Part shown: piece by piece, positions 1 to 64,000 of the stretch
Layout: each line of letters starts with the position of its first letter
Numbering within the stretch: position 1 is the stretch's first letter
Source: Sphingomonas paucimobilis
GTDB taxonomy: Bacteria; Pseudomonadota; Alphaproteobacteria; Sphingomonadales; Sphingomonadaceae
NCBI GenBank assembly: GCA_036946325.1
Contig: JAQIJL010000001.1
Span: forward strand, 1,578,630-1,642,629
Length of the DNA: 64,000 nucleotides
Direction of reading: 5' to 3'
Position numbers and translations under genes: made by a program
The notes under the pieces: generated by a model
Seen by the model: the letters and a program-made list of their open reading frames with translations, nothing else
Told to the model about the DNA's origin: nothing
Databases searched by the model: none

Positions 1-1143
1 GCGACCCGCGTCGAACTCCCGCACCCGGAGATTTTCGCCGCGATCGCGCGGGATGCACGGTTGTTGCTTGATGACGGCAAGCTAGTGTTGAACGTCCTCG
101 ACCATGACGACGACAAGATCGTGACCGAAGTGGTCGTCGGCGGCGCGCTGTCGAATTCGAAGGGGCTGAACGTGCCCGACGTCGTGCTGCCGATGGCCGC
201 GCTGACGCCGAAGGACATTTCCGACCTGCACTTCGCGGTCGATCAGGGCGTCGACTGGATCGCGCTGTCGTTCGTGCAGCGACCGGAGGATCTGGCCGAG
301 GCGCGCAAGCTGATCGAGGGCAAGGCAGCGCTGCTCGCCAAGATCGAAAAACCCTCGGCCGTGGCACGGCTGGAGGAGATCGTCGAGCAGTGCGACGGCG
401 TGATGGTCGCGCGCGGCGATCTGGGCGTCGAACTGCCGCCGCAGTCGGTGCCGCCGCTGCAGAAGCGCATCGTCGAGACCGCCCGCCGCCTCGGCCGGCC
501 GGTGGTCGTTGCGACGCAGATGCTGGAATCGATGATCACCTCGCCTTCGCCGACCCGTGCCGAAGTGTCGGACGTCGCGACCGCGGTCTATGACGGTGCC
601 GACGCGATCATGCTGTCGGCGGAAAGCGCCGCGGGCAGCTGGCCGGTCGAATCGGTCGCGATGATGAACGACATCTCGCACGCCGTCGAACGCGATCCGG
701 CGCATGGCGACCGCGTCCACTTCACCGTGCTGCGCCCCGATCCTACCACCGCCGACGCGCTGGCCGAAGCCGCCAAGAACATCGCCGCCACCGTCGGGGC
801 CAAGGCGATCCTGTGCTTCACCAAGTCGGGTTCGACCGCGCGCCGCATCGCGCGCGAACGCCCCGCCGTGCCGATCATGGTGCTGACTCCGCAGATCGAC
901 ACCGCCCGCCGCCTCGGTCTGTTGTGGGGCGTCCACGCCGTCCACACCCGCGACGTTGCGTCGTTCGAGGAAATGGTGGCGAAGGCGAAGCGCATGGTGC
1001 TGCGCCACAATATCGCGTCGGCCGGTGACCGGGTCGTCGTCTGCGCCGGCGTGCCGTTCGGGACCCCCGGGTCGACCAACGTGCTGCACGTCGTGCAGAT
1101 CGTCGGCGACGAGCTGAAGACCTATCGCGGGCAGGAAGCGTAA
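1..1143 (+). CDS. pyk: Pyruvate kinase (5' truncated by window edge)
   Basis: Frame open from base 1. Motifs VMVARGDLGVE, ATQMLESM, PTRAEVSDVA, DAIMLSAE. Confidence 0.97.
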   Translation, partial: ATRVELPHPEIFAAIARDARLLLDDGKLVLNVLDHDDDKIVTEVVVGGALSNSKGLNVPDVVLPMAALTPKDISDLHFAVDQGVDWIALSFVQRPEDLAEARKLIEGKAALLAKIEKPSAVARLEEIVEQCDGVMVARGDLGVELPPQSVPPLQKRIVETARRLGRPVVVATQMLESMITSPSPTRAEVSDVATAVYDGADAIMLSAESAAGSWPVESVAMMNDISHAVERDPAHGDRVHFTVLRPDPTTADALAEAAKNIAATVGAKAILCFTKSGSTARRIARERPAVPIMVLTPQIDTARRLGLLWGVHAVHTRDVASFEEMVAKAKRMVLRHNIASAGDRVVVCAGVPFGTPGSTNVLHVVQIVGDELKTYRGQEA

Positions 1144-1149
1144 TCGAAG

Positions 1150-1278
1150 CTCCTCCCCGCTTGCGGGGAGGGGGACCAGCCGCAGGCTGGTGGAGGGGGC
1201 ATCGGCATAAGGTGCCGTTGCGTTGCCCCCCTCTCCACCACCGCTTCGCGGCGGTCCCCCTCCCCGTGCCGGGGAGGA
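1150..1278. repeat. Palindromic intergenic repeat (CCTCCCC...GGGGAGG type dimer)
   Basis: tcctccccgcttgcggggagggggacc...ggtggagggg pairs with ctctccacc...ggtccccctccccgtgccggggagga. It lies between convergent pyk and transglutaminase genes. Confidence 0.8.
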
Positions 1279-2070
1279 TTATTCCGATTCGCTGCCTAGC
1301 CGGACGTCTACGTCCAGTTCTTCCTCGCCCGCGCCCATCCGCACGCCCGCGATCGGCGCCGCACCGGCGGCATCCAGCGCGACCGCAACGCAAATATGAT
1401 CGAGGCCCGAACGGCCGCCGGTCGCGGGATCGAACGCATACCAGCCGCCCGACACATATGCTTCGGCCCAGGCATGCGGCGCAGCCGTACGGCGTTCATC
1501 GTCCCCGGACAGGCTGTATCCCGACACATAACGCGCCGGCACGCCCCGCGCGCGCGCGGCGGCGACGAAGATCTGCGCCATGTCGCGCGGTCCCAGCCGA
1601 TCGTCGCCTGCCGCCTCGATCGCCGACCGGATCGTCGGGGTCGGCCGCCGGTCGAGCGGCCAGCGAGCATGGATCGCCGCGGCAAGTGCGGTCATCGCGG
1701 CAAGGTCGTCGCCCTGCCCCAATTCCTCGATCAGCGCATCGGCGCGGGTAAGCGGCGTCACCCGGCGGAACAGATCGGGCGGAAACGGCTCGTCCGTACC
1801 CTCGATCGGGCCGTCCGTCTCGGTCAGCAACGCCTCACCCGACACGGTCAGCACCAGCGCATCGACCGGCCCCTCGGCATAGAGCATCCGCGTGCCGTTG
1901 CCGTACCCGTCATACCCCTCGCGCAGCCGCGCGTCGCAATCGACGTCGATGCGCCAGTTCACGACCGTCTGGTGGCTGGTATCGCCCGGCGACAGCCGCA
2001 GCAGCTGGACGATACGCGCCTGCGGCTCGGTAAAGCGGTAGCGCGTTTCGTGGCGGACCGACAGCCGCAT
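1279..2070 (-). CDS. Transglutaminase-like protein (bacterial N-terminal domain plus core), catalytic Cys apparently absent
   Basis: MRLSVRHETRYRF start, ARGVPARYVSGY, HAWAEAY, FDP. The expected GVCQD reads LGPRD. Confidence 0.9.
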   Translation of the reverse strand: MRLSVRHETRYRFTEPQARIVQLLRLSPGDTSHQTVVNWRIDVDCDARLREGYDGYGNGTRMLYAEGPVDALVLTVSGEALLTETDGPIEGTDEPFPPDLFRRVTPLTRADALIEELGQGDDLAAMTALAAAIHARWPLDRRPTPTIRSAIEAAGDDRLGPRDMAQIFVAAARARGVPARYVSGYSLSGDDERRTAAPHAWAEAYVSGGWYAFDPATGGRSGLDHICVAVALDAAGAAPIAGVRMGAGEEELDVDVRLGSESE

Positions 2071-3008
2071 CAGATGAAGCGGAACTGGCGGGCGATCGCG
2101 GCGTCGAGCATCGCATTCTCCCGGATGAAGGCATTCAGATATTCATGCAGACCGCTGACGATGACCTCGTGCGCGCGGGTCTTCTGCATCCGCGCAAGGC
2201 GCGCGCGCGCCATGCGATCGGCCTCGCCCTGAAAGCCGGTGCGCTTGCCGAGCATGTTCAGCATCTCGACCGTTTCGTCGACACAGGCAGCAAGGCTGCG
2301 CGGTACTTCGCCGCGCGACAGCAGCAATTCGATGACGTTGGCGGGCTTCAACCCCTCGCTGTAGAGCCAGCGATAGGCGGTAACGGCCGACACCGTCTGC
2401 AGGATCGTCGTCCATTGGTCGCGGTCGATCGCGCCGCCGATCCGCTCGCCTTCGGGCAGCAGCAGGTGATATTTGACGTCGATCAGCCGCGCGGTGTTGT
2501 CGGCGCGTTCGATCGCGGCACCCAGTTGCACGAACCACGTCGCCTCGTTCTTCATCATGCGCTGGACCGCGCCTTCGAAGCCGCGCGCCTCGGCCTTGAT
2601 CGCCTCGACCAGGTTGAGGATGTCCTCGCCCTCCTCGCCGCGCGGCGAGTTGAAGACGATCCACGCGCGGTTGATCGCGGTCCATGCGTCTCGGGTCAGC
2701 GCGGTACGCACCGCCTTCGCATTGTTGCGCGCGGCGTCGAGGCACCACAGGATCGACCCGGCATGGCTGCGGTCGCAGGTCAGGAAGCGGGCGACCGATG
2801 CCTGCCCGACCGCCTGCCCCGTCGCGGCGAAACTGTCCTCGGTATAGCTGACCGCCAGCGCGCTGGCCCAGGCTGCATCGCCGGCCGGACGCGACGACAG
2901 CGCGTCCAGCCGCACCGTGGCCTCGACCAGCCGCGCGAGGAAATCGGCGCGTTCGACATAGCGGCCCAGCCAGTAGAGCGAGGCCGCGGTGCGCGAGAGC
3001 ATCGCCAT
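2070..3008 (-). CDS. Alpha-E domain protein
   Basis: MLSRTAASLYWLGRYVERA and second ERAD repeat. Coupled to the ATP-grasp and transglutaminase genes. Confidence 0.92.
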   Translation of the reverse strand: MAMLSRTAASLYWLGRYVERADFLARLVEATVRLDALSSRPAGDAAWASALAVSYTEDSFAATGQAVGQASVARFLTCDRSHAGSILWCLDAARNNAKAVRTALTRDAWTAINRAWIVFNSPRGEEGEDILNLVEAIKAEARGFEGAVQRMMKNEATWFVQLGAAIERADNTARLIDVKYHLLLPEGERIGGAIDRDQWTTILQTVSAVTAYRWLYSEGLKPANVIELLLSRGEVPRSLAACVDETVEMLNMLGKRTGFQGEADRMARARLARMQKTRAHEVIVSGLHEYLNAFIRENAMLDAAIARQFRFI

Positions 3009-3009
3009 G

Positions 3010-4503
3010 TCAGCGCCCTCCCTGCGACTGGGTCATGCCGCCCAGCGATTGCGCCTGGGTCTGGGACTGGACCGGACCGTCGTCCATCAGCACGAAACTG
3101 TCCTTGGTCCCACCACCCTGGCTGGAGTTGACGACCAGCGACCCTTCCTTGAGCGCGACGCGGGTCAGCCCGCCGGGCACGACCTGCACCGTCTCCGCAC
3201 CGGTCAGCACGAACGGGCGGAAATCGACGTGACGCGGCGCGAGGCCGGCTTCGGTCAACGTCGGCACGGTCGAGAGCGCCAGAGTCGGCTGCGCGATGTA
3301 GCGCTGCGGTTCGGCAATCAGCGCGCGGCGGAAATCCTCGATCTCCGCCTTCGACGCGGTCGGACCGACGAGCATTCCATAGCCGCCCGACCCGTCGACC
3401 AGCTTCACCACCACCTCGTCCAGATGGTCGAGGACATATTTCAGCGCCTGCGGCTCGCGGCAGCGCCACGTCTCGACATTGGGGAGCAGCGGCTCGCTCT
3501 CGGCATAGAAACGAACGATCTCCGGCATGTAGCTGTAGATCGCCTTGTCGTCGGCGATGCCGTTGCCCGGCGCGTTGACCAGCGCGACATTGCCCGCGCG
3601 ATAGGCGGCGATCAGGCCGGGGACGCCCAAGAGCGATTCGGGGCGAAACACCACCGGGTCGATGAAGTCGTCGTCGATCCGGCGATAGATGACATCGACC
3701 CGCACCCGCCCGGCGATAGTCTGCATCCACACGACATCGTCGTCGACCAGCAGATCGGCCGGCTCGACGAGTTCGACGCCCATCGAATCGGCGAGGAAGC
3801 TGTGTTCGTAATAGGCCGAATTGAAATGGCCGGGCGTCAGCACGACGCAGGTCGGATGCGCGCCCGCCCCCGGCGGGGCGACCGATCGCATCGTCTCCAG
3901 CAATTTGTCGGGATAGCTGTCGACCGCCGCCACGCGGAAATTGCGGAACAGTTCGGGGCACAGCCGGATCATCGCCTCGCGATTTTCCAGCATGTACGAC
4001 ACGCCCGATGGCGTGCGGGCATTGTCCTCCAGCACGAAGAATTCGTCCGGCCCGGTGCGGACCAGATCGATGCCGCAGATATGCGCCCAGACGCCGTGCG
4101 GCGGGCGGATGCCGGCGATCTCGGGCCGGAACTGCCCGTTGCCGAAGATCAGGTCGGGCGGCAGCACTCCGGCCTTGAGGATGCGACGCTCGCCGTAAAT
4201 GTCGTCGAGGAACGCGTTGATCGCTTGCGTCCGCTGGATCAGCCCCTTCGACAGGCGCGCCCATTCGTCGGCCATGAATACACGCGGGACGATGTCGAAC
4301 GGGATGATCCGCTCCGCCGCCTCGCTATCGCCATAGACGGCGAAGGTGATGCCCAGCTGGCGAAAGGTCGCTTCGGCGGATTGCAGGCGGCGCTTCAACT
4401 CATGGGGCGGCACCTCGCGCATCCATCGTGCCAGTGCCGCAAGGTCGGTGCGCGGATTGTCCGGCCCACCCTGTCCCCAGATTTCGTCGAACGCTTGCCC
4501 CAT
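3010..4503 (-). CDS. Circularly permuted type 2 ATP-grasp protein
   Basis: LEDNARTPSGVSY, DVIYRRIDDDFIDP, GIADDKAIY, GSGGYGM, RHVDFRPF, VVNSSQGGGTKD. Gln-rich tail. Confidence 0.93.
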   Translation of the reverse strand: MGQAFDEIWGQGGPDNPRTDLAALARWMREVPPHELKRRLQSAEATFRQLGITFAVYGDSEAAERIIPFDIVPRVFMADEWARLSKGLIQRTQAINAFLDDIYGERRILKAGVLPPDLIFGNGQFRPEIAGIRPPHGVWAHICGIDLVRTGPDEFFVLEDNARTPSGVSYMLENREAMIRLCPELFRNFRVAAVDSYPDKLLETMRSVAPPGAGAHPTCVVLTPGHFNSAYYEHSFLADSMGVELVEPADLLVDDDVVWMQTIAGRVRVDVIYRRIDDDFIDPVVFRPESLLGVPGLIAAYRAGNVALVNAPGNGIADDKAIYSYMPEIVRFYAESEPLLPNVETWRCREPQALKYVLDHLDEVVVKLVDGSGGYGMLVGPTASKAEIEDFRRALIAEPQRYIAQPTLALSTVPTLTEAGLAPRHVDFRPFVLTGAETVQVVPGGLTRVALKEGSLVVNSSQGGGTKDSFVLMDDGPVQSQTQAQSLGGMTQSQGGR

Positions 4504-4582
4504 CCGTCCCCCAACGCCGCCTGAAGGTAAATGCTCCCTATGCTGCGTTGCGAAATCGGGACTGGCAAGCGGGTTTGAACGC

Positions 4583-6595
4583 TCAGGATACCAGATCGGT
4601 CAGCGTCGCCGGCGTAAGTACCTGCGGCAAAACCCGAGCATCGCTGCTGCCGGGTGCATAATAAAGATAGAGCGGCACCCCGGCGCGGTTATGCGCCTCG
4701 ATAAAACGGCCGAGCACCGGGTCGCCATCGGTCCAGTCGCCGACCAGCACCTTCACCCCGCCGTTGCCGAACGCGTCCGCCACCGCCCGGGTCTCGATCG
4801 CGGCACGTTCGTTGACCTTGCAGGTCAGGCACCAGTCTGCGGTGAAATAGGCGAAGACCGGTTTGCCCTCCGCCCGCAGCGCCGCCAGCCGTGCCTCGCT
4901 GAACGGTTCGGCCCCGGCGATGCCGGTCGGTGCGGCCGTCGCCGGAACGCGTTCGACGAGAGCCGCCGTGCCGATCGCCAGCACCAGCGCAGCGATTCCC
5001 GGCCACCACGCCCGGTCGCGCCCGCGCAGCTGCCGCCGCCCGGTCCACCACAGGCCCAGCCCGGCGAGCAGCAATGCTCCCAACCCCAATGCCATGCTGT
5101 CGACCCCGGCCTGCCGCCCCAATATCCATGCCAGCGCCAGCGCGGTCAGGAACATCGGCACCGACAATGCTTTCCGGAACGCATCCATCCATGCCCCCGG
5201 CCGTGGCAGTCGCCGCCGCAGCGCCGGTACGAAGCCGAGCAGCAGGAACGGCAGCGCGAGGCCGAAGCCCAGCCCGGCGAACACTGCCATGGCCGCGACC
5301 GGTGGCAGCACCAGCGCCGATCCCAGCGCCGCGCCCATGAACGGCCCGGTGCACGGCGTGGCGACGAATGCCGCCAGCGCGCCGGTGGCGAACGCCCCGC
5401 CCCGGCCGCTCCGGTTGCCCATTTGCGGCGTCGGCAGTTCGAACAGGCCGGCAAGGTTGAGCGCGATGCCGCCGGTCAGCACCAGCAACAGCAGCACGAC
5501 GCGGGGATCGGTCAGCTGGAACGCCCAGCCCGCCGCCACGCCTGCCGCGCGGATCGCCAGCAATATGCCGCCCAGCGCCATGCAGGTGACGACTGCGCCG
5601 GCGGTATAGGCCACCCCCTCCGCCCGCGCATGCGCCGCCGATTCGCCCGAGCGGGCAAGGCTCAGCGCCTTCAGGCTCAGGATCGGAAAGACGCAGGGCA
5701 TGATGTTGAGCAGCAACCCGCCGAGCAGCGCCCCGGCAAAGGCGATCAGCGCGGCGCGGATCGGTGCCGGTTCGGGTGCGGCCGCCACCGTTCCGGGCGT
5801 CGCGCGGATCGCGAAGCCCTGCCCCGGTCCGGTCGCCAGCACCCCCTCGATCGCTGTCGGTTTGCCGGTACCCTTCGTCTCGATGATCAGCGCGTCGCCG
5901 TCGCGCGCGATCTTCTGCGGCGCGTCGTAATCGACGGCGTTCTCGGTCAGCGGGAAGAAATAGGGGTTGTCGATCGGCTGCGACGCCGGAAACGGCACGC
6001 GCAGCCGCAGCGGATCACCCGTCTGGAACAGCGCGGGCGATCCCAATGGCCGGGGCAGCGCCCGTCGCCAGCTATCGAACTCGGCACGGCGTTCCGGGCT
6101 GATCGTGCCATCGCCGATCGTTAGTTCGGTCGCCAGTTCGGCCTTTTCCGGCACGCAGATTTCGCGGGTGCAGACCAGATAGTCGATCGACAGCCGCACC
6201 GGCACCCTGGCGCCCGTCGCCAGCCCGGCGGGCAGTTGCAGCTCGGTCAGGATCGTCCAGGGGCGCTCATAGACATAGTTCATGATGCCCGCGACCGTAA
6301 GCCGTTCGGGCACGGGATAGCGCAACGGGCCGACGCGCGCGCCGGCCGGCAGCGTCCAGTCGAGCCGCGGCTGGGTGCCGACCGCCCCGGGATTCTGCCA
6401 ATAGCCATGCCAACCGGCATCGGGCACCGACACCAGCGCCAGTGCGACCCGTGATCCCGCCGCCGGTCGATCGCTTTCGGCGGCGATCCGCATCTGGACG
6501 TGCCGCTGCCCTGGCACCTGCGCCGCTACCGGCAACGCGCCCAGAAATGCCGAAAGGATGAGGACGAGTCGCCACAGCGTTCTTGCCGGTGTCAT
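4583..6595 (-). CDS. DsbD/ScsB-like thiol-disulfide interchange membrane protein
   Basis: Signal peptide from ATG 6595. N-domain CTREIC, TM domain NIMPCVFP and ATPCTGP, C-terminal thioredoxin WCLTC. Confidence 0.88.
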   Translation of the reverse strand: MTPARTLWRLVLILSAFLGALPVAAQVPGQRHVQMRIAAESDRPAAGSRVALALVSVPDAGWHGYWQNPGAVGTQPRLDWTLPAGARVGPLRYPVPERLTVAGIMNYVYERPWTILTELQLPAGLATGARVPVRLSIDYLVCTREICVPEKAELATELTIGDGTISPERRAEFDSWRRALPRPLGSPALFQTGDPLRLRVPFPASQPIDNPYFFPLTENAVDYDAPQKIARDGDALIIETKGTGKPTAIEGVLATGPGQGFAIRATPGTVAAAPEPAPIRAALIAFAGALLGGLLLNIMPCVFPILSLKALSLARSGESAAHARAEGVAYTAGAVVTCMALGGILLAIRAAGVAAGWAFQLTDPRVVLLLLVLTGGIALNLAGLFELPTPQMGNRSGRGGAFATGALAAFVATPCTGPFMGAALGSALVLPPVAAMAVFAGLGFGLALPFLLLGFVPALRRRLPRPGAWMDAFRKALSVPMFLTALALAWILGRQAGVDSMALGLGALLLAGLGLWWTGRRQLRGRDRAWWPGIAALVLAIGTAALVERVPATAAPTGIAGAEPFSEARLAALRAEGKPVFAYFTADWCLTCKVNERAAIETRAVADAFGNGGVKVLVGDWTDGDPVLGRFIEAHNRAGVPLYLYYAPGSSDARVLPQVLTPATLTDLVS

Positions 6596-6648
6596 GTACG
6601 CCGGGTAGCGAAGTTTCGGGACGGATGCACCGTCCGCGGAGTTCCTCG

Positions 6649-8319
6649 ATGCGTTTCCTGACCCTCGCCGCGCTGCTGCTTGGCACCGCCGTCCCCGCTT
6701 TGGCGCAGACCGCCGCGCCGGCACCCGCCCCGGCGGCCGTGCCGGTGCCGCCGACCTATCCGGCAACGCCCCCCAAGCTGATCGTCGCGATCTCGGTCGA
6801 TCAATTCTCCGCCGACCTGTTCGCCGAATATCGCGCGCGCTTCACCGGTGGCTTCGTGCGGATGATGCAGGGCGCGGTGTTCCCGTCGGGTTATCAGAGC
6901 CATGCCGCGACGGAGACCTGCCCCGGCCATTCGACGATCCTGACCGGATCGCGCCCGTCGCGCACCGGCATCATCGCCAATGACTGGATCGACCAGCGCA
7001 GCACGAACCGCCCCGACCACAAGGTCTATTGCGCGGAGGACGAGCGGGTGCCCGGCTCGACCTTCAAGGACTATACCGTGTCCGACGTCCACCTGATGGT
7101 GCCGACGCTGGGCGAGCGGATGAAGGCCGCCGACCCGCGCACCCGCGTCGTTTCGGTCGCGGGCAAGGACCGCGCGGCGGTGATGATGGGCGGCCACAAG
7201 GTCGACGAACTCTGGTGGTTCGGCAAGGACGGCTTTGTCAGCTATGCCGATCGCAAGATGCCGCCGGTCGTCGCACGCGCCAATGCCGCCGTCGCCCGGC
7301 AGATCGCCACCGCCCAGCCGGCGATGACGCTGCCGACCTTCTGCCAGCCGCTCGCGCGCGCCGTCACGGTCGCGGGCAAGACGATCGGCACCGGCCGGTT
7401 CGAACGCGCCGCCGGCGACGTGAACAATTTCCGCCGCTCGCCCGAATATGACGCCGCCGTCCTCGCGCTCGCCGCAGGGCTGGTCCAGGACATGAAGCTG
7501 GGTCAGGGACCGCAGACCGACATCATCTCGATCGGCGCCTCGGCCACCGACTATGTCGGACATGGCTATGGCACCGAAGGCAGCGAGATGTGCCTGCAGC
7601 TGACCTCGCTCGACCAGAGCCTTGGCGAGTTCTTCAAGGTGCTCGACGCGACCGGGGTCGATTATCAGGTCGTGCTGACCGCCGATCATGGCGGCAGCGA
7701 CGCCAGCGAGCGCCATGCCCATCACGCCATCCCCGATGCGGTTCGGCAGGATGGCGAGCTGACGGTCGAGGGCGTCGGTCAGGCGATCGGCAAGAAGCTG
7801 GGCATCGCCGGCCCCGTGCTGTTCGGCGGGGTGAATGGCGATGTGTGGTACGACATCAAGCTGACGGCGGCGCAGAAGGCGGCGGTCGAGCGTGAGGCGA
7901 TCGCCCTGTTCATGGCCCATCCGCAGACCCAGGCGGTCTTCACTCGCGCGCAGATCATGGCGACGACGGTGCCGAACACGCCGCCCGAAACCTGGACCCT
8001 GCTGGAACGCGCCCGTGCCTCCTTCTACGCGCCCCGCTCAGGCGACCTGCTGGTGGCGATGAAGCCGCGCGTGCTGACCCTGCCGCACCCGGTGGTCGGC
8101 AGCGCGGTCGCGACGCATGGCAGCTTCTGGGACTATGACCGGCGCGTGCCGATCCTGTTCTGGCGCAAGGGTGCCGGCGGCTTCGAGGAGCCGTTCGGCG
8201 TGGAGACGGTCGACATCCTGCCGACGCTGGCAGCGACGATCGGGCTGAACGTGCCCAAGGGCGAGATCGACGGCCGCTGCCTCGACCTCAACCCCGGGGA
8301 AGGATCGACCTGCCGCTGA
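6649..8319 (+). CDS. phoK: Secreted alkaline phosphatase, PhoK/PafA type (Thr nucleophile)
   Basis: Signal peptide MRFLTLAALL. Motifs ISVDQF, HAATETCPGHSTILTG, DYVGH, TADHG, THGS. Confidence 0.85.
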   Translation: MRFLTLAALLLGTAVPALAQTAAPAPAPAAVPVPPTYPATPPKLIVAISVDQFSADLFAEYRARFTGGFVRMMQGAVFPSGYQSHAATETCPGHSTILTGSRPSRTGIIANDWIDQRSTNRPDHKVYCAEDERVPGSTFKDYTVSDVHLMVPTLGERMKAADPRTRVVSVAGKDRAAVMMGGHKVDELWWFGKDGFVSYADRKMPPVVARANAAVARQIATAQPAMTLPTFCQPLARAVTVAGKTIGTGRFERAAGDVNNFRRSPEYDAAVLALAAGLVQDMKLGQGPQTDIISIGASATDYVGHGYGTEGSEMCLQLTSLDQSLGEFFKVLDATGVDYQVVLTADHGGSDASERHAHHAIPDAVRQDGELTVEGVGQAIGKKLGIAGPVLFGGVNGDVWYDIKLTAAQKAAVEREAIALFMAHPQTQAVFTRAQIMATTVPNTPPETWTLLERARASFYAPRSGDLLVAMKPRVLTLPHPVVGSAVATHGSFWDYDRRVPILFWRKGAGGFEEPFGVETVDILPTLAATIGLNVPKGEIDGRCLDLNPGEGSTCR

Positions 8320-8381
8320 TCCGAACGTTCGGTTCGAGCAGCTTCGAGCTTGTCGAGAACCTGCTCGACGGATGCGTGACC

Positions 8382-9596
8382 TCAGGGCAACCGCAACATT
8401 GCGGTCGCCGCCGACGCCGGATCGGCCCGCTCGATAAGCGAGCGGACGATCGCGGCGGCGGTGCGCGGTACTTTCCCCGTAAACGCCCGCCGTCCGTTGA
8501 CGGTCACCCGCACCGGCCGGTCGAGATCGACCAAGCGGTCCGACAGGCGCAGGGTCATCCCTGCCGGGACGGCGCCGTCGAGGGTGATCGCCTGCCCCTC
8601 GACCCGCGCATCGATCCGGTCGCCCGCCTTTGCCTGGGCTGCGTCGGGAAGGTGCAGCCAGTAGAAACGGTCGTGCGTCACGTCGTCCTGCACCCAGACG
8701 ACCCGCTTCGGCCAGGGATTGCGGGTGAACTGCGCCATCCACGGCAGCGCTTCGGCATCCTTGCGGTTCATCCAGTGCGGCAGTCCGGGATAGATGCGGG
8801 TCATCGACACATAGCCGCCCGGATCGGCGGCATGCAACTTCGCCAGCTCCGCGCTCTTCTCCGCCGCGATCCGGTTGCGGTCATAGGCGGCATCGGCGCC
8901 ACCCATGAAGATGCCGAACGGCAGGTTGTGCAAGCTTGCCACCCCCGCCTCGTTCGGATGGCCCGCCATCATCGACGCCGCCGCGAAGCGATCCGCCATG
9001 CGCGGCGCCAATTGCCACACGCCATCGCCGCCGGCCGAATAGCCGAGCAGATAGACCCGGTCCGGATCGACGCCGTTGATCGCGACCTGCGCATCGATCA
9101 GCCGCTGAAACAGCGGATCGATATGCGCCTCATGCCACAGATTCCACGTATCGGTCGGTGCGCGCGGCGCGAGATAGATGCCCTCGGCCGGTTCGTAGAG
9201 GCGAATCTGGTTGCACCATTGCTGGTCGTTGACCGCCGGCGCGGCATTGCCGCCGCCGTGCATCGAAATCCACAGGCTGCGCTTTCCGAACGGTGCATTG
9301 CCGAACTGCCGGCTTTCCCAACGCAGGGTCTTGTAGCCGAGCGTGATGGCCTTCGCCGCGACCGCGTCGCGCTGGGCAGCCGCCACCTGTCGCATGCGGT
9401 CAGCGGCGAGCAACGCCAGCGCCCGGTCGGCATCGGCGCGGCTCAGGGGGCGGTTCAGGATCGCCGCGTCTGTCGGACGATCGGTCGGCGGTTCGGCGAT
9501 CCAGCGTGAAAGCTCGGCGACGGTACGCGAAGACTGCGCCTGCGCGGTGGTGGTGACGGCCAGCACGGCCAGCGACGCGATGAACAGGTTGCGCAT
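8382..9596 (-). CDS. Secreted alpha/beta-hydrolase (esterase/peptidase-like)
   Basis: Signal peptide, HGGG oxyanion region, DPDRVYLLGYSAGG nucleophile elbow, later PH. Confidence 0.75.
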   Translation of the reverse strand: MRNLFIASLAVLAVTTTAQAQSSRTVAELSRWIAEPPTDRPTDAAILNRPLSRADADRALALLAADRMRQVAAAQRDAVAAKAITLGYKTLRWESRQFGNAPFGKRSLWISMHGGGNAAPAVNDQQWCNQIRLYEPAEGIYLAPRAPTDTWNLWHEAHIDPLFQRLIDAQVAINGVDPDRVYLLGYSAGGDGVWQLAPRMADRFAAASMMAGHPNEAGVASLHNLPFGIFMGGADAAYDRNRIAAEKSAELAKLHAADPGGYVSMTRIYPGLPHWMNRKDAEALPWMAQFTRNPWPKRVVWVQDDVTHDRFYWLHLPDAAQAKAGDRIDARVEGQAITLDGAVPAGMTLRLSDRLVDLDRPVRVTVNGRRAFTGKVPRTAAAIVRSLIERADPASAATAMLRLP

Positions 9597-9653
9597 ATAC
9601 GAACACGCTAATCGGATCGGCGCACTGGTCGAAGCAGAATCTTCTGCGTCGAC

Positions 9654-10595
9654 CTACCGCGTCTCGAACTTGCGTACGCCCGGCCCCAGCCGGTTCGCGC
9701 CGACCGCCACCCCATCGCCGGTATAATCGGCAACGAATGCCGGGCTTTTCTCGACGCCCGGCGCAAGCCGCGCGTCATTGTCCTCGACCCGCAGCCCACG
9801 CGCCGGGAAGGTGTGCTTCTCCGCGCCGACGACGATGAACCCGGTCCAATTCTCCTTCGCCTTGCCCTGAACGAAGGTATTTCGCGCGATCAGCCCGGTG
9901 GCGCCCTCGGGCAGGTCGATCATGTAATTGGTCTTGTTGCCCCGGCTGTCGTCGAAGCTGGAATCGGTGATCTCGATCCGGGGCGCGCGGATCTTCACAT
10001 AATGGCCGCCGGTGCCGCGTTCGAAGCGCGAGCGGGTGATGGTGATCGACCCGTTATTGCCAAGATACACCGAATGCGAACAATCGGTGGTCTCGTCGCA
10101 TTGGCCGAGACCGGCGAACGTCGAGCGGTCGATACGGATGCGCTGCTGCCCCTCCGGATTGCCGCCGAGAATGCCTTCCTGGCTGTCGAGGAAGGTCGAG
10201 TTGGTGACCGTCAGGTCGCCAATTTCGGTGCGGATGCCCGCGCCATTGCCATCGGGCACGCGGATGCCGCGGAACACGATCCCGTCGACGGTCGATCGCC
10301 GCCCGCGCAGCACGAATGTCGCCTTCTCCTCGCACGCGCCGCCATCGAATATGACCGTGCCCGGCGTGCGGGCGCGATAGGTGATGTCGCCGCCGGTCTG
10401 CACCGTGCAGTCGCGATAGGTCCCCGGCGCGATCAGGATCGTCGCGGTGCCGTCGCGCACCGCGGTCACCGCCGCGTCGATCGTTGCGAACCCTTCGCCC
10501 GTCTGTTCGATCACGAACGGTGCGGTACGCTGCTGCGCGGGCAGCGGCGCGGCCAGCAACACCAGCGCGAGGGGCAGGAAATGACGAGCGTGCAT
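9654..10595 (-). CDS. Secreted right-handed parallel beta-helix protein (polysaccharide lyase-like fold)
   Basis: Signal peptide MHARHFLPLAL and repeated ITxxxSxF beta-helix rungs. Motifs GNGAGIR, SHSVY, GHYVKIRA. Start position approximate. Confidence 0.7.
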   Translation of the reverse strand: MHARHFLPLALVLLAAPLPAQQRTAPFVIEQTGEGFATIDAAVTAVRDGTATILIAPGTYRDCTVQTGGDITYRARTPGTVIFDGGACEEKATFVLRGRRSTVDGIVFRGIRVPDGNGAGIRTEIGDLTVTNSTFLDSQEGILGGNPEGQQRIRIDRSTFAGLGQCDETTDCSHSVYLGNNGSITITRSRFERGTGGHYVKIRAPRIEITDSSFDDSRGNKTNYMIDLPEGATGLIARNTFVQGKAKENWTGFIVVGAEKHTFPARGLRVEDNDARLAPGVEKSPAFVADYTGDGVAVGANRLGPGVRKFETR

Positions 10596-10683
10596 CGGCC
10601 GGTCCTTTGTCGGTTCCGGCATCGACATGCGCCAGCAAGGCCCCGCGCGAAAGGGGGCAAAAGCGTCCCGGCGCGGTACGCGC

Positions 10684-10962
10684 TCAGACGTTCAGCCGCG
10701 CGCGCATTTCCTTGCCGGGCTTGAAATAGGGAACGCGTTTCGCATCCACCTCGACCGCTTCGCCGGTGCGCGGGTTGCGGCCGGTGCGGGCATCGCGCGC
10801 GCGGGTGGAGAAGGCGCCGAAGCCACGCAGTTCGACCCGGCCGCCGCTGCGCAGCTGCTCGGTCAGCGCGTCGAAAAAGGTCGCGACGATCCGCTCGACG
10901 TCCCGCAACGGCAATTCGGGATTATCCTGGGCCAGTAGCTGAACCAGTTCGGATCGGATCAT
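10684..10962 (-). CDS. ihfB: Integration host factor beta subunit
   Basis: [36 protein letters not shown]. Lies downstream of rpsA. Confidence 0.96.
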
Positions 10963-11070
10963 CTTTTCCCCCGCCAAATCAAAACCATGCCCGGGAACGG
11001 TCCATCCCGCGCATTTCGTTGCCTTAACCTATATCTATCGTCCGTCACAATCCGCCATTCGAATGAACGC

Positions 11071-11104
11071 AAAAACGGGGCGCTCCATGTCTGGAGCGCC
11101 CCGT
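11071..11104 (-). terminator. Rho-independent terminator of rpsA
   Basis: Perfect 13-bp stem acggggcgctcca/tggagcgccccgt with a 4-nt loop, followed by a U-run on the minus strand. Confidence 0.85.
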
Positions 11105-11135
11105 CCCTGTTCCACCAGTCTGGCGGCGTTACGGC

Positions 11136-12839
11136 TTACTTCTGTTCGCCGCGCGCCTTCAGCGCTTCGCCCAGAATGTCGCCCAGCGACGCGCCCGAGT
11201 CGGACGAACCGTACTGCGCAACGGCCTGCTTCTCTTCGGCGATCTGCATCGCCTTGATCGAGAAGGTCGGCTTCTTCGAACGATCGAAGCCGGTGACCAT
11301 CGCGTCGAACTTCTGGCCGACCTGGAAACGCTCCGGACGCTGTTCGTCGCGGTCGCGGCCGAGGTCGGTGCGCTTGATGAAGCCGGTCGCGCCATCGTCG
11401 CCCTGCTGCACTTCGAGGCCCGCGTCGCGGACTTCGAGCACGGTCACGGTGACGACTGCGTTCTTGTTCAGGCGATCACCCGCCTGTGCGGCGACCGGTC
11501 CACCACGCTCCAGCTGCTTCATGCCGAGCGAGATGCGCTCCTTGTCCGGCTCGACCGCCAGCACGACGGCCTGAACCGTCTCGCCCTTGCGGTGCAGGTT
11601 GAGCGCGTCTTCGCCCGATATGCCCCAGGCGATGTCCGACATGTGGACCATGCCATCGACGTCGCCGTCCAGACCGATGAACAGGCCGAATTCGGTCGCG
11701 TTCTTGACTTCGCCCTCGACGGTCGAACCGACGGGGTGATCTTCCGCGAACTTCTCCCACGGATTCGCCTGTGCCTGCTTGAGGCCCAGCGAAATGCGGC
11801 GCTTGTCCTGATCGACTTCGAGGACGATCACGTCGACTTCCTGCGAAGTCGAGACGATCTTGCCCGGATGGACGTTCTTCTTGGTCCAGCTCATTTCCGA
11901 AACGTGGACCAGACCTTCGATGCCCGGCTCCAGTTCGACGAACGCACCATATTCGGTGATGTTCGTGACGCGGCCCGACAGCTTCGCGCCGACCGGATAC
12001 TTGGCACCGGCGCCATCCCACGGATCGCTCTCAAGCTGCTTCATGCCGAGCGAGATGCGCTGCGTGTCGCGGTTGATGCGGATGATCTGAACGCGAACGG
12101 TGTCGCCGATGTTCAGTACTTCCGACGGGTGACCGACGCGCTTGTACGACAGGTCGGTGACGTGCAGCAGGCCGTCAATGCCGCCCAGGTCGACGAACGC
12201 ACCGTAATCGGTGATGTTCTTGACGACGCCGTCGATCACCTGACCTTCGGCCAGGCTCTGGATCAGGCCCGAACGCTGCTCGGCGCGGGTCTCTTCCAGT
12301 ACCGCGCGACGCGACACGACGATGTTGCCGCGCTTGCGGTCCATCTTCAGGATCTGGAACGGCTGCGGGATGTCCATCAGCGGGGTCACGTCACGCACCG
12401 GACGGATATCGACCTGCGAACCCGGCAGGAACGCCACGGCGCCCGACAGGTCGACGGTGAAGCCGCCCTTGACGCGACCGAAGATGACGCCTTCGACGCG
12501 CGCGGTCTTGGCGAATTCGGTTTCCAGCTTGTCCCATGCGGCTTCGCGACGGGCGCGGTCGCGGCTCAGCATCGCTTCGCCGTTCGCATTCTCGACGCGG
12601 TCGACATAGACTTCGACTTCGTCACCGACCTTCAGATCGGCCTTCTGGCCCGGCGCCGCGAATTCGCGCAGCGGCACGCGGCCTTCCGACTTCAGACCGA
12701 CGTCGATGACCGCCAGGTCGTTCTCGATGCCGGTGACGGTGCCGATGACGACGCGGCCTTCGAAGCTTTCCGAAGCACCGAACATGTCGTCGAGCATCGA
12801 CGCGAAATCGTCACGGGTGGGATTTGCCATGCTGGCCAT
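11136..12839 (-). CDS. rpsA: 30S ribosomal protein S1
   Basis: Six S1 repeats (VKNITDYGAFVDL, ITEYGAFVEL, ATEFGLFI) and SLGDIL tail. Start at 12839 or 12830. Confidence 0.98.
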   Translation of the reverse strand: MASMANPTRDDFASMLDDMFGASESFEGRVVIGTVTGIENDLAVIDVGLKSEGRVPLREFAAPGQKADLKVGDEVEVYVDRVENANGEAMLSRDRARREAAWDKLETEFAKTARVEGVIFGRVKGGFTVDLSGAVAFLPGSQVDIRPVRDVTPLMDIPQPFQILKMDRKRGNIVVSRRAVLEETRAEQRSGLIQSLAEGQVIDGVVKNITDYGAFVDLGGIDGLLHVTDLSYKRVGHPSEVLNIGDTVRVQIIRINRDTQRISLGMKQLESDPWDGAGAKYPVGAKLSGRVTNITEYGAFVELEPGIEGLVHVSEMSWTKKNVHPGKIVSTSQEVDVIVLEVDQDKRRISLGLKQAQANPWEKFAEDHPVGSTVEGEVKNATEFGLFIGLDGDVDGMVHMSDIAWGISGEDALNLHRKGETVQAVVLAVEPDKERISLGMKQLERGGPVAAQAGDRLNKNAVVTVTVLEVRDAGLEVQQGDDGATGFIKRTDLGRDRDEQRPERFQVGQKFDAMVTGFDRSKKPTFSIKAMQIAEEKQAVAQYGSSDSGASLGDILGEALKARGEQK

Positions 12840-13102
12840 ATAACTCTTGGTTCCTAAACGTATCTGTTTCCGGCCGGCCGGTTGTCTCCGGCGGTCTTTG
12901 ACCGGCATTGCCGCATGCGCCGAATACGACACGCGGCATCCGGCGACCATGTCGTCACGAAAGGCATGCCCCGGCTGTGCGGAAAGGACGCGTGACGCCC
13001 GGCCTTCGCGAGTCTGTGCTCGTCGAACCGGCGCGCCATACGCCTTTTGGGCGGCGCGCGCAACGGTTGGCAGCGCGGCGTCGGAGGCAAAAGAAGGGTT
13101 GG

Positions 13103-13353
13103 TTCACGCGAAGGCGCGAAGACGCGGAGGAGAAAAGGAAGATGGTTTTCGCGCAGAGGCGCGGAGAGCGCGGAGAGAGTTTCGTGCGGGGCAGCCTTCT
13201 GCCGCGTCAGCGGCTGTCATCCATCGTTGCCGCGAAGTTTTGAGGCTTCGCCGGGAACGCATCTGCCGTCCTGTCCGCAACCTCTCTGCGCCTCTGCGCC
13301 TCTGCGCGAAATCTACCTACTTCTTCCTTCGCGTCTCCGCGCCTTCGCGTGAA
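13103..13353. repeat. Doubly nested inverted-repeat element built from short tandem units
   Basis: Outer arms 13103-13130 and 13326-13353 are 26/28 complementary. Inner arms are about 13147-13179 and 13282-13311. Confidence 0.85.
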
Positions 13354-13360
13354 AACCAGA

Positions 13361-15037
13361 TCAACCCCGCCGTCCCGGCCGATACGGCTTGGCGGCATGG
13401 CGCGGCGGCGCGCCGTTCGTGCGACGCTGCGGAGCGGCCGGCGGACCCGACATCTGTTCGAACATCAGATCGTCGTCGGGCGTCGCCGTCCGCTTGACCG
13501 ACGCGATGAACTTGCCCGCGATCGCCTTGGGAATTTCGAAGGCGGATTCGTCGTTCGCGATGCGGATCGCGCCGATCTCGCCCTTCGTGATGTGCCCGCG
13601 ACGGCACAGCAACGGCAGCAGCCAGCGCGGATCGGCATTGTGGCGCCGGCCGACATTCATGCGGAACCAGACGGTATCCTCGAACCCCGGACGCGGCCCT
13701 TCCTGGCGCTCGCGTCGTTCGGGCATGCCGCCTGCCGACAATTCCTCGGGCGCAGGCAGCTTGGCGCGATAGGCGCGGACCAGCAGCGCGGCGATGTCTT
13801 CCGGGGTCTTTTCGGCGAGCAGGCGCGCGCCCAGTTCGACATCGGCCTCGTCGAATTCGACCGGCTCGGCCAGCTTGGCGAGCAGGCGTTCGCGATCCGC
13901 CGCGTGAATCTGTTCCGGCGTCGGCACGCCGATCCATTCGGCGTTGATCTTCGCATCGCGCAGCAGCCCTTCGACGCGGCGACGGCGCTGATAGGGCACG
14001 ATCAGCGCGGCGATGCCCTTCTTGCCCGCCCGCCCGGTACGGCCCGAACGGTGCTGGAGCGCTTCGGCGTCGCGCGGCAGTTCGACGTGCACGACGAGGC
14101 TCAGCGACGGCAGATCGATGCCGCGCGCGGCGACGTCGGTCGCGACGCAGACGCGGGCACGACGATCGCGAAGGGCTTGCAGCGCATGGTTGCGCTCCGA
14201 CTGCGAATGCTCGCCCGACAGCGCGACGGCGTCGAAACCGCGCTCGACCAGATTGGCGTGCAGATGCCGCACCGCCTCGCGCGTCGCGCAGAACAGGAAC
14301 GCGGTGTCCGGCTCGTGCAGGCGCAGCAGGTTGACGACCGCATTCTCGATATCGTTCGGCGCGACGGTCATCGCCTGATAGCTGATGTCGCCATGGCCCC
14401 GCTCCGCCTCGCGCGTGTCGATGCGGAACGCGTCCTTCTGGTAACGCTTGGCCAGCGCCACGATCGGCTTGGCGAGCGTTGCCGAGAACAGCAGCGTGCG
14501 GCGTTCGGCCGGGGTGCCGTCGAGGATACCTTCGAGATCCTCGCGGAAGCCCATGTCGAGCATCTCGTCGGCTTCGTCGAGGATCGCGACCTTCAGCCCC
14601 GACAGGTCGAGCGCCCCGCGTTCGAGGTGATCGCGCAGACGCCCCGGCGTGCCGACGACGATATGCGCGCCATGGCTCAGGTTGCGGCGCTCGCGCGCGG
14701 CGTCCATGCCGCCGACGCACGACACGATGCGGGCGCCGGTCGGGCCGTACAGCCACAGCAGCTCGCGGGCGACCTGCAACGCCAGTTCGCGGGTCGGCGC
14801 GATGGCCAGCGCCAGCGGCGTGCCGGCGCGCGGCATCTTGTCCTCGGCATCGAGCAGGTCGCGCGCCATGGCGAGACCGAAGGCGACGGTCTTGCCCGAT
14901 CCGGTCTGCGCGGACACCAGCAGGTCGCGGCCCTCGGCTTCGGGCGTCAGGACGGCCGCCTGGACGGCGGTCGGGGCTTCATAGCCACGCGCGGAAAGCG
15001 CCGCGGCGAGCGGTTCGGGTAACGTCGAAAAAGGCAT
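13361..15037 (-). CDS. DEAD-box RNA helicase with DbpA-type RNA-binding C-domain (DeaD/CsdA-like)
   Basis: AQTGSGKT, PTRELA, GTPGR, LDEADEM, SAT, HRSGRTGRAG. C-terminal WFRMNVGRRHNADP. Confidence 0.95.
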   Translation of the reverse strand: MPFSTLPEPLAAALSARGYEAPTAVQAAVLTPEAEGRDLLVSAQTGSGKTVAFGLAMARDLLDAEDKMPRAGTPLALAIAPTRELALQVARELLWLYGPTGARIVSCVGGMDAARERRNLSHGAHIVVGTPGRLRDHLERGALDLSGLKVAILDEADEMLDMGFREDLEGILDGTPAERRTLLFSATLAKPIVALAKRYQKDAFRIDTREAERGHGDISYQAMTVAPNDIENAVVNLLRLHEPDTAFLFCATREAVRHLHANLVERGFDAVALSGEHSQSERNHALQALRDRRARVCVATDVAARGIDLPSLSLVVHVELPRDAEALQHRSGRTGRAGKKGIAALIVPYQRRRRVEGLLRDAKINAEWIGVPTPEQIHAADRERLLAKLAEPVEFDEADVELGARLLAEKTPEDIAALLVRAYRAKLPAPEELSAGGMPERRERQEGPRPGFEDTVWFRMNVGRRHNADPRWLLPLLCRRGHITKGEIGAIRIANDESAFEIPKAIAGKFIASVKRTATPDDDLMFEQMSGPPAAPQRRTNGAPPRHAAKPYRPGRRG

Positions 15038-15203
15038 AGGGCGCCAAATGGCCCCAAATTGCGGCCACGGCAAGGCCGGGCGTATCGTTTACCATGCAAC
15101 CGATACGCGAATTTGGCAAAAGATTTTCATTTGTCGGCTTCCGTACCGCGACATTGCCGGCCGGTGGCCCCTTTCCCACATCGGTTGCGAAAGGACTCGT
15201 CCC

Positions 15204-15689
15204 ATGTCGATCGATCGCCGTCGCCTGCTCGAACTGACCGGAATGTCCGCGCTCGCCGCGCTGATCGGCTGCGCTCCGGAGGCGAGCGAGGCTGCCCAGA
15301 CCTTCCCGTTCCGGCTGACCGATGCGCAGTGGAAGGCGCGCCTGACCCCCGCGCAATATAATGTGTTGCGGCAGGAAGGGACCGAACGCCCGTATAGCAG
15401 CCCGCTGAACGACGAAAAGCGCAAGGGCGTGTTTGCCTGCGCCGGGTGCAGCCAGCCGCTGTTCCTGTCGACGACCAAGTTCGAAAGCGGCACCGGCTGG
15501 CCCAGCTTCTATGCGCCGCGCCCCGGTGCGGTCGTCGACCGGACCGACCGGTCGCTGATGATGACGCGGACCGAGACATTGTGCAGCCGCTGCGGCGGGC
15601 ATCTCGGCCATGTGTTCGACGACGGACCGCGCCCGACCGGCAAGCGCTATTGCATGAACGGCGTGGCGATGACGTTCCGCCCCGCCTGA
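15204..15689 (+). CDS. msrB: Peptide-methionine (R)-S-oxide reductase with Tat/lipoprotein-like signal
   Basis: GTERP, KFESGTGWPSF, CGGHLGHVFDDGP, RYCMNG. N-terminus IDRRRLL...LIGC. Confidence 0.95.
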   Translation: MSIDRRRLLELTGMSALAALIGCAPEASEAAQTFPFRLTDAQWKARLTPAQYNVLRQEGTERPYSSPLNDEKRKGVFACAGCSQPLFLSTTKFESGTGWPSFYAPRPGAVVDRTDRSLMMTRTETLCSRCGGHLGHVFDDGPRPTGKRYCMNGVAMTFRPA

Positions 15690-15694
15690 ACCGC

Positions 15695-15730
15695 AAAAGG
15701 CCCGCCGCACTCCGGATGCGACGGGCCTTT
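15695..15730. terminator. Bidirectional terminator between msrB and the CHAP gene
   Basis: aaaaggcccg-cgca...tgcg-cgggccttt hairpin with A/T runs on both sides. Confidence 0.8.
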
Positions 15731-15754
15731 CGGCGATTGCGTGGGATGAACCGA

Positions 15755-16333
15755 TCAGTCGTTGAGCGCGACGACCATGCGGGCATGGGCCGGCTGGCTG
15801 CTGGCGCCGCCCTGCACCGGAGCCGGCGGGTCGGTCTTCACGATGACCAGCGGCGCGTCCAGTTCGCTGCCGCGCACGGCATGCTTGGCATAGATGAAGC
15901 CGTTGGCGGGATAGGCCGAGGTGCCGAGGCCGCCGACCGGGCCGTACCACACCTTCACTTCACTCCAGTCGCCCGCCGACGACACGTCGATCGCGCGGAC
16001 ATCGCGCTCGATCCCGCCGCGGCGCGACCAGTTGGCGTGGGTCAGCAGCACTTCGCGGTCGCTGACGACCTTTGACACCATCGCGACATGGCCGAGGCGC
16101 ATCCGCGAGGTCGCGGCGAAGGACAGGACCGCGCCTTCCTTCGGCGCATGGCCGCGTTCGTACTTGCCGGCGGCCTGACCCCACCAGGTATGGGCGTTGC
16201 CGAAGATTTCGACGCCCGAAATCTCGCGGGCATAGGGGGCGCACTGCCAGAACCGGGCCTGTGCCGGAGCCACCATCGCCAGAGCGCACGAAACCACCAG
16301 CGCGAAACGCGCTGCAACAGCACCAAACTTCAT
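15755..16333 (-). CDS. Secreted CHAP-domain amidase/peptidase
   Basis: Signal peptide MKFGAVAARF. Motifs WQCAPYAR, GNAHTWW, GHVAMV, THANW. Confidence 0.9.
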   Translation of the reverse strand: MKFGAVAARFALVVSCALAMVAPAQARFWQCAPYAREISGVEIFGNAHTWWGQAAGKYERGHAPKEGAVLSFAATSRMRLGHVAMVSKVVSDREVLLTHANWSRRGGIERDVRAIDVSSAGDWSEVKVWYGPVGGLGTSAYPANGFIYAKHAVRGSELDAPLVIVKTDPPAPVQGGASSQPAHARMVVALND

Positions 16334-16415
16334 CTGACCCCCACGGCCCCACGAATGTCGTGAGCGGCATGAAGCAGGGTTTGCCGGCGACGAAAAGCCC
16401 GGCAACGGTCGATCG

Positions 16416-16440
16416 GGAACCAATTCCGACGAACCGTGTT
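16416..16440 (+). promoter_or_regulatory. Putative sigma-EcfG (general stress response) promoter
   Basis: GGAAC-caattccgacgaaccgt-GTT, exact N17 spacing, intergenic. Confidence 0.55.
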
Positions 16441-16673
16441 TGCGCGGCGATGACTGGCGGATGAACCGTGGAACGCCAGCCGTTTTGCTCCCCCCGCGCC
16501 TCGACCTGTCGCCGGCCTCGGATGCGACGAACCGCGTCACGTCGTTGTTGCAATGCAGCACCGAACCTGTTCGGATATGTCGTCAATCGGAGGTGCCGTG
16601 TTCCGTTCAGCAAGCCGTTAACTATTATTCGGCATTATTCGGTTGGTTGTAATCTTGGGCGGGGAGTTCAGAG

Positions 16674-17225
16674 ATGGCGATTGCACGCAGGCCGGCCGAA
16701 GGCGCGATGACGCTGGCGGAAATGAAGGAGTTCGCGACCTTTTCGTCGGCGACGCAGCGGTACATCCGCCGCTCGCTCGACATCGGGCTGGATCGCGACG
16801 ATGCGATGCGCCGCTGGTCGCGCGACGTGGTGGAGGCCGCCAGCATCCGTGCGCAGGCCCGCATCTATGACCGCCTGCCCGACATCCGCGCCTGCATTCC
16901 CGAAGACAGCGGCCTCGACGCGATCGAACCGTTCATGACGCCGCTGCTGACGGTGACCGCGTTCGATCTGGGCCAGGGGCGGCTGACGACCTTCGGCGCC
17001 TATCGCTTCCTGTACGAACGGCTGGTCGGGCCGGAGGCACGGCCGTGGCTGCCCGCCGCCTTCTGCGCCTCCGCCGCGCTTCCACATCTGCATCCCGAAC
17101 TGCGCCGCAAACTCCTCCAATCGCTCAGCGAAGCGGCGGCGACCGCTTCGGGCTGGTCGATGCGGCAACCGGCCTTCTATCCGGCATGGGTCGAAAAGGT
17201 CGAAGCCGGCGCGCCGATGCATTGA
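16674..17225 (+). CDS. Hypothetical protein (183 aa, or start at 16707)
   Basis: GGGGAG RBS upstream, protein-like composition, fills the gap between CHAP and extensin-like genes. Confidence 0.8.
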   Translation: MAIARRPAEGAMTLAEMKEFATFSSATQRYIRRSLDIGLDRDDAMRRWSRDVVEAASIRAQARIYDRLPDIRACIPEDSGLDAIEPFMTPLLTVTAFDLGQGRLTTFGAYRFLYERLVGPEARPWLPAAFCASAALPHLHPELRRKLLQSLSEAAATASGWSMRQPAFYPAWVEKVEAGAPMH

Positions 17226-17256
17226 GATGCTTTGACAGGCGGCGGAGCTGGCGGGG

Positions 17257-17994
17257 TCAGCGACAGGCCCCGCCGAACCCGCGTGTTGCCTGATCGAAGT
17301 GGAAATGGTCGCGATGTGCGGCGTTGTAATCGGGCGACAGCACCGTTGAGAACACGCCGCAGGCCCCATCGCGCACCTCGCGCAGGAACGCCGCCTTCGC
17401 CGCATCGTCGCGGCCCTGCCCCGCCGTCCAGTCGCCCACGACGCTGACCCGCCGCCCGTCGCGCAACACGAACGCGGCGATGTCGAGCGCATTGGCCGTC
17501 GCATGCTCACTGAACGCACCGGTATCGCGCCCGTACATGCGGCGGCAGTTATAGCTGCCGAAATTCTCGATCCGGGCTACGGGCACGCCGAAATGCTTCT
17601 GCGCGGCGGGCTGCACGATCTGCCACTCCCATAATGCCATCCCCGTCGCGACCCGGCACGACACGCCGACATCGGGCGTGATGGCGATGGTGCGCGATCC
17701 GCCGCCGCGCATCCGCACCGCGTCGTCATAGCCGCATTGCCCCGCCCCATCGCGTGGCGGCAGCGCGGTGTATCTTACCCCCGCCGCATCCAGCAGCGCG
17801 CGGCACCCGGCGAAACCGCCGGCCAGATCGCCGATCTTGCTGCGCGTGAACATGCCGACCGGCTGCGACAGGTCGAGCGGCGTCCATGGCACGTCCTGCG
17901 GTCGACTGCGGGAAAAGGCATATAAAGCGAAGGCGATCGCGGCGAGGACGGCAAGCCAAACCAACGTGCGGATGCCGGCCGACAGCGCCTTCAT
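17257..17994 (-). CDS. Extensin-like C-terminal domain protein (M15/LAS metallopeptidase-like motifs)
   Basis: N-terminal TM helix, GSYNCR, SEHATANALD (H-x6-D), HRDHFHFD. Confidence 0.85.
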   Translation of the reverse strand: MKALSAGIRTLVWLAVLAAIAFALYAFSRSRPQDVPWTPLDLSQPVGMFTRSKIGDLAGGFAGCRALLDAAGVRYTALPPRDGAGQCGYDDAVRMRGGGSRTIAITPDVGVSCRVATGMALWEWQIVQPAAQKHFGVPVARIENFGSYNCRRMYGRDTGAFSEHATANALDIAAFVLRDGRRVSVVGDWTAGQGRDDAAKAAFLREVRDGACGVFSTVLSPDYNAAHRDHFHFDQATRGFGGACR

Positions 17995-18704
17995 GCGCGC
18001 ACCGCCCGGTTCGTCGGCTCGGCCGTGACCGGGTAGCCGAGGTCGTCGGGAATGCAGATACAGCGCTCGCCGTCCCGCTTCTCGATCCACGGCGTGATCG
18101 TCCGCACCGGCCAGCGCGCCGCATCCGCCAGCACATCGGCGACAGCGTCATGCTGCGCCAGTCGCTCCAGCACCCGGCGGGTCGGGAACAACAAAGTCGC
18201 CTCCCCCCGGTCGGCCATCGCCAGCGCGTCGCCGGCGGTGGTCCAGAGTGTGCGGACATTCTCGGTCGCATCCACCTGCGCCGGCGGCGCGGTTGCCGGC
18301 AGCCGGGCAACGTAGAACCAGGTATCGAACACCCGCGACGGCATATGGCTGGGCCGCCACCGGGCATAGGGGATCAGCGGAGACGGATCGACCGGCGCCA
18401 GTGCGGCGATCGGTGCACCATCCGCCAATTCCGCGCGCATCGCCGCCACGTCGCCGTCGATGCCGATCGCGATGCCCGCTTCCTCGATCGTCTCGCGAAT
18501 CGCGGCCAGTCGCGGCGCAAGATCATCGTCACCCATCGCCAGCGCCAACGCCCGGTCGCCGGGGTCGATCCGTCCGCCGGGAAATACCAGCGCGCCACCG
18601 GCAAAGGCCATCGCCGCAGCCCGCTCGACCATCAATATTTCCGGCGGCCCCACGGTGCGGTCGCGCAACAGGATCAAGGTGGCGGCGGGAATCGCGGTCG
18701 TCAT
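17991..18704 (-). CDS. NUDIX hydrolase (NUDT19-like)
   Basis: ATLILLRD, VFPGGRIDPGD, AIRETIEEAG. The start overlaps the peptidase stop. Confidence 0.88.
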   Translation of the reverse strand: MTTAIPAATLILLRDRTVGPPEILMVERAAAMAFAGGALVFPGGRIDPGDRALALAMGDDDLAPRLAAIRETIEEAGIAIGIDGDVAAMRAELADGAPIAALAPVDPSPLIPYARWRPSHMPSRVFDTWFYVARLPATAPPAQVDATENVRTLWTTAGDALAMADRGEATLLFPTRRVLERLAQHDAVADVLADAARWPVRTITPWIEKRDGERCICIPDDLGYPVTAEPTNRAVRA

Positions 18705-19939
18705 CGGGGGGAGTTGGGAAGCGCCCCCCGCAATGTGAAGTCGCCGCCCGTACGAACCAGTCGCCAGCCATCGGGCAGGAAGTCGAGCGACATGTAATAA
18801 TAGAAGACGCAGGTGCCGTCGGGACGATAGCTCGCTCCCTTCAACAGCCCGATCGCGGTCGTGCCGACGAATACCGGCCCGCCGCTGTCGCCGCCCTTGC
18901 ACCCCGGCCCGGCCACCGCCACCCAGGTCGGCAGGCACGGCCCGCCGCACAGGTCGCCCGATGGTGCGAAGTCGACCATCTCGACCTCGGCACAGCTATA
19001 GCCGCTATGTTCGCCCCGGTGGCACACGATATCGCCGACCCGCGTTCCCGCCCGGCTGCGCTGCCCCTCGACGGGGCGCAGCATGGTCCGGCCTGCGTCG
19101 GAATAGAAGCGCGGCCGGACCGCATCGGGGCTGGCATTGACCTGCACGTCGTGAAACCCCCAGCCCCATTGCCCGATAAAGGTCAGCGGCGTGCGGGTGC
19201 CGTCCCTGGCGACATGCTCCAGCATGTCGGGACAATGGGCGGCGGTGACGATGCCGTTCTGCACGCCATTGGTCACGACGAAGCCGGTCGTGCAGTAAAA
19301 GCGCCGGCCGCTCACCGGATCGGGACCGATCAGCCGCGATCCGCCGACGACCTCGCCCGACAGGTCCAGCTCGGGCCGGCCGCTGGTCGCGATGCGGACG
19401 GGCACGCCGGTCAGCGACTCGATCCGCCGCTTGAGCGCCGCGACATCCCCCGCCGCATCCGCCGCACCGATCAGGACCAGCAATTCGCCGTTCCGGGCGT
19501 CGATGCCGATCGCCGGCGGGCGGACGACCATCGCGCGGATCGCGGCCTGATGCTCGGTGATCGCCGCCAGCATCTCCGCCCGCGTCGCCGTCGCGCCGGT
19601 GCGGAACCGGATCGGGATCGACAGGCGGTCCATGGCGACCTGTCCATCGGGCACCGGGCGCCTGCCGGTCAGCAGGACGGTGACCGTGCCGTCGCGTTCG
19701 ATCACGGTGCCGGCCAGTCGGTCGCGATACTCGCCCTCGATCCACTCGGTCGCGGCGACGCTGGCGGCCTGCTTGCGCAGCAGGACCAGCGCATCGGCGG
19801 GATCGATGCCTCGGATGCGAGCGACTTCGGCCGCATCCTGCGCCAGCGCGGTATCGGCGGAAACGACGACGGCGGCGTCCTGCGCCGCGGCGGGAGTTCC
19901 CGCCGCCAGCGCAAGCGCCGCCGCCAAACGTCGCAGCAT
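18701..19939 (-). CDS. Secreted S1-family serine protease with prodomain (alpha-lytic protease-like)
   Basis: Signal peptide MLRRLAAAL. Motifs CTTGF, TAAHC, GDSGGP. Confidence 0.88.
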   Translation of the reverse strand: MLRRLAAALALAAGTPAAAQDAAVVVSADTALAQDAAEVARIRGIDPADALVLLRKQAASVAATEWIEGEYRDRLAGTVIERDGTVTVLLTGRRPVPDGQVAMDRLSIPIRFRTGATATRAEMLAAITEHQAAIRAMVVRPPAIGIDARNGELLVLIGAADAAGDVAALKRRIESLTGVPVRIATSGRPELDLSGEVVGGSRLIGPDPVSGRRFYCTTGFVVTNGVQNGIVTAAHCPDMLEHVARDGTRTPLTFIGQWGWGFHDVQVNASPDAVRPRFYSDAGRTMLRPVEGQRSRAGTRVGDIVCHRGEHSGYSCAEVEMVDFAPSGDLCGGPCLPTWVAVAGPGCKGGDSGGPVFVGTTAIGLLKGASYRPDGTCVFYYYMSLDFLPDGWRLVRTGGDFTLRGALPNSPR

Positions 19940-19947
19940 CGACCGGA

Positions 19948-21279
19948 TCAATCGAGTCGGCGTGCCAGTTCCTTGTTGAGCGCGAGGGCTGCCAGCGTGC
20001 CGATCGCACCCGACAACAGGTACAGGCCCGATGCGAACAGCCCCAGCTTGTCGGCCAGCGCCAGTGCGACGAACGGCGCGAAGCCCGCTCCGAACAGCCA
20101 CGCAAGGTCCGACGTCAGCGCCGCGCCGGTGTAGCGCGAATCCTTGGCGAAGTTCGACGCCACCGTCCCCGACGACTGGCCGAACGACAGGCCGAGCAGG
20201 ATGAAGCCGGTGATCATGAAGGCGATCTCACCCGCATCGCCACCGTCCAGCAGCAGCGGCGCGAGGCCGGAGAACAGCGCGATGGCGATCGCCCCGATGC
20301 CCAGCAGCGTACGGCGTCCGACATGATCGGCCAGCACGCCCGAAATGATGATCGCGAAGATGAAGAACAGCGCGCAGGCGGTCTCGATCCACAGGAAGCG
20401 TTCGATCGGCTGTTCGGTGCGCAGCAGGATCCACGACAGCGGGAACACGGTGACCATGTGGAACAGCGCGAAGCTGGCCAGCGGCACCAGCGCACCGATC
20501 ACGATCGTCTTCCATTCGCGGCCGACGGTCGGCAGCACCGGCGACGCCTTCAGCTCGCGATTCTCGAACAGCTTGGTATATTCCGGCGTCACCACGATGC
20601 GCAGCCGCGCGAACAGCGCCACGACGTTCAGCGCGAACGCCACGAAGAACGGATAGCGCCAGCCCCAGCTGATAAAGTCCTCGGCACTCATATAGGCGGT
20701 GAAGAAGGCGAACAGCGCGCTTGCGACCATCAGGCCGAGCGGGGCGCCCAGCTGCGGGATCATCGCATACCAGCCACGCCGGTCCTGCGGCACGTTGAGC
20801 GCCAGCAGCGAGGCGAGGCCGTCCCATGCGCCGCCCAGCGCGATCCCCTGCAGGATGCGCAGCGTCGCCAGCAGGATCGCCGACCACGCACCAACCTGCG
20901 CGTAACCGGGCAGGAAGCCCATCGCCACCGTCGCGGTGCCGAGCAGGAACAGCGCGATGGTCAGCTTCGTGCCCCGCCCATGGCGACGGTCGATCCACAT
21001 GAACAGCAGCGTGCCCAGCGGCCGGGCAAAGAACGCCAGCGGGAACAGCGCGAACGAATAGAGCGTGCCCGTCAGCCGGTCGACATAGGGGAACATCAGC
21101 TGCGGGAACACGATCACCGACGCGATCGCATAGACGAAGAAGTCGAAGAATTCCGACGTACGCCCGATGATCACGCCGATGGCGATCTCTTCGGACTGGA
21201 CGTTCACCTCGCCGCCGCCATGATTGACGGCACGGGCATCGGCCTCGAGTTCGCGGGAGTGGACGAAGGCCTCGGCCAT
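19948..21279 (-). CDS. MFS transporter (metabolite:H+ symporter family)
   Basis: EFFDFFVY, ARPLG..F.WIDRRHGR, RILQGIALGG, about 12 TM helices. Divergent from cyoA. Confidence 0.9.
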   Translation of the reverse strand: MAEAFVHSRELEADARAVNHGGGEVNVQSEEIAIGVIIGRTSEFFDFFVYAIASVIVFPQLMFPYVDRLTGTLYSFALFPLAFFARPLGTLLFMWIDRRHGRGTKLTIALFLLGTATVAMGFLPGYAQVGAWSAILLATLRILQGIALGGAWDGLASLLALNVPQDRRGWYAMIPQLGAPLGLMVASALFAFFTAYMSAEDFISWGWRYPFFVAFALNVVALFARLRIVVTPEYTKLFENRELKASPVLPTVGREWKTIVIGALVPLASFALFHMVTVFPLSWILLRTEQPIERFLWIETACALFFIFAIIISGVLADHVGRRTLLGIGAIAIALFSGLAPLLLDGGDAGEIAFMITGFILLGLSFGQSSGTVASNFAKDSRYTGAALTSDLAWLFGAGFAPFVALALADKLGLFASGLYLLSGAIGTLAALALNKELARRLD

Positions 21280-21356
21280 AGGGACTCCAAGAGCAGCGCG
21301 GATGACGCGCGGATAAACAGAATGTGCGCCCGTTATCGCAATGCACCAAACGCGGG

Positions 21357-21377
21357 GATAGGACAAAATGTCCTATC
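21357..21377. promoter_or_regulatory. Perfect palindromic operator upstream of cyoA (RegA/RegR-like core)
   Basis: GATAGGACA-AAA-TGTCCTATC. The minus strand has GACATT-NN-GTC, as in the RegR box core. Confidence 0.65.
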
Positions 21378-21410
21378 GCAGTGCAGCATCGCACGGCATA
21401 GGTCGCGCCC

Positions 21411-22556
21411 ATGATCCTGCCCCGCTCGCTTCCGTGGCAACGGCCACTGCGCTCGCTCCTCCCCTTCACGGCCCTGCCGCTGCTGGGTGGTTGCGACATG
21501 GTCGTGCTCAATCCCGCCGGCGACGTCGCGCGCCAACAGGCCGACGTCCTGATGATTTCGGTCGGTCTGATGCTCCTGATCATCATTCCGGTGATGGTGC
21601 TGATCGTCTGGTTCGCATGGAAATACCGCGCGAGCAACGAGACGGCGACCTACAAGCCCGACTGGGACCATTCGACCGCGCTCGAACTGGTCATCTGGTC
21701 CGGTCCGCTGCTGATCGTCATCGCGCTCGGCGCGCTGACGTGGATAAGCACCCACCTGCTCGACCCCTATCGCCCGATCGGGCAGATTTCGTCGGGCAAG
21801 CCGGTGCCGGAGGGCCAGCAGCCGCTGGAGATCCAGGTCGTCTCGCTCGACTGGAAATGGCTGTTCATCTATCCCGAACAGGGGATCGCGACGGTCAATC
21901 GTCTGGTCGTGCCCGTCGACCGCCAGGTACGCTTCCGCCTGTCGTCGTCGTCGGTGATGAACACCTTCTACGTCCCGGCGATGGCCGGCATGATCTATAC
22001 GATGCCGGGCATGGAGACGAAGCTACACGCCGTGCTGAACAAGCCGGGCACGTTCGAGGGCATGTCGGCGCACTATAGCGGCGCGGGCTTCTCCTACATG
22101 AACTTCAAGACGACCAGCACCGATGCCGCCGGCTTCGACAAGTTCGTCGCAGGCGTGCGGGCGATGCCGAACCGGCTGGATACCCCGCGCTATCTCGAAC
22201 TGGAAAAGCCCAGCGAGAAGGTGCCGCCGATGGGCTTTGGCGGAGTCGAACAGGGGCTGTTCACCCGCATCGTCCAGATGTGCGTCAAGCCCGGTACGCC
22301 GTGCATGACCGAGAGCATGGGCCATGGCGGCCATGGTTCGGCGGTCAACAGCCGTCTGCCCGAAGGGGAGCGTACCAAGGGCGCGCTGGAAAAGGCACCG
22401 TCCGACTATGGCGTTAGCCCGCACAGCAGCGGCGACGCGCCGCAGGGATCGTCGGCCGCCCCCGGCGCCGCCGATCCGGGCAACGACGCCAACCGCAACA
22501 TGACCCGCATCGCGCCGCCCGCGATCCCGGGCCGCACCGCTCCGGCACTTGGCTGA
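21411..22556 (+). CDS. cyoA: Cytochrome bo3 ubiquinol oxidase subunit II
   Basis: Lipobox [34 protein letters not shown]. Long C-terminal extension. Confidence 0.96.
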
Positions 22557-22566
22557 GAACGAGATC

Positions 22567-24567
22567 ATGTCCGATACCCTTACCAAGCTGATCTTCGGGC
22601 GGTTGACGCTCGAAAGCTTCCCGATCCACGAACCGATCATCGTCATGACCTTCATCGCGGTCGCCATCGGCGGCGCAGCGGTGCTGGCGGCGCTGACCTA
22701 TTTCAAGCTGTGGGGCTATCTCTGGAAAGAGTGGTTCACCACGGTCGACCACAAGCGGATCGGGATCATGTACATGATCCTCGGCATCGTCATGCTGCTG
22801 CGCGGCTTTGCCGACGCGGTCATGATGCGCGGGCAGCAGGCGATGGCATTCGGCCAGAACGAAGGCTTTCTGAACGCGCATCACTATGACCAAGTGTTCA
22901 CCGCGCACGGCGTCATCATGATCTTCTTCGTGGCGATGCCGCTGGTCACCGGCCTGATGAACTATATCGTGCCGCTGCAGATCGGCGCGCGCGACGTGTC
23001 CTTCCCGTTCCTGAACAATTTCAGCTTCTGGATGACCGCGTCGGGCGTCGTGATCGTCATGGCCAGCCTGTTCGTCGGCGAATTCGCGCGTACCGGCTGG
23101 CTGGCGTTTGCGCCGCTGTCGGGCCTCGACTATTCGCCGGACGTCGGCGTCGACTATTATATCTGGGCGCTCCAACTGGCGGGCGTCGGGACGTTGCTGT
23201 CGGGCGTCAACCTGATCGCGACCATCGTGAAGATGCGCGCGCCGGGCATGGGTCTGATGAAGATGCCGATCTTCACCTGGTCGGCGCTGGTGACCAACAT
23301 CCTGATCGTCGCCGCCTTCCCCGTCCTGACCGCCGTGCTCGCGCTGCTCTCGCTCGACCGCTATGTCGGCACGAACTTCTTCACGAACACGCTCGGGGGC
23401 AACCCGATGATGTACGTGAACATGATCTGGATCTGGGGCCACCCGGAAGTCTACATCCTGATCCTGCCGGCGTTCGGTGTGTTCTCGGAAATCGTGTCGA
23501 CCTTCTCGGGCAAGCGGCTGTTCGGCTATACGTCGATGGTCTACGCGCTGCTGGTCATCACCATCCTGTCGTATCTGGTGTGGCTGCACCACTTCTTCAC
23601 CATGGGGTCGGGCGCGAGCGTCAACTCGTTCTTCGGCATCACCACGATGATCATCTCGATCCCGACGGGCGCGAAGATCTTCAACTGGCTGTTCACCATG
23701 TATCGCGGCCGTATCCGCTACGAACTGCCGATGATGTGGGCGATCGCCTTCATGCTGACCTTCACCATCGGCGGCATGACCGGCGTGCTGCTCGCGGTGC
23801 CGCCCGCCGACTTCGTGCTGCACAACTCGCTGTTCCTCGTCGCGCACTTCCACAACGTCATCATCGGCGGGGTGGTGTTCGGGATGTTCGCCGGCATCAA
23901 CTATTGGTTTCCCAAGGCGTTCGGCTTCAAGCTAGATAAGAAATGGGGTCTGGTCAGCTTCTGGTGCTGGTTTGTCGGCTTCTGGGTCGCCTTCACCCCG
24001 CTTTATGTGCTGGGCCTGATGGGCATCACCCGGCGCCTGCGCCACTTCGACGACCCGAGCCTGCAGATCTGGTTCGTCATCGCCGCCGTGGGTGCCGCGA
24101 TCATCGCGGTCGGCATCGCCGCCTTCCTGGTGCAGATCGCCGTCAGCATCATGAACCGCGACAAGCTGCGTGACTTCACCGGCGATCCGTGGAACGGCCG
24201 CAGCCTCGAATGGGCGACCTCGTCGCCGCCGCCGGACTATAACTTCGCGTTCACGCCCGTCGTCCACGACATGGACGCGTGGTACGACATGAAGTGCCAC
24301 AAATATGCCCGGCCGACGGACGGCTTCACCGCCATCCACATGCCGAGCAACACCTGGGCAGGCATCGTGCTGGCCGGTCTCTCGACCGTCTTCGGTCTGG
24401 CGATGGTCTGGTACATCTGGTGGCTGGCGGCGCTGTCGTTCGCCCTGGTGATCGGGGTCTCGATCTACCACACCTTCAACTACAATCGTGACTTCCACAT
24501 TCCGGTGGAGGAAGTCGTCGAGACGGAGCGGCAGCGCACTGCCGACCTCCAGGCCGCGGGGGCGTAA
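22567..24567 (+). CDS. cyoB: Cytochrome bo3 ubiquinol oxidase subunit I
   Basis: [39 protein letters not shown]. Confidence 0.98.
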
Positions 24568-24569
24568 AC

Positions 24570-25199
24570 ATGAGTTCGTCGGTACAAGTCCCCGCAGGCG
24601 CGGAAGAGCGCGCCTACCATCTGGCGGAGGAGCATGAGCATGAAGCCGGGTCGAGCACCATGCTCGGCTTCTGGCTCTACCTGATGAGCGACTGTCTCAT
24701 CTTCGCCATGCTCTTCGCCGCCTATGGCGTTTATTCGGGCAGCACCGCGGGCGGCCCGGACGCCAAGGAACTGTTCGACCTGCCGCTCGTCGCGCTCAAC
24801 ACCGCGATGCTGCTATTCTCGTCGATCACCTATGGCTTTGCGATGATCGCCGCCGAAGAGGGCAAGAAGGCCGCGACGCTGCGCTGGCTCGCCATCACCG
24901 GCGTGTTCGGCCTGTGCTTCCTCGGCATCGAACTCTACGAGTTCAGCCATCTGATCCATGAAGGCGCCGGACCGCAGCGCAGCGCGTTCCTGTCGGCGTT
25001 CTTCACGCTGGTCGGCACCCACGGGCTGCACGTCACCTTCGGCTCGGTCTGGCTGGTCACGCTGATGGTGCAGGTCGCCCGGTACGGCCTCGGTGCCGCC
25101 AACATGCGCCGGCTGATGTGCCTGTCGCTGTTCTGGCACTTCCTCGACGTCATCTGGATCGGCGTCTTCACCTTCGTCTATCTGCTGGGAGTCCTCTAA
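24570..25199 (+). CDS. cyoC: Cytochrome bo3 ubiquinol oxidase subunit III
   Basis: GFWLYLMSDC, GTHGLHV, FWHFLDVIW. Confidence 0.97.
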   Translation: MSSSVQVPAGAEERAYHLAEEHEHEAGSSTMLGFWLYLMSDCLIFAMLFAAYGVYSGSTAGGPDAKELFDLPLVALNTAMLLFSSITYGFAMIAAEEGKKAATLRWLAITGVFGLCFLGIELYEFSHLIHEGAGPQRSAFLSAFFTLVGTHGLHVTFGSVWLVTLMVQVARYGLGAANMRRLMCLSLFWHFLDVIWIGVFTFVYLLGVL

Positions 25200-25612
25200 T
25201 GGCCGGCCACGCCCATCACGACGCGCACGGTCATGGCACGCATGGTCACGCCGGCCACGGCCATGGCGGCCATGGCGACGCCCCCGCGCATGGTTCGCGC
25301 AAGGACTATGTCATCGGCTTCCTGCTGTCGGTGCTGCTGACCGCGATCCCCTTCGCGCTCGTCATGACCAACGCCTTTGCCGATACGCGGATCACCGCCG
25401 CCATCGTCATGATCTGTGCGGTCGTGCAGATCGTCGTCCACATGATCTACTTCCTGCACATGAACACCAAGTCGGAAAGCGGCTGGACGTTGATGGCGCT
25501 GATCTTCACCGTCGTTCTGGTCGGGATCGTGATCGCCGGATCGCTGTGGGTCATGTACCATATGAACGTGAACATGATGCCCCAGATGTCCGGGGACATG
25601 GGCGCGATGTGA
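25199..25612 (+). CDS. cyoD: Cytochrome bo3 ubiquinol oxidase subunit IV, His-rich N-terminus
   Basis: YVIGFLLSVLLT, QIVVHMIYFLHM, GSLWVM. Start ATG overlaps the cyoC stop. Confidence 0.95.
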   Translation: MAGHAHHDAHGHGTHGHAGHGHGGHGDAPAHGSRKDYVIGFLLSVLLTAIPFALVMTNAFADTRITAAIVMICAVVQIVVHMIYFLHMNTKSESGWTLMALIFTVVLVGIVIAGSLWVMYHMNVNMMPQMSGDMGAM

Positions 25613-26324
25613 CGCAGCGCCGTCCGACTCGGGGCCGGTCGATCCGACGCATCCTGATCGTCGCGGCGATCGGATGCGTCATCGCCGGCCTGATCGGGCT
25701 GGGCGTGTGGCAGTTGCAGCGTCGGGCGTGGAAGCTGGACCTGATCCAGCGCACCGAAACGATGCTGCTCTCCCCGCCCGTCCCCCGCCCCCGCCCCCGG
25801 CGGCATGGGACACCATCACGCAGGACGATACCTATCGTCCCGTCATCGCCACCGGGCGCTACCGCCGGGATGCCGATACCTACACCCAGGCCGCAACCGC
25901 GCTGGGCGGCGGCTTCTGGGTCCTGACCCCGCTCGACACCGGGCGCTTCACCCTGCTCGTCAACCGCGGCTTCGTGCCGCCCGAGCGGCGCGGCAAGGTC
26001 CCCGCCCCTACCGACACCGTTACCGTACGCGGACTGCTGCGGATCACCGAACCCGGCGGCGGCTTCCTGCGCAGCAACGTTCCCGCTGAAGACCGCTGGT
26101 ATTCGCGCGACGTCGCGGCGATAGCCGCCAAACGCGGGCTGCGCGACGTCGCCCCCTATTTCATCGATGCCGTCGCCGATCCCGAGGTCGAATGGCCGCG
26201 CGGCGGGCTGACCGTGGTCACCTTCCGCAACAACCATCTGGTCTATGCGCTGACATGGTTCGGCCTCGCGCTGCTGCTGGGCGGCATGACATGGTGGGTC
26301 GCACGGCGCGAACCGCGGGCGTAA
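25609..26324 (+). pseudogene. SURF1/Shy1 family protein, frameshifted at a (C5G)3 tract near 25782-25800 (pseudogene or assembly error)
   Basis: GTG start overlaps the cyoD stop. LGVWQLQRRAWK is in one frame; WVLTP, LVNRGFVP, HLVYALTWF are in another. Confidence 0.85.
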
Positions 26325-26325
26325 C

Positions 26326-27633
26326 ATGCGCCCGATGCAACCCGCCCCCCCTTCCCCGACTCCGCGCCTGCCGATGGCGGAGGGCGTCGGCCGCAACATG
26401 CTGCTGCTGGTGCAGCTGCGCTGGCTGGCGGTCGGCGGACAGCTGGGGACGATCCTCGTGGTCGACGGGCTGCTCGGCATCCGCCTGCCGCTGATCCCGA
26501 TGGCGAGCGTGCTGGCGGCGCTGGTGCTGCTGAACCTCGTCACCCTCGCCCGCCGGTCGCGGTGGAGCGATACCAACCTGCCGCTGTTCGCCGCCCTCGT
26601 CCTCGACGTCGCCGCGCTCACCGCGCAACTCTATCTGTCGGGCGGCGCGCGCAACCCGTTCGTGTCGCTCTATCTGTTGCAGGTCGTGATCGGCGCGATC
26701 CTGTTGAAGGTCTGGTCGAGCTGGGCGCTGGTCGCGATCACCAGCGGGGCGTTCGCGCTGCTCGGCCCCTTCCACCGCCCGCTCGACCTGCCGCCCGCCT
26801 ATGCCAGCAGCCTGTCCGAAGCCTATCTGATCGGCAACTGGATCAATTTCGTGCTGGCGGCGACATTGCTGGTCGCATTCGTCACGCGCATCGCCGCCAA
26901 CCTGCGCGACCGCGATACCAAGGTGGCGCAACTGCACCAGCGCGCGGTCGAGGAGGAGCATATCGTCCGCATGGGCCTGCTCGCCAGCGGCGCGGCGCAC
27001 GAACTGGGCACGCCGCTGTCGTCGATCTCGGTGCTGCTCGGCGACTGGAAGAACGAGCCGGTGATCCGCCGCGATCCCCGGTTCGTTGCGGAGGTCGACG
27101 ATATGCGGGCCGAAGTCGCACGCTGCAAGGAGATCGTGTCGGGCATCCTGTTCGCCGCCGGCGAGGTGACCGGCGAGGCACCGACCCGCACGACGCTGCG
27201 CACCTTCCTGACCGATACGCTCGACCGGTGGCGCGGCAACGATCCGACGCGGGCCGTGTTCGAGGATCGCCTCGGCCCCGATGTGCCGATCGTCGCCGAC
27301 CGAGCGCTGGCGCAGGCACTGACCAATTTGCTCGACAATGCGGTGGAGGCCGGCGGGCGGCATATCGCGCTGTTGGCGCTGCGCGACGGGTCGACGTTGC
27401 GCCTGACCGTGCGCGACGATGGCAACGGCTTTTCGGACCGCATTCTCTCGCAGCTCGGCAAACCCTATAATACCAGCAAGGACCGGCAGGGTGCCGGGCT
27501 TGGCCTCTATCTCGCCACCAACGTCCTGCGCCCGCTGGGCGGCACGATCGAGGCGCTGAACCGCGATAGTGGCGGGGCGGAGACGACGCTGATCCTGCCG
27601 ATGGATTCGCTGGCGCTGGAGAAGACGCGATGA
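26326..27633 (+). CDS. regB: RegB/PrrB/ActS-type sensor histidine kinase
   Basis: LVQLRWLAV, GGARNPF, GLLASGAAHELGTPL, LTNLLDNA, GLGLYL. Exact start uncertain. Confidence 0.92.
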   Translation: MRPMQPAPPSPTPRLPMAEGVGRNMLLLVQLRWLAVGGQLGTILVVDGLLGIRLPLIPMASVLAALVLLNLVTLARRSRWSDTNLPLFAALVLDVAALTAQLYLSGGARNPFVSLYLLQVVIGAILLKVWSSWALVAITSGAFALLGPFHRPLDLPPAYASSLSEAYLIGNWINFVLAATLLVAFVTRIAANLRDRDTKVAQLHQRAVEEEHIVRMGLLASGAAHELGTPLSSISVLLGDWKNEPVIRRDPRFVAEVDDMRAEVARCKEIVSGILFAAGEVTGEAPTRTTLRTFLTDTLDRWRGNDPTRAVFEDRLGPDVPIVADRALAQALTNLLDNAVEAGGRHIALLALRDGSTLRLTVRDDGNGFSDRILSQLGKPYNTSKDRQGAGLGLYLATNVLRPLGGTIEALNRDSGGAETTLILPMDSLALEKTR

Positions 27634-28160
27634 CCGAGCGCCGACTGCTGATCGTCGAGGACGACGCCACCTTCGCCCGCACCCTGTGCCGCTCGTTCGA
27701 ACGGCGCGGCTATACGGTGGAGGTGACGGGCGGACCCGACCGACTTGACGAACTGGCCCGCGATTTCGCGCCCGACCATGCGGTCGTCGACCTGCGGCTG
27801 GGCGGTGCGTCGGGGCTTGCCTGTGTCTCGACGCTGTCGGCGATCGACCCGACGATGCGGATCGTCGTGCTGACCGGCTTCGCCAGCATCGCGACGGCGG
27901 TCGAGGCGATCAAGCTGGGCGCGACCAACTATCTGACCAAGCCCGCCAACACCGACGAAATCGAGGCCGCCTTCGCCCGGGTCGAGGGCAATGCCGACGC
28001 GGACCTCACCGCCGCGCCGACCTCGATCAAGACGCTGGAGTGGGAACATATTCACCAGACGCTAGCGGACACGGGCTTCAACATCTCGGAAGCCGCACGC
28101 CGGTTGGGGATGCACCGCCGGACGCTGGCGCGAAAGCTCGACAAGCGCCATCTTTCTTGA
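27630..28160 (+). CDS. regA: RegA/PrrA/ActR response regulator
   Basis: LTGFASIATAVEAIKLGA, LEWEHI, NISEAARRLGMHRRTLARKL. Confidence 0.95.
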   Translation: MTERRLLIVEDDATFARTLCRSFERRGYTVEVTGGPDRLDELARDFAPDHAVVDLRLGGASGLACVSTLSAIDPTMRIVVLTGFASIATAVEAIKLGATNYLTKPANTDEIEAAFARVEGNADADLTAAPTSIKTLEWEHIHQTLADTGFNISEAARRLGMHRRTLARKLDKRHLS

Positions 28161-28212
28161 ACGCAAGGGGGTTCGAAACCACCCCGCCCCTGTGGTAACA
28201 TGCCGCCAAAGG

Positions 28213-28237
28213 GGAACGGTTCATCGTGCGGCAGGTT
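28213..28237 (+). promoter_or_regulatory. Putative sigma-EcfG promoter of the L,D-transpeptidase gene
   Basis: GGAAC-ggttcatcgtgcggcag-GTT (N17), about 40 nt upstream of ATG 28280. Confidence 0.65.
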
Positions 28238-28279
28238 CGAACAGACTATGACCTGCGTGCCGCACCGGAAGAGTATAGG

Positions 28280-29779
28280 ATGACTAGCATTACCGACCAC
28301 CGCCCTCGTTTCGCCCGCCTTGCGCGCCGCGCGCTGCTGGCCGGCATCGCGCTGACCGGCGCGACTGCCGCCATGGCGCAGGTGACGCCGCCGCCGGTCG
28401 TACCGACGCTGCCGACGACCGCGCCGATGGTGCAGCCGATCCCGGCTGCCGCCCCCCTGCCGACGCTGACCGCGGCGCAGGAAAGCGAACTGTCCCGGCT
28501 GCTGGCCCGCGACGCGGTGGCACAGGGACTGAAAGATCGCGAACCGTCGCTGGCCGGGCTGACCGGGCCGGCATTGGTCCGCGCCGCGCTGGACCATGCC
28601 CATGCGGTGCGCGCCGGGCGGCTGGACAGCGGCGATTTCCAGAAGGACTGGGCGATGCGTCCGCAGTCGTTCGACCCGATGCCCTCGTTCCGCGATGCCG
28701 TCGCCAAGGACAGGCTGGCGGCATGGGTCGCCTCGCTGCCGCCGCCCTATGCCGGCTACGACACGCTGGTCGCGGGCCTTGGCCGCTATCGCAAGATCCA
28801 GGCGAATGGCGGCTGGCCGACGATCGGTGCCGGGTCCGAGATGCGGCTGGGCGGCAAAGGCCCGCAGGTCGCGGCGCTGCGCAAGCGGCTGGCGATCGAG
28901 GATATCGACCTGTCGCCGACCGGCGACACGTTCGATCAGGCGCTGCTCGACGCGGTGCGTCGCGCCCAGCGTCGCTACGGCCTGAACCCCGCCGGTCAGG
29001 TCGGCGGGCAGACCGTCGCGTCGCTGAACGTGCCGGTCGGTGAGCGGATCAAGCAGATCAAGGCGAATATGGAGCGGTGGCGCTGGCTGCCGACCGAGCT
29101 GGAAAAGAATCGCATTCAGGTGAACATCGCCGCGGCCGTGCTGACGGTGTTCGACGGCGATCAGCCGGTGACGTCGATGAAGGCGGTGACCGGCCGTCCG
29201 GGCGACGAGACGCCGATGCTGACCTCGACGATCCATTCGATCGTGCTCAATCCGCCATGGAACGTGCCGTCGTCGATCGCCGACAAGGAATTGTGGCCGA
29301 AGGAGCGGGCGAACCCCGGCTATCTGAAGCGAAACGGTTTCCGCGTGATCGAGACGGAGGGCGGCGGGCGTCGGCTGCAACAGGCGTCGGAAAACAGCGC
29401 GCTCGGCCGGTTCAAGTTCGATTTCGACAATCCGTTCGCGGTCTATCTGCACGACACGCCGGCACAGGCCGGGTTCGCCAAGTTCGACCGTCTTGCCAGC
29501 CATGGCTGCGTCCGGTTGGAAAAGCCCGAGGATCTGGCGCGGCTGCTGCTGCGGACCACGCCCGACTGGCCGGATACGCAGATCGACTCGACGCTGGCAT
29601 CGGGCAAGACGGTGCGGGCGAAGGTCGCCGATCCGGTGAAGGTGTATCTGCTGTACTGGACCGCGTTCGCGACGCCCAACGGCACGATGAGCTTCCGCGA
29701 GGATCCGTATAAATGGGACGGCGTGCTGGCGAACAAGATCGCCGCGCGCGCCGAAGCCAGCCAGTTGGCGGCTCGATAA
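28280..29779 (+). CDS. L,D-transpeptidase (YcbB/LdtD-like, with peptidoglycan-binding domain)
   Basis: NMERWRWLP, VNIAAA, NPPWNVP, NALGRFKF, VYLHDTP, SHGCVRL. Confidence 0.93.
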   Translation: MTSITDHRPRFARLARRALLAGIALTGATAAMAQVTPPPVVPTLPTTAPMVQPIPAAAPLPTLTAAQESELSRLLARDAVAQGLKDREPSLAGLTGPALVRAALDHAHAVRAGRLDSGDFQKDWAMRPQSFDPMPSFRDAVAKDRLAAWVASLPPPYAGYDTLVAGLGRYRKIQANGGWPTIGAGSEMRLGGKGPQVAALRKRLAIEDIDLSPTGDTFDQALLDAVRRAQRRYGLNPAGQVGGQTVASLNVPVGERIKQIKANMERWRWLPTELEKNRIQVNIAAAVLTVFDGDQPVTSMKAVTGRPGDETPMLTSTIHSIVLNPPWNVPSSIADKELWPKERANPGYLKRNGFRVIETEGGGRRLQQASENSALGRFKFDFDNPFAVYLHDTPAQAGFAKFDRLASHGCVRLEKPEDLARLLLRTTPDWPDTQIDSTLASGKTVRAKVADPVKVYLLYWTAFATPNGTMSFREDPYKWDGVLANKIAARAEASQLAAR

Positions 29780-29783
29780 GGGG

Positions 29784-30152
29784 ATGGTGATGAAGAACGG
29801 ATGGCGCGTGGCGCTGCTGGCCGGCAGCGGCCTGTTGCTGGCGACGGGCCTTGGCGCCTGCTCGAACGACAATGTCGACGAGGCGCCGATCGAGAACAGC
29901 GCGTTCGACGAGGATGCGCCTCCTCCGACCCCGCTGCCCGAAGCGACGATCGAGCCTGCGCCGGTGATTACCGAGAATCTGTCGGCACCGGCGCCGGTCG
30001 ACGATCTGCCCCCGCCCCCTCCGGTCGAGCCGGACCAGCAGGTACTGGACGACGCGTCCGCCACCGGCATGACGTCGCGTTCGACGCGTGGTCAGGAAAG
30101 CAGCGACGACGCTCCGGTCGACGACGCGATGTCGAACCAGCAGGGGGAATAA
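29784..30152 (+). CDS. Small acidic Pro-rich lipoprotein
   Basis: Lipobox LGAC, low-complexity D/E/P body, RBS GGGG. Starts 4 nt after the LDT stop. Confidence 0.8.
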   Translation: MVMKNGWRVALLAGSGLLLATGLGACSNDNVDEAPIENSAFDEDAPPPTPLPEATIEPAPVITENLSAPAPVDDLPPPPPVEPDQQVLDDASATGMTSRSTRGQESSDDAPVDDAMSNQQGE

Positions 30153-30163
30153 GGCGAGCGGTA

Positions 30164-30190
30164 GGGAGCCGGGCGATAGGTTCGGCTCCC
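30164..30190 (+). terminator. Hairpin after the lipoprotein gene
   Basis: GGGAGCCG/CGGCTCCC stem followed by a weakly T-rich tract. Confidence 0.5.
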
Positions 30191-30222
30191 GCGTCGTTAT
30201 TCTTCACTTCCCGTCGTAACTA

Positions 30223-30305
30223 CGTCACCCCTGAACCGATCGGGGGTCCCGCTTTACTACTGCGGGCGAGAAGAAGCGGGACCCTGGACCAAGTCCTGGG
30301 CGACA
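30223..30305. repeat. CGTC-type REP dimer (degenerate; same subfamily as 54212 and 59957)
   Basis: cgtcacccctg...gggggtcccgc...aagaagcgggaccctggaccaagtcctgggcgac. Confidence 0.7.
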
Positions 30306-30391
30306 CGTGATCGAAGAGTGACAGGTCCTTTCGAAACGATCCGCAATACGGCAACGCCGCCAGATCAGCATCAAGCAACGTCCCAAACCAC

Positions 30392-30574
30392 TCAGGCAGC
30401 CTGCGCAGCCCCCTCGGTCGGCACGGCCGGCGCATAGGCGCGGTCGAGATACAGGTTCGCCAGTTCGTAATGCGCGCTGACGACCTGTTCATGGTCGGCC
30501 TGCTGCGCCAGTTCCAACTGCTGTTCGGCACGACGCACGAAGTAGGACATTTCGTCCGGACCAATCGAAGACAC
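30392..30574 (-). CDS. Small hypothetical protein (60 aa)
   Basis: GAGAGG RBS. Helical sequence YFVRRAEQQLELAQQA...AHYELANLYL resembles small proteins I associate with sphingomonads. Confidence 0.7.
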   Translation of the reverse strand: MSSIGPDEMSYFVRRAEQQLELAQQADHEQVVSAHYELANLYLDRAYAPAVPTEGAAQAA

Positions 30575-30741
30575 GACAACCTCTCAAGGACGTTCAACCG
30601 CCCGTTTATACTAACCCGCCCGGCGATACCGGACGTGCCATCAACGCACAACGGATGCCGGGGATGCGTGTCGCCGTAAATTCTGACGCCGTGATGACAC
30701 CGCCAGCCGCACCGAAAATACGGCAAGCGGCACCGCATCGA

Positions 30742-31005
30742 TCACATACGACGGTGTTTGCCGCCATACCGCCCGCCGATATAGGCGCCCAGCCGGTTCA
30801 TCTCGCTGGCCGCGCCGATCGCCGCGTCGCTCTGGCATGGCAGGGGATCATGGTCGTGGTCGGCGGCGCGGCTGGCGACCTTGGCGGCCAGCTCCTCGAT
30901 ATCCGCGCGCGACAACAGGTTCTTTTCGCGCAGGAGACATAGCAGGCTCTGCAGGATCACCATGCTCTTCTCGCCGGCGGCATCGCACGGTTCGATCGGA
31001 TTCAT
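30742..31005 (-). CDS. Small hypothetical protein (87 aa)
   Basis: Strong AGGAG RBS before ATG 31005 and protein-like sequence. Confidence 0.7.
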   Translation of the reverse strand: MNPIEPCDAAGEKSMVILQSLLCLLREKNLLSRADIEELAAKVASRAADHDHDPLPCQSDAAIGAASEMNRLGAYIGGRYGGKHRRM

Positions 31006-31039
31006 CGTTCCTCTCCTTATGGTTATACAGGAGAGCATA

Positions 31040-31088
31040 TGCCGATCCTGCCCGGACGCAAGGGGGGGTGCGTCGGGTCAGGATCGGC
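31040..31088 (-). terminator. Hairpin after the RND outer-membrane factor gene
   Basis: gccgatcctg-cccggacgca pairs with tgcgtc-gggt-caggatcggc around a G7 loop. Confidence 0.6.
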
Positions 31089-31113
31089 GGCATGTTGCGC
31101 GAGGGACCGGCGG

Positions 31114-32589
31114 TTAGTTCAGCCCGCCCCCCAGCGTCCGGTACAGCGTGACCAGATTGGTCGCCCGCGCCAGCCGGGTCTGCACCAGCGTCTGCCGCGC
31201 GGCATAGCTGGTCCGCTGCGCATCCAGCGTGTTGAGGAACGAGTCGATCCCGGCACGATAGCGCGCGTCCGACAGCCGCTGCGCGGTCGCGGCCGATTGC
31301 GCGCGGGCGGTCTGCGCGGACAACTGCTCGCCGATCGTACCGCGCGTCGCCAACGCGTCGGCCACTTCGCGGAACGCGGTCTGGAGCGTGCCTTCATAGG
31401 TCGCGACCGCCGCCAGCTGCTGCGCACGCGCCACCTCGACATTGCCGCGCCGCTGGCCACCGTCGAACAGCGGCAGCGCCACCCCGGGCGACACGGAGAA
31501 GTTTTGCGTCCCCGCCCCGAACAGTCCGCCCAGCGCGGTGCTGATCGTGCCCAGCGTCGCGGTCAGCGAAATGGTCGGGAACAGCGCCGCGCGCGCCGCG
31601 CCGATATTGGCGTTGGCGGCATAAAGGCGGCGTTCGGCCTGCAACACGTCGGGGCGGCGCAGCAGGACCGTCGAGGACACGCCGGTCGGCAGGTTGGACA
31701 GGATCAGGTCGCGTTCGCCCAGTTCGGTCGGCAGCTGTTCGACCGGCACGGTGGTGCCGGCGAGCAGGTTGATCGCATTCTGATCCTGCGCAATCTGCGC
31801 GGTCAGTGCAGCGATGTCGTTGCGCGCCTGCTGATAGCTGGTCTCCGCCTGCTGCACCTCCAGTTCGGAGATGACGCCTACCCGGAACTGGGCGCGGGTC
31901 AGCTCCAGCGTCCGACCGAAGCTCGACAGCGTTTCGCGCGACAGGCGCAACTGGTCCTGATCCGCCGCCATGGTCACCCATGCCGTCGCGACTTCACCGA
32001 TCAGCGCGATGCGGGCGGCGCGCTGCGCCTCTTCGGTCGCGAAATATTCCTGCAACGCCGCCTGGCTGAGGTTGCGCACCCGACCGAACAGGTCGAGTTC
32101 GAAGGCGGAGAAGCCGACCGACGCCTGATAGATTTCGAGGTTGCCGGTCTGCGCCGGCACGCCGCCCACGCCCCCGGCACCCCCTGCTCCGCCAGCCCCG
32201 CCGGCACCACCCAGCGCGCCGAACGGGTTGTTGGTAAAGGTGACGCCGCCATTGGCGGCGGTCGTCGGCACCTGGCTGGCGCGGGTCACGCGGTACTGTG
32301 CGCGGGCGGCGAGCACATTGGCCGCCGTCACGCGGTAATCGCGGTTGTTTTCCAGCGCCGTCGCGATCACGCTCTGCAACCGCGGATCGACGAAGAAGTC
32401 GCGATAGCCGATCCGGGTCAGGTCGACCTGTTCGGCACCCAGCGCCGGATACGGCCCGCCCTGCGGCAGGGTCAGCGGGATCGCCCCCTCCGGCCGGACA
32501 TTCTTGGGCGCCAGATTGCACCCCGCCAGCGCGGTGGTGGCGACAAGGAGGGTCAGACTACGCAGCGTCATCACTTTGCTCATGGTCAT
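31114..32589 (-). CDS. Outer membrane efflux lipoprotein (NodT/OprM family)
   Basis: Lipobox [39 protein letters not shown]. Contains a Gly-rich insert. Confidence 0.93.
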
Positions 32590-35500
32590 GCCCCCTGCGG
32601 CGCGGGTTCGCCGCCATCGGAGGACCGGTTGCCGCCATCGGGTTCGACATCGTCGTTCGCGGACGGCCGGTTGGCGGACGGAGTGTCCTTGCCGCCGTGC
32701 CCGAACAGGCGCAGCACGACGACGAAGAACATCGGTACGAAGAAGATCGCGAGGACCGTCGCCGACAACATGCCGCCGACCACCGCCCGGCCGATCGCAT
32801 TCTGACCACCGGCACCCGCGCCGGTGCTGACCGCCAGTGGCAGCACGCCGAACACGAAGGCGAGCGAGGTCATCAGGATCGGTCGCAGACGCAGCCGTGC
32901 CGCCTCCACCGCCGCCTCGACCGGCCCCATGCCGTCACCCATCCGTTCCTCGGCGAACTCGACGATCAGGATCGCGTTCTTCGCCGACACGCCGATGGTC
33001 GTGATCAGACCGACCTGCAGATAGATGTCGTTGTTCAGACCCGTAAGCCACGCCGCAAGCAGCGCACCGAGAATGCCCAGCGGCACCACCAGCATGACCG
33101 AGATCGGCACCGACCAGCTTTCGTACAGCGCGGCGAGGCACAGGAACACGATCAGCAGCGACAGGGCGTAGAGCGCCGGCGCCTGACCACCCGACAGCCG
33201 TTCCTCGAACGACAGCCCGGTCCATTCGAGCGCGGTGCCCGGCGGCAGCTTGGCATGGATTTCCTCCATCGCCTCCATCGCCGCCCCGGTGCTCAGACCC
33301 GGTCCGGGTGCGCCCTGCAGCTGCATCGCCGACTGCCCGTTATAGCGGGTCAGCGAAACGGGCGCATTGGCCCATTCCAGCGTCGAGAAGGCGGTGAACG
33401 GCACCATCTGCCCGGTGGCATTACGGACATACAGGTCGCCGACATCCTCCGGCGCCAGCCGGTAGGGGGCATCGGCCTGGATATATACCCGCTTCACGCG
33501 ACCGCGATCGATGAAGTCGTTGATATAGCCACCGCCCCATGCGGTCGCGATCGTCGAGTTGACGTCGGCCAGATCGAGACCCAGCGCGCGCGCCTTGTCC
33601 TCGTCGATATTGACCTTGAGCTGCGGCGCATCCTCGAGGCTGAGCGGACGCACCTGTGCCACGCGCGGGTCCTGCGACGCCATGCCCAGCATCATGTTGC
33701 GCGCCTGTACCAGCCGTTCATGACCGATGCCGCCGGTATCGACCAGCTGCACGTCGAAGCCCGTGGCATTGCCCAGCTCCTGTACCGCCGGCGGGACCAA
33801 GGCGAAGACCATGCCGTCCTTATACTGGCTGAACGCCCCCATCGCCCGGCCGACGATCGCCTGCGCCTTGTTCTCGGCGCCGCTGCGGTCCTCCCACGGC
33901 TTGAGGTTGACGAACACCAGACCGGCATTCTGCCCCTGCCCAGCAAAGCTGAAGCCGTTGATGGTGAAGACGCCCGCGACGTTGCCGCTTTCCTGCTTCA
34001 GGAAATGGTCGCGGACCAGCGTCAGCCCCTTGTCGGTACGGCTGCTCGTCGCACCCGCCGGCCCCTGGACCAGCGCCAGCACCGTGCCCTGATCCTCGTC
34101 GGGCAGGAAGCCCGAGGGCAGGCGCGTGAACACGAACACCATGCCGCCGACGATCAGCAGATAGACCAGCATCGAGCGTTTCCAGTTGCGCGTGGTGCGC
34201 CGGACGCCGCCTTCATATTTGTGCTGCCCGCGTTCGAACCGGTCGTTGAACCAGCGGAAGAAGCGCGCCAGCAGGCCATTGCCCTGCTCGTGCTTGTGCG
34301 GATCGTGCGGTTTGAGGATCGTCGCGCACAGCGCCGGGGTGAGGATCAGCGCGACCATCACCGACAGCACCATCGCCGACACGATCGTGATCGAGAACTG
34401 GCGATAGATGACGCCGGTCGATCCGCCGAAGAACGCCATGGGCAGGAACACCGCCGACAGGACAAGGCCGATGCCCACCAGCGCGCCGGTGATCTCGTCC
34501 ATCGACTTGCGCGCCGCTTCCCGTGGCGACAGCCCCTCGGTCTGGATCAGGCGTTCGACGTTTTCGACGACGACGATCGCGTCGTCGACCAGCAGGCCGA
34601 TCGCCAGCACCATGCCGAACAGCGTCAGCGTGTTGATGGTGAAGCCCGCGACCGCCATCACCCCGAAGGTGCCGAGCAGCACGACCGGGACCGCGATGGT
34701 CGGGATGATCGTCGCCCGCCAGTTCTGGAGGAACAGGAACATGACGAGGAAGACGAGCACCACCGCTTCGATCAGCGTGTGGATGACCTGTTCGACCGAC
34801 AGGCGGACGAACGGGGTCGTGTCGTACGGATAGATGACCTTCACGTCGCCCGGCAGGCCGCGACCGATTTCCTCGGCGCGCTGCTTGACCAGTTCGACCG
34901 TGTCGAGCGCATTGGCACCGGCCGCCAGTCGAACGCCGAAGCCCGAGGCGGGCTTGCCGTTATACTGCACGTCGAAGCCGTAATTCTCGGCACCCAGCTC
35001 GACCCGCGCGACATCGCCCAGCCGGACGACCGCGCCGCTGGCGTCCGTCTTCAGGCGGATATTGGCGAATTGCTCGGGCGTCTGCAGGCGCGACTGGACG
35101 CTGACCGTCGCGTTCAGCATCTGCTCCTTGGGCGCCGGCTGCGCGCCGATCTGACCCGCCGAGACCTGTGCGTTCTGCGACTGCACCGCCGCCGTCACAT
35201 CGGCGACGGTCAGCTGATAGCTGTTGAGCTTGATCGGATCGAGCCAGATGCGCATCGCATATTGCGCACCGAACACCTGCAATTCGCCGACCCCGCTCAC
35301 GCGGCTGATCGGATCCTGGAACTGCGACACGACCATGTCCGACAGGTCGTTGTTGGTGTGCGATCCGTCGGTCGACACGAGGCCGACGACCAGCAAGAAG
35401 CTGGCGGCGGACTTGGTGACCTGCATCCCCTGGCGCTGGACCTCCTGCGGCAACAGCGGCGTCGCCGCCTGCAACTTGTTCTGGACCTGCACCTGCGCGA

Positions 35501-35804
35501 TGTCGGGATCGGTACCCTGTTCGAACGTCAGCGTGATCGTCACCGTCCCCGCCGAGGAGGACGAGGACGAGAAGTAGCGGAGGTTGTCGATGCCCTTGAG
35601 CTGCTGCTCGATGATCTGGGTCGTCGTGCGCTCCAGCGTCTCGGCATCCGCACCCGGATAGGTGGCGGTGATCGCGACGGCGGGCGGCGCGATTTCCGGG
35701 AACTGGGCGATCGGCAGGCTGCGGATCGCGATCGCGCCGGCCAGCATCATGACGATGGCGATGACCCATGCGAAGATGGGCCGGTCGATGAAATACCGGG
35801 ACAT
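32586..35804 (-). CDS. RND efflux permease (AcrB/MexB family)
   Basis: [51 protein letters not shown]. Confidence 0.97.
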
Positions 35805-35810
35805 GGCTGG

Positions 35811-37016
35811 TTACTTCGCCTGTGCCTGGGGGCCGCCGGCCGGGGCGGCACCCTGCGGCGCCTGCCCCCCGGCCTGACCTTCGGCCTCCGGCTTCCACGG
35901 ATAGCCCTTTACCGGGGTGCCCGGCTGGAGCATCTGCGCACCCTCGATCACGACCTTGTCGCCCGGTTGCAGCCCGCCGGTCACCAGCCACTGGTCGCCC
36001 ACGGTCCGGCTGGTGGTGAGCGGACGCGGGGCCAGCTTGCCATCGGCGCCGATCACGAGGACGGTCGCCGCCCCCTTCGGATCGCGCGTCACCGCACGCT
36101 GCGGCACGAGCATGCCGTTGGCCTTCGTCCCCTCGACCAGCTGCGCACGGACATACATGCCCGGCAGCAACAGCCCGCGCGGATTGGCGAAGACCGCGCG
36201 GATCGCCTGCGTGCCGGTCGCCGGATCGACGGTGACGTCGGTGAACTTCAGCGTCCCCTCGACCGGATAGGTGCTGCCATCCTCCAGCTTCAGCCGGACG
36301 CGTGCCGCACCCGATCCGCGCGACAGGTCGCCGTCCATGATCTGCTGGCGCAGCTTCAACAGGTCGGCGCTCGACTGCTGGATGTCGACATAGATCGGGT
36401 CGAGCCGCTGGATCGTCGCCAGCGCGTTGGTCTGCGCCGCCGACACCAGCGCGCCGGTGGTGAATACCGACCGGCCGATCCGGCCCGAGATCGGCGCGCG
36501 GATGGTGGTGCGCGACAGGTCGATCTGTGCCTGCTGCAGCGCGGCGCGCTGGGCGGCGATGTCCGCCTCGGCCTGCTGCGCGCCGGTCACCGCATTCTCA
36601 TATTCCTGCCGGCTGATCGCGTTGATCTTGACCAGTTCGCCATAGCGGCGCGCGAGGTTGCGGGTCGATGCGATCGACGCCTGCGCCCGCGTCAGCGCGG
36701 CGCGCGCGCTCGCCACCGCTGCCTGATAGGGCGACGGATCGATGCGATAGAGCGGCTGGCCCTGACGCACATAATCGCCTTCTTGGAACAGGCGGGCGAG
36801 GATCAGCCCGTTGACCTGCGGCCGGACGTCGGACGTCTCATATGGCGCGGTGCGGCCGGGCAGTTCGGTGGTCAGCGTCACCGGCTGCGACTGGACGGTC
36901 ACGAACCCGACCTGCGGCGGCCCCTGCGGCGCGCCTTGCTGCTGCTGCGACTCGCTGCCGCCTCCGCAAGCCGAAAGGATGAGCGCCAGAGCCAGTGGGG
37001 CCATGCGATTTTTCAT
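35811..37016 (-). CDS. RND periplasmic adaptor lipoprotein (AcrA/MexA family)
   Basis: Lipobox LSAC, VRPQVNG, APISGRIG, VDPATGT, LLPGMYV. Confidence 0.95.
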   Translation of the reverse strand: MKNRMAPLALALILSACGGGSESQQQQGAPQGPPQVGFVTVQSQPVTLTTELPGRTAPYETSDVRPQVNGLILARLFQEGDYVRQGQPLYRIDPSPYQAAVASARAALTRAQASIASTRNLARRYGELVKINAISRQEYENAVTGAQQAEADIAAQRAALQQAQIDLSRTTIRAPISGRIGRSVFTTGALVSAAQTNALATIQRLDPIYVDIQQSSADLLKLRQQIMDGDLSRGSGAARVRLKLEDGSTYPVEGTLKFTDVTVDPATGTQAIRAVFANPRGLLLPGMYVRAQLVEGTKANGMLVPQRAVTRDPKGAATVLVIGADGKLAPRPLTTSRTVGDQWLVTGGLQPGDKVVIEGAQMLQPGTPVKGYPWKPEAEGQAGGQAPQGAAPAGGPQAQAK

Positions 37017-37042
37017 GAACGTCCTCGACGGATGTGCTAAAC

Positions 37043-37062
37043 GTGAGTGATCGATCACTCAC
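37043..37062. promoter_or_regulatory. Perfect 20-bp palindrome, probable TetR operator
   Basis: GTGAGTGATCGATCACTCAC lies between the divergent adaptor and TetR genes. Confidence 0.8.
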
Positions 37063-37122
37063 ACTTCTCGGCGCGTACGCCGCGAATGCGAATGTGGCAA
37101 GAGGGCACAGGTGAATTGGCAG

Positions 37123-37793
37123 TGAATTTGTTGCAGTGCGGAGAGGCATGTCGCGCCAGCCGGGCGGCGGCGCGTCGCGAAAAACTGGTCAGCGTGGCCC
37201 GGCGACTGTTTGCCGAACAAGGATTTCACGGCACCGGCGTCGCCCAGCTCGCCGCCGAATCGGGCATCAAGGTCGGCCAGATCTATCGCGATTTCGCCGA
37301 TAAGGAGGCGATCGTCGCGGAAATCGTCGAAAGCGATCTCGCGATTTTCCTGAACGATCAGGACATGACCCGCGCCATCGAAACGCGCGACGTGCCCGCC
37401 CTGCGCGAATGGCTGCGCGAGTTTTTGCGCTGCGGCAGCGACGGCGAACCCGACCCCCTGTTTGCCGAGATCATGGCGGAGGCGGCGCGCAACGACCGGA
37501 TTCGCACCATCGCCCATTCGATCAACCGCAGCGTGTCCGGCGCGCTGATGCGCGTGGTTACCGCGCTCGTACCGGCGGACTCGAAAGCGGAGGCGCGCAA
37601 CCAGCTGTGCGACATGATCCTGACGATGAGTGCGGGCGTGCTGTATCGCCGGATCGGCGACCCGGATTTCGAAGAGGCCGCCACCTTTCGCCGGCTGATC
37701 GCCGTTCTCGACGCGCATATCGACGCCCTGATCGCCCCAAAACCGGACCCGATCTTCGAAAACAGCCATTGCGGTTTCGTGACGACGCAATAG
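37123..37793 (+). CDS. TetR/AcrR-family regulator
   Basis: ARRLFAEQGFHGTGVAQLAAESGIKVGQIYRDF HTH. Start uncertain (GTG near 37123 assumed). Confidence 0.88.
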
Positions 37794-37873
37794 AGTGAAG
37801 GCGCGCACTCCCTTGCGCAGCCGTTGCAGGCCCCGTCCGGACCACCGGGCGGGGCTTGTCGGTTCGGCGGTCG

Positions 37874-38389
37874 TCATGTGAGGCTCCGTTCGAGCACGAC
37901 GAACGACAACGGTACGCGCGGCAACCCGAAGCGCGGGTCGTCCATCGGGAACGGCCGGGTTTCTCCGGTCCGGGCATAGCCCAGCCTTTCGTACCACGCG
38001 ATCAGTTCGCCGCGCACGGCAATGACCGTCATCTCCATTCGACTGGCACCGTGATGCGCGCGAGCATGGTCCTCCGCCGCCGCGACCAGCCGCCGCCCGA
38101 GTCCCTTCGCCTGGCCATCGGGCCGGACCGACAACAGCCCCAGTGCCGAGCGGCCGGCGCTGGCGCTCTTCACCTCGACACAACCGGTCATCGCATCGCC
38201 GTCCAGCGCGATCAGGATGGTGCGGTCGGGATCGGCGATCGCTTCGCCCAGCGCCGCCGGATCGGTCCGCTGCCCGCCCAGCAGATCGGCCTCATGCGTC
38301 CAGCCACCCCGCGCGCTGTCGCCGCGAAAGGCCGACTCGACCAATGCGTGCAGCGCGGGAATGTCCGCCGGGGTGGCAGGCCGGATCAT
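37874..38389 (-). CDS. GNAT N-acetyltransferase
   Basis: LSVRPDGQAKGLGRRL, LIAWYERLGY. The start overlaps the OMF stop. Confidence 0.9.
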   Translation of the reverse strand: MIRPATPADIPALHALVESAFRGDSARGGWTHEADLLGGQRTDPAALGEAIADPDRTILIALDGDAMTGCVEVKSASAGRSALGLLSVRPDGQAKGLGRRLVAAAEDHARAHHGASRMEMTVIAVRGELIAWYERLGYARTGETRPFPMDDPRFGLPRVPLSFVVLERSLT

Positions 38390-39744
38390 CGCCCCCAGCC
38401 CCCGCCCATCGCCTGATACAGCGCGACCAGCGCGTTCAGCTGGTCGGCGCGGGTCTGTTCCAGCGACAATTCGGCGCTGAACAATGCCCGCTGCGCATCC
38501 AGCTGCTCCAGATACGGGCTGTACCCGGCGCGATAGCGGTTGGTGGCGTGGCGCAACGCTTCCGCCGTCGCGGTTCGCTGCGTCTCCAGCGCGCGGCGCT
38601 GCGCCGCCAGCCGGTCGACGGCGGCCAGCGCGTCCTCGACCTCGCGAAAGGCCGTCAGGACGCTGCGCTGATAGGCAAAGGCCGCCTGATCGCGCCGCGC
38701 CGTCGCCGCGTCGTAATTGCCGCGCAGCTGCCCGCCGCGGAACAAGGGTGCCAGCACGCTCGCCCCGATCGACCAGATGCCGACCGGGTTGGGCAAGGCG
38801 CTCGACAGTACCTCGCCGGTCGATCCGGTCAGGCGCAACTGCGGCAGGAATTGCGCGCGCGCTGCCGCCAGCGACGCATCACTCGCCGCCAGCGACGCTT
38901 CGGCCTGTGCGATGTCGGGGCGACGGCGCAGCAGGTCGGACGGCAGGCCGGCGGGGATCGGCGGCGGGACCAGCGCCTCCAGCGGCCGTCCGCGTGCGAT
39001 GGCACGCGGCGGAGAGCCGGTCAGCAGCGCCAGCGCATGTTCCTGCCGCCGTGCCAGCAACTCCAACTGCGGCAGCGTCTGCGTCACGGCGGCATATTCC
39101 GCCTCCGCCTGCCGCAGTTCGAGCTGCGAGGTATAGCCCGCCTCCGCCCGCGACCGCGCGATGCGCAGCGCCTCGCCACGCGACGCGATGGTCGCCCGCA
39201 CCGTTTCGATCCGCGCATCCAGCCCGCGCAAGGTGACGTAACCGCTGGCGGTGGCGGCGGCGATCGACAGTCGCGCGGTGTCGGCGGCGGCGGCGGCGGC
39301 ATCGCCGGTCAGCCGCGCGGCATCGATGGTACGCCCGACCCGACCGAACAGGTCGACTTCATAGGCCGACTGGAACACCGGTTGCAGCGACGTGCCCGTC
39401 GTCGCCGAGCCGAAGGCGTTGAGCGCGCGTTGTTCGATCAGCCCGACACCCGCGTCCAGCGTCGGGAAGCGTGCCGCCCGCGCGACCCGCTCGGCCACCC
39501 GCGCCTCCGCCACCCGCGCCACCGCCACCGCTATGTCGGGATTGTTGGCAAGCGCGGCGGTCACCAGCCGGGTCAGTTCGGGATCGCCGAACGCCTCCCA
39601 CCAGTTCGCCGCGACGGTTGCGGTGCCGGGCAGCGTCGTACGCCACGCGGCCGGCGGCGTCACGTTCGCCGCCGCCGGTCGCGGCCGCTCTGCCGGGGTA
39701 CACGCCCCCAGCAACGCCAGCCCGAGAAGTGCCGAACGCCTCAT
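38386..39744 (-). CDS. Outer membrane efflux lipoprotein (NodT family)
   Basis: Lipobox LGAC from ATG 39744. Motifs EVDLFGR, LLRRRPDIAQAE, LYQAMGGGW. Confidence 0.92.
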   Translation of the reverse strand: MRRSALLGLALLGACTPAERPRPAAANVTPPAAWRTTLPGTATVAANWWEAFGDPELTRLVTAALANNPDIAVAVARVAEARVAERVARAARFPTLDAGVGLIEQRALNAFGSATTGTSLQPVFQSAYEVDLFGRVGRTIDAARLTGDAAAAAADTARLSIAAATASGYVTLRGLDARIETVRATIASRGEALRIARSRAEAGYTSQLELRQAEAEYAAVTQTLPQLELLARRQEHALALLTGSPPRAIARGRPLEALVPPPIPAGLPSDLLRRRPDIAQAEASLAASDASLAAARAQFLPQLRLTGSTGEVLSSALPNPVGIWSIGASVLAPLFRGGQLRGNYDAATARRDQAAFAYQRSVLTAFREVEDALAAVDRLAAQRRALETQRTATAEALRHATNRYRAGYSPYLEQLDAQRALFSAELSLEQTRADQLNALVALYQAMGGGWGR

Positions 39745-40889
39745 CGCACTGCCGGCGACACACCGCCGCGCGTATCGACCCGCGCCTCGACCGACATGCC
39801 GGGGCGCAGTCGCTGGAACAACGGGTCGTTGCGGTCGATCGCGATGCGCACCGGAATGCGCTGCGCCACCTTCACGAAATTGCCGGTGGCATTGTCGGCG
39901 CGGATCACCGCGAACTCGTTGGCGGCGGCCGGCGCGATCCGCTCGACCCGCCCGTGCAGTTCGGCACGGTCGAGCGCGTCGACCCGGATCGTCGCGGGCT
40001 GGCCCGGTGCGATCCGCGCGGTCTGCGCTTCCTTGAAGTTCGCGGTGACCCACACGGTCGGCGGCACGAGGAACATCATCTGCGTACCCGCCGTAACATA
40101 TTGGCCCAGCCGCACGCCGACCTCGCCCAGTCGCCCGTCCTGCGGCGCGCGGATGACGGTGTTGGCAAGGTCGATCTCCGCCAGCCGGACCGCGGCTCGC
40201 GCATTCTCGACCGCCGCGCTCAGCCCGCCGCGCCCGACCGTCACCGTGCGCACCTGTTCCTGTGCGACGCTGCGCTGCGCCTGCGCCTGTGCGACGCCGG
40301 CCTCCGCCGCGCGCAGGGCGGCCAGCGTCTGGTCGCGTTCGCGCAGCGACACCGACCCTTCGCGCACCAGATCGTTGACTCGCGCCATGTCCGCCTGCGC
40401 CCGCGCCAGCTGCGCCCGCGCATTCTGCACCGCCGCCGCCTGTCCGCCGAGGCTCGCCTCGCTCGACCGCTCGCTCTGCTGCGAATTGGCGAGGTTCGCC
40501 TGTTGCGCGGCCAGCTGCGCGCGGGCCTGCTCGACCCGCTGGCGATAGATACGGTCGTCGATCCGGGCGAGGACCTGCCCGCCCTTCACATCCTGAAAGT
40601 CGCGGACCAGCACCTCGGTAACATAGCCGTTGACCTGTGGCGCGATGATCGTCGTCTGCCCGCGGACATAGGCATTGTCGGTCGCCTGGATCGCGCTGCC
40701 GAACGGCCACAGCCCCCACGCATAGAGCGCCAGCGCCACCCCGCCCAGCAGCAGCGCGACGAACCCGATCGTCGACTTGAGGCTACCGCGCGGCGGCGCC
40801 CAACCGCGCGCCTTGGTCGGCTCCTCCGGCACCTCGACCGGATCGGCCAGCCGTTCTGCTTCGTCTCGGGATAACTGGGTATCGGTCAT
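39741..40889 (-). CDS. HlyD/EmrA-family membrane fusion protein
   Basis: TDNAYVRG, APQVNGYV, ANFKEAQ, NATGNFVKVAQRIPVRI. Confidence 0.93.
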   Translation of the reverse strand: MTDTQLSRDEAERLADPVEVPEEPTKARGWAPPRGSLKSTIGFVALLLGGVALALYAWGLWPFGSAIQATDNAYVRGQTTIIAPQVNGYVTEVLVRDFQDVKGGQVLARIDDRIYRQRVEQARAQLAAQQANLANSQQSERSSEASLGGQAAAVQNARAQLARAQADMARVNDLVREGSVSLRERDQTLAALRAAEAGVAQAQAQRSVAQEQVRTVTVGRGGLSAAVENARAAVRLAEIDLANTVIRAPQDGRLGEVGVRLGQYVTAGTQMMFLVPPTVWVTANFKEAQTARIAPGQPATIRVDALDRAELHGRVERIAPAAANEFAVIRADNATGNFVKVAQRIPVRIAIDRNDPLFQRLRPGMSVEARVDTRGGVSPAVR

Positions 40890-42550
40890 GACATCTGCTT
40901 CTGTCGCATCTGCTGTACGGCGGCCAGATCGCCGGCGAGCGGGTTCACGCCCTTCAGGCGGTAGCGCAGCCACAGCGCGCCCAGCCACACGACCATCGCC
41001 GCCGACAGCAGGGCGACGCCGAGGAACACGTCGTTATAGGCGAGGATATTGGCCTCGCGCGTCACCTGCTGCCCCAGCAACCCCGCGCCCGACGCCTGTC
41101 GCAGCGCCGGATCGCCGAGCACGCGGGCATAGGCGCCGCCGAGCTGCTGGATACGCTGCACCACCATCGGGTCGGTCGCGGTCAGGTTCTGGGTCAGTTC
41201 GAACGCGTGATATTTCTCGCGCACGATCTGGAACGATCCCAGCAGCGCGGTGCCGGCCAATCCGCCCATCGTCTGCGAAATGCCGAAGATCGCGGAGAAA
41301 CTGATGATATGGCTCGGCCCGCGCGCCAACGCGCGGAAAACCCCGATCATGATCATCGGTCCCAGGAAATAGAGCGCGGCGAAGGCGATGATCCCCTGGC
41401 TGACATACAGGCTCGACGGCCGGGTCAGGTTGGTCGAATCCGAATCCATCCATGCGCCGAGGCCGATCAGCGCGACGGCGATCACCACCGGCTTGTACAA
41501 ATCCTGCATGTTGAGCGTCTTGAGGCTGACCGCGACCCCGGCGATCGATGCCAGCACCATGACAAGGCTCAACGTCACCAGCTGGTCGTTGCCCATGCCG
41601 ACGACGGTCAGCAGCCCGACCGTGCCGAACGTCTGTTCGGACAGCAGGATACGCAGCGACGCCGCGACGATCGCGAAGCGGATGATGTTGCGCCCCAGCA
41701 TCCAGCGGGTGTTGAGCAGCGGGTTGGCGCGATTATGCTCGATCAGCAGCGCCCCGCCGATCAGCGGGATGGCGGCGGCGGTGGCATAGCCCAGCCACGG
41801 CGTCGACCACCATTGGATCCGCCCCTGCACCAGCACCGCACACAGCAGCGCGACGCCGGGCGCGAGCAGCGCGAAGGTGAGGAAGTCGATCTTCTCGAAC
41901 GCCGGCGTCCGTTCCGATGGCGGCAGTCGCAGCAGTGCGACTGCGCCCAGGCACATCAACGTCAGCCCCAGTTCGAACCAGAACAGCGCCTCGATCCGCC
42001 CGTCCGCCAGCAACAGCGGCGACAGCGTGCGCGCGAGCGGCAGCGCCACCTGCGACGCGCCGAACCCCATGATCATACCCGACAGCCGCGCGGCGGCGGG
42101 CAGCGCCTGCATGATGTAGAGGAAGCACAGGGTCGTCAGCGCGCTGGCTACGATGCCCGACGCGCCACGCACGATCAGCTGCACGCCATAGCTGTGGACG
42201 ACCAGCTGCAGGATATTGAGGATCAGGAACGCGGCGAGGAACACGCGCGTGAAGCGCTGCATCCCGAATTGCTGGCGGAACTTGATCAGCAGCATCGACA
42301 TGCACACGCTGGTCATCGACGAAATCGCGGTCAGCCACCCGCCCTGCACCGGCGTCAGTCCCAGCGATCCCTGTATCTGCGGCAAATTCGCGATCAGCAG
42401 CCCGTTGCTGAACCCACCGGTCACGCCCAGCAGGATGCCGGTCGCGAAATAGCCGACCCGCCGCCCGAACGGATGATCGGGCGTCGCGGGGGAACCGGGC
42501 AGGAACGGCCGCTCGTGCGGCTTGAATTCATACGCCGGGGCGATCGCCAT
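40886..42550 (-). CDS. MFS efflux permease (EmrB/DHA2-like)
   Basis: About 14 hydrophobic segments, KFRQQFG, EHNRANPLL, VTREANILAYNDVF. Overlapping operon with MFP and OMF. Confidence 0.88.
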   Translation of the reverse strand: MAIAPAYEFKPHERPFLPGSPATPDHPFGRRVGYFATGILLGVTGGFSNGLLIANLPQIQGSLGLTPVQGGWLTAISSMTSVCMSMLLIKFRQQFGMQRFTRVFLAAFLILNILQLVVHSYGVQLIVRGASGIVASALTTLCFLYIMQALPAAARLSGMIMGFGASQVALPLARTLSPLLLADGRIEALFWFELGLTLMCLGAVALLRLPPSERTPAFEKIDFLTFALLAPGVALLCAVLVQGRIQWWSTPWLGYATAAAIPLIGGALLIEHNRANPLLNTRWMLGRNIIRFAIVAASLRILLSEQTFGTVGLLTVVGMGNDQLVTLSLVMVLASIAGVAVSLKTLNMQDLYKPVVIAVALIGLGAWMDSDSTNLTRPSSLYVSQGIIAFAALYFLGPMIMIGVFRALARGPSHIISFSAIFGISQTMGGLAGTALLGSFQIVREKYHAFELTQNLTATDPMVVQRIQQLGGAYARVLGDPALRQASGAGLLGQQVTREANILAYNDVFLGVALLSAAMVVWLGALWLRYRLKGVNPLAGDLAAVQQMRQKQMS

Positions 42551-42580
42551 GGCTCCATATGGGGATATTGATCGAGCAAC

Positions 42581-42605
42581 AACTTGTCACGGAACCGATC
42601 GTTCC
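42581..42605 (-). promoter_or_regulatory. Putative sigma-EcfG promoter of the MFS-MFP-OMF-GNAT operon
   Basis: Minus strand GGAAC-gatcggttccgtgacaa-GTT (N17), about 30 nt upstream of ATG 42550, which has a GGAG RBS. Confidence 0.7.
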
Positions 42606-42651
42606 GGATCGGCAATGGATATGCGGAAGGTAGTTGCCGACAAGCCACAGA

Positions 42652-42734
42652 CGCCAACCCAGCGCAGGCTGGGGTCTCCCGCTAGTGCAGCGTCCTCCTC
42701 ACCGCAGGAGGCCCCGGCCTGCGCTGGGGCGACG
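42652..42734. repeat. CGTC-type REP dimer (gcgcaggc loop)
   Basis: cccagcgcaggctggggtctcc...ggaggccccggcctgcgctggggcgacg. Confidence 0.8.
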
Positions 42735-42777
42735 TAACATGACTGGCGTCCTGACCCGCATCGGTTAGGATCGCCCC

Positions 42778-44550
42778 ATGCGTATCCTAATCCTCGCCGC
42801 CGCGCTCCTCGCCTCGACCGCCACCGCCCAGATTCCGCTCGAAGCGCCCCTGCCCCCGGTCCGCCCGTGGCACGGCGCCAGCGAGAAGCTGGTCGCGAAG
42901 CCCGCCGATCCGTGGATCACCCCGGCGGAGGCGAGCGGCTTCGTCACCACGCCCGATTATGCCGCGACCCGCGCATGGATCGACAAGCTGGTCGCCGCGT
43001 CGCCGCTGCTGTCGATCGAGACGTTCGGCAAAAGCCCGCAGGGGCGCGATCTCTATGCCGTCCGGGCGCACAAGGGCGCGACGCCCAAACCGGCCGTGCT
43101 GGTGCAGGCCGGCATCCATTCGGGCGAGATCGAGGGCAAGGATGCCGGACTGATGCTGCTGCGCGACATCGCGCTGCGCGGCAAGGACCGGCTGCTCGAC
43201 AAGGTCGATCTGGTGTTCGTGCCGATCTACAATGTCGACGGCCATGAACGCTCCAGCCCCTTCAACCGCCCCAACCAGCGCGGGCCGAAGGACATGGGCT
43301 GGCGCACCACCGCGCAGAATCTGAACCTCAACCGCGACTATCTGAAGGCCGACGCGCCGGAGACGCAGGCGATGATCGGCCTGATCCGCCGGATCGACCC
43401 GATCCTCTATCTCGACCTGCACGTCACCGACGGCATCGACCACCGCTATGACGTGACCTATGCCTTTTCGGGCTGGCGGGGCTATTATGCGCGGTCGGCA
43501 GCGATCGGGCGGTTCCTCGACACGCGGCTGCGCCCGGCGATGGATACGGCACTCAGGCGGAACGGCCATATTCCCGGCTATTATGTCAGCACGCTCGACA
43601 ATCGCGCGCCGGAGAAGGGCATGACGCAGGACGTCGATACGCCGCGTTTCTCGACCGGCTATGGCGATGTCGCGCATATCCCGACCGTGCTGGTCGAGAC
43701 GCATTCGCTCAAACCCTATCGCCAGCGGGTGCTCGGCACCTATGTCTTCGTCGAGGAATCGCTGCGACTGGCGGGCGAGCGCGCGGGCGAACTGCGCGCC
43801 GCGATCGATGCCGACCGCGCCATCCGCCCGACGACCGTCACGACCTCGTGGAAGCAGACGCCGGAGCCGATCTACCGCGTCGATTTTCTGGGGTTGGCGC
43901 ACGACACCTATCGCTCGCCCGCCTCGGGCCGCGACGAACTGCGCTGGCTGGCCAAGCCCGTCACCTTCAAGATGCCGGTCTATGGCAGCAATCCCGACAA
44001 GACCGTCACGCTGCCGCGGGCATGGTGGGTGCCCGCCACCCTGCCGCATGTCATCGACCTGCTGAAGCTCCACGGCGTGACCGTCGAGCCGATCGCGGCC
44101 CCGCGCACGCTCGACCTCGACATGGCGCGCGCGACCGATCCGAAGCTCGGCCGCGCCAATGAAGGCCATATCCCGCTGGAGGCGACGATCGTCCATGAAC
44201 GCCGCCGCGAAACCATGCCCGCGGGATCGGTCCGCGTCCCTGCCGACCAGCCGCTGGGCCTGCTGGCCGCCTTCCTGCTCGAACCCGAAAGCGAGGACGG
44301 CGTGCTCGCGTGGAACCTCGCGCCCGGCATGCTGCAACGGACCGAATATATCGAAGGCTATGCGATCGCGCCGCTCGCCGACCGGATGCTGGCGAACGAT
44401 CCGACGCTCAAGGCGGCGTTCGACGCCAAAGTCGCCGCCGACCCGGCCTTTGCCGCCGATCCGACCGCACGGCTGCAATGGTTCTATGCCCGCACGCCTT
44501 ATTATGACGAAAGGTTTCTACTGTATCCGATTGGACGCGAGGTGAATTGA
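42778..44550 (+). CDS. Secreted M14 zinc carboxypeptidase
   Basis: Signal peptide. Motifs GIHSGEIEG (HxxE), NLNRD, YLDLHVTDG. Confidence 0.92.
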   Translation: MRILILAAALLASTATAQIPLEAPLPPVRPWHGASEKLVAKPADPWITPAEASGFVTTPDYAATRAWIDKLVAASPLLSIETFGKSPQGRDLYAVRAHKGATPKPAVLVQAGIHSGEIEGKDAGLMLLRDIALRGKDRLLDKVDLVFVPIYNVDGHERSSPFNRPNQRGPKDMGWRTTAQNLNLNRDYLKADAPETQAMIGLIRRIDPILYLDLHVTDGIDHRYDVTYAFSGWRGYYARSAAIGRFLDTRLRPAMDTALRRNGHIPGYYVSTLDNRAPEKGMTQDVDTPRFSTGYGDVAHIPTVLVETHSLKPYRQRVLGTYVFVEESLRLAGERAGELRAAIDADRAIRPTTVTTSWKQTPEPIYRVDFLGLAHDTYRSPASGRDELRWLAKPVTFKMPVYGSNPDKTVTLPRAWWVPATLPHVIDLLKLHGVTVEPIAAPRTLDLDMARATDPKLGRANEGHIPLEATIVHERRRETMPAGSVRVPADQPLGLLAAFLLEPESEDGVLAWNLAPGMLQRTEYIEGYAIAPLADRMLANDPTLKAAFDAKVAADPAFAADPTARLQWFYARTPYYDERFLLYPIGREVN

Positions 44551-44608
44551 CGGGTTGCCTACTCCAATGGACATAGCGGCGGAATTGAACGAATTCTGAC
44601 GGCCAACC

Positions 44609-44704
44609 CGTTATCCCCGCGAAGGCGGGGATCCATAGACGCCAAGGTAACGGATCAAACCACAACCGCTGCGTCTATGGATTCCCGCCTTCGCGGGAAT
44701 GACG
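44609..44704. repeat. CGTC-type REP dimer (gcgaaggc loop)
   Basis: cgttatccccgcgaaggcggggatccatagac...gtctatggattcccgccttcgcgggaatgacg. Confidence 0.85.
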
Positions 44705-44752
44705 ATCCGGGCCGATAGGCCACGAACAGAACGCGATGGAGAGCCTGACCTC

Positions 44753-45463
44753 ATGACCGCCCCTTCGATCATCGTCGTCGAGGACGATCCCGCGCTGCGC
44801 ACCCTCACCGCCCGCGCGCTGCAGGAAAATGGCTATCACGTTCGCACCTGTTCGGCGGCGCCTGAAATGTGGCTGGCGCTGGAACAGGGGCCGGTCGACC
44901 TGATCCTGCTCGATATCATGCTGCCGGGCACCAGCGGCATCGACCTGTGCCGCCAGATTCGCCAGAACAGCAGCGTGCCGATCATCTTCGTGTCCGCCAA
45001 GGGCAGCGAGGTCGACCGCGTGATCGGTCTCGAACTCGGTGCCGACGACTATCTGCCCAAGCCGTTCGGCACGCGCGAGTTGATCGCCCGCGTCCGTGCC
45101 GTCCTGCGCCGGGGCGAGCTGAACGCCCAGACCGCGCAGCGCGAGGAGGGCATCTACAGCTTCGAAGGCTGGACCGCGAACGTGCCCCGCCGCGAACTGA
45201 CCTCGCCTACGGGCGCGCAGGTCGACCTGACCGGCGCCGAATTCGACCTGCTGGTCGTGCTGCTCGACCATGCGCAGCGCGTCATCGCCCGCGAACGGCT
45301 GATCGAGCTGTCGCGCACCCGGCTGGGCGACAGTTCGGACCGCAGCATCGACGTGCTCATCAGCCGGCTGCGCCGCAAGCTGTCGACCGCCGGCGGCACG
45401 CCACCGATCGTCACCGTGCGCGGCGTCGGCTATATGCTGAACGTACCGGTGGAACGCCGTTGA
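44753..45463 (+). CDS. OmpR-family response regulator
   Basis: VVEDD, LLDIMLPG, GADDYLPKPF, DRSIDVLISRLRRKL, TVRGVGY. Confidence 0.95.
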   Translation: MTAPSIIVVEDDPALRTLTARALQENGYHVRTCSAAPEMWLALEQGPVDLILLDIMLPGTSGIDLCRQIRQNSSVPIIFVSAKGSEVDRVIGLELGADDYLPKPFGTRELIARVRAVLRRGELNAQTAQREEGIYSFEGWTANVPRRELTSPTGAQVDLTGAEFDLLVVLLDHAQRVIARERLIELSRTRLGDSSDRSIDVLISRLRRKLSTAGGTPPIVTVRGVGYMLNVPVERR

Positions 45464-46797
45464 AGCGTTTCACGGCGCTGCCGGTGGGGCTGATCGGCCG
45501 GATCGTCGCGATCCTGCTGTTGACCATCGTCATCGAATTCGGCGTGTCGGTGCTGCTCTACGAACGCGCCAGCCAGTTTTCGGTGCGCGACGACGAGGCG
45601 CGCCGCCTCGCCGAACATCTCGTCATCGCGCGGCGCATCGTCGAGGAACGCCCGATCGTCGAGCGCGCCGGCATGGCGACCGAGCTGACCACCGAACGCT
45701 ATGCCGTGCAATGGCGCGGCACGGCCCCCGAACTGCCGGCCAGCGGCACCGAATTGCGTGAGATGGAGCAGCAGATCCTCGCATGGGAGCCGAGCCTCGC
45801 CCCCACCGGCCTGCACCTGACGCTGATCGGTCAGGGGCGACGATCGGTGGTCAGCGGCGCGCTCCAGCTGGAGGATGGCAGCTGGCTGTATTTCCGCACC
45901 TTGGAACCGCTGCGCGCCTTCGACCTCGCCATCGGCCGCATCCTGCTGGCGCTGATCCCCGCCATCGCGCTGATGGTGGTCGGCGGGCTGCTGATCCGCC
46001 GGACGCTGCGGCCGATGCGCCAGCTCGCCGATGCGGTCGACCGCTTCGGTCCCGGCGGCGGATCGACCCTGCCGACCATCGAGGAAGCGGGACCGGGCGA
46101 GGTGCGCCGCCTCGTCGTCGCCTTCAACGGGTTGCAGGCGCGTATCCACCGGCTGATCGACGAACGCACCCGCGCGCTTGCCGCCGTGGGGCACGACCTG
46201 CGCACCCCGCTCGCCCGGCTGCGGCTGCGCACCGATGCGATCCCCGACCGCGACCTGCGCGACACGGTGCAGAACGACCTTGCCGAAATGGAGGCGATGG
46301 TCACCTCGCTGCTCGCCTTCCTGGGCGGGGAGAGCGAGCCGGAACGCGCGGTGCTGGTCGACATCGCGGTGCTGTGCGCCAGCATCGTCGACGATGCCGC
46401 CGACCATGGCCATGAAGCGACCTATGACGGCCCCGACCATTTCGAACGCGCGGTCCGCCGGTCGAATTTCCGCCGCGCCGTCGTCAATCTGGTGGAGAAT
46501 GCGGTCCATTATGGCGGCAGCGTCACGCTGACCCTCGCGGTCGAGGATGGCGCGACCGTTATCCGGGTCGAGGATGACGGCCCGGGCATTCCCGACGAAT
46601 CGCTGGCCGATGTCCTCGAACCGTTCGTCCGCCTCGACACCGCCCGGAAACGCGACACGGTCGGCTTCGGCCTCGGCCTGTCGATCGTTCAGCGGGCGGC
46701 GGAGGCCGAAGGGGGCCGGCTGGAGTTGCGCAACCGCGCCAGCGGCGGGCTGTGCGCCGCGATCATTCTGCCCGCACCTTTCGCGCCACGGCAATAA
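45460..46797 (+). CDS. EnvZ-like sensor histidine kinase
   Basis: TTG start overlaps the RR stop. Two TM helices, HAMP, GHDLRTPL, NLVENA, DDGPGI, GFGLGL. Confidence 0.93.
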   Translation: MKRFTALPVGLIGRIVAILLLTIVIEFGVSVLLYERASQFSVRDDEARRLAEHLVIARRIVEERPIVERAGMATELTTERYAVQWRGTAPELPASGTELREMEQQILAWEPSLAPTGLHLTLIGQGRRSVVSGALQLEDGSWLYFRTLEPLRAFDLAIGRILLALIPAIALMVVGGLLIRRTLRPMRQLADAVDRFGPGGGSTLPTIEEAGPGEVRRLVVAFNGLQARIHRLIDERTRALAAVGHDLRTPLARLRLRTDAIPDRDLRDTVQNDLAEMEAMVTSLLAFLGGESEPERAVLVDIAVLCASIVDDAADHGHEATYDGPDHFERAVRRSNFRRAVVNLVENAVHYGGSVTLTLAVEDGATVIRVEDDGPGIPDESLADVLEPFVRLDTARKRDTVGFGLGLSIVQRAAEAEGGRLELRNRASGGLCAAIILPAPFAPRQ

Positions 46798-46895
46798 TTC
46801 GTTACACAGCCGCCGAACGCAGCAAGGTTGCATCGGCTATATCCCAATGTGAACCGGTGGCCCCAAGCCGCTGAAACGGTTTGGAGGGAGAGACG

Positions 46896-47591
46896 ATGAA
46901 CGACGTGATCGGCCGGGTGTTCGGTTTCGAAAAGGACGTGTTCGGCAGCGATGCCGACCTCTATTCGAAGCTGGCGACCGACGGGCAAAGCCCGAAGGTC
47001 CTGATGATCTCGTGTTCGGACTCGCGTGTCGTCCCCGAACATGTCCTGCAGGCGAAGCCGGGCGACGTATTCGTCATCCGCAACGCCGGCAACATCGTAC
47101 CCCCCTTCACCCAGCAGAATGGCGGTACGACCTCGACGGTCGAATATGCCGTCGCGGTGCTGGGCGTGACCGACATCATCGTGTCGGGTCATTCGGGCTG
47201 CGGCGCGATGGGCGCGCTGATGAAGCCGGAAACGCTCGACGGCCTGCCCAGCGTCGCCGCGTGGCTGCGCCACAGCCACGCCGCCCATTCGGTGGTCGAA
47301 AACAGCTATCCCGATCTCGACGACGCCGCTGCGGTCCGTGCCGCCAGCCTCGAAAACGTCGTGGTCCAGATTTCGCACCTGCGCACCCATCCGGCGGTCG
47401 CGTCGCGCATCGCCAAGGGCGAGCTGACGCTGCACGGCTGGTTCGTCGACATCCATGCGGGCACGATCCTCGCACTGGACGGCGAAACCGGCCGCTTCGC
47501 GCCGATCAAGCAGGATCGGGCATTGCCGGTGGCGCTGCCCGCCGCCAAGCGCCTCGCCGCGGATTTCGTGACGGCGGAAGCCGCCGAGTAA
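46896..47591 (+). CDS. Beta-class carbonic anhydrase 1 (CynT-like)
   Basis: CSDSRV, RNAGNIVP, VEYAV, GHSGCGAM. GGAGGGAG RBS. Confidence 0.94.
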   Translation: MNDVIGRVFGFEKDVFGSDADLYSKLATDGQSPKVLMISCSDSRVVPEHVLQAKPGDVFVIRNAGNIVPPFTQQNGGTTSTVEYAVAVLGVTDIIVSGHSGCGAMGALMKPETLDGLPSVAAWLRHSHAAHSVVENSYPDLDDAAAVRAASLENVVVQISHLRTHPAVASRIAKGELTLHGWFVDIHAGTILALDGETGRFAPIKQDRALPVALPAAKRLAADFVTAEAAE

Positions 47592-47653
47592 CCAGTTCCT
47601 GCGGGTTGGCGGGGCGAATCTTCCCTCCCCCGTTCCGCCGGCCGTGGGTTCCG

Positions 47654-47687
47654 CGCCGGGCGTGCTTCCCCCAAGCACGTCCGGCGC
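47654..47687 (+). other. Strong intra-cluster hairpin between CA1 and SulP
   Basis: cgccgg-g-cgtgctt-cccc(c)-aagcacg-t-ccggcg. No clear U-tract. Confidence 0.6.
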
Positions 47688-47714
47688 ACCCTGTTTCAAA
47701 GGCTATCGACCGCC

Positions 47715-49307
47715 ATGTCGTCGCAACCCTCGCTCATTGCCAATCTGAGGCAGGACATTCCCGCCTCGATCGTCGTGGCGCTCGTCGCATTGCCGCTCTG
47801 TCTCGGCGTTGCGCTCGCCTCGGGCGCCCCGCTCTTTTCCGGGCTGATCGCCGGGATCGTCGGCGGCATCGTCGTCGGGTCGCTCAGCAAGTCGCCTTTG
47901 TCGGTCAGCGGCCCTGCCGCCGGCCTGACCGTGATCGTGCTCGACGCGATCACCAAGCTGCCGAGCTTCGACGCGTTCCTGCTCGCCGTGTTCCTCGCGG
48001 GCTGCATGCAGATCCTGCTGTCCTTTTCGCGCTCGGGCGTGCTCGGCGAATTCGTGCCCTCGTCGGTCATCACCGGCATGCTGGCCGCGATCGGCCTGAT
48101 CCTGATCCTGAAGCAGGTGCCGCACGCGATCGGCTATGACGGCGATCCGGGCGGCGACTTCGCCTTCAGCCAGGGCGACGGCCTCAACACCTTCAACACC
48201 ATCCTGTTCGTGCTGCGCGAACAGGTCGTCTGGGGCGCGACGATCATCGCCGCGATCAGCATCGCGTTCCTGTTCTGGTGGGACAAGAACAAGCCCAAGG
48301 ACGGCCCGTTGCGCTTCGTTCCCGGCCCGCTGGTGGTCGTGGTCGGATCGGTCGCGATCAACGCGCTGCTGGGCGTCGTCGCGCCCGCCATCCAGGTCAA
48401 GTCGACCCATCTGGTCAGCGTGCCGATCGCCGATGGGCTGGGCGGTTTCGTCAAGCTGTTCAGCCTTCCCGACTTCGGCCAGATCGGCAACGTGACCGTA
48501 TGGACCGTCGCCGTCACCCTCGCCATCGTCGCCAGTCTCGAATCGCTGCTGTCGGTGAAGGCGGTCGACGAACTCGACCCCAAGCGCCGCGTGACGAACA
48601 AGAACCACGAATTGCTGGCGCAGGGCGGCGGCAACATCATCTCGGGCCTGATCGGCGGCCTGCCGGTCACCTCGGTCATCGTGCGGTCGTCGGCGAATGT
48701 CGACGCCAATGCCGCGTCGAAGATGTCGACGATCCTGCACGGCACCTGGCTGCTGCTCAGCGTCCTGCTGGTCCCGACGTTGCTCAACCTGATCCCGCTA
48801 TCGGCGCTGGCCGCGGTGCTGATCCAGACCGGCTATAAATTGACCAAGCCCGAGCTGTTCACCAAGCGCTGGAAACAGGGCATGACCCAGTTCGTGCCGT
48901 TCGTCGTGACGATCGCCGCGATCCTGTTCACCGACCTGCTCAAGGGCATCGTCATCGGGCTGGTCGTCGGCTTCATCTTCGTCATCGCCCGCAATTTCCG
49001 CCCCGCGGTGACGTTCGTGCAGGACGGCGAAGGCCCCGGCGCCAGCTGCATGGTCCGCGCCAAGCGCAACCTGTATTTCATCCACAAGGTCGAACTGACC
49101 AAGGAACTGGAAAAGGTGCCGGACGACTGCACGGTCGTGATCGACCTGTCGGCGACCAGCTATGTCGACCTCGATAATATCGACATCATCAACGGCTTCA
49201 TCAAGAATGCGCAGTATCGCAATATCGACGTGCTGGTGCGCGGCGATATCGGCGACAAGACCGCGCCGCAGATCAAGGCGCCGCGCAAGGAGGTCGCCTA
49301 CGCATGA
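47715..49307 (+). CDS. SulP/SLC26 anion (probably bicarbonate) transporter with STAS-like C-terminus
   Basis: VALPLCLGVALASG, VSGPAAG, ELLAQGGGN, TSVIVRSSANV, IPLSALAAVL. Confidence 0.93.
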   Translation: MSSQPSLIANLRQDIPASIVVALVALPLCLGVALASGAPLFSGLIAGIVGGIVVGSLSKSPLSVSGPAAGLTVIVLDAITKLPSFDAFLLAVFLAGCMQILLSFSRSGVLGEFVPSSVITGMLAAIGLILILKQVPHAIGYDGDPGGDFAFSQGDGLNTFNTILFVLREQVVWGATIIAAISIAFLFWWDKNKPKDGPLRFVPGPLVVVVGSVAINALLGVVAPAIQVKSTHLVSVPIADGLGGFVKLFSLPDFGQIGNVTVWTVAVTLAIVASLESLLSVKAVDELDPKRRVTNKNHELLAQGGGNIISGLIGGLPVTSVIVRSSANVDANAASKMSTILHGTWLLLSVLLVPTLLNLIPLSALAAVLIQTGYKLTKPELFTKRWKQGMTQFVPFVVTIAAILFTDLLKGIVIGLVVGFIFVIARNFRPAVTFVQDGEGPGASCMVRAKRNLYFIHKVELTKELEKVPDDCTVVIDLSATSYVDLDNIDIINGFIKNAQYRNIDVLVRGDIGDKTAPQIKAPRKEVAYA

Positions 49308-49939
49308 GGGAATACAAGCACCTGCTCCTCGCCAACAAGGCATGGGCCGCCGAACGGCTGGAGGACAATCCCGATTATTTCGCGCGGCAGATCGTCGGGC
49401 AGCAGCCCGAATTCCTGTGGATCGGCTGTTCCGACAGCCGCGTCGCACCGGACCAGCTGACCAATACCGAACCGGGCGGAATGTTCATTCACCGCAATAT
49501 CGCCAATCTGGTCGATCCGGGCGACCAGAATTTGATGTCGGTGGTGCAGTTCGCGGTCGAGGTGCTGAAGGTCGGCCACATCATCGTGTGCGGCCATTAT
49601 GCCTGTGGCGGCATTCAGGCGGCACTGGAAGGCGGCGTCGACGGCCATGTCCATGACTGGCTGGCGATCGCCCGCCAAGTGGTCGAAAACCACCGCGAGG
49701 AACTCGACGCCCTGCCCGAGGATCAGCGCGCCAACCGTCTGGTCGAACTGAACGTCCACGACCAGCTGGTGCAGCTCGCCCGCACCGACGTGGTGCAAAA
49801 GGCGTTCGCGAGCGGCCAACCGCTCGAACTCCATGGCTGGGTCTACGACCTGCGCGACGGGCTGCTCAAGCCGCTGATGGAAATCGACGCGACGACGCCG
49901 CTGGAAGCGGTAACCAAGCCGGACAAGGTGCTGGTCTGA
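49304..49939 (+). CDS. can: Beta-class carbonic anhydrase 2 (Can/YadF-like)
   Basis: WIGCSDSRV, HRNIANLV, CGHYACGGI, LVELNV, HGWVY. ATGA overlap with SulP. Confidence 0.93.
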   Translation: MREYKHLLLANKAWAAERLEDNPDYFARQIVGQQPEFLWIGCSDSRVAPDQLTNTEPGGMFIHRNIANLVDPGDQNLMSVVQFAVEVLKVGHIIVCGHYACGGIQAALEGGVDGHVHDWLAIARQVVENHREELDALPEDQRANRLVELNVHDQLVQLARTDVVQKAFASGQPLELHGWVYDLRDGLLKPLMEIDATTPLEAVTKPDKVLV

Positions 49940-50021
49940 TATGGGCGATCGTCGCGACGCCAAACTCACAAGGACGGGCACCTTGTGAGACCGGAACCTG
50001 ATCCATCCCGTTCGAATCAGG

Positions 50022-50104
50022 CGTCATCCCAGCGAAGGCTGGAATCTCCCGGTTATAGCGCGGAGCAATAGCCACGGGAGACCCCGGCCTTCGCCGGGGT
50101 GACG
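50022..50104. repeat. CGTC-type REP dimer
   Basis: cgtcatcccagcgaaggctggaatctccc...gggagaccccggccttcgccggggtgacg. Confidence 0.85.
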
Positions 50105-50145
50105 CCGTCTGGAGGCGCGGCACAAGGGCCACGACTGCACGCCTC

Positions 50146-50946
50146 TTAGCCCGCCATCGTCATCACCGACCCCGAATCCACCCGCAAATTCGCGCCGTTG
50201 ACGAAGCTCGCCGGCTTCGACACCAGGAACAGGATCGCCGCCGCGACCTCTTCCGCCGTGCCCCGCCGGCCCAGCGTCATGCCGGGGCGTTCTTCCTTCA
50301 GGAAACTCTTGATCGCATCGTCGCGATCGGTGCCCTGTTCCTCGGCCCGCTTGTCCATCATCGCATCGGTCATCGGCGTCGCGATGAAGGCGGGCGACAC
50401 GCTGTTCACCAGCACATTGTCGCAGCCATAGGCCTTCGACAGCCCCTTCGCCAGATTGAGTAGCCCGGCCTTGGACGCACAATAGGCCAGTTCGTCGACA
50501 TAGGGCTGTACCGCATCTTCCGACGCGATCAGCACGATTCGGCCGCCGCCCTTGCGCATCGCCGGAATCGCCTCGCGCGTCACCCGCACCGCGCCCATCA
50601 GGTTGATGTCGAGCGTCGACTGCCACCCGGCATCGTCGACCTCGAGGAAATCGCCGGTCGCCCCGGTCACGCCCGCCGCATGGACGAGGATCGTCGGATC
50701 GCCCAGTTTCCCGCGCACCTGTTCGAACAGCGCCTTGACGCTCGACAGGTCGGTCACGTCGGCGGCCACCGCCACCACCTCGCCATGTTCGGCCAGTTCG
50801 GCGCGGACCTTCTCCAGCGCGTCGGGGTCCTGATCGCTGATCGCGACCCGCGCACCTTCCTGCAACAACATCCGCGCCGTCTCGCGCCCGATGCCGCTAT
50901 CCGCCCCCGTCACAAGCGCCAGCGCGCCGCCCAGTCCATAATCCAT
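50146..50946 (-). CDS. Short-chain dehydrogenase/reductase
   Basis: TGADSGIG, YCASK (YxxxK), NSVSP, VNGANLRVDSG. Confidence 0.93.
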   Translation of the reverse strand: MDYGLGGALALVTGADSGIGRETARMLLQEGARVAISDQDPDALEKVRAELAEHGEVVAVAADVTDLSSVKALFEQVRGKLGDPTILVHAAGVTGATGDFLEVDDAGWQSTLDINLMGAVRVTREAIPAMRKGGGRIVLIASEDAVQPYVDELAYCASKAGLLNLAKGLSKAYGCDNVLVNSVSPAFIATPMTDAMMDKRAEEQGTDRDDAIKSFLKEERPGMTLGRRGTAEEVAAAILFLVSKPASFVNGANLRVDSGSVMTMAG

Positions 50947-51037
50947 GTTACTCTCCCGTCAGGAAACCGACCAAGCTATTGAAACGCCGCGCGGTTCCCT
51001 GCCCACTGGGGAGCGAACCGTTCCCTGCCGCCACAAA

Positions 51038-51118
51038 CGTGATCCCGACGAAGGCTGGAATCTCCCGGCAGGAGCGCGCGCCTGACCGCAGAAGGCACCA
51101 GCTTTCGCTGGGGCGACG
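51038..51118. repeat. CGTC-type REP dimer (degenerate)
   Basis: cgtgatcccgacgaaggctggaatctc...gcaccagctttcgctggggcgacg. Confidence 0.7.
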
Positions 51119-51139
51119 ATCGCAAGACGAAGGGCCGCC

Positions 51140-52966
51140 CTACAACTCCGCGCCACCCAGCGTCGCGATCGCCTGAATCAACGCCAGATGGCTCAATCCC
51201 TGCGGCAGATTGCCCAGATAATCGCCGGTCGTCGGGTCGATCATCTCGGGCAGGATCCCGGTACCGTGCTTCAACCCGTCCATCGCCGCCGCGAACGCCG
51301 CTTCGGCCCGGTCCTGCTGGCCCAGCATCGCTCGTGCCTCGACCATCCAGAATGTGCAGGCGAGGAAGCACCCCTCCTCGCGCTCCATCCCCTCATAGCG
51401 ATAGTGGAACGCTCCCGCGCCCAGTTCGCGGTCGATCGCGTCGAGCGTGCGCGCCAGCCGGTCCTGCCCGTCGAAGCGGAATCGTACCGCCAGCGCCAGC
51501 GACGCGTCCAGCCCGTCCGCGCCCGGATAGCAGAGATACGCCCCGCGTTCCTCGTCCCAGCAATGCTCGCCGATCCAGTCCATGATCCGGTCGCGTTCAC
51601 GCGCCCAGCGGTCGCGGCAGGTCGTCGGAATCTGCCCGGCATCGGCCAGCTCTACCGCGCGTTGCAGCGCCTGCCAGCAGCTAATCTTCGACATGGTATA
51701 ATGCTGCACCTCGGTCAGTTCCCAGATGCCGGCATCCTTCTGCCGCCAGCGATCCGCGCACAGATCAGCCAAATGCGACAGCGTCGCCGCACTTTCCCCG
51801 TCGAGGATGTTGCCGCACGCCACGAACCGTTCGGCAGTCTCGAAAATGTCGCCATAGATGCCGTGCTGGTGCTGATCGGTCGCCAAGTTCCCGGTCACCA
51901 CCGGCTTGGACCCGCGATAGCCCGGAATGTCGATTTCGCGCACGCCCGGCACCGGATCGCCGCCCAGCGTGTAGCAGACCTTCGGCACCCCCTGCCCCAG
52001 CCGCTTCAACAGCCAGGTAAAGCCCGCCTTCGCCTCGGCATGCGCGCCGATCCGCAGGAACGCCTTGATCGTGTAGCCCGCGTCGCGAATCCACGCGTAA
52101 CGATAGTCCCAGTTCTTTGGTCCGCCCACTTTCTCCGGCAGCGACGTCGTGGCGGCAGCGACGATCGCCCCGGTCGGCGAGTAGAGGAGCAGCTTCAGCG
52201 CCAGCGCGCTGCGGATCGCCAGCGCTTGCCGCGCACCGTCGCAATGCAACTGCCCCGACCAGTCGAGCGCCTCGGTCCAGTCGCGCCATTCGCGGTCGGA
52301 CAGGTCGATCCGCGCGTCGATCGCCTCGATCGGCGGTACGACCAAAGGCTCGTCGGCGCCGGCCACGATGCCGATGGTCGCCCGCTCGCCCTGCGCGACC
52401 GCGATCCGCCCGTCGATCCCGTCATCGCCCTGCCGCTCGATCACCACCTTGTCGCTGCACCGGACCAGCCCCAGCACCGCGCCGACATGGAACACGTCAT
52501 GCCCGCCGGCCGGCGCGAAATAGGGACTGACCGTATCCGCCCGCCGCCCGAAACGCAGCGTCAGCGCGAACGTCATATGCCCGTCCAGCCCCTCGACCCG
52601 CCGCGCCAGTTCGGCCCAGGGCAACCGCCCCGCCGTGCCGCTGTTCAGGCTCTCGGTCAGCTTCGCCCGCCCGGTCGCGGTGGTGAACACCGTCTCCAGC
52701 ACGTTGCTGTCGTCGCGATAGCGCTGCTCGCTGGTAAAGGCTTCGGTCGGCGTGATCGCGAAATAGCCGCCCAGCGTCCCGTCGAGCAGCCGGTCGAACA
52801 AGGCGGGCGAATCCATGTTCGGCACGCACCACCAGTCGATCGACCCGTCCGCCCCCGACAGCACCACCGCCCGCCCGTCGCCCAGCGCGCCATAGCGGGC
52901 GAGCGGCAGATAGCCCTCCTCGTCGCGAAGCAGGGCGGGATCGGCGGCGCGGGGTCGGAACAGCAT
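51140..52966 (-). CDS. Glycoside hydrolase family 15 (trehalase/glucoamylase-like)
   Basis: SLPEKVGGPKNWDYRYAWIRD, DAGIWE, EGCFLACTFW, LGNLPQGLSH. Confidence 0.92.
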   Translation of the reverse strand: MLFRPRAADPALLRDEEGYLPLARYGALGDGRAVVLSGADGSIDWWCVPNMDSPALFDRLLDGTLGGYFAITPTEAFTSEQRYRDDSNVLETVFTTATGRAKLTESLNSGTAGRLPWAELARRVEGLDGHMTFALTLRFGRRADTVSPYFAPAGGHDVFHVGAVLGLVRCSDKVVIERQGDDGIDGRIAVAQGERATIGIVAGADEPLVVPPIEAIDARIDLSDREWRDWTEALDWSGQLHCDGARQALAIRSALALKLLLYSPTGAIVAAATTSLPEKVGGPKNWDYRYAWIRDAGYTIKAFLRIGAHAEAKAGFTWLLKRLGQGVPKVCYTLGGDPVPGVREIDIPGYRGSKPVVTGNLATDQHQHGIYGDIFETAERFVACGNILDGESAATLSHLADLCADRWRQKDAGIWELTEVQHYTMSKISCWQALQRAVELADAGQIPTTCRDRWARERDRIMDWIGEHCWDEERGAYLCYPGADGLDASLALAVRFRFDGQDRLARTLDAIDRELGAGAFHYRYEGMEREEGCFLACTFWMVEARAMLGQQDRAEAAFAAAMDGLKHGTGILPEMIDPTTGDYLGNLPQGLSHLALIQAIATLGGAEL

Positions 52967-53069
52967 GCAGCCGATAACCCATGATAACCGCCAAATGTCC
53001 GGATCGGCGGGAGAATGTCCGTGCGGCGTGCGTTGGCGCACCATTCCCACCCCCACGGAGAACCGCTTC

Positions 53070-54200
53070 ATGAGCATCGCGTCCGCCTTCGGGCTAGGCA
53101 AGAAGGTCCGCTACGCCGTCGTCGGCGCGGGCGACATCACCCAGCGGTCGATGCTGCCCGGCATCAAGCATACCGGCAATTCGAAGCTCGTCGCGATCGT
53201 CACCGGCGACGCCGACAAGGCGGCGGCGCTGGCGGAGATGTACGGCGTCGACGCGACCTATGATTACGACCGGTTCCACGAACTGCTCGCCTCGGGCACG
53301 ATCGATGCGATCTATCTCGGCACGCCCAACTGGCGCCATGCCGAATTCGCGATCCCCGCGCTGGCCGCCGGCATCCATGTCCTGTGCGAAAAGCCGCTCG
53401 AAATTTCGGTCGAACAGGGCCGCGCCATCGCCGCGGCACAGGCCGCTTCGTCGGCCAAGCTGATGACCGCCTATCGCCTGCATTTCGAACCCGGCACGCT
53501 GGCGGCGATCGACATGGTCCGCGACGGCAAGCTCGGCGACCTCGTGACCTTCTCGGCAACGTTCAGCCAGTCGCTCGACCCCGACAACCACCGCGCCAGG
53601 CATGGCATCATCGCCGGGCCGCTGTTCGACATGGGACCATACCCGATCAACGCCATCCGCTATCTGTTCGGCGAGGAACCGGTCGCGGTGGAATCGGCGG
53701 TGGCGACGCGGCAGGCGGGCGCCGGCTTCGGCGATCTCGACGATACCTTCGCGGTCGTGCTGCGCATGCCCGGCGACCGGTTGGCGAGCTTCACCGTCAG
53801 CTATTATGCCGGCAATGTCGATCACCTGACCATCGCCGGGACCAAGGGCAGCATCCATATCGACCCCGCCTTCGGTTATGGCGATACCCAGCATCAGACG
53901 ATCACGATCGGCACCGACAAGCGCGAAGAGAAGTTCAAGCCGACCGACCAGTTCGGTGGCGAGATGAAATATTTCTCCGACTGCATCCTGAACGGCGACG
54001 ACCCCGAACCCGATGCGGAGGAAGGCATTGCCGACCTGCGTGTGATCGAAGGGATCGTGGAAGCGCTCAAGACCGGCCGCCGCGTCGACCTGCCCCCCTT
54101 CGAACGCCGCCGCCGCATCAACACCGCGACGCAGAAGCAGACGCTGTCGCCGATCACCCCGCCGGAGACGGTGAAGGCGAAGTCGCCGAGCGGGAATTAA
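53070..54200 (+). CDS. Gfo/Idh/MocA oxidoreductase (GFOR-like, no Tat signal)
   Basis: YAVVGAG, HVLCEKP, AYRLHFEP, DMGPYPINA. GGAG RBS. Confidence 0.92.
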   Translation: MSIASAFGLGKKVRYAVVGAGDITQRSMLPGIKHTGNSKLVAIVTGDADKAAALAEMYGVDATYDYDRFHELLASGTIDAIYLGTPNWRHAEFAIPALAAGIHVLCEKPLEISVEQGRAIAAAQAASSAKLMTAYRLHFEPGTLAAIDMVRDGKLGDLVTFSATFSQSLDPDNHRARHGIIAGPLFDMGPYPINAIRYLFGEEPVAVESAVATRQAGAGFGDLDDTFAVVLRMPGDRLASFTVSYYAGNVDHLTIAGTKGSIHIDPAFGYGDTQHQTITIGTDKREEKFKPTDQFGGEMKYFSDCILNGDDPEPDAEEGIADLRVIEGIVEALKTGRRVDLPPFERRRRINTATQKQTLSPITPPETVKAKSPSGN

Positions 54201-54213
54201 GCCGAGATACCCG

Positions 54214-55207
54214 TCACCCCGGCCTTGAGCCGGGTGTGGATTCACGAACGAAGTGCAACGGTTTGAAAGCCTCTGCGGGGGTTTGGAAGCCGAGGCATTT
54301 TCTGGGCGTATGATTGTGTCTGGCGAGGATTGCATCGAGTTTTCGCTGGGACAAGTCGGTTGGCTGGGTTTGGCGTGGCAGGTCGCGTCTGAGGCGCCCG
54401 ATGGCGTTTTCGACGCCGCCTTTTTGCCAAGGGGGATCGCGGGTCGCAGAACCAGGTGTCGAGCCGGAGTTTCTGGCCGATCTGCCGGTGCCGTGTGAAC
54501 CCGGTGCCGTTGTCGAAGGTGAGGGACCTGCGAAGCGCGGGGGGCACGGGGCGCAGCATGCGCACGAGTGCCCTGGCGACGGGATCGGCCTTGAGGCTGT
54601 CCTGCCGCAGGGCAAGGGTCAGGCGCGAGCTGCGCTCGTGGACGACGATGACGGCGTGGCCCGGCTTGGAGAAGAGCATGGCGTCGGCTTCCCGGTGTCC
54701 GGATTGCTCGCGGGTCGCGACGTCGGCCGGGCGCTCGTGGATCGAACGGCCGGTCGGGCGCGGCCAGCCCCCTTTGGTGCGCCAGCCTCGCTTGTACTTT
54801 GCGCGCGGCAGGTAATGGCGCCAGCGCCGGTCGTTGGTACGCCGGAGCCGGGCATGGACGAAGCGGTAGATCGTCTCGTGGCTGATGACCGGATGCCCCG
54901 CCTCGCGCATCAGACGGCCGCAGACCTGCTCGGGCGACCAGCCCGCGGCCAGTCGATCGAGGACGGTTTCGCGCAAGGCGTCTTCGCGTTCGAGCCGGCA
55001 ACCGCTCCAGCGCCGCGCTGCCGCCTGTGCCTGGGCATAGACCGGTCGGTACCCGATCTTCGTGCCCGTGTTCCGCTTCAGCTCGCGCGAGATCGTCGAT
55101 GGCGTGCGATCCAGAGCTGCAGCGATTTGCCGGATCGATCGCCCGGCTTCACGAAGCCGGGCAATCGAACAGCGTTCCTCAAGCGTAAGCTGGCAATAGG
55201 TCGACAT
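54214..55207 (-). pseudogene. IS30-family transposase, frameshifted at G5 run 54431-54435
   Basis: HTH YCQLTLEER...STISRELKRN, ISHETIY, TFDNG. PWQKGGVEN and TPRKCLGFQTP are in a shifted frame. Confidence 0.88.
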
Positions 55208-55251
55208 GGCAACACCTGTCTCAGATGTTGCACTTCGTTTGTGAACTCAGG
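54235..55251 (-). mobile_element. IS30-family insertion sequence (about 1017 bp)
   Basis: 26-bp imperfect IRs (20/26 identical) resembling IS30 TGTAGATTCA...TGCAACA. Inferred GGG target duplication. Confidence 0.9.
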
Positions 55252-55353
55252 GGGGTCCCGCTTCTTCTTCTTCTTCTTCTGCGGTCGGAAAGAAGCGGGA
55301 CCCCGGATCAGGTCCGGGGTGACGATGGGGTGCACCCGACAGTCAATGGCCGC

Positions 55354-56361
55354 CTACCACTCGACCCCGATTTTCCCGAAATGGTCGCCGCCTTCCTGGA
55401 AGTGGAACGCCTCGGCCAGTTCCTCCAGGGCAAACCGCCGATCCACCACCGGCCGGATGCCCGTCGCGTCCAGTGCCGCCACGAACTCCTGCTGCTCGCG
55501 CCGGCTGCCGACGATCAGCCCCTGCAACCGCGCCTGCTTCGCCATCAGCGCCACCGTCGGCACTTCGCCGCCCATGCCCGTCAGCACGCCGATCAGCGAG
55601 ATATGCCCGCCGACCCGCACCGCCGCGATCGACTGGGCCAGCGTCGCCGGACCGCCGACCTCGACCACATGATCGACCCCGCGTCCGTCCGCCCACTGCG
55701 CGACCGTCGTACCCCAGTCGGCATCGTCCTTATAATTGACGGTAAAGTCCGCGCCCAACGCCTTGGCGCGCGCCAGTTTATCGTCGCTGGACGAGGTGAT
55801 CGCGACCAACGCCCCCATCGCCTTGGCGATCTGCAACGCCCAGATCGACACGCCGCCGGTGCCGAGCAACAGCACCCGGTCGCCCGCCTTCAATCCGCCA
55901 TCGACGACCAGCGCCCGCCACGCGGTCAGCCCGGCGGTGGTGATCGTCGCCGCCTCGACCGCGTCCCAGCCCTTGGGCGCCAGCGTAAAGGCGGTCGCCG
56001 GCAACACGACCACCTCCTGCGCGAACCCGTCTATTCCATCCCCCGGCGTCCGCGCGAAATCGCCTACGGTCGGACCACCATCCTGCCAGTCCGGAAAGAA
56101 GCACGACACGACCATGTCGCCGACCGCAAAGTCGGTCACGCCCTCGCCCACCGCCTCCACGACACCCGCGCCATCGGCCATCGGCACCCTTCCATCGGCG
56201 GCGGGCGACTTGCCGCTCGCCACGATATAGTCATGGAAGTTGAGCGAGCTGCCATGCAGCGCCACGCGGATTTCGCCCGGCCCCGGCTGCCCCGGATCGG
56301 CGCGATCGACGACGTCCAGCCGGTCCAGCCCGCCTGGCGCCCGCAACTCGACCGCCTTCAT
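55354..56361 (-). CDS. NAD(P)-dependent MDR-family alcohol dehydrogenase/quinone reductase
   Basis: SLNFHD, DGAGVV, AGLTAW, LGTGGVS, HFGKI. Confidence 0.9.
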
Positions 56362-56879
56362 GCGTCGTCTCCCGCGTCGACCACCGTCTGCGTCATGGCC
56401 GTAGGCGACAGGATTTCGATCCAATAGCCATCGGGGTCGGTGATGAACGCGATATCCTTCATCCGCCCCTCGTCCGGCCGCTTGCGGAAATTGACGCCCA
56501 GTTCCTCGAACCGCGCGCACGCGGCGGCGACGTCGGGCACGCTGATGCCGATATGGCCGAAGCCGCGCGGATCATCGTTGCCGCTGTGATAGCCGGCGAA
56601 GTCGGGATCGTCCTCGGTCCCCCAATTATGCGTCAGCTCCAGCGTCGTCTCGCGCGTGAACACGAACCGCGCCCGCTCCTTCGGGTCGCCCGGCACGCTT
56701 TCGCCATCGCGCAGAAACCCGAGGAAATAGAGCGAGAACGCCGCCTCCTCGAAATCCAGCTTCTGCAACAACGTCATGCCCAGCACATCCTGATAGAAGG
56801 CCAGGCTGGCGCTGGGGTCGCGGACGCGCAGCATCGTCTGGTTCAGCGTAAAGCCTTCGGTGCCGGTCGGTCGGGTCAT
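56358..56879 (-). CDS. gloA: Lactoylglutathione lyase (glyoxalase I)
   Basis: [39 protein letters not shown]. Confidence 0.95.
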
Positions 56880-57017
56880 GGCAAATTCCTCGATTCTGTC
56901 GCCGCCGCAAACGCACGGGAACCGATTTGGCCGCGTGGGCGCCCGACGCTTATGGTTGACGCGCCCGGTATCCGGCGTAACGATCCCCCCAATCGTCCGT
57001 CCGAAAGGCCCGCCCGC

Positions 57018-59409
57018 TTGTCCGCTGCCCCCCCGCCTCGCGCTGATCGCGCTGCTGTTCAGCACCACCCCGGCCCTTGCCGATCCGATCCGCCAGACCA
57101 AGGGCGACTGGCAGGACAAGTTCCGCCAGCTGGAGGGAGAGGACTGGCCGACGCCGACCGATTATCGCAACGCATCGGGCGCGCCGGGCTATCGCTACTG
57201 GCAGCAAAAGGTCGATTACGACGTCAAGGTATCGCTCAACGAAGCGACCAAGGTGGTGACCGGTACGGAGACGATCCGCTATCGCAACAACTCGCCCGAC
57301 GCGCTGCCCTATCTCTGGCTGTTGCTCGACCAGAATCATTACAAGCGCAATTCGATCGCGCAGATGAGCGCGACCGTGCCGGACGCCAGTTCGATCAGCA
57401 TCGGCGAAATCCGCCGGGCGGAAGCGATGCAGAAATGGGAAGGCGGCTTTACCATCGCCGCGGTGCGCGGCTCCGATGGCCAACCGCTCGCCCACCGGGT
57501 CACCGACACGCTGCTGCGCATCGAACTGCCGCAACCGGTCGCGGGCAATGGCGGTGAGGTCACGCTGTCGATCGACTGGTCCTTCCCGATGGCCGAGCAG
57601 AAGGTCGTCGACGGCCGCTCGGGCTATGAATGCTTCACCGGGGCCGGCGAGGACGGCAACTGCATCTTCGAAGGGGCGCAGTGGTTCCCCCGCCTTGCCG
57701 TCTATTCGGACTATGAAGGTTGGCATAACAAGGCGTTCCTCGATGCCGGTGAATTCACGCTGGAATTCGGCGACTACCGCGTCGCGCTGACCGTGCCGTC
57801 GGATCATATCGTCTCGGCCACCGGTGTCCTGCAGAACCCCGATCAGGTGCTGACCGCGACCCAGCGCCAGCGGCTGCAACTGGCGAAGTCGGCGACCGCG
57901 CCCATGTACATCGTCACCCCCGACGAAGCCCTCGCCGCCGAACGCGGGCGGGTGTCGGGTACCAAGACCTGGACCTTCGCGGCACAGAATGTCCGCGACT
58001 TCGGCTGGGCATCGTCGCGCAAGTTCGCGTGGGACGCGATGAACGTGCGGCAGGAGTTTGCCGCCAATCCCAACGTCATGGCGATGTCCTTCTACCCGAA
58101 GGAAGCACGTCCGCTGTGGGACGCATTCTCGACCAAGGCGATCGCCCACACCATCGACGTCTATGGCAAATTCGCTTTCCCCTACCCCTATCCGGTGGCG
58201 CAGTCGGTCAACGGCCCGGTCGGCGGCATGGAATATCCGATGATCACCTTCAACGGGCCGCGCCCGGTGAAGGACGCCAAGACCGGCCAGCTCACCTATA
58301 CCGAACGTGCCAAGACCGGGCTGATCGGCGTGGTGATCCACGAGGTCGGCCATGACTGGTTCCCGATGATCGTCAACAGCGACGAACGCCAATGGACGTG
58401 GATGGACGAAGGGCTGAACACCTTCCTCCAGTTCCAGGCGGAAAAGCTGTGGGACAAGGATTTCCCGTCACGGCGCGGTGAGCCGAAGGACATCGCCGAA
58501 TATATGCTGTCCGACAATCAGGTTCCCCTGATGACCCAGTCGGATTCGGTGCTGCAATTCGGCGCCAACGGATACGGCAAGCCCGCCACCGCGCTCACCA
58601 TCCTGCGCGAAACGGTGCTGGGTCGCGACCTGTTCGACCGCGCGTTCCGCGAATATGCGACCCGCTGGCGCTTCAAGCGGCCGACCCCGTACGACTTCTT
58701 CCGCACGATGGAGGAAAGCTCGGGCGTCGATCTCGACTGGTTCTGGCGCGGCTGGTTCTATTCGACCGACCATGTCGACATTGCGCTGGACAAGGTGGTC
58801 GAGGGCCGCATCGCCGGCGGCGATCTGGAAGCGAATGCCCGCGAACGCCGCGCGCTGGCCGATGCGGAGAACACCTCGCTGACCGTCCGCAACAATGCAG
58901 GCCAGAAGACGGTGACCGAACGCGACCCGTCGACCCGCGACTTCTACGACCGGCAGGACCGTTTCGCGGTCAGCCCGCAGCAGCGCCGCGACCTTGCCGA
59001 AAAGCTCGCCAAGCTGACGCCGGAGGAGCGCGCCGCCTTCCAGGTACGCGACAAATTCTACCGCTTCTCGTTCCGCAACATCGGCGGCCTCGTCATGCCG
59101 ATCCCGCTGAAACTGACCTATAGCGACGGCACCAACGAGATCGTGCGCATCCCCGCCGAGGTATGGCGCTACAATCCCAAGGCGGTGACGTGGCAATATG
59201 TCACGGGCAAGACGATCACGGGGGCGGAGGTCGATCCGCTGCTCGAAATCGCCGATGCCGACCGGTCGAACAATGTCTATCGCGGCGCCATCCGCCCGGT
59301 GGTGCTGGAGATCGAGGATGTCGAGGAACTGGAAAACCGGATGAAGGATTTCGACGTGCAGGTGAAGCCCGGCTCGCTCCAGACCTATCCCGCGCCGGTG
59401 TCGAAGTGA
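57018..59409 (+). CDS. M1-family zinc aminopeptidase; probable TTG start is out of frame by one C in C7 run 57028-57034
   Basis: GGMEYPM, HEVGH (HEXXH), MDEGLN. Removing one C gives the signal peptide [21 protein letters not shown]. Confidence 0.9.
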
Positions 59410-59882
59410 GGGCGGCGCTCGCCCTTCTCGCCGCGGTCGCGGTGATCGCCCCGGCACAGGCGCATCGCGGGCATGACTCGCTCGCCGTCGTGACGCTGGC
59501 CGATGGCAAGGTCACCGTGTCGCACCGGTTCGAGGCGCACGACATCGAACCCGCCCTGTCGAAGATCGCTCCGCAAGCGCAGGTCAGCCTCGACGATCCG
59601 AAGGCGGTCGCCGCGCTGCAAGCCTATATCCTGCGCCGCTTCACGCTGGCGATCGACGGCAAGCCGGTCGCGCTGAGCCATATGTCGACCGACCTCACCC
59701 ATTCGCAGGTCCGCATCGACTATGTCGGCAAGGCGCCGCGCAAGCCCAGGACAGTCGCGGTCCGCTCGACCGTGCTGACCGACGTGTACCGCGCGCAGGT
59801 CAATCAGGTGAATGTGCGGCAGGGCAATGTCGTCAAGTCGCTGACCCTGCGCGGCGGGACGGGCGGTAGCGTGACGCTGTGA
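59406..59882 (+). CDS. Secreted protein, DUF6702-like
   Basis: GTGA overlap with the M1 stop, signal peptide ending AQA-H. Family assignment is from recollection. Confidence 0.7.
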   Translation: MRAALALLAAVAVIAPAQAHRGHDSLAVVTLADGKVTVSHRFEAHDIEPALSKIAPQAQVSLDDPKAVAALQAYILRRFTLAIDGKPVALSHMSTDLTHSQVRIDYVGKAPRKPRTVAVRSTVLTDVYRAQVNQVNVRQGNVVKSLTLRGGTGGSVTL

Positions 59883-59897
59883 CACCCTTGCCACGAA

Positions 59898-59925
59898 CGT
59901 CACTCCAGCGCAGGCCGGGGTGACG
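59898..59925. repeat. Collapsed single CGTC-type hairpin
   Basis: cgtcactccagcgcaggccggggtgacg. Confidence 0.7.
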
Positions 59926-59956
59926 CAAGTGGATGAACGAATTCCTCTCCCCCACC

Positions 59957-60041
59957 CGTCACCCCGGGCTTGACCCGGGGTCCCGCTTCTTCTTCTGCAA
60001 CGTGGCCAACGGGCGGGACCCCGGATCAAGTCCGGAGCAAC
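59957..60041. repeat. CGTC-type REP dimer (intact relative of the IS30 target)
   Basis: cgtcaccccgggcttgacccggggtcccgcttctt...gcgggaccccggatcaagtccgg. Confidence 0.85.
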
Positions 60042-60044
60042 CAA

Positions 60045-60473
60045 CTACCGCTCACACCCCGCCCGCAACGTCGCCACCCGCGCCGCACTCAATACCCCGC
60101 GATGCGCCCCGCACGGCCGCCCATCGCCCCCGACCGCGACGCTGAACGGCAACCCCGCCGTCCCGCCGAACAGGTCCTCGCGCATCGCCGCCATCTGCAC
60201 CGCGTCGGGCACCCAGCGCTGCGCGACCGGCACCCCGTGCAGCATCGCCGCCGTCGCCCGACCGCGATCGATCGGCACCACCAGCACCCGCCACGGCCCC
60301 GCCGCCTCGCTCAACCGGGGCAGCGCCGCGATCTCGCCATGGCAGGGCGCGCACCATGATGCGACGAACAGCAGGATCGTCCGCGCCGGATAGGTCGGCG
60401 CCGTCGCCCCGGCCGGCACCGCCGCCAGCAACAGCGCCGCCGCCCAGCCGCCAAACCCCGCCCAACGCTTCAT
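60045..60473 (-). CDS. Exported thioredoxin-like (TlpA-type) protein
   Basis: Signal peptide, FVASWCAPC, GLPFS cis-Pro motif. Confidence 0.8.
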   Translation of the reverse strand: MKRWAGFGGWAAALLLAAVPAGATAPTYPARTILLFVASWCAPCHGEIAALPRLSEAAGPWRVLVVPIDRGRATAAMLHGVPVAQRWVPDAVQMAAMREDLFGGTAGLPFSVAVGGDGRPCGAHRGVLSAARVATLRAGCER

Positions 60474-60535
60474 CGCATCCCCCATCGACGCTGTAACATT
60501 GCCGTGCTTTGATCCGTGGAGACAGGGGGAAAAAC

Positions 60536-62500
60536 ATGCTCGATCCAATTCTGCACGGTCTGATGGCGCTGGCCCAGGCGACGACCCCGGCCCAGCCCGC
60601 CGCCCCCGCCAAACCGCAGACCTTGCAGGCGCAGTTCGATGCCGCCAACACCGCCTATTCCACCCGCAACTGTACCGAGGCGCTGAAACTCTACGAGGCC
60701 ATGGAAAAGCGCACGACCAACAAGAACGCGCTGCTGACCGGCGCGATCGCGGTGCGCGGCGGTATCTGCCGCATCCGCATGGGCGAACGCGAGGCTGGCG
60801 TCGCCGCGATCCGCCGCGGCCTGCCGGCGCTCGCCACCAAACCCGACGAGTTCCGCGCCGATCTGGGGTCCGCGCATCTGGCGCTGGGCGACGCCGCCTA
60901 TGACGCGTTCGACTATGACGCGGCCACCACCTCCTACAAGGCCGCGCTGGATCTCGCCAAGGGGCTGGACCGCGTGATCCCCCTCCTCGCCCTCGCCCGC
61001 ACCCTGTCGTTCGACCATGACGGCCGCGCGCTGGCCTATGCCGAGGAAGCGCGCAAGCTGACCGAGACCGAACCGAATATCGACAAGGCGACGGTGGCGG
61101 CGGTGCAGACCCGCTATGCCCGCGTGCTGCTGAACGAAGGGCGCACCGCCGACGCCTATACCGTGCTCAAGGATTCGCTGAAGAAGCAGGGCGGCCTCGA
61201 CAACCGCGTCAACCTGTCCGAAGTCGCGACCCGCGCCGACCTGGCGCAGGCCGCGCTGCTGAACGGCGACCGCGAGCGCGCGCGGACCTATCTCGCCTAT
61301 ACCGGTGCCGGCCGGCTCGAAAAGGCGCCCTTTGCCGGCGCGCGGCAGATGGACCTGCCCCCCTGCGGCGCGGCCACCGGCCTGAAACCCGATCAGGTCG
61401 GGGTCGTCGAATTCTCGCTGGGCGATGACGGCATCGTCCGCAACGTCGCGCCGATCTACACCACCGGCAACCGCGCCGCGGCGCTCGCCTTCGCCCGCGC
61501 GGTCGGCGACTGGTCGTGGCAGCCCGAGGACGCGACCGGCATTCCCGCTTTCTGGCGGCAATCGGCGCGGGTGGAACTGCGCTGCTCGACCGCGGCCCAG
61601 CGCCCTTCGATCACCCAGCCGATCGACGACATCTTCGATGCATGGCTGACGTCCAAGGGATCGCCCGCCTTCGCCTGGGAGGAACAGCCCGCCGCCCGCG
61701 CGCTGCCGCTGGCCCGCGCCGAAGTGGTGCGCGCCCGCACCGCCGGAGACAAGGTCGCCGAACTGCGCGCGCTCGGCTGGATGTTCAATTCGCAACTGGT
61801 GAGCGCGGAGGAAGCCCGCCCGCTGATCGCCGAGGCGCTGACACTGGCGCAGGCGACCGGCGCCCCGGTCGCGGTCTCGACCCGCTTCCGGATCAGCGAC
61901 GCCTATGTCGCGGCCAGGAATTACGATCAGGTCCTCGACGGCTTCCGCGCGGTCCTGCGTCGGCCGGAGGTCGCCGCCGATCCGCTGTCGGCGGCGACGG
62001 TGCGGATGATGCTGGCGACCGGCGGTTCCCAAGTCGGCGGGGCGGAACGCAACCAGTTGACCGACGCGGTGCTCGCCGCGCCGCTGCCCGATACCCATCC
62101 GCTGAAGGTTGCCGCCTTGCTCAACCGCGCCGACCTCGCAGCCCAGAGTGGCGACACCGCCGCTGCGCAGGCCGCGTTCAACCGCACGGGTCTCAGCAGC
62201 GATCAATGCGCGTTGATCGCCCCGACGCCCGCCGTCGCCAAATCGGGCGCGACCAGCAATCGCTACCCGACCGAAGCGTTGCAGATGGGGTTCGAAGGCT
62301 GGGCGAAGGTGGAGTTCGACATCGCCGCCGACGGCCATACGCTGACGCCGCGCACCGTCGCCGCCTATCCGCCGTTCGTGTTCGGCGACGCCGCGCAGAA
62401 GATGGTGACCGCTACCCGCTTCCGCAGCAGCTACCGCCCCGACAACAACACCGCTTGCACCGGCAACACGCAGCGCTTCGTCTTCAACCTGCCGCGCTGA
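60536..62500 (+). CDS. TPR-like helical protein with TonB C-terminal domain(s)
   Basis: Ala/Leu helical repeats. C-terminal YPTEALQMGFEGWAKVEFDI...FGDAA; a similar internal segment VGVVEFSLGDDG. Confidence 0.75.
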   Translation: MLDPILHGLMALAQATTPAQPAAPAKPQTLQAQFDAANTAYSTRNCTEALKLYEAMEKRTTNKNALLTGAIAVRGGICRIRMGEREAGVAAIRRGLPALATKPDEFRADLGSAHLALGDAAYDAFDYDAATTSYKAALDLAKGLDRVIPLLALARTLSFDHDGRALAYAEEARKLTETEPNIDKATVAAVQTRYARVLLNEGRTADAYTVLKDSLKKQGGLDNRVNLSEVATRADLAQAALLNGDRERARTYLAYTGAGRLEKAPFAGARQMDLPPCGAATGLKPDQVGVVEFSLGDDGIVRNVAPIYTTGNRAAALAFARAVGDWSWQPEDATGIPAFWRQSARVELRCSTAAQRPSITQPIDDIFDAWLTSKGSPAFAWEEQPAARALPLARAEVVRARTAGDKVAELRALGWMFNSQLVSAEEARPLIAEALTLAQATGAPVAVSTRFRISDAYVAARNYDQVLDGFRAVLRRPEVAADPLSAATVRMMLATGGSQVGGAERNQLTDAVLAAPLPDTHPLKVAALLNRADLAAQSGDTAAAQAAFNRTGLSSDQCALIAPTPAVAKSGATSNRYPTEALQMGFEGWAKVEFDIAADGHTLTPRTVAAYPPFVFGDAAQKMVTATRFRSSYRPDNNTACTGNTQRFVFNLPR

Positions 62501-63794
62501 CCGGCAGCGTAACGGCGGCGACCAGCCCCCCGCCGTCCGCTTCGCCAAGCTCCAGCCGCCCGCCATAGAGCGCCGCCAGATCGCGGACGATGGCAAGGCC
62601 GAAGCCATGGCCATCACCCCGCTCGTCCAGCCGCACGCCGGGATCGGTCGCCCGCGCCCGGTCGGCGGCGGGAATGCCGGGTCCGTCATCGGTCACCGAC
62701 AGCCGCACCATCGCCCCGTCGCGCACCGCCTCCACCCGAACCAGCGACCGCGCATGGCTCGCGGCATTGTCGATCAGATTGCCGGCCAGTTCGTCCAGAT
62801 CGGCCGCATCGACCGCGACGCTCAGTTCGGCAAGCTCCGCCTCCACCGCCACGCCGCCACCGCGATGCAGCGCCCGCACCACCTCCACCAGCGCCTCGAC
62901 CGCCGGTTTCAGCGCAGTCGCCGCGCGCCGGTCGACCACCCCGCCCCGCGCCCGCGACAGATGATGCCGGATCGTCGCATCGATCCGCCGCACCTGCCCC
63001 CCCCGCGGATCGTCGCTCAGATCGAGCGCGAGGGTCGCCACCGGCGTCTTCAACGCATGGGCGAGGTTCGCCGCCGAGGCCCGCGCCGCCGCCAACGCCG
63101 CCGCATTGTCGCGTACCAGCGCGTTCAGTTCGACCGCCAGCGGCCGCAACTCCTCAGGCTGATCCTCCGGCAGATCCGCCGCCACGCCTTCGCGCACCGC
63201 CGCTACCCGCGCGCGCAAGCTCCTGAGCGGCCGGAGGCCCAGCCGCAACTGCACCAACGTCGCCACCGCCAGCACCAGCGCGACGATCGCCAGCGTGGCC
63301 AGCAGCGGCAGCATCGCCCCGCGCAGCGGCTGCTCGATCGCCCGTCGCGGCACCGCCACGCCCAGCCGCACCGGCCCGGCACGACTCTCGCGAATCTGGA
63401 TCAGCCCGTGCATCGGCGTGCCGTCATCCAGTTCGGTATCGAACGGTATCCCCTCGCGCGCCCGTAGGGGATGTGGACCGGGCGGTGCCGGGACCGCGAT
63501 CGGCAACATCGCGCTACCGAATGCCCCGCCCGGCGCATCGATCGTCCATTTGCCGCCGCGCCCGAACGCCTCCTCAACCCCCGGCCTAGCCAGCAATTCG
63601 CGGTCGACGCTGCCATCGTCGCGCACGGCCGCGCCCAGCAGCTGCAACCGGTCCGCCAGCCGTTCGTCGACGCCATGCGTCACGAACCGCTCCAGCACAT
63701 GGGCGATCGAATAGCCCGCCGCCGGCAACGCGACCAAGGTCGTCGCCACCGATAGCGCGAGCATCCGTCCATGGATCGACCGGGGCAGCATCAC
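62484..63794 (-). CDS. Sensor histidine kinase (PhoQ/QseC-like)
   Basis: Two TM helices, PEELRPLAVELN, LAHALKTP, GNLIDNA, DDGPGI, GFGLAIV. Confidence 0.92.
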   Translation of the reverse strand: MMLPRSIHGRMLALSVATTLVALPAAGYSIAHVLERFVTHGVDERLADRLQLLGAAVRDDGSVDRELLARPGVEEAFGRGGKWTIDAPGGAFGSAMLPIAVPAPPGPHPLRAREGIPFDTELDDGTPMHGLIQIRESRAGPVRLGVAVPRRAIEQPLRGAMLPLLATLAIVALVLAVATLVQLRLGLRPLRSLRARVAAVREGVAADLPEDQPEELRPLAVELNALVRDNAAALAAARASAANLAHALKTPVATLALDLSDDPRGGQVRRIDATIRHHLSRARGGVVDRRAATALKPAVEALVEVVRALHRGGGVAVEAELAELSVAVDAADLDELAGNLIDNAASHARSLVRVEAVRDGAMVRLSVTDDGPGIPAADRARATDPGVRLDERGDGHGFGLAIVRDLAALYGGRLELGEADGGGLVAAVTLPVSAAG

Positions 63795-64000
63795 GCGCCC
63801 CCCGCCGTCAGCCGATATCCCCGCCCGCGCACCGTTTCGATCAGCGACGCGCCGATCTTCTTGCGCAACCGCCCGATGATGACCTCCAGACTGTTGGAAT
63901 CGACATCGGCATCGCCCTCATACACCCGCTCCATCAGGTCGAGCCGCTCGATCACCGCCTCCTTCGCCAGCATCAGCGCGGCCAGCACCCGATGCTCCAG
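63791..64000 (-). CDS. OmpR-family response regulator, C-terminal part (truncated by window edge)
   Basis: SNSLEVIIGRLRKKIG, IETVRGRGY. The stop overlaps the kinase start. Confidence 0.9.
   Translation of the reverse strand: MEHRVLAALMLAKEAVIERLDLMERVYEGDADVDSNSLEVIIGRLRKKIGASLIETVRGRGYRLTAGGA

Follow-up and report, generated by a model that had tools for sequence, protein, structure and literature searches.

The cyanobacterial protein BicA is a SulP bicarbonate transporter for inorganic carbon (Ci) uptake, induced at low Ci under the LysR-type regulators CcmR/CmpR. SulP-β-carbonic anhydrase (CA) fusions and gene pairs, which the first-pass annotation of the locus described here had cited as precedent, are indeed on record and SulP-CA pairs are already known: SulP-can2 microsynteny and fusions are reported, and in A. 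ferrooxidans the cluster transcript falls as CO2 rises (PMC6458275); that paper also cites Felce and Saier 2004 for a SulP-β-CA fusion, Rv3273 of M. tuberculosis. In P. aeruginosa the β-CA gene PA0102 (psCA1) is listed in the regulon of the two-component system BqsSR (PMC12802237). A search of a full-text library found no description of a dedicated two-component circuit of the kind presented below, and the recurrence of a two-component system, a CA/SulP pairing and a common control site in dozens of genera points to an undescribed circuit for bicarbonate/CO2 handling.

The Sphingomonas paucimobilis window (the whole 64,000-nucleotide stretch of DNA analysed) contains five same-strand genes, all real, bounded on either side by palindromic repeats.

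44612 to 44705, no strand assigned: REP/MITE-like palindromic repeat, upstream cluster boundary
44753 to 45463, plus strand: OmpR/PhoB-family response regulator (RR), receiver (Response_reg PF00072, 1.4e-30) and winged helix (Trans_reg_C PF00486, 3.4e-20)
45460 to 46797, plus strand: EnvZ-like sensor histidine kinase (HK) with TM1, periplasmic domain of ~125 amino acids, TM2, HAMP, HisKA (His245) and HATPase_c
46896 to 47591, plus strand: CA1, cytoplasmic type-I (plant/CcaA/CynT-like) β-CA (Pro_CA, E = 2e-46)
47715 to 49307, plus strand: SulP/SLC26-family anion transporter, class 1, putative HCO3- carrier (Sulfate_transp, E = 1e-54; weak C-terminal STAS match, 19.3 bits versus a cut-off of 22.6)
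49304 to 49939, plus strand: CA2, type-II (Can/HICA-like) β-CA (Pro_CA, E = 9e-51)
50020 to 50110, no strand assigned: second REP/MITE-like palindromic repeat, downstream cluster boundary

Partial copies of the upstream repeat are dispersed in the genome, with 29 blastn-short genome alignments including the self-match, and the downstream repeat gives 136. The layout agrees with the first-pass reading of five co-oriented genes with an OmpR/EnvZ pair ending about 100 nt before CA1, as each gene has its domain matches and the HK stop lies 98 nt 5' of the CA1 ATG. The two CAs are, as had been proposed, of different β subtypes (CynT-like and Can-like), both keeping the Cys, Asp-Arg and His-x2-Cys motifs (CSDSR and HSGCG in CA1, CSDSR and HYACG in CA2) and neither having the hydrophobic N terminus of an obvious signal peptide. 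CA1 is nearest to the plant/CcaA type (5swc, E = 3e-50; pea 1ekj) and has no equivalents of Trp39/Tyr181, whereas CA2 is nearest to E. coli Can, H. influenzae HICA and the Porphyridium CA, with the pocket residues W39, R64 and Y181 read directly from the sequence at identical numbering. The start of CA2 overlaps the SulP stop as ATGA, an overlap already noted in the first pass, which suggests translational coupling of SulP and CA2. The genome encodes three β-CAs and a single SulP, the one at this locus.

The RR falls below every NCBIfam equivalog cut-off, the best being OmpR (209.5 bits versus 331), and the HK scores 184.9 against the EnvZ cut-off of 415. The HK starts with TTG, overlapping the RR stop as TTGA. 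The kinase is missing from about 80% of Sphingomonadaceae genomes, the two-component system being present in ~19% of a family sample of about 250, and it is therefore not a housekeeping system. The HK alignment contains conserved sensor motifs, and the model of the sensor domain (pLDDT 86) has a long helix followed by an α/β domain.

Gene order was compared in a sample of 250 Sphingomonadaceae genomes, in which each of the 44 CA1 orthologues (identity of 51% or more) has a kinase orthologue no further than 3 kb away, 43 of them being directly downstream of it, and about 46 genomes have a kinase orthologue beside CA1, a SulP gene or both. Two recurrent units are apparent. The first, module A, consists of RR-HK-CA1-SulP (class 2), in many cases with a TorF-type porin behind SulP; RR-HK-CA1-SulP2 is found in 33 of 40 loci around kinase orthologues, the rest being partial forms. 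The second, module B, is SulP (class 1)-CA2, which is kept in every locus examined, with SulP1 always followed by CA2 in relatives. On this comparison the five-gene layout of S. paucimobilis is a derived fusion or hybrid of two modules widespread in Sphingomonadaceae. The complete five-gene form occurs with other flanks in S. floccifaciens and in one further genome (G232), and S. jejuensis has the same cluster form without CA1. In the kinase tree the SulP1-linked forms fall in two distant, well-supported clades, indicating that SulP2 has been swapped for SulP1-CA2 behind RR-HK-CA1 at least twice. The two-component system is enriched in SulP1-CA2 genomes (12/21 versus 35/230, p = 4e-5). CA or SulP neighbours were looked for beside kinase homologues outside Sphingomonadaceae and none was found.

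A conserved operator-like box lies at the end of the HK gene, and a second conserved segment and a weak box copy were located as follows.

46791 to 46806, plus strand: box GCAATAATTCGTTACA, two GNNACA half-sites 10 bp apart, overlapping the HK stop; proposed RR binding site
46819 to 46842, plus strand: second conserved, putative promoter segment, with GCAGCAA at 46819-46825 and the -10-like CTATAT at 46837-46842, from the box-anchored conservation profile of aligned instances
42576 to 42591, plus strand: weak box copy GCAACAACTTGTCACG, candidate regulon site between two divergent genes
40886 to 42550, minus strand: MFS gene flanking the weak copy
42778 to 44550, plus strand: M14 carboxypeptidase-like gene flanking the weak copy

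OmpR sites consist of 10-bp-phased GNNACA half-sites, and the 16-bp consensus of the box, G[C/A]AA[C/T]A-N4-[C/G/T]TTAC[A/G], has the same phasing. The box is positioned at the kinase stop codon about 88 nt 5' of CA1 in 39 of 46 loci, with flanks that carry about 0 bits of information and are unalignable among loci. The matrix holds 22.9 bits, and 46791 to 46806 is the best match genome-wide (28.8 bits). At unlinked SulP1-CA2 pairs a box scoring at least 13 bits within 200 nt upstream (chance rate 0.002 per locus) occurs in 8 of the 11 genomes that have the two-component system and in none of the 6 that lack it (Fisher p = 0.009). Assignment of the box to the RR is proposed from position and co-occurrence. 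The weak copy scores 14.2 bits in S. paucimobilis, and its positional counterparts in the close relatives L002 and L010 reach 19.5-19.6 bits; membership of the MFS and M14 carboxypeptidase-like genes in the box regulon is uncertain. In about 11 loci a TorF/Gcw_chp porin gene 3' of SulP2 is preceded by a box, while in the S. paucimobilis genome no box is found upstream of the two porin homologues or of the RR gene.

An accidental adjacency, with the two-component system acting as a general osmolarity/envelope regulator unrelated to CA and SulP, would accommodate the unboxed RR gene, and in close relatives (>90% identity) the entire neighbourhood is conserved, which is uninformative either way. 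Synteny and box already run counter to this explanation, which has hardly any probability left: the linkage persists in over 30 GTDB genera whose flanks differ and holds for every CA1 orthologue, the kinase has the sparse distribution given above, and the box tracks the two-component system at unlinked loci. Box and synteny together thus leave the regulatory link between the two-component system and CA/SulP well supported by comparison. Synteny with the CA genes in relatives was one of the points on which the first-pass annotation had staked its proposed circuit, and it is found. A functional link is strongly favoured, with boxes at both CA/SulP units, but the idea of one unit in which two CAs share a transporter is not accurate, the conserved units being RR-HK-CA1-SulP2 and SulP1-CA2.

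The explanation we favour, at about an even chance, is that the five genes form one regulatory unit, a CA1-SulP-CA2 set for inorganic carbon under two-component control. The membrane-bound EnvZ-like HK would respond through its periplasmic sensor domain and phosphorylate the OmpR-family RR, which would bind the box GNAACA-N4-GTTACA (46791-46806), ~45 nt 5' of the -10-like element and about 90 nt 5' of CA1, and turn on a CA1-SulP-CA2 transcript. We infer binding, activation as its mode and co-transcription of the three genes from sequence. SulP would carry HCO3- over the inner membrane and the two cytoplasmic β-CAs would interconvert HCO3- and CO2, CA1 as a type-I enzyme presumably always open and CA2 as a type-II enzyme gated by bicarbonate/pH. 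The likely purpose would be to provide carboxylation reactions with bicarbonate under CO2 scarcity, or to buffer cytoplasmic pH. The box-preceded porin behind SulP2 may add a trans-envelope route and is counted in favour of this explanation. From gene association and the published CA-SulP cases we infer bicarbonate as the SulP substrate and CO2/HCO3-/pH as the signal.

Against a single unit, the spacer between CA1 and SulP is structured.

47598 to 47687, plus strand: two stable hairpins with C-rich loops (CUUCCCUCCCC and CCCCC), fold z-score -4.1

These hairpins are kept in four lineages with compensatory changes and have no Rfam family (CcsR1 gives 16 bits, well below threshold); they may serve attenuation, processing or stability. 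The spacer includes a strong 15-bp hairpin, and the corresponding hairpin of S. floccifaciens carries a T7 tail; the hairpin could therefore terminate transcription, splitting CA1 from SulP-CA2.

The same components could serve pH homeostasis rather than carbon supply, with the EnvZ/RisS-like kinase sensing external pH or envelope stress. SulP would import HCO3-, CA dehydration would consume a proton and CO2 would exit, with the reverse cycle under alkaline stress; the transported species is still bicarbonate, and signal and physiological purpose differ. Esparza et al. likewise proposed a proton-consuming cycle for can2-sulP (PMC6458275), and the kinase has EnvZ architecture, CA2 is of the pH/bicarbonate-gated type and the sensor model finds its best meaningful fold match in the periplasmic domain of RisS, from an entry titled 'at low pH'. 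However, that match is not significant (TM 0.46, E = 0.13) and the fold search offers no hint of a ligand, the sequence of the sensor domain is not similar to that of EnvZ (the NCBIfam alignment is confined to residues 166-439), and the sequence does not separate pH from Ci as the signal. We regard this reading as possible though unlikely.

The identity of the transported anion bears on a further alternative, in which SulP carries sulfate or another anion (dicarboxylate, oxalate, thiosulfate), perhaps with HCO3- as exchange partner. The CAs would then serve only to provide or clear the counter-ion, and a shortage of the anion would be what the two-component system signals. SLC26 proteins include sulfate/bicarbonate exchangers, the solved structure nearest to SulP is the fumarate carrier SLC26Dg (5da0), and in NCBIfam SulP scores higher against DauA (168.8 bits) and the generic model for sulfate permeases (165.2) than against BicA (103.7). 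A role in sulfate uptake may also follow from the genome, since cysDN, cysH and cysI are present, no CysTW sulfate ABC permease scores over cut-off and this SulP is the only one. Yet the protein misses the BicA (880), DauA and sulfate-permease equivalog cut-offs by far. Both CysTW and any SulP are missing in 131 of 251 family genomes, so sulfate commonly enters Sphingomonadaceae by another route, and CA-linked SulP modules show no anticorrelation with CysTW (33% versus 24%, family sample). SulP1 and SulP2 are ~35% identical and each has its own β-CA type as partner, with genes that overlap or abut, which is hard to explain unless Ci is a substrate or co-substrate. Transport of another anion is on this evidence decidedly unlikely.

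Highly improbable in our view is a cation or envelope cue such as Ca2+ or Fe2+, with CA and SulP serving carbonate chemistry or ion homeostasis, as modelled on psCA1 in the BqsSR/CarSR regulon of P. aeruginosa. Porin regulation is typical for envelope-responsive OmpR-type systems, and the titles of papers on psCA1 tie it to calcium carbonate mineralisation. The exclusive linkage of CA1 to the kinase (44/44) suggests instead a dedicated rather than a broad regulon, and no metal-handling genes are conserved in the module.

Compared with known systems, the favoured circuit departs from BicA in transporter score, in regulation, which would be by a two-component system and not a LysR protein, and in host, S. 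paucimobilis being heterotrophic and lacking a carboxysome. The pairs EnvZ/OmpR of E. coli and RisS/RisA of Burkholderia and Bordetella share two TM segments, periplasmic domain, HAMP, kinase core and winged-helix regulator, and a porin gene among the targets in sphingomonad relatives; unlike EnvZ/OmpR, the sphingomonad pair scores under the cut-offs, has a sensor domain unrelated in sequence, is confined to about a fifth of family genomes (~19%) and has CA and SulP genes as targets. In P. aeruginosa, PA0102 presumably adjoins the SulP gene PA0103. The psCA1 gene resembles the sphingomonad case as a β-CA gene under an OmpR-family two-component system (PMC12802237), but BqsSR is encoded away from psCA1, senses Fe(II)/Ca2+ and has many other targets, whereas the sphingomonad system is fused to the CA operon and strictly co-inherited. 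By description, can2-sulP of A. ferrooxidans and Rv3273 are alike in that a SulP protein, a predicted bicarbonate carrier, is encoded beside or fused to a cytoplasmic β-CA. The CA-linked SulP clade of Esparza et al. is without STAS fusion, unlike other clades (PMC6458275), and the S. paucimobilis SulP has its weak C-terminal STAS match. Those two systems each have a single CA and lack a dedicated regulator, whereas the sphingomonad system combines two CA types, an OmpR/EnvZ-type system and a conserved operator, with an outer-membrane porin in the module of relatives.

The five co-oriented genes proposed in the first-pass annotation are borne out in every detail by the ORF listing and by Pfam and NCBIfam matches. 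They are arranged as follows, together with a conserved 16-bp operator-like element, termed the box, that lies upstream of CA1.

44753-45463, + strand: RR, OmpR/PhoB-family response regulator
45460-46797, + strand: HK, sensor kinase with two transmembrane segments, HAMP, HisKA and HATPase domains
46791-46806: the box, GCAATAATTCGTTACA, overlapping the kinase stop codon
46896-47591, + strand: CA1, beta-carbonic anhydrase (beta-CA)
47715-49307, + strand: SulP, SulP/SLC26 carrier
49304-49939, + strand: CA2, beta-CA

HK begins at a TTG codon that overlaps the RR stop as TTGA, and the annotated ATGA overlap between SulP and CA2 is present at the CA2 start. The genome encodes three beta-CAs and one SulP, and belongs with the hankookensis/panni/"Leaf" group of Sphingomonas, whose SulP proteins are 91-97% identical to that of the window.

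The RR contains a PF00072 receiver (106.2 bits) and a PF00486 Trans_reg_C winged helix (72.3 bits) typical of the OmpR/PhoB family. It scores 209.5 bits against the NCBIfam equivalog for OmpR proper (NF007005, cut-off 331), and HK scores 184.9 bits against that for EnvZ proper (NF007004, cut-off 415), the latter alignment being limited to residues 166-439 with the sensor domain outside it. None of the five proteins reaches the NCBIfam equivalog cut-offs for OmpR, EnvZ, Can, BicA, DauA or sulP. With scores below the cut-offs and the two-component system (TCS) formed by RR and HK present in only ~19% of family genomes, its identification as a general EnvZ/OmpR orthologue was rejected.

The periplasmic domain of HK spans approximately residues 35-155 and carries the family-specific motifs LYERAS-FSVREDEARRLAEHLV, LTT-RY-V-W, WEP-L and DGSW, with Arg-69, Leu-113, Gly-133 and Phe-145 invariant and Thr-78 and Glu-110/Pro-111 also conserved. 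In an AlphaFold model of the sensor built on 31 orthologues (pLDDT 86), a long helix leads into an alpha/beta domain. A fold search with this model returned nothing significant, the only sensible match being the RisS periplasmic domain (PDB code 3te8, TM 0.46, E = 0.13). Among matches in a set of 5.8 billion proteins, all those named to an organism are from sphingomonads except one "Proteobacteria bacterium" metagenome-assembled genome, and none carries a specific function name.

CA1 and CA2 score 158.4 and 172.7 bits against Pro_CA (Pfam cut-off 25.7), and each retains the zinc ligands Cys, His and Cys and the Asp-Arg dyad (C-x-D-x-R ... H-x-x-C) that, with a Pro_CA score above cut-off, define a beta-CA. 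The motifs read from the translation are CSDSR and HSGCG in CA1 and CSDSR and HYACG in CA2, and neither protein has a signal peptide, both as first annotated. The assignment to two subtypes also holds, with CA1 nearest to the carboxysomal/plant type (PDB code 5swc, E = 3e-50) and CA2 nearest to E. coli Can, HICA and the Porphyridium CA (194 bits to PDB code 1i6o). Counted on the translation, CA2 has Trp-39, Arg-64 and Tyr-181 at identical Can numbering, residues that in E. coli Can and HICA form the allosteric, non-catalytic bicarbonate pocket of type II beta-CAs; its score against the Can equivalog itself is 211.6 bits (NCBIfam cut-off 251). CA1 has Met and Val at the Trp-39 and Tyr-181 positions and is therefore not type II. 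The third beta-CA of the genome is a stand-alone protein of ~207 amino acids with CSDSR and HGACGG motifs, encoded outside the window at C1:898498-898980, and no box lies near its gene. As a candidate housekeeping enzyme, it could mask the phenotypes of CA1 and CA2 mutants.

The whole neighbourhood is kept in close relatives, which is uninformative on linkage, and the synteny search was therefore made across 250 genomes spread over the GTDB Sphingomonadaceae. The linkage of the TCS with CA genes supposed in the first-pass annotation is present in these relatives, as the kinase is no more than 3 kb away from any of the 44 CA1 orthologues (at least 51% identical), and 43 of these are directly downstream of it. 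The complete order TCS-CA-SulP-CA is found in the window, in S. floccifaciens and in the sampled genome G232; the conserved units are two modules, module A (RR-HK-CA1-SulP2) and module B (SulP1-CA2). The SulP matches form sharply distinct classes, with class 1 (SulP1) 64-74% identical to the window SulP in ~20 genomes, class 2 (SulP2) 34-39% identical and a third class ~30% identical. A CA2 orthologue directly follows SulP1 in every locus with flanking sequence, and at most SulP1 loci the TCS and CA1 are absent within 8 kb. Full-length kinase orthologues, 39-65% identical with the sensor domain included, lie ~850-900 nt upstream of SulP2. RR-HK-CA1-SulP2 occurs in 33 of the 40 kinase-orthologue regions fetched, RR-HK-SulP2 in 2 and RR-HK alone in a few, and the 4 regions with RR-HK-CA1 alone all come from genomes in which SulP1-CA2 is retained at another site. 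CA1 and SulP2 are 18-96 nt apart when measured between alignment ends and 0-51 nt apart by ORF in six loci. Judged on gene adjacency conserved across taxa, both SulP1-CA2 and CA1-SulP2 qualify as CA-linked SulP pairs of the Felce-Saier/Esparza clade C type. Remoter CA1-like genes (42-49% identical) are paired with SulP2 and lack the TCS in five genomes. No CA or SulP gene lies beside the nearest kinase homologues outside the family (35-42% identical, in a class sample of 400 genomes), and a wide distribution of the module in Alphaproteobacteria was rejected on this basis.

The window arrangement RR-HK-CA1-SulP1-CA2, shared with S. floccifaciens and G232, and the RR-HK-SulP1-CA2 arrangement of S. 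jejuensis all have different flanks. In a maximum-likelihood kinase tree the sequences from the window, S. jejuensis and S. floccifaciens group together (support 100/99) in a clade that is surrounded by SulP2-type kinases, and G232 is placed in a distant clade (100/99) as sister to a SulP2-type genome. The separate clades mean that SulP2 was replaced by SulP1-CA2 at least twice, and this repeated replacement speaks for functional interchangeability of the two transporter units behind one promoter.

The spacers between the kinase and CA1 are unalignable apart from one block, G[C/A]AA[C/T]A-N-TT-N-[C/G/T]TTAC[A/G], in which two GNNACA half-sites lie 10 bp apart. Half-sites at this spacing have the geometry of OmpR/PhoB-family sites. 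Information content is 22.9 bits across the 16-nt box and ~0 bits in the flanks. A GCAGCAA element follows ~13 nt past the box and, ~11 nt further on, a CTAnnT resembling a -10 element; the distance from the box end to the CA1 start is 63-102 nt (median 88). Transcription is predicted to start near 46848-46852. The interval 46798-46895, named in the first-pass annotation as a binding probe, begins inside the box and would truncate it. A box stands at the kinase stop, upstream of CA1, in 39 of 46 loci. The window copy is the top-scoring site of the 3.78-Mb genome at 28.8 bits, a ranking that is partly circular as this site is among the 33 from which the matrix was built. In the locus L048 (genome G195, same genus) an insertion of ~1.5 kb parts the kinase from CA1, and the box stayed directly upstream of CA1 and not with the kinase stop.

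Boxes at non-orthologous positions provide an independent line of evidence. Among SulP1-CA2 pairs unlinked to the TCS, a box scoring 13 bits or more in the 200 nt ahead of SulP1 (chance rate per locus 0.002) is present in 8 of 11 genomes with the TCS and in 0 of 6 TCS-free genomes (Fisher p = 0.009), for example at 28.9 bits in G046 and 22.5 bits in G011, with some copies inverted. The TCS is itself enriched among genomes with SulP1-CA2 (12/21 versus 35/230, p = 4e-5). Extra boxes in module-A loci occur at ~10 times the expected frequency, many of them upstream of the RR gene and often facing away from it, toward genes for small secreted proteins. Such proteins, of 92-216 amino acids, are encoded near the RR gene in L050, L083, L046, L063 and L082, most of them divergently and downstream of inverted boxes; the two tested (L050, L063) have no Pfam match. 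These proteins may assist the sensor as partners in the periplasm. About 11 further boxes lie just past SulP2, ahead of a gene for a TorF/Gcw_chp outer-membrane porin (PF09694, E = 2e-55), through which the same anion route may cross the outer membrane. This porin gene follows SulP2 in L044, L046, L047, L051, L053, L077-L080, L082 and L083, often preceded by its own box. Position, conservation and co-occurrence of the box together point to a candidate dedicated regulon under control of the TCS.

In the genome of the window the regulon looks reduced. The matrix scan found no box ahead of the RR gene and none at the two porin homologues (C2:844719-845480, C1:642185-642988). Other matches of 20-25 bits are at C3:60 (equivalent to C1:379), C2:104846, C1:574049 and C3:537130, none preceding an obviously related gene, with the C2:104846 site lying between lepA and an esterase gene. 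A weak box at 42576-42591, stronger in close relatives, is located in the divergent spacer between an MFS gene and an M14-peptidase gene. The MFS gene (40886-42550, - strand, weakly DHA2-like) is upstream of the cluster, and three other lineages have homologues 50-60% identical close to the module; in one genome, G070 (L051), the order is RR-HK-CA1-SulP2-porin-MFS, with the homologous MFS gene directly downstream. Generic sigma-70 and terminator scans performed no better than on shuffled sequence.

The 123-nt spacer between CA1 and SulP contains two strong hairpins (47598-47687, z = -4.1) with C-rich loops, CUUCCCUCCCC and CCCCC, that resemble an anti-Shine-Dalgarno sequence. Each of the four SulP1-linked lineages retains the loops and stems with some compensatory changes, G232 with its independent fusion among them, and in S. 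floccifaciens seven T residues follow the second hairpin. Possible roles of the structure are those of an attenuator, terminator, processing site or 3'-UTR-derived sRNA. An Rfam scan of 44300-50400 gave only sub-threshold noise, including a weak CcsR1/'cuckoo' sRNA resemblance at the spacer (16 bits) and matches of REP-like palindromes to miRNA models. The cluster is flanked on both sides by REP/MITE-like palindromes (44612-44705 and 50020-50110; tCCCgCGAAGGCgGGgATC ... CCCGCCTTCGCGGGaATGACG), repeats dispersed in the genome in dozens to more than 100 partial copies. Of the close relatives, only some share the SDR gene just downstream (50146-50946).

The transporter belongs to the SulP/SLC26 family (PF00916 Sulfate_transp, 186.2 bits, cut-off 23.2) and gives a weak C-terminal match to STAS (19.3 bits, cut-off 22.6). 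Its scores fall below the cut-offs for BicA (NF050096, 103.7 versus 880 bits; 93.7 bits for the SulP2 of relatives), the C4-dicarboxylate transporter DauA (168.8 versus 614) and the sulfate permease TIGR00815 (165.2 versus 380). The genome encodes CysDN, CysH and CysI and has no CysTW sulfate ABC permease above cut-off, the best match being ModB, which adjoins ModA; on its face this absence favours a sulfate role for the sole SulP. In the family sample of 251 genomes, however, 66 have CysTW, 84 have a SulP of any class and 131 lack both, so that another sulfate route must be common in Sphingomonadaceae. CA-linked SulP modules show no anticorrelation with CysTW (33% versus 24%, p = 0.18), and SulP as a stand-in for an absent sulfate ABC transporter was thus rejected. 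The two SulP classes are only ~35% identical, and each has its own beta-CA type as partner, with the coupled genes overlapping or abutting. Published findings of microsynteny between can2 and sulP, of fusions and of transcription that responds to CO2 also point toward bicarbonate (PMC6458275). The CysTW pattern, the double SulP-CA coupling and these published cases favour HCO3- as the probable substrate or co-substrate of SulP. Anion/HCO3- exchange by SulP is a possible alternative.

With HCO3- as the favoured substrate, a working mechanism can be outlined in which the kinase would sense a periplasmic cue and phosphorylated RR would bind the box at about -50 and activate a putative CA1-SulP-CA2 transcript. 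SulP would then move HCO3-, and the type I and type II CAs would equilibrate it with CO2 for carboxylations or proton consumption. The comparative evidence suggests that two distant SulP classes, and possibly the TorF-family porin, work in inorganic carbon (Ci) traffic. A more specific proposal, in which the kinase would act as a dedicated sensor of CO2/bicarbonate in the periplasm and with RR would switch on a complete trans-envelope Ci route of TorF-type outer-membrane porin, inner-membrane SulP and cytoplasmic beta-CAs in heterotrophic sphingomonads, is regarded as rather unlikely; if true, this would be the first TCS known to sense Ci directly and control its uptake. Sphingomonads of this group are common leaf colonisers, a habit that makes fluctuations in CO2 and pH ecologically plausible, if speculative, cues for the module.

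CO2/bicarbonate sensing in non-photosynthetic bacteria is poorly understood, and most regulators known to control Ci uptake are LysR-type proteins from autotrophs. The system described here is a tractable candidate for the sensing of Ci or pH in bacteria. In more than 30 genera its kinase/regulator pair is inherited strictly along with a carbonic anhydrase, its candidate operator is a defined 16-bp element, and natural experiments are at hand in genomes that have or lack the system and in the two independent transporter swaps. The literature searched contained neither a CA/SulP system under two-component control nor a sphingomonad study. SulP-CA pairs and fusions are of an already known kind, and a beta-CA within a two-component regulon is likewise known, since P. 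aeruginosa psCA1 is listed in the BqsSR regulon (PMC12802237). Relative to the literature searched, what appears to be new is a dedicated TCS co-inherited with a CA/SulP operon, together with its operator, the two-module structure in sphingomonads and the link to a porin.

Follow-up and report, generated by a model that had tools for sequence, protein, structure and literature searches.

An IS30-family element that appears to insert into Ssn-related hairpin repeats in one orientation and to take its transposase stop codon from the target

A hairpin repeat in the genome of Sphingomonas paucimobilis is interrupted by an insertion sequence (IS) of the IS30 family, which lies in a 64,000-nucleotide stretch of DNA analysed as a whole (the window). 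The element very probably represents a widespread clade in which the transposase directs insertion to a single position at the base of an Ssn-related hairpin, and in a single orientation. This specificity, which we deduce from the positions of resident copies here and in other genomes, appears strongly supported. In intact copies the transposase gene leaves the element and ends on a stop codon within the repeat.

An IS30-family element inside a hairpin repeat

The element under study, which we name IS-A, has three copies in this genome (3.78 Mb, 66.9% G+C), namely copy A in the window and its sisters B and C; the name IS-B is kept for a second IS30 element. Alignment of the three copies sets the limits of the window copy at 54235-55251 (minus strand, 1017 bp). 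Copies B (C1:1424500-1425515) and C (on the other strand, about C2:507716-508731) are intact and measure 1016 bp each. Read in transposase orientation, the element starts CCTGAGTTCAC... and ends ...GAATCCACA, with terminal inverted repeats of 25 bp that match at 20 of 25 positions; the CC tip of the left repeat is constant whatever the target, as seen from off-target sites. The whole sits inside a repeat unit, CGTCACCCCGG..CCGGGGTCCCGC, and the features of the site are:

54212..54234, plus strand: head and hairpin of the interrupted unit, CGTCACCCCGGCCTTGAGCCGGG; gives six codons and a stop; matches the SRM motif (PMC11893778)
54232..54234, no strand: target-site duplication, copy 1, GGG (CCC in transposase orientation)
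54235..54259, minus strand: right inverted repeat (IRR), GTTGCACTTCGTTCGTGAATCCACA; encodes LHFVREST, the element end being a codon boundary
55227..55251, minus strand: left inverted repeat (IRL), CCTGAGTTCACAAACGAAGTGCAAC; 20/25 identical to the IRR
55252..55254, no strand: target-site duplication, copy 2, GGG
55255..55266, plus strand: tail of the interrupted unit, GTCCCGCTTCTT
55290..55324, minus strand: intact partner unit, inverted, AAGAAGCGGGACCCCGGATCAGGTCCGGGGTGACG; forms a REP doublet with the interrupted unit
59957..59992, plus strand: uninterrupted unit, a paralogous empty site, CGTCACCCCGGGCTTGACCCGGGGTCCCGCTTCTTC

Deletion of 54235-55251 together with one GGG restores ...CCTTGAGCCGGGGTCCCGCTTCTT / CGTCACCCCGGCCTTGAGCCGGGGTCCCGCTTCTT, with the same architecture as the unit at 59957-59992. 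This confirms the original prediction that an IS30 element had inserted in a REP hairpin. The spacer between the two units of the doublet is filled by a (CTT)n microsatellite (window 55262-55280); other doublets have shorter CTT/GAA runs in their spacers, and spacer length looks variable.

Some 195 type-1 units, with the consensus AGAAGCGGGACCCCGGaTCAAGtCCGGGGTGACG, and 67 type-2 units are spread over the genome. Copies A, B and C occupy three different repeat units at the identical nucleotide position and in the identical orientation, and three such coincident hits among ~195 units in 3.78 Mb would have a chance probability of roughly 1e-14, if they are independent.

An empty site in a related species was found for copy B but not for the window copy. 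At the orthologous intergenic site of copy B, the congener G122 carries the uninterrupted unit GAAGCGGGACCCCGGATCAAGTCCGGGGTGACGG, and the congener G078 carries no repeat; the repeat therefore came first at this locus and the IS later. The joined flanks of the window copy gave no contiguous match in 40 relatives, because its two flanking genes are not adjacent elsewhere. The unit is also polymorphic at the copy B site (L094 and L096 compared with C1:1424.3-1425.7 kb of this genome), with two species that have it and a third without, so that movement or loss of these repeats has occurred within the genus.

The transposase and its missing stop codon

Copies B and C encode the same intact transposase of 330 amino acids, ending ...LHFVREST and then PGSSPG. 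In a profile search it scores 232.1 bits against the curated IS30 model NF033563 (cut-off 80), and the match covers the whole profile with residues 37-303, being complete by residue 303 of 330. An HTH_38 domain (PF13936; E = 2e-16) lies at the N-terminus, in residues 6-46, and the DDE triad consists of D175, D232 and E266, the latter two separated by 33 residues. In the IS30 family the E usually follows the second D after about 33 residues. The element belongs to this family, and the window copy is a defective member of it.

The last eight codons encoded by the IS (LHFVREST) are the right inverted repeat itself. No stop occurs there in the transposase frame, and the ORF enters the target and stops 18 nt further on. 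In B and C the frame beyond the IRR comprises six hairpin codons (PGSSPG) followed by a TGA, the complement of the GTCA head of the repeat. Both sisters are open through the IRR, and neither of these intact copies carries the internal stop that would have spoken against the original prediction.

The window copy differs from its sisters by one extra base, which divides its coding sequence:

54429..54430, minus strand: frameshift, one extra base; AA on the plus strand against a single A in the sister copies
54242..55207, minus strand: ATG-initiated ORF, 321 aa; transposase sequence (HTH domains, D175, D232) as far as residue ~259, in another frame beyond it
54214..54615, minus strand: C-terminal frame; E266 motif WQKGGVEN ... 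LHFVREST; leaves the IS and ends PGSRPG, stop

Where the sister copies read GCCAGGGGG, the window copy reads GCCAAGGGGG (54424-54436). A tblastn alignment of the transposase to the window copy splits at residue 259, and the 321-aa ORF ends at an out-of-frame TGA within the IRR. As the original prediction held, the C-terminal frame, ...LHFVRESTPGSRPG, has no stop inside the IS and ends on a TGA of the repeat (54214-54216, within its CGTCA). The tail is PGSRPG and not PGSSPG because this repeat unit has a different loop-closing pair. Tails had been expected to vary with the target; they do, but only slightly, because the target is stereotyped.

The window copy differs from B and C at 9-10 positions, including an E to G change in the conserved DNGTEF motif, and B and C differ from each other at one. 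It is best described as a decayed, frameshifted pseudogene, which the original prediction had not recognised. We find it improbable that the window copy is functional and its frameshift the product of misassembly or of programmed frameshifting. The single-base length difference does adjoin a run of five identical bases (CCCCC, transposase strand), but the copy also has the other 9-10 differences, the site has no slippery heptamer, and the relatives have one uninterrupted transposase ORF. With the window copy taken as a pseudogene, the claim that the transposase uses the stop of the REP is notional for this copy, and real for its two intact sisters.

In an in silico circular form with abutted inverted repeats, the ORF would continue beyond EST for 10 codons if the spacer has 2 bp and for 58 codons if it has 3 bp, and inspection of this IR-IR junction by eye gave no convincing -35/-10 promoter pair. 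A plasmid collection searched with the element returned fragments and repeat matches alone, and no named element.

The target resembles Ssn-related repeats

Repeats of similar build have been reported to flank small ssDNA nucleases of the GIY-YIG type across many phyla, with Sphingomonas among the hosts; the report gives the NTS as CGTCATTCCCGCGMAVGCGGGAATCYRG and a degenerate SRM pattern, HGTCWY..YYVSBRH..WNVSBRG..RNCYNB, and makes no mention of IS30 elements (PMC11893778). The consensus sequences of both repeat types found here, type 1 and type 2, fit the SRM pattern, which has 373 matches in the genome against 35-42 in three Markov-1 simulated genomes, an excess of about 10-fold. Inverted units at 261779 and 262141 enclose a small, ssnA-like GIY-YIG gene (PF01541; C3:261848-262066), an arrangement known from ssnA (PMC11893778), and a second GIY-YIG match (C2:969895-970116) adjoins a type-2 unit and, directly, an IS-B copy.

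The target thus shares with the SRM/NTS repeats (PMC11893778) the CGTCA head, the hairpin and the flanking of a small GIY-YIG gene, and by these features it matches an Ssn-related, NTS-like hairpin repeat. Ssn is reported to cut ssDNA upstream of the repeat, whose 5' end is the CGTCA head; the insertion point of the IS, by contrast, is at the other base of the hairpin. The doublet resembles the BIMEs of RAYT-associated REPs in form only.

Relatives share the site, the orientation and the stop

A scan of one genome per species yielded 80 loci with transposases 54-77% identical to that of IS-A. Their hosts are Sphingomonadales, other Alphaproteobacteria, Gammaproteobacteria, Acidobacteriota and Dehalococcoidia (Chloroflexota), with four phyla reported. 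In eight of ten other host genomes the target hairpin is repeated 17-213 times, and a reversed-pattern control gave 0. Both flanks were readable at 71 sites, that is 68 of the relative loci and the three copies of this genome, and for these we tabulated flank, orientation and stop, as the original prediction had proposed for copies and homologues.

A perfect 3-bp direct repeat (DR) borders the element at 57 of the 71 sites, and a TGA stands exactly at codon 7 at 58 of them. The frame is open through the IRR (...LHF[KE]CEST) in all 78 of the 80 loci that have a readable IRR-encoded motif. Of 68 sites, 55 have RTGAC to the right of the element at the fixed distance and none has it in the mirror-image place to the left (0/68), so the palindromic hairpin alone cannot be the recognition feature. 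This bears out the prediction that an IS30 subgroup targets CGTC repeats in a fixed orientation. The reconstructed target, in transposase orientation, is kGGAyyC^, the hairpin and RTGACG. Its position weight matrix peaks at +10..+20 (C.GG.ATGACG), where most of the information lies.

An independent protein set gave the same picture. Roughly 7000 relatives were detected overall; the set comprises the 120 closest clusters, mostly metagenomic, of which 118 were scored for their tail. The tail has six residues in 102 of the 118 and reads PGSSPG 56 times; longer tails start PGSSPGRR..., the translation of a repeat whose TGA is replaced by CGA. Copies that sit in repeats with CGA, AGA or GGC for the TGA likewise have open ORFs, with tails of 8-58+ residues. 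At one locus (L113, G128:C1:3329389-3330360), with the repeat head GGGGCGACG, the frame is open for hundreds of codons outward, giving 716 aa. Dependence on the target for termination, as originally proposed, holds in the literal sense (58/71 sites, 102/118 clusters); a functional need for it is improbable in view of IS-B, described below.

Within the genus, a separate search of 200 genomes added further copies with the same junctions. A relative at E <= 1e-60 is present in 12 of 201 genus genomes, a patchy distribution that is typical of IS.

One relative, from an uncultured alphaproteobacterium (L013, CAVUII010000002.1), is flanked by a direct repeat of ~40 bp, TTAGGCTTTTTCAGTGCTGCCAGCAATAAAGCCAAGCCCC, and not by the usual 3 bp. 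This direct repeat covers the spacer of a repeat doublet; it would be either a very long target duplication or the outcome of insertion into a tandemly duplicated doublet.

Identical IS copies outside the repeat

The Dehalococcoidia genome G048 (a MAG, CBDHCW01) has almost no repeats and one target hairpin, and identical IS copies occupy look-alike sites in it that are not repeats. Each of these sites has its own 3-bp DR and keeps ATGAC at the same distance. They fix the boundary of the IS, exclude a hairpin travelling with the element and argue for sequence read-out by the transposase. As a separate observation, at least six identical copies were counted in this host (L062-L067), most of them in non-repeat sites with ATGAC 16-20 nt from the insertion point.

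Two other accounts of the stereotyped junctions can be weighed at this point. If the right-hand hairpin and TGACG belonged to the mobile element, as its own terminator and stop, no repeat would be targeted at all, and the likeness of the right flank in most copies would follow. We regard this as scarcely credible, since the genome holds ~195 units without any IS, the joined flanks restore a full unit, the orthologous locus in G122 has an uninterrupted one, and the identical IS copies of G048 have quite different right flanks, with their own 3-bp DR at the stated boundary. Moreover, the right flanks of A and B differ at 2 of 24 nt, against ~1% in the IS body. Insertion might also lack site specificity, with copies surviving better in harmless intergenic repeats; the repeats are indeed intergenic and insertions are tolerated there, but survival bias cannot yield one position, one 3-bp register and one orientation in >55 independent sites across phyla, and we consider it very improbable.

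Target subtype and a sister lineage with its own stop

In a maximum-likelihood tree of the transposases, the elements found in the repeat with a 7-nt loop (CCCGGnTCAAGnCCGGG) form one clade (support 100/99), which is nested among lineages from the repeat with a 4-nt loop (TCCCGCnnnnGCGGGA). Sphingomonads host elements of both loop types, and the same division is seen in this genome, where IS-A lies in type-1 units (3/3) and IS-B in type-2 units (3/3). By this tree, the target subtype follows the transposase. Eleven positions conserved in the type-1-targeting clade and rare elsewhere are scattered over the protein, and the HTH region is not enriched in them.

IS-B is ~50% identical to IS-A and sits in the 4-nt-loop repeat type. 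Its copies are:

C3:299.6-300.9 kb (near): IS-B copy
C3:401.4-402.5 kb (near): IS-B copy
C2:970222-971277: IS-B copy, with a TTC duplication

Two congeners carry relatives of IS-B, with seven copies in G168, and the insertion position and orientation are the same throughout this lineage. Its ORF ends ...GALQT at a TGA within its own IRR (G-TGA-ATC), because shortly before the IRR a difference of 1 nt shifts the frame. It stops internally, yet it targets the repeats and multiplies, and therefore the read-through tail is required for neither.

The resemblance between the type-2 target and the IS end was also considered and set aside. TGGATTC of the type-2 repeat equals positions 3-9 of the IRR tip, a match of 7 nt that is weakly significant once sliding is allowed, and the insertion point misfits the geometry of IS30 'IR-targeting'.

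The borrowed stop could be adaptive, either because the repeat is needed for termination or because a hairpin in the last six codons regulates or damps expression; full activity or proper dosage of the enzyme would then be confined to correctly targeted copies. In keeping with this, in-frame stops inside the element are absent from every sampled member of the clade, the last base of the IS completes a codon, with the TGA 18 nt away in both repeat subtypes, and this TGA falls within the best conserved part of the repeat. We nonetheless judge an adaptive role to be unlikely. IS-B, with its internal TGA, still has three copies here and seven in G168, ORFs stay open with tails of 8-58+ residues where the TGA of the repeat is mutated, and the NF033563 profile is complete well before the tail, at residue 303 of 330. 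In addition, an in-frame TGA has a prior of one in three and could merely be inherited. Probably, then, the borrowed stop is a tolerated by-product and not a requirement, because the sister lineage stops in its own IRR and targets the same repeats.

Proposed mechanism and significance

Based on the above data, we propose that the transposase picks one nucleotide, in one orientation, at the base of an NTS-like hairpin. The asymmetric target of ~30 bp would be read as sequence by the transposase itself. The distal arm and the TGACG head, which lie at 10-20 nt from the cut, carry most of the target information, and from this we infer sequence read-out by the transposase and not by a host factor. 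In this compact element the ORF overlaps the IRR, runs into the target and stops at the TGA 18 nt later. The missing stop may be a consequence of the overlap of the ORF with an IRR that cannot gain a stop in that frame, and it would be tolerated because the preferred target supplies the TGA so reliably.

A wider proposal is more tentative, and we hold it to be plausible without calling it probable. An undescribed, phylum-spanning IS30 clade may consist of dedicated, orientation-specific parasites of Ssn-related repeats, recognizing an asymmetric target of ~30 bp with the CGTCA head as the strongest determinant (the Ssn nuclease needs the same head). Its subclades may have been re-tuned to different repeat subtypes, and its own stop codon given up in view of so dependable a target.

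With these observations IS30 joins the families whose members home to repeated extragenic palindromes, and the Ssn/NTS repeat systems, described recently from many phyla, are tied to a mobile element. A compact DDE transposase that would pick a single nucleotide and a single orientation within ~30 bp of target, with subclades tuned to different repeats, offers a tractable model of specificity. There are also consequences for annotation: the transposase gene ends outside the element, so that IS bounds drawn from the ORF and ORFs trimmed to the IS are both wrong, and many short 'hypothetical' tails (PGSSPG, FPLSRE) are translated repeats.

Comparison with known systems

Our literature search covered IS30 in combination with REP, dRS3, target specificity and termination codon, and found no description of this behaviour; a named, annotated relative of the element may exist in ISfinder. 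REP targeting and a target-supplied stop are each known, and it is their combination in an IS30 clade that we take to be new.

IS30 of E. coli and IS1655 of Neisseria meningitidis likewise have one DDE transposase with an N-terminal HTH and a DD(33)E motif, inverted repeats of ~25 bp and a duplication of 2-3 bp. Kiss et al. are said to have reported in 2007 that IS1655, too, makes a 3-bp duplication. Unlike these two, the present element has an ORF without a stop inside the element, and its 1016 bp place it at the small end of the family. Like the present element, IS30 and IS1655 strongly favour defined hot-spot sequences; IS30 itself goes to near-palindromic hot spots or to its own ends (PMC9333248). 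The hot spots described for IS30 and IS1655 are near-palindromes with central insertion, whereas the target here is an abundant hairpin repeat, asymmetric, cut at its base and entered in one orientation.

Among elements that target REPs, Tobes and Pareja (PMC1525189) listed the families IS3, IS110, IS4, IS256 and IS5, and IS30 is not on this list. The known examples are IS1397, ISKpn1 and ISPsy8 (IS3), IS621, ISPa11, ISPpu9, ISPpu10 and ISRm19 (IS110) and ISRm22 (IS4). IS-A shows what these authors call a 'type 1 association', in that halves of a broken REP flank the IS, rebuild the consensus when joined, and do so at the same position in all copies. It differs from the REP-targeting elements in that its target is of an Ssn-related type found in several phyla, and not a species-specific REP.

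Stops supplied by the target are known for IS870 and ISMt1 (CTAG target), IS1547, IS1110 and IS1239 (PMC13630536 and references cited there). As with IS870, no in-frame stop lies inside the element and the preferred target provides one. In IS870, however, a TAG is created at the junction itself, whereas here the stop is 18 nt inside a structured repeat. Copies of IS1239, following a deletion specific to their lineage, have random tails of 1-57 residues, in contrast to the near-constant tail of six residues observed here, and, compared with IS870 and IS1239, the trait is conserved across a deep clade.
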